NCBI GenBank assembly: GCA_031425655.1
Contig: JANPJS010000062.1
Span: 1-11,634 of the forward strand
DNA length: 11,634 nucleotides
Source: Abditibacteriaceae bacterium
GTDB taxonomy: Bacteria; Armatimonadota; Abditibacteriia; Abditibacteriales; Abditibacteriaceae
Reading direction: 5' to 3'
Shown here: piece after piece, positions 1 through 11,634 of the stretch
Layout of the letters: every line of letters begins with the position of its first letter
Numbering within the stretch: the stretch's first letter is position 1
Made by a program: the position numbers and the translations under genes
Notes under the pieces: model-generated
The model's database searches: none
Told to the model about the DNA's origin: nothing
What the model saw: the letters and a program-made list of their open reading frames with translations, nothing else

Positions 1-19
1 CCATAGGTAGCAACTTGGG

Positions 20-171
20 TTAAGTTAAGCGATTGCGAAACGTAGCTTGCCCTCCCTTCCTGCCCGCTTGTGGGCAGGAAGGGAGGGCAAGACGGCGGCA
101 AAGCCGCCGTCAACCCCCACCTAACCTCCCCCAAAGAGGGAGGAACTATGCTTCGGAACGCCTTAACTTAA
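20..171. mobile_element. MITE-like composite palindromic element with imperfect terminal inverted repeats and three internal hairpins
   Basis: TTAAGTTAAG (20-29) is the exact reverse complement of CTTAACTTAA (162-171), and the match extends imperfectly to about 26 nt (20-45 vs 146-171). Inside are a perfect 20-bp stem (46-65/72-91), a 9-bp stem (91-99/103-111) and CCTCCC/GGGAGG (125-130/138-143). No transposase is in the window, so mobility is inferred. Confidence 0.6.
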
Positions 172-199
172 TGCCGTTGGGCGTTAGCCCCGCTTGGAA

Positions 200-241
200 A
201 GACTTAGGCAAGAAGTCTATTCTCCCGGCCTGTGCTATAAA
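200..241 (+). promoter_or_regulatory. Putative extended -10 promoter for the LexA-family gene with an upstream palindromic candidate operator
   Basis: TG-C-TATAAA at 233-241 lies 8 nt before the ATG at 250, with no Shine-Dalgarno. An AGACTT-N7-AAGTCT inverted repeat sits at 200-218, over the expected -35 region. Confidence 0.45.
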
Positions 242-249
242 TAAAAGTA

Positions 250-879
250 ATGAGAGATTTAAGTAAAAGGCAGCGCGAAGTCTTGCGGCAGATCGGCCAT
301 GTCTGGCAAAGCGGCGCGTTTCCGGTTGTGCGAGAATTGGCCGAAGCGATGGGATTGGCTGGCGAATCAAGCCTGACACCGACGCTGCATCGCCTGCAAA
401 TCATGGGTTTGCTGGAAATTCAGGGTGGCGTGCGCGGCAAGCCGCGTGTGATTACGCTTACGGCGCAGGGCAAAGCAGCGTGCGGTTTGGGCCTGCCCAT
501 TTTGGGCAGCATTCCCGCCGGGCCGTTGCGCGAAACGCTGGAAACCGCCGACGAACACGCCGACAACACTTCCGAATTATTGCCGTCGCGGCCCGGCGAT
601 TTTCTCTTGCGTGTGCAGGGCGATTCGATGATCGGCGACGGAATTTTGCCCGGCGATTTAGTGTTGCTGCGCCCGAATGTGGCGCTGCATCAAGGCGAAA
701 TCGCCGCCGTGCAAGTCGGCGGCGATGCGACACTCAAGCATTTTTATCAGGAGCCGACCTCGTCGCGCATTATTCTCAAAGCCTCAAATCCGAATTACAC
801 CGACATCGAAGTGCCGGCAGAGGACGTTTCCATTGTCGGCGCTTTTCGCGGCCTGATTCGGCCTTCGCAGTGGAATTGA
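250..879 (+). CDS. lexA: LexA-family transcriptional repressor (winged HTH + peptidase S24 autocleavage domain)
   Basis: The N-terminus LSKRQREVL...P-x-x-RELAEAMGL matches the LexA DNA-binding domain. The Ala-Gly cleavage site is in LPILGSIPAG, the catalytic Ser in LRVQGDSM and the catalytic Lys in ATLKHF. 209 aa is a typical length. The recognition helix is divergent, so this may be a paralog. Confidence 0.88.
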   Translation: MRDLSKRQREVLRQIGHVWQSGAFPVVRELAEAMGLAGESSLTPTLHRLQIMGLLEIQGGVRGKPRVITLTAQGKAACGLGLPILGSIPAGPLRETLETADEHADNTSELLPSRPGDFLLRVQGDSMIGDGILPGDLVLLRPNVALHQGEIAAVQVGGDATLKHFYQEPTSSRIILKASNPNYTDIEVPAEDVSIVGAFRGLIRPSQWN

Positions 880-886
880 TTTTCAC

Positions 887-1003
887 CACAAAGACACGAA
901 GGCACAAAGAAAACCACAAAGGCAAATAAGAGATTTCGAGACATTACGCTTCGAGAATTCTTAAATATCTTTGTGGTTTTCTTTGTGCCTTCGTGTCTTT
1001 GTG
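887..1003. repeat. Perfect 35-bp inverted repeat with 47-nt spacer between convergent genes; possible bidirectional terminator or small non-autonomous element
   Basis: CACAAAGACACGAAGGCACAAAGAAAACCACAAAG (887-921) is the exact reverse complement of 969-1003. The arms are built from CACRAAG units. Confidence 0.9.
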
Positions 1004-1010
1004 TTTAAGG

Positions 1011-1493
1011 TTATTCTTCGCTAATCGTGACGCTGGTGATTTTGTCGCCTTGGCGAATGGCGTTCACTACGTCCTGACCGCTGCTCACTTTGCCGAAAAC
1101 TGTGTGCTTGCCATCGAGATGCGGTGTTTCGACGTGCGTGATGAAAAACTGGCTGCCGTTGGTGTTTGGGCCGGCGTTGGCCATCGAAAGCGTGCCGACG
1201 CCGTGGCGGTTGGGGTTGCCTCTGGTTTCGTCGCCGAAGCGATAGCCGGGGCCTCCGGCGCCGGTTCCGGTCGGGTCGCCGCCTTGAATCATAAAGTCAG
1301 GAATCACGCGATGAAACGTCACGCCGTCGTAGAAGCCGTCTCGCGCTAAAAACACAAAGTTGTTAACCGTGTTCGGTGCGGCGTCCGCGAACAAATCGCA
1401 GACAATGGTGCCACGCGACGTTTCAATGGTCGCGCTGAATTTTTTGCCGGGGTCAATCGTCATCGGCGGAGCCGATTTATACTGTTTAGCCAT
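1011..1493 (-). CDS. Cyclophilin-type peptidyl-prolyl cis-trans isomerase
   Basis: Diagnostic motifs [51 protein letters not shown] and [21 protein letters not shown] (complement of 1502-1506) lies upstream of the ATG. Confidence 0.97.
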
Positions 1494-1530
1494 ATAGTTT
1501 TCCTCCGTTGGAATGGTCGCTTAGTAAATC

Positions 1531-2097
1531 ATGCACCGCGATTCGCTGCTTGCCCTACTCGATTCCCACACGCCATTTGACGACACGGAAATGCAAATGC
1601 TCGACCGTTTTCGAGGCTTCGTTGCCTCGCAGCCACAGTGTTTCGAGCGGTCGCTGCTCGCAGGGCACGTTACGGGTTCGGCGTGGATTTTGGATGCCAA
1701 TAGCGCGCAAGTTTTGCTGCTGCACCATCGAAAACTCAACCGCTGGCTGCAACCCGGCGGGCATTGCGACGGCGACTCGGACGTGCTGCGCGTTGCGCTG
1801 CGGGAAGCGCGCGAAGAAACGGGTATAGAGCGATTGGCGCCGGTTTCTTCGCAGATTTTCGATGTGGATATTCATTGGATTCCACAACGCGGCGCCGTGC
1901 CCGGCCACTATCATTACGACGCGCGTTTTCTGCTGCGCGCCGCACAGGGCGAAGTCTTGCGCCACAATCACGAAAGCAAAGGCGCGCTGTGGATGCCGCT
2001 GGACGACGCGGCCAAATTAGGCGAGGCTTCGCTGCGGCGCATGGCGATCAAGGCAGGGTCATTCAGTTCTTGTGCGGTGCGATATGGCCCCGATTAA
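1531..2097 (+). CDS. NUDIX hydrolase
   Basis: Nudix box GGHCDGDSDVLRVALREAREETGI, preceded by GHVTGSAWI...LLHHRKLNRWLQP and followed by FDVDIHWIP...HYHYDARF. Substrate cannot be determined from sequence. Confidence 0.93.
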   Translation: MHRDSLLALLDSHTPFDDTEMQMLDRFRGFVASQPQCFERSLLAGHVTGSAWILDANSAQVLLLHHRKLNRWLQPGGHCDGDSDVLRVALREAREETGIERLAPVSSQIFDVDIHWIPQRGAVPGHYHYDARFLLRAAQGEVLRHNHESKGALWMPLDDAAKLGEASLRRMAIKAGSFSSCAVRYGPD

Positions 2098-2219
2098 AAT
2101 CGGGGTCTCTGGTTACGAAGTCCCCTGCCCAGAGGGCACCCAGCGCGGACTTTCCCTGCTGGCTTCGTCCAGCCGACGAAGGTCGGCTTGGTAGTGGTAG
2201 ACCCCGATTTTAATCGGGG
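2088..2219. repeat. Inverted pair of REP-like palindromes (BIME-like) with internal hairpins
   Basis: CCCCGATTAAAATCGGGGTCT (2088-2108) and GTAGACCCCGATTTTAATCGGGG (2197-2219) are inverted copies. Internal stems are AAGTCC/GGACTT (2118-2123/2147-2152) and AGCCGAC/GTCGGCT (2171-2188). A third copy is at 11596-11618. Confidence 0.85.
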
Positions 2220-2246
2220 GTCAGGCCTGCATTCAACGCGCTTCAC

Positions 2247-2276
2247 TTGCCATTGTTGCCTTCCTCGTGCTAAATT
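2247..2276 (+). promoter_or_regulatory. Putative sigma70-type promoter for the cyclase-receptor operon
   Basis: TTGCCA (2247-2252), an 18-nt spacer ending in TGC, then TAAATT (2271-2276), about 50 nt before the ATG at 2326. Consensus match only. Confidence 0.35.
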
Positions 2277-2325
2277 GAGACATCTTTAACAATAGTGTCC
2301 ACAGCGTTTTCTGCCGGTTCGCGCG

Positions 2326-4320
2326 ATGAACAGCTTCAAGACCCTCCGGCGTTTTCTCAACCGTCAGCGGTGGCTGCCTTATTTGCTGCTCGCCTGTTTA
2401 ATGACGGCATGCGCTCAGGGATTGCAAGCCGCGCACTGGCGTTGGGCCGATTTCATAGATACGCTGGCTCTTGACGAATGCTTTGAACTGCGCGGCCCAT
2501 TGCCTCCCGCCGTCGCCACCGCCTTGCCCGAAACAAAAGATTTTTATCTGATCGCGTTGACACACGACGTGCCCCGTCCGCATATCGCAAAATTAGTCAG
2601 GCTGTTAAGCAAGGCCAAAGTCGTCGCGCTTGATCTTATGTTCGTCAATCATGCGGACGAGTTGATTGCCTCGGAAGAGCATTTGTATCGCAAGGAACTG
2701 CTGCAATGGAAAGCCGATACGGACACTTTGACTGAGGCTTTTAAAGACGCCAAAAACGTCGTCGTCGGCACTTGGCCGGAAACCCGGCGCATTCCAATTC
2801 CCGGCGCGGTCGGAAAAACCAAAACTGACATTATCTGGCAGCAGCCGGCTCCGGCGTTGTGGAACGCGGCGCGGTTTCGGGCGCATTTGCGCGTCGCGGT
2901 GTCGCCTCAAGACGGCATCGTGCGGCGCGTCAGCGTGTTCGAGAACACGCCGACCTCGCTCGACGCGCCGGCGCAACGCACTCCGAGCCTCAGTCTCGCA
3001 GTTGCGGCGGGCGCTCTTGGACTTTCAGCGCGCGACGTGGACAAACTGCAAATCAACGACGGATGGCTCAAACTCGGCTCGCGCCGCCATTACGTCGGGC
3101 CGGACGGCTTGATGACCATTCACTATTTGGGCAAACGCGATTGCTTCGATAATAACGAGGTTCGCTATCACTACAACGTCGCTCTCGACAATTACACGCC
3201 GGACGATTTCGCGGGCGGCATCGTGTTCGTAGGCCGCACCGACTTCAAATCGAAGGACGACATAACCACGCCTTACGGCGACATGAGCGGCATCATGGTT
3301 CACATGAACGCCGTCGCCACGCTGCTCAGTGGCTCTGGGCCGCCGATTCCGTTGCCTCCGTGGCAAACCATGCTCATAGCTCTGGTGTGCAGCGTGATCC
3401 TCATTTTTCCTTTGCTGCGCCTGCCGCTCTGGGGCAGCCTCGCCGCGGCGGCGGCCTTGTGCGCGCTGGTGTTTTTGGCGTGCGCCACGTTGTTCATCAA
3501 GCGCCACAGCTACTTTCCGTTCAGCGTGCCGGTGCTGGCCGTGTTTCTCACTTATAACTGCGTTGCGCTTTATGAATACAGCCGCGCCCGCGCTATGTTA
3601 GGCCGCTTTGTCGGACAGGATTTGGCGAGCGCGCTGCTCCATCCGATGCGCGATCTCAGTCTCGGCGGGCGCACCGAGGTCGCAACGGCGCTTTTCTGCG
3701 ATTTGCGCCGTTTCAGCGCCGCGACGGAAAGACTTTCGCCCGAAGCCGTCGAGCCGCTTTTGAACGCTTACACCAACGCCGTCTCGGAAACTGCGCTGCG
3801 ACACGGGGGGCGTGTCATTGATTATTTCGGCGACGGGGTTTTCGTGCTGTTCCGCAAGAATCCAGCGGGCGCAGACCACGCGCTTCAAGCCGCGCTCGCC
3901 GCGCTGGAAGCCGAAAAAGCAACGCGGGTGCTACTCGCCGAGTGGAGCGCGCGAACCGGTGTGGCGATGCATATCAGCGTCGGCATCCACACCGGCTCGA
4001 TGCACATCGGCGTCGTCGGCTCGGAGGAACACATGAAACTCGGCGCGGTCGGCGATGCCGTCAACGTGACTTCCCGCGTTCAAGGCCTGACCGCGCGCTG
4101 CGGTTTTTCGATTCTCGTCACCAGAGAATGTTATGATTTGATTGCCGGGCGAATTCCCTTTACTCCGTGTGGGTTTTTCGCGGTCAAAGGGCGCGATCAG
4201 GAAGTCGAGGTTTTTGGCGCCGGCGATAAGCAGGAAATTCCCACGGTTGACGTTCCGCTCCAAAGCCCGATGCTTTTAGACGCCGCCACAGACATCCGTG
4301 CGGAGGCAATCAATTTATGA
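2326..4320 (+). CDS. CHASE2-domain membrane class III adenylate/guanylate cyclase
   Basis: N-terminal hydrophobic segment, then CHASE2 motifs (PRPHIAKLV, KVVALDLMF, DGIVRR, PSLSLA, IVFVG, DDITTPYGDMSGIMVHMNAVATLL), then three hydrophobic helices. The cyclase domain has LFCDLRRF (D459), YFGDG (D503), VGIHTG, GDAVNVTSRVQ (N580, R584) and VKGR. Confidence 0.93.
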   Translation: MNSFKTLRRFLNRQRWLPYLLLACLMTACAQGLQAAHWRWADFIDTLALDECFELRGPLPPAVATALPETKDFYLIALTHDVPRPHIAKLVRLLSKAKVVALDLMFVNHADELIASEEHLYRKELLQWKADTDTLTEAFKDAKNVVVGTWPETRRIPIPGAVGKTKTDIIWQQPAPALWNAARFRAHLRVAVSPQDGIVRRVSVFENTPTSLDAPAQRTPSLSLAVAAGALGLSARDVDKLQINDGWLKLGSRRHYVGPDGLMTIHYLGKRDCFDNNEVRYHYNVALDNYTPDDFAGGIVFVGRTDFKSKDDITTPYGDMSGIMVHMNAVATLLSGSGPPIPLPPWQTMLIALVCSVILIFPLLRLPLWGSLAAAAALCALVFLACATLFIKRHSYFPFSVPVLAVFLTYNCVALYEYSRARAMLGRFVGQDLASALLHPMRDLSLGGRTEVATALFCDLRRFSAATERLSPEAVEPLLNAYTNAVSETALRHGGRVIDYFGDGVFVLFRKNPAGADHALQAALAALEAEKATRVLLAEWSARTGVAMHISVGIHTGSMHIGVVGSEEHMKLGAVGDAVNVTSRVQGLTARCGFSILVTRECYDLIAGRIPFTPCGFFAVKGRDQEVEVFGAGDKQEIPTVDVPLQSPMLLDAATDIRAEAINL

Positions 4321-7300
4321 AACCGCTTCGCTTTTCTCATTCCGTTCTGCTTTTTGGCGCTGCCTTCGCACTTTTAACGCCCGCTCTGGCGCGTCCTGTC
4401 GGCAAAATCCGCAGCGTCCAGCCTCTTGTGGAAGCGCGGCGCGGCGCGGCGCCGTGGCAGCCGGTAAAAGACCGCTTTTCGATGGAAGCGGGCCAGGTCA
4501 TTCGCTCCGGGCCGAAGGGCAAAGCCACACTGACTTTTAACGACGGCACCGAAGTGGTGATGAATTCCAAAGCGCAGGTGGCAATCGAGGGCGAAGGTAA
4601 CGCCACACAGCCTTTGGCGTTGCGCGTAGTCGGGTCGCTGTCCATGATTTTCGTGCGTGCCAAAGGCCCAATGGAAATCCGCACCGCTGCGGGCGTCGCT
4701 GCCGTGACCGGCACCGAATATATCATTTCTCTGCTCGATGACAACACCACGCAGCTCACCGTCGTTGAAGGCGGCGTGCGCCTTTTCAATGCTCAGGGTT
4801 CAGTTTTGGTCGCGGCCAATCAGCAAAGCACCGCCAAAGTCGGAGAAAAGCCCAGCACGCCCGTGGCTGTGGACACTTCGGGCCTGATGCAATGGACATT
4901 CGACGTGGCCGGCCTTCCCGTCGAATTTGAAACACCTTTGACTGCTGGCAGCCCCGGCATGAGGGCGCTCGCAGCCGGCGACTTCGCCGCAGCCGACACC
5001 GAATTAACCGAAGCCGCGCGCTTGGCGCCCGCCGACGCCGCCATTTTAACGGCACTGGGCACGGCGCGGCGCCAACGCGGCGATGCCAACGGCGCGATTA
5101 CTGCGTTTCAAGAAGCCATCCGTTTGGCGCCTGCGAACGATGCGCCGCGCCTCGGTTTAGCTCTCTCGGAACTGGCCAGAAACGACATCGGCACCGCGCG
5201 CGAGGCTTTGCAAAACGCGCCCGACACCGCTTTGATTCACGCGGCGCGCGGCTTGGTGGCCTTGCGCGCCAACGACACCACGACGGCCACGCAAGCACTG
5301 GAAACCGCCATTCAACGCGAACCCAACACTTTTCAAGCGCACGCGCTGCTGGCGTTGACGCGTCTTTCGCAAAACCAGAACGCGCAGGCCATGATGGCAG
5401 GGCGGCGAGCCGTCGAAATCGCGCCGCAATCGGCGCAGGCACAGGCTTCTCTGGCGCTGGCGCTATTCTACAGCGGCCAAACCTCAGAGGCTGTCCAAGC
5501 CGCCACGCGCGCGGTGCGACTCAATCCGAATTCGCCTTTCGCACTGCTGGCTCAGGGCGAAGCGTTGCTGGCCCGGCACGATTCGGACGGCGCCAAACGC
5601 GCGTTCATGCAAGCCGAAGCCCTCGCGCCCAATCTGCCGCTGATTCACCTCGATTTGGGCGCGGCCTACACCCGGCTCGACTTGCCGGTGCGCGCTGAAA
5701 AAGCCTTTCGCCGCGCGCTGCAACTGGTGCCGAATTCGGCGGCGGCGCACACCGGATTGGGCGCGGTCTTGCAGGGCACGGGCCGCTGGGATGCAGCGTT
5801 GCCCGAATTGCAGCGCGCTCTCGAATTAGAGCCGGATAACGCTGTTGCGCGCGGTAATCTGGCCGCGTATTACATCGAAATGGGCGACTTTTCCAAAGCC
5901 GAAGCTGGGCTGACCGCGAAATTCGCCGACGATCCGGCCAACGGCCTGCTTTACATTCGTCTTTCGGAAGCCAGTTTGTTCAAGCAGCGCCTTTTCAAGG
6001 CGCAGGAATATGCGCTCAAAGCCGTTCGCTTGCTGCCAGGCTCGGCACAGGCGCATTATCAGTTGGGCCGCGTTTACCGCGAACTCGACCGCATCGTGCA
6101 AGCGGAGCAGGCATTTCGGCAAGCCGTGATTCTCGATAACCAATTCGCCGCCGCGCGTTTCGCGCTCGGATTGGCGCAGGAAGCGGCCCAATCCAGCACC
6201 AATCTCAACCGCAGTGCCATCGCATCGCAGCAAAGCGGGCCGCGACAGGCGTTGAACATTCAGAATCTGCAAACGCCCGGCGCGCAAGAGCGCATTCAGG
6301 CCGCGATTCAAGACCCGTCCGTCTTACGCAGCGCTTCGCGCTCGTTCGGCGACACGCAAATCGAAGGCAGCTTAGGTGAAGGCGGCGTCAATAGTTTCGA
6401 CCTGTCGCATCTGCGCGCCATCAACAACCGGCGCGGCGCGTTCGGCGTCACTTTGGGCCGTTTTCACACCGACGGCGTGCGCGCCGGAGCCGATTTGACT
6501 CAGGAAAAAGCCGGCGTAAATTGGGGCAGCAAACAGCAGGATAGCGCGTCGGGTTTCTTCGCTCTGGCGCAGTTCGAGCGCAATAGATTCGGTGATAACA
6601 CCGATCCCACGCCATTGCCCCCTGATGTCGTCTTCCGCCACAACAAACAGTTGCCGCTGGCGTTAGTTGGCTTCAACCGACAAACCGCTGAGCGCCAGCG
6701 AACGCGCGGCCTTTTGCAGTTCGACAGCCCTAAGCAAGACAGCACCACAATTACAGGCAATTTCCTCAACACTAAAGGCCGCAGTGTTCATGGAGAAGTG
6801 CGTCACGACTTGTTGATTGGCGAAAAACACTCTCTCAGCGCCGGCCTGTCGCTGGGAAATCGTCGCTTTGACTTAGACACATTCTTCAAACAACCGCCCG
6901 GTCTACCGTTCCCCGACTTCCAAAGCACAGGGAGCCAGCGGGTGCAAACTACGCAGATTTACATCCGCGACGAGGCCCGGCTGACGCCAAAGCTCACCGC
7001 GATGGCCGAAATCAAAGTCGAACGGCTGGGAAACCGCAACTCCAGCCTGATCACCTCGCCGCCGGGCTTTCCTCCGAGATCGAGCGATGCGACGCAAACG
7101 GTTGGACTGCCGAATTTCGTGGCAACCTATCAATTGGCTCCGGCCAGCACTGTGCGTCTGAGAGCGCGCGGGTTGTTCGGCACAGTTGAAGATTTCTCGC
7201 TGCTGGCACCGACAGATGTGTTTCTTTTTGGGCTTGATGGCGTCCCAGATTTGGCGATAGGCGCTCGTGGACGCAGCTACGAGGCCGAGTTCAGCCATAC

Positions 7301-7832
7301 CTTTGGCAACGCCTCGTTTTTGAGACTTGGCGCTTTTCAGCAAAATCTGAATGTCGCCAGCGGCACTTCCGAGACATTGACGGACGTTCAATTTCGTGCT
7401 TTGCGTGTCCGCTACGAGGGAGTGTTGAGCAACTCCACAACATTCTTTGTCAACACTGATTTCAACGATGCCAAAGGAACTATTGATTTTACGGATTTCG
7501 GATTTGGAATTGATACCAACTACCGCCTGACGCGGGTGCCGAAGTTCGCCGCTGAAATTGGAGTTCAATATCTCGCGCCGTCCGGCTGGTTCGCCCGCCC
7601 GTCGTTCGCCTACGCCGGCTCTCGCTTGCAGCCATTTGTGGGCACACCGCGCGACCGTCTGGCAGGCTTTGGTTTGGTGAATTTTCAAGTCGGCAAGCGG
7701 TCGGGGTTGCGCTCGACATTGTTTGTAGAAGTCACTAACCTGTTCAACAAGAGTTACTTGGGCAACGCCGGCTTTTTAGGCGAAGTCAAGCCGGGACGCC
7801 AATTTCGCTTTGGCGCCGCGCGGCGCTTCTGA
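4317..7832 (+). CDS. Outer-membrane receptor-like protein: signal peptide, FecR domain, long TPR array, C-terminal TonB-receptor-like beta-barrel (NsrA-like architecture)
   Basis: Sec signal peptide ending ALA (aa 1-25). FecR motifs IRSGPKGKATLTFNDGT, AVTGTEY and LTVVEGGVRL. Many ~34-aa repeats (A-x-x-L-x-P...A...LG) over about aa 215-625. Amphipathic beta strands follow, with VTNLFNKSY near the end and a terminal Phe. ATGA overlap with the cyclase stop and a GGAGG RBS at 4302-4306. Confidence 0.88.
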   Translation: MKPLRFSHSVLLFGAAFALLTPALARPVGKIRSVQPLVEARRGAAPWQPVKDRFSMEAGQVIRSGPKGKATLTFNDGTEVVMNSKAQVAIEGEGNATQPLALRVVGSLSMIFVRAKGPMEIRTAAGVAAVTGTEYIISLLDDNTTQLTVVEGGVRLFNAQGSVLVAANQQSTAKVGEKPSTPVAVDTSGLMQWTFDVAGLPVEFETPLTAGSPGMRALAAGDFAAADTELTEAARLAPADAAILTALGTARRQRGDANGAITAFQEAIRLAPANDAPRLGLALSELARNDIGTAREALQNAPDTALIHAARGLVALRANDTTTATQALETAIQREPNTFQAHALLALTRLSQNQNAQAMMAGRRAVEIAPQSAQAQASLALALFYSGQTSEAVQAATRAVRLNPNSPFALLAQGEALLARHDSDGAKRAFMQAEALAPNLPLIHLDLGAAYTRLDLPVRAEKAFRRALQLVPNSAAAHTGLGAVLQGTGRWDAALPELQRALELEPDNAVARGNLAAYYIEMGDFSKAEAGLTAKFADDPANGLLYIRLSEASLFKQRLFKAQEYALKAVRLLPGSAQAHYQLGRVYRELDRIVQAEQAFRQAVILDNQFAAARFALGLAQEAAQSSTNLNRSAIASQQSGPRQALNIQNLQTPGAQERIQAAIQDPSVLRSASRSFGDTQIEGSLGEGGVNSFDLSHLRAINNRRGAFGVTLGRFHTDGVRAGADLTQEKAGVNWGSKQQDSASGFFALAQFERNRFGDNTDPTPLPPDVVFRHNKQLPLALVGFNRQTAERQRTRGLLQFDSPKQDSTTITGNFLNTKGRSVHGEVRHDLLIGEKHSLSAGLSLGNRRFDLDTFFKQPPGLPFPDFQSTGSQRVQTTQIYIRDEARLTPKLTAMAEIKVERLGNRNSSLITSPPGFPPRSSDATQTVGLPNFVATYQLAPASTVRLRARGLFGTVEDFSLLAPTDVFLFGLDGVPDLAIGARGRSYEAEFSHTFGNASFLRLGAFQQNLNVASGTSETLTDVQFRALRVRYEGVLSNSTTFFVNTDFNDAKGTIDFTDFGFGIDTNYRLTRVPKFAAEIGVQYLAPSGWFARPSFAYAGSRLQPFVGTPRDRLAGFGLVNFQVGKRSGLRSTLFVEVTNLFNKSYLGNAGFLGEVKPGRQFRFGAARRF

Positions 7833-7862
7833 AGTCGTAAATCGCGCATTTGCGACATTTAA

Positions 7863-8107
7863 GACTTAACTTACGCGGTAGGATCATGGTAAGCAGTGTG
7901 AAGAGCGGCTTCGCCGCTCGTGAAACCCCCAACCCCCTTGGTAAGGGGGCTATGTTATGACGCTGTTGAAAAAGAATAACGTAATTGGAGCGAAGAAGCT
8001 TCGTAGTTTAGCCCCCTTACCAAGGGGGTTGGGGGTTTCACGAGCGACGAAGTCGCTCTTCGCAGCGCCTACCATAATCTATTGCGTAAGGTGAGGACTT
8101 AACTTAC
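7863..8107. mobile_element. Long imperfect inverted repeat (~88-bp arms, 56-nt spacer) bounded by a 12-bp direct repeat; MITE-like
   Basis: Arms are 7864-7952 and 8009-8096, with the inner ~38 bp perfectly complementary. GACTTAACTTAC occurs at 7863-7874 and 8096-8107. Each arm has its own hairpins (GAGCGGC-TTC-GCCGCTC; CCCCCTT-GGT-AAGGGGG). Confidence 0.7.
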
Positions 8108-8110
8108 CCA

Positions 8111-8147
8111 TGCGGAAATTCCGCAAAATCAAGACGGTAAAAAGGAG
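8111..8147 (+). promoter_or_regulatory. 7-1-7 palindrome (candidate operator) and ribosome-binding site of the 237-aa ORF
   Basis: TGCGGAA-A-TTCCGCA at 8111-8125. AAGGAG at 8142-8147, 6 nt before the ATG at 8154. Confidence 0.45.
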
Positions 8148-8153
8148 ACAGTC

Positions 8154-8867
8154 ATGCCGAAAATCGAAGGGAACATCAAGGGCGCTATAGGCGCGGGCGA
8201 CGAGGTCATCGTCAGCTTGCGTGAAACGCCGGAGGGCGAGGACATTGCCTCAGCCATCCTCAGTGGGCCGGGTTCGTTTTCACTGGAAGCACCGGGCAAC
8301 GGCAAGTATTTCGTCTGCGCCGACGAGGCCATTGACGAGTGGGCATTCGCCGAAAACTCCATTGCTATAGACGCTACAAACGGCGGCACACAGAGCGTCA
8401 CTTTTGAGGCCGTTCAGTTGATCCCGGCGCATACGGTCGTGAATGACGAAGTTGATCGGCAGTTCGTGATTCATCTTCTGGAAGCCTGTCTGCAAAACGC
8501 CGATAAAATGATGGACGAGCGGGGCGTGCAGGAAGGCCGCCGCTTCATCCGCAATACGATTATGGAGGCACTCAGGAAGGACGCGGACGCGCCCGACGGC
8601 CCGCAAGCGCAGGATATGCAGGGCATCGCTCCTCAGCAACAGCAACAGTGGCGCGACACAGGCGAGTTCGCTGAAGTCACACTGGCAGACGAAAAAGTGC
8701 AGCCACTGGACGAATGGATGCTGCTGCCGACCGGCGAGCGTTTCGTCCGTCCGCTGTTCATGATTCTCTGCACCGTGTGCTATAACCGCTACAATACGCC
8801 GGGCACAATGTATTACAAGAACGCAACGGCGCTTAACACCTGCCTTTACAGCCCGCCTTGCACATAG
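8154..8867 (+). CDS. Hypothetical protein: acidic beta-rich N-terminus, helical middle, C-terminal four-Cys tail
   Basis: Strong RBS, protein-like composition, occupies the gap between known genes and is followed by a terminator hairpin. No family recognised. Confidence 0.8.
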   Translation: MPKIEGNIKGAIGAGDEVIVSLRETPEGEDIASAILSGPGSFSLEAPGNGKYFVCADEAIDEWAFAENSIAIDATNGGTQSVTFEAVQLIPAHTVVNDEVDRQFVIHLLEACLQNADKMMDERGVQEGRRFIRNTIMEALRKDADAPDGPQAQDMQGIAPQQQQQWRDTGEFAEVTLADEKVQPLDEWMLLPTGERFVRPLFMILCTVCYNRYNTPGTMYYKNATALNTCLYSPPCT

Positions 8868-8889
8868 TCCGCAACAGAGAACAAACGAA

Positions 8890-8929
8890 AACGCGGCCCT
8901 TTCCACGAAGGAAAGGGCCGCGTTGTTTT
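8890..8929. terminator. Intrinsic terminator, probably bidirectional, between convergent genes
   Basis: Perfect 15-bp stem AACGCGGCCCTTTCC (8890-8904) / GGAAAGGGCCGCGTT (8910-8924) with a 5-nt loop. T-rich on the right and A-rich on the left. Confidence 0.8.
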
Positions 8930-8950
8930 GTGTGCCGGAGCGTTTGGGAT

Positions 8951-10099
8951 TTACCACTCGGCGACGGAGCCATCTTCGTTGCGCCAGACTGGATTGCGCC
9001 AGTCGTGGCCGATTTTGGCGGCTTCACGCACTTTTTCTTCGTTGATTTCGATGCCCAGTCCCGGCGCCATCAGGCGCTGGACGAAGCCGTTTTCGTAGTG
9101 AAAAATCGTCGGATCGGCTAAATAATCCAGCACATCACTGCCCTGATTATAGTGAATTCCCAAACTTTGCTCTTGAATAAACGCATTCGGCGTGCAGAAA
9201 TCCACTTGCAGCGAGGCCGCGAGAGTAATCGGGCCAAGAGGACAATGCGGCGCGACCGCTACGTCGTAGGCTTCGGCCATCGCGGCGATTTTGCGAAGCT
9301 CCCAGATGCCGCCGCAATGACTCACGTCCGGCTGCAAAATATCCACGCCGCCGCCTTGCAAAATCGCCTTGAACGCCGCGCGTCCGAACATTCGTTCGCC
9401 GGTCGCCATCGGCGTGGCGGTATGCCGTGAAATCTCGATCAGTGCTTCGTTGTTTTCGGGCAATACGGCTTCTTCGATGAACATTGGCTGAAACTGCTCC
9501 AATTCTTTGACGAGCATTTTCGCCGTGCCGCGATGCACACGCCCGTGAAAATCAATGCCGATGCCGACATTCGAGCCGACGGCATCGCGCACCGCGCCAA
9601 TGCGCGCCACGGCTTCTTCGATTTTGGCGGGCGTGTCAATCCAATCCATGTTGGCGGTGCCGTTCATCTTGACGGCGGTGTAGCCGGCGGCGACTTTTTC
9701 CTGCGCTTGCGCGGCGCATTCGCCGGGCGCATCGCCGCCAATCCAAGCATAAACGCGCATTTTGTCGCGCACCGGGCCGCCCATTAAATCGTAAATCGGA
9801 ACACCGAGCGCCTTGCCTTTGATGTCCCAGAGCGCCTGTTCGATGCCGGAAATCGCGCTCATCAAAACCGGGCCGCCGCGATAAAATCCGCCGCGATAAA
9901 GCACCTGATACAGGTCTTCGATGTGTCCGGCGGGCTTGCCGATGAGGTATTCGGAAAGTTCTCGCACACAGGCGGCGACGGTGTCGGCGCGCCCTTCGAC
10001 AATAGGCTCGCCCCAGCCGCAAATGCCGTCGTCGGTCGTGATTTTCAAAAACAACCAGCGCGGCGGGACTTTAAACAGTTCGAGTTGTGAAATTTTCAT
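8951..10099 (-). CDS. dgoD: D-galactonate dehydratase (mandelate racemase/enolase superfamily)
   Basis: MKI...FKVPPRWLFLKITTDDGICGWGEP, YRGGFYRGGPVLMSAISGIEQALWDIKGK, AVKMNG, IDFHGRVH, FIEE, ATGER, APHCPLGPI, IQEQSLGIHYN and the C-terminal WRNPVWR..DGSVAEW. The ATG at 10099 gives 382 aa and is preferred over the TTG at 10108. Confidence 0.96.
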   Translation of the reverse strand: MKISQLELFKVPPRWLFLKITTDDGICGWGEPIVEGRADTVAACVRELSEYLIGKPAGHIEDLYQVLYRGGFYRGGPVLMSAISGIEQALWDIKGKALGVPIYDLMGGPVRDKMRVYAWIGGDAPGECAAQAQEKVAAGYTAVKMNGTANMDWIDTPAKIEEAVARIGAVRDAVGSNVGIGIDFHGRVHRGTAKMLVKELEQFQPMFIEEAVLPENNEALIEISRHTATPMATGERMFGRAAFKAILQGGGVDILQPDVSHCGGIWELRKIAAMAEAYDVAVAPHCPLGPITLAASLQVDFCTPNAFIQEQSLGIHYNQGSDVLDYLADPTIFHYENGFVQRLMAPGLGIEINEEKVREAAKIGHDWRNPVWRNEDGSVAEW

Positions 10100-10160
10100 G
10101 GGATTCAAGAGCTTCGTGGTCCTTCAGAATTCTTAGAGATAGTCTGAAAAGTGGCGGAGA

Positions 10161-10291
10161 CTCCCTTCCCCTTTGCCGTATCAAGGGGAAGGGTTGGCGG
10201 GCGCCCTCTGGGCAGGGGGTTTGGCTTTTCCAGAACCCCACCCTAACCCTCCCTCCTGCCCAGAGGGCACCCGACGGCAAGGGGAGGGGAC
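10161..10291. repeat. Composite inverted pair of C-rich/G-rich hairpin repeats, each carrying an embedded 18-nt motif
   Basis: Perfect 11-bp stem CCCTTCCCCTT/AAGGGGAAGGG (10163-10173/10183-10193). The right half AACCCCACCCTAACCCTCCC...ACGGCAAGGGGAGGGGA is an imperfect inverted copy and resembles 112-143. The 18-mer is at 10199-10216 (reverse) and 10255-10272. Confidence 0.75.
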
Positions 10292-10305
10292 TTCTCAGAC
10301 AAATC

Positions 10306-10839
10306 TTACGGGGATGCCGCAGGCTTTTGTGTCGTCACGCCGCTGATGCGCCAAGCGCCATTTTCCAATTCGAGATGAAAAACCGCGTCAACGGTGACGC
10401 CGTCGGTGCCCGTGACGCGGACGCCGGCGTTCGACTTTTGATGCCACGGATAAGTGTTGACATCGGTGTTGACAAAGGTGAATTTCAGGGTCTTCAAGCC
10501 CATGAAGCGCGACTGCGAAGCCTGCATCACGGCGCGCAACGAACCCGGTTCGGCGAATCGGCGGCGCAATCGGTGGTTGAAAAATGCGGTCGCGGCAGCA
10601 TAATCGCCGCGTTTTATAGCTGCCAAATGACCTCGCACCGTCGTGGCAACCGCGAGGCGCAGCGAGGAATGCGCTGCGTCGAAGTCAATGAGGAACGGTG
10701 CAAGTTTGGCCTGCTCGGCAGCTTGCGCGGCGCGCATCCGTGCGCGATAGCCTTCCAATTGCCAGAGCAAGCCGCCCGCGCTGATGAGAACTATGCCCAG
10801 CGCCGGCGCGATTTTTCCAAAAAACAATTGTTGATTCAT
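10306..10839 (-). CDS. Membrane-anchored DUF4864-like (NTF2-like fold) protein, paralog 2
   Basis: Probable start MNQQLFFGK at ATG 10839 (177 aa), which avoids the overlap with the upstream paralog. N-terminal hydrophobic helix, then HLAAIKRGDYAAA...LRRRF and GTDG..VDAVFHLELENGAWRISGV, which align with the neighbouring gene. Confidence 0.72.
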   Translation of the reverse strand: MNQQLFFGKIAPALGIVLISAGGLLWQLEGYRARMRAAQAAEQAKLAPFLIDFDAAHSSLRLAVATTVRGHLAAIKRGDYAAATAFFNHRLRRRFAEPGSLRAVMQASQSRFMGLKTLKFTFVNTDVNTYPWHQKSNAGVRVTGTDGVTVDAVFHLELENGAWRISGVTTQKPAASP

Positions 10840-10889
10840 GTGTTTCAGTTGTCGCCAGTCTACCGCAGAGCGCGGTTTTTTTGCGCGCC

Positions 10890-11462
10890 CTACGCGGTGA
10901 CTTGACCTTTGGATTGCGGGGCGCGCGGCGGAGTTGCATGACCGCCGGACACACCCGAAACGCGCCACAAACCGTCTTCTAAAATCATCTGGTAATCGGC
11001 GCTGGCCGCTTTGCCGTCGCTGCCGATGAGATTGACCGAAACCTTCGCTAACTTGCCTGTCTCATCCGCTTGAACCGGGCTGAACTTCGCGCTTTTATAA
11101 TGGGCGAATTGCGGATAGCCATTTTGAATCATCGCGCGAAAATCGTTAGTCGAAGCAAAATTGCGGCGTAGTCGCGCGCTTTGATACTTCGTCGCGGTTT
11201 GGTAATCGTCGCGTTTGAAGGCGTCAAGTTGCGCCGTAATCGAAGCGACGACAGCTTTGACTTCGGTCGCAGTCGCTTTGCGCCATTGAATCGGCGGCGC
11301 GGGCGCATCCTCCCGATTCATCAGCGCCTGACTGCGCCGATACTCCAGCACTTGCCAGCCGAGCGCACCTAAGCTGACAATCAGCACCAGAAAAACCAGC
11401 ACGAATTTGCGCGCATCAAGCGAACGTGGCGGCTTGGGCGAAGAGGGAGAAGAGGTTTCCAT
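10890..11462 (-). CDS. Membrane-anchored DUF4864-like (NTF2-like fold) protein, paralog 1
   Basis: TM helix FVLVFLVLIVSLGALGW. The segments ITAQLDAFKRDDYQTA, NFASTNDFRAMIQNGYPQF and GSDG...ADYQMILEDGLWRVSGV match the DUF4864 pattern as I recall it. Confidence 0.8.
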   Translation of the reverse strand: METSSPSSPKPPRSLDARKFVLVFLVLIVSLGALGWQVLEYRRSQALMNREDAPAPPIQWRKATATEVKAVVASITAQLDAFKRDDYQTATKYQSARLRRNFASTNDFRAMIQNGYPQFAHYKSAKFSPVQADETGKLAKVSVNLIGSDGKAASADYQMILEDGLWRVSGVSGGHATPPRAPQSKGQVTA

Positions 11463-11521
11463 GCTCGCAGTTTACGTTTTCGGGCATGGAAATACCCGGC
11501 AGGGAAGCCTTACGGCTCAGC

Positions 11522-11539
11522 CCTGCCTAAAGGGCGCCC
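11522..11539 (+). repeat. Degenerate copy of the 18-nt CCTGCCCAGAGGGCRCCC motif
   Basis: CCTGCCTAAAGGGCGCCC differs at two positions from the reverse complement of 10199-10216. Confidence 0.6.
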
Positions 11540-11595
11540 GTCTGGACGCACCTTGACTCAGAGTGCCGAACCGGGGCAAACGCATTGCTCTGTCA

Positions 11596-11634
11596 CCCCG
11601 ATTGAAATCGGGGTCTACGCATACAAAGTCCGCC
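11596..11634. repeat. Third REP-like palindrome, probably the left half of another inverted pair cut by the window edge
   Basis: CCCCGATTGAAATCGGGGTCTAC reads GTAG-A-CCCCGATTTCAATCGGGG on the minus strand. It aligns with 2088-2123 through AAGTCC. Confidence 0.8.

Follow-up and report, generated by a model that had tools for sequence, protein, structure and literature searches.

The closest known system to the sequence described here is probably that of the small dispersed repeats (SDR), especially SDR5, of Nostocaceae, first described by Elhai et al. (2008, Genome Res 18:1484), as cited in PMC4390886, PMC5861425, PMC2884548 and PMC3116915. According to the available text of these citing papers, SDRs are dispersed sequences of about 20 nt that seem to move although they carry neither a gene nor terminal repeats and do not duplicate their target; they insert precisely into other repeats. 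The same can be said of the hairpin unit found in the window, the 11,634-nt contig of an Abditibacteriaceae bacterium (genome G000) analysed here. The statement of the preliminary description that no named element behaves in this way therefore does not stand, as a named kind exists. SDRs are recognized as dispersed sequences of about 20–27 nt with varied flanks and empty alleles. For the unit, we counted 338 copies in G000, 94 site classes among its T-form copies, and empty alleles for 207 of the 327 testable copies. The two differ in their targets and hosts, as far as SDR5 is described in the citing papers. SDR5 enters HIP1 at the junction of its bases 3 and 4, and these papers report it only from Nostocaceae, whereas the unit, hosted by Abditibacteriaceae and Chloroflexota, had no target motif beyond a C, removed five bases and began with a variable base.

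REP sequences, tagged by GTAG or CGTC, and REPIN/RAYT systems are also short G+C-rich extragenic palindromes that number hundreds of copies; some REP families are nested within other palindromes and occasional copies are found in frame within genes (available text of PMC3733652 and PMC3116915). High-copy extragenic palindromes of 20–40 nt are what this class comprises, and 309 of the 338 copies of the unit were intergenic according to our own gene calls, with a 5-bp stem. The unit differed from REP in having only this short stem and no tag tetranucleotide at either end, as judged from base counts by position, and from REPIN/RAYT in that it flanked no transposase gene. REP-like repeats are hosts of the unit, not its family. 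Non-autonomous IS200/IS605 derivatives insert without loss of target bases, on the 3' side of a fixed tetra- or pentanucleotide; no conserved left flank was seen at the target sites of the unit, and 5 nt were lost. Its ends were not inverted repeats, which together with the loss of five target bases sets it apart from MITEs and classical insertion sequences, defined by terminal inverted repeats and target-site duplication.

The NTS/SRM hairpins of the Ssn (SsnA) GIY-YIG nucleases share with the unit the character of a small hairpin repeat common to several phyla (available text of PMC11893778). In the same source, SRMs flank their nuclease gene, and the activity demonstrated for Ssn proteins is cutting and not insertion. 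In a comparison of the ORFs of 138 unit loci, no gene family recurred beside the unit. In our own reading, an SRM-like repeat may be among the commonest hosts of the unit.

Copies of the Unit in the Window

The unit was 19–20 nt long, with the form N-CC[T]GCCCARAGGGCRCCCG. It had first been described as an 18-nt motif; the recurrent motif is real, but its true length is 20 nt, with a variable base before the 18-mer and a conserved G after it. It folded into a G+C stem of 5 bp with a 3-nt loop. The 3' end was constant and the 5' tail read N-CCT, N-CC, N-CT or N-C depending on lineage. In the 5.98 Mb of G000, 72 copies were exact, 134 had one mismatch and 91 had two. Practically none would be expected by chance, a 3-Mb fourth-order Markov simulation giving 0 matches at two mismatches or fewer. 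When swapped units of other kinds were looked for without bias, the unit itself ranked first, followed by a 24-nt sister, the rest being tandem-unit noise. No Rfam family was matched in the window, and there was no tRNA in it either. A CRISPR origin was rejected; the repeat of both CRISPR-like arrays in G000 was unrelated to the unit.

Four copies were present in the window. The first (2123–2142, plus strand; first base C, last base G changed to A) replaced five bases of an internal hairpin of its host, a composite palindromic repeat (2088–2219) bounded by inverted ends of 21 nt and located between a NUDIX and a CHASE2-cyclase gene. An empty sister of this host, truncated by the contig end, was found at 11,596–11,634 (plus strand). 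It aligned to 2088–2123 and kept host bases where the 18-mer begins at 2124, as had been noticed; its target C, at 11,631, aligned with 2123. The second host (10,159–10,295), in the gap between an enolase-superfamily gene and a DUF4864 gene, was an inverted pair of C-rich-tail hairpin repeats with two units at different positions. The unit of one arm was on the minus strand (10,198–10,217; first base C, with the second purine position in its G variant). The other (10,254–10,273, plus strand; first base T) replaced five host bases where stem and loop meet in the other arm. This last copy had been seen as interrupting a hairpin whose intact twin lies at 10,163–10,193. The inverted twin has six bases at the corresponding place and is not the true empty sister, which was another subfamily of the host repeat with a 5-nt gap.

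The fourth copy (11,521–11,540, plus strand) was located upstream of a second DUF4864 gene, in a probable low-copy repeat. Only the three other copies had been placed in repeats, correctly so; the flanks of a second copy, on contig C101, resemble those of the 11,522–11,539 copy, which suggests that this one is probably repeat-embedded too. The 18-mers themselves were as first described: identical at 2124–2141 and 10,255–10,272, reverse-complemented with one change at 10,199–10,216, degenerate at 11,522–11,539 (83% identity), and all four intergenic. At the orthologous junction in genome G002, both the 10,159–10,295 host and its units were absent, so that this comparison gave no host-only orthologous empty site, and no unit was present at the five orthologous loci from G001–G003.

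Replacement of Five Host Bases

The proposal of a very small mobile unit replacing parts of unrelated repeats was borne out by the empty alleles. When host repeats with and without the unit were aligned, exactly five host bases were replaced in 160 of the 207 comparable copies (142 of 182 T-form copies, six C-form 20-mers and 12 C-form 19-mers). A further 16 had a partner site occupied by the 24-nt sister unit, and in the remaining 31, most of them involving tandem units or runs of C, the gap had another length. Among the 148 cleanest filled/empty cases, 69 were identical across 28 flanking bases.

The first replaced base was C in 68 of 69 distinct contexts. The frequency of C was 0.99 at this position versus 0.36 at neighbouring positions, in contexts that are not fully independent. 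The base found in the unit at the former C position, counted by site class, was T in 49, C in 34, A in 22 and G in 3, and the same tally in 70 contexts from other genomes gave T 39, C 14, A 12 and G 5. This first base varies independently of the unit variants, as an untemplated base would: no linkage to the two A/G variants inside the unit was seen (p = 0.94), and 13 of the 46 site classes with several copies had more than one first base. The choice is not entirely random, since an A was preceded by a host C in 17 of 22 cases. The rule of five bases beginning with C also fitted, in our reading of each against typical sequences, three tRNA genes (a tRNA-Arg gene of G000 and two genes of G013) and, in G012, an IS200 transposase, as well as four of six cross-genome empty alleles.

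The hosts were of many types, namely many unrelated repeats, heptamer arrays, spare tRNA genes, transposase genes and phage ORFs. The suggested targeting of hairpins was not supported by the position of the target C, which in 60 folded sites was unpaired in 26, in the 5' arm in 18 and in the 3' arm in 16. Its single-stranded share was 0.43 versus 0.48 for other Cs, indicating no preference for a position in the hairpin, and the hosts extended to the arrays and genes just named. Replication-strand bias was not seen among the 89 contigs with a clear skew (61 versus 55 copies, 53 versus 48 unpaired), nor was transcription-strand bias (85 versus 76). A check of the ends of RAYT, IS200 or other nuclease genes had also been advised, and the motif did not mark them; instead, an intact IS110 element was inserted within a unit copy, in its loop.

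Distribution in Other Genomes

The letters of the unit were present in 24 of 26 genomes of the family Abditibacteriaceae, single-contig ones included, with lineage-specific variants, and also in Chloroflexota. The preliminary description had named the lack of empty alleles, rarity and an artefact as arguments against its own proposal; given the empty alleles, the genome-wide count of 338 copies and the many independently assembled genomes, none of the three applies. In the Chloroflexia genome G197 (2.30 Mb covered), 23 of 35 copies had an empty allele. Eight of these pairs fitted five replaced nucleotides (three C-first, five T-first), 12 fitted six nucleotides starting with T, and three fitted neither pattern. 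The C rule is thus not universal. Where the flanks of G000 copies and of 205 copies elsewhere were identical over the longest stretches, they were host repeats of the same family.

Search for the Mobilizing Enzyme

No mobilizing enzyme, nuclease or template locus was found for the unit in the following searches. The incomplete assemblies of G000, G001 and G197 gave no RVT_1 match, and the reverse transcriptases of the single-contig genomes G011 and G012 had no unit within 5 kb. Being absent or unlinked to units, a standard reverse transcriptase is not the copier. Ku was found in 0 of 41 genomes. The four-helix-bundle family PF05635 was rejected as it did not discriminate between carriers (17 of 21) and non-carriers (18 of 20; E ≤ 1e-12). 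The non-carriers G060 and G084 are unpublished genomes, used only in the PF05635 and Ku tallies. When the ORFs of 138 loci were compared to the G000 proteins, no protein was common to more than two loci and no recurring neighbour emerged. The 3272 G000 proteins of at most 420 aa gave 701 matches in 2.30 of the approximately 3.5 Mb of G197; the best 115 short ones among these were almost all housekeeping, with no outlier.

Proposed Mechanism and Alternatives

The data establish that 20 bases stand in for five, that the first of the replaced bases is C, that the 3' junction is precise, that the 5' length depends on lineage and that the first base of the unit varies. We know of no transposase that leaves such a product signature (loss of five bases, the first a C, and gain of one variable base). 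The five-base swap likely reflects a little-studied kind of DNA mobility by an enzyme yet to be found. We tentatively propose, as a possibility somewhat short of probable, that the unit is a non-autonomous mobile hairpin replacing five C-first host bases by a nick-directed, target-primed copy-in with target-site deletion. In this model, a nuclease of unspecified kind would make two nicks, one on the top strand immediately 5' to the C and one on the bottom strand at a distance of five bases. From the resulting 3' end of the bottom strand, a short free form of the unit (single-stranded DNA or RNA) would be copied as template, starting at its CCCG end. One untemplated base would be added (A>G>T>C on the bottom strand) before a jump to the left flank, and the removal of both flaps would result in the loss of the five bases. 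Copies would persist where 15 additional nucleotides are harmless, in repeats, spare tRNAs and protein loops, and the surviving ones would then be multiplied passively along with the host repeats. Target-primed integration of non-LTR retrotransposons is likewise precise at the 3' junction and ragged at the 5' end, where an untemplated base is found, and it loses target bases instead of duplicating them; an upstream second nick there yields a target-site deletion and untemplated bases may help the template jump (available text of PMC2881922). Unlike these elements, the unit is bacterial, 20 nt long and devoid of an ORF, and no reverse transcriptase was found in the genome.

It is unlikely, in our opinion, that the swap results from strand transfer at a damaged base. 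The target C would lose its base or its coding ability, a pre-cut 19-nt single-stranded unit would replace the next four bases, and replication would add a random, A-biased base opposite the lesion. This would explain the context-free C requirement and the variable base exactly at the C position, and would require no reverse transcriptase; SRAP abasic-site proteins were present in four of five carrier genomes, though also in five of 14 control genomes. To our knowledge no enzyme performs such a reaction, which counts against it, as does the fact that target Cs were not preferentially unpaired. Moreover, abasic bypass in E. coli yielded mostly A and deletions of one base, C, T and G each making up less than 1% (available text of PMC4167244), as compared to 45:31:20:3 here.

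A HUH transposase (Y1, RAYT or TnpA-like) cutting a single-stranded target twice and swapping the hairpin in, the unit being a minimal REP-like passenger, appears quite improbable. The short G+C stem with its 3-nt loop, the mostly extragenic location and the Y1 transposases of G000, G011 and G012 would agree with it. However, HUH insertion is not known to lose target bases or to add a variable base. Two of five carriers, the incomplete genomes G043 and G197, had no Y1_Tnp match, no Y1 gene was flanked by units, and the replication-strand bias was lacking. The unit is also without a GTAG or CGTC tag, as defined in the available text of PMC3733652.

There is very little probability that the unit is not independently mobile and that a few old insertions were shuffled between families of repeats, through recombination or gene conversion, and then multiplied as their hosts were amplified. 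Host amplification clearly raises the copy number (244 T-form copies for the 94 site classes), and 233 of the 309 intergenic copies touch repeats, in line with shuffling. Yet a single junction rule held in 69 contexts with unrelated flanks, several positions were hit within one host family, and 11 same-strand unit pairs were within 60 nt, versus about 3 expected at random. The units in tRNA, transposase and phage genes, without repeat homology, largely refute it. A library adaptor or assembly artefact, conceivable in a fragmented metagenome assembly where 61 of 338 copies are no more than 150 nt from a contig end, is practically dismissed by the independent genomes carrying lineage-specific variants, by the IS110 element inside a copy and by a separate Logan assembly whose contig matches 1900–7918 without differences, 2124 copy included, from a run that is possibly the source sample and not independent.

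Significance

We found no description of the unit or of the five-base swap in the literature, where coverage of subscription papers was thin. The movement of repeats of less than 30 bases has been an open question since the cyanobacterial SDRs, and the hundreds of filled/empty pairs provide a precise product signature, on which the design of a trap assay, and of biochemical work to find the enzyme, can be based directly. An enzyme swapping a short oligonucleotide into near-arbitrary sites would have technical interest. More broadly, it could equally prove right or wrong that a "swap insertion" writes a 19-base hairpin at almost any C, removing five target bases and adding one untemplated base. 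Its machinery would lie outside the families checked (reverse transcriptase, Y1, Ku and four-helix bundle), and the route would be common to several phyla and strong enough that an RNA-guided IS110 was re-aimed at its products. The unit edits tRNAs, adds five-residue loops to proteins and makes landing pads for IS110, in a three-layer parasitism of repeat, unit and IS.

Copies, Borders and Fold of the Repeat

The 18-nt motif of the preliminary description was found at its four reported places in the window (around 2124, 10199, 10255 and 11522), and all four copies were indeed intergenic. Across the 5.98-Mb Abditibacteriaceae genome G000, 72 matches were exact and 134, 91 and 35 carried one, two and three mismatches, respectively, an abundance far above that of a simulated 3-Mb Markov sequence, which had no match at up to two mismatches. 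Base counts gave sharp borders: 19 conserved positions, two of them A/G and the last a conserved G, preceded by one variable base. The copies first described were real, but the 18-nt outline had missed the terminal G and the variable front base. The resulting 20-nt unit folds on either strand into a 5-bp stem with a 3-nt loop. The 5' tails were shorter in other lineages, with the 3' end fixed alike. About 23 sister units of 22–24 nt (contigs C228, C304, C231, C73, C306 and others of G000) had a longer stem, a 4-nt loop and the ends in common with the unit, and filled the same five-base sites.

Replacement of Five Target Bases

Aligning host repeats with and without the unit, as the preliminary description had proposed, revealed empty alleles and defined the insertion points. 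Of 338 copies at up to two mismatches, 327 had enough flank, and the same flanks lacking the unit were sought in the repeat fraction of G000. An empty-type partner existed for 207 copies. Exactly five bases were replaced in 160 of these; in 16 the partner carried a 24-nt sister unit at the site, and the other 31, most of them within C runs or tandem units, showed different gap lengths. Among the 148 modal-gap cases, 69 had an empty allele that matched at every one of the 28 flanking bases, indicating that sites were filled recently compared with the divergence of the hosts. Of 69 distinct contexts, 68 had C as the first base lost, whereas C made up 36% at neighbouring positions; the remaining four replaced bases showed no consensus. 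The unit also came first in an unbiased search for any longer segment that stands in for five bases between repeated flanks.

The variable first base of the unit in G000, with each site class counted once, was T in 49 cases, C in 34, A in 22 and G in 3 (T 39, C 14, A 12 and G 5 in 70 contexts from other genomes). It was independent of internal variants (p = 0.94) and differed among copies within 13 of 46 multi-copy site classes. It was not fully random: of the 22 A-first cases, 17 had a host C directly in front of the A. Read on the opposite strand, the bias becomes A>G>T>C at the unit 3' end, the pattern expected from untemplated addition, or from incorporation of a base across from a position that does not code.

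Hosts and Insertion Sites

Gene prediction on G000 (4741 genes, 88% coding) placed 309 of the 338 copies in intergenic DNA. Repeats, defined as sequence present at least four times, made up 28% of intergenic DNA and were touched by 233 of these copies; on inspection, most of the other 76 lay in recognisable diverged repeats. Among the hosts were palindromic families of several unrelated kinds, inverted repeats with tandem arms, and arrays of heptamers (the family labels are our reading). Host families were often struck at more than one position, and same-strand pairs at most 60 nt apart numbered 11, about three being expected. The repeat excess could be due to targeting, or to no more than the survival of copies there and their amplification as passengers. 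In G002, the orthologous junction lacked both host and units. The target C showed no loop or arm preference, and the orientation of the unit no bias relative to replication or transcription.

Non-repeat targets were tRNA-Arg(TCG) within a tRNA array of G000 and two tRNA genes of G013. The unit also split an IS200 transposase gene of G012, and on phage contigs it lay inside long ORFs, where the +15 nt kept the frame. Several arrays of atypical, spare tRNA genes were seen in G000 (C61:85-845, C217 and C317); in one of these tRNAs the unit lies where the D stem ends, as it does in a tRNA of G013 (L138).

Three long intergenic palindromic repeats of the window, of the tandem-arm or composite hairpin type, carried no unit (20-171, 882-1008 and 7882-8079). 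A gene for a LexA-like repressor with LexA DNA-binding and S24 domains (250-879) adjoins a cyclophilin gene, and the pair is syntenic in G002 and G003. A 237-aa ORF with a cysteine-containing C-terminus (8154-8867), downstream of CHASE2-cyclase and FecR-TPR genes, had no Pfam match.

The unit is itself a target. One insertion sequence splits it at its loop in G000, with ten junctions at the left end of the element and eight at the right. In G016 a unit copy contains a complete element that shares these ends and encodes an IS110-family transposase (L004:1560-2860). This element has subterminal inverted repeats and end sequences similar in two genera. Three unit copies of G000 (C119, C244 and C302) contain two extra loop bases, possibly a footprint of IS110 excision.

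Distribution

The strict pattern was present in 15 of 24 genomes from the family and absent from all 16 relatives that were sampled beyond it. With one mismatch allowed, the core was found in 24 of 26 family genomes at 1 to 195 copies; controls counted 0–1, so the lowest family counts are weak evidence. At least 87 unit stretches were present among the matches listed in species genomes, mainly of Abditibacteriaceae and Chloroflexota. Exact cores numbered 63, 54, 63, 4 and 28 in five Chloroflexota genomes; in their class, 22 of 151 genomes gave a match. In 2.30 Mb of G197 (Chloroflexia), empty alleles were found for 23 of 35 copies: eight fit five replaced bases (three C-first, five T-first), 12 fit six with T first, and three fit neither. 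These counts speak against the generality of the five-base, C-first rule; nearly all cases occupy one or two host positions within diverged repeats, so that a different insertion rule, or old decayed copies, may be involved.

Candidate Enzymes and Proposed Mechanism

The searches described here found no enzyme that would mobilise the unit. No reverse transcriptase (RVT_1) was detected in G000, G001 or G197, and the match in G043 was split. Those of G011 and G012, presumably retron-like, adjoin large helical-repeat genes, with no unit nearby. These genes (L139, L140 and L141; about 490–515 aa, in two genera) have a zinc-finger-like gene and the large helical-repeat genes upstream. Y1 transposases were present in three of five carriers, SRAP in four of five, and Ku in none of 41 genomes. 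Four-helix-bundle genes did not discriminate, occurring in carriers and non-carriers alike; one in G197 (C3:112792-113301) is apparently interrupted by some 200 nt of inserted sequence. No gene family recurred beside the unit, nor did it mark the ends of nuclease or transposase genes, where the preliminary description had proposed to look, and no G000 protein was unusually close to one in the 2.30 Mb of G197 covered. Assemblies of this type often lose multi-copy mobile genes, as happened to the IS110 of G000, so these blanks do not amount to absence.

We tentatively propose that the unit enters by nick-directed, target-primed copy-in with target-site deletion. This model explains why the 3' junction is fixed and the 5' tail ragged, why the extra base, which would lie on the strand that is copied, is biased to purines, and why target bases are lost. 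We infer the nicks, the free template and the polymerase; the geometry would be that of the upstream-second-nick path of non-LTR elements, as described in excerpts of PMC2881922. Strand transfer at a damaged C is the simplest account of the C rule, but the abasic bypass spectrum measured in E. coli, as excerpted from PMC4167244, mismatches the first-base counts, and we consider it unlikely. An HUH swap fits worse and is improbable, passive shuffling still more so, and a library or assembly artefact, raised in the preliminary description, hardly merits consideration; together these readings do not take up all of the probability.

The tested features disagree with the unit being an SDR5 element, a tagged REP, a MITE or an IS605 derivative, and the literature searched contained no paper on the unit or its five-base-swap scar. 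The small dispersed repeats (SDR) of Nostocaceae, as passages citing the original work describe them, work alike. The unit is real and of an SDR-like kind that is known.
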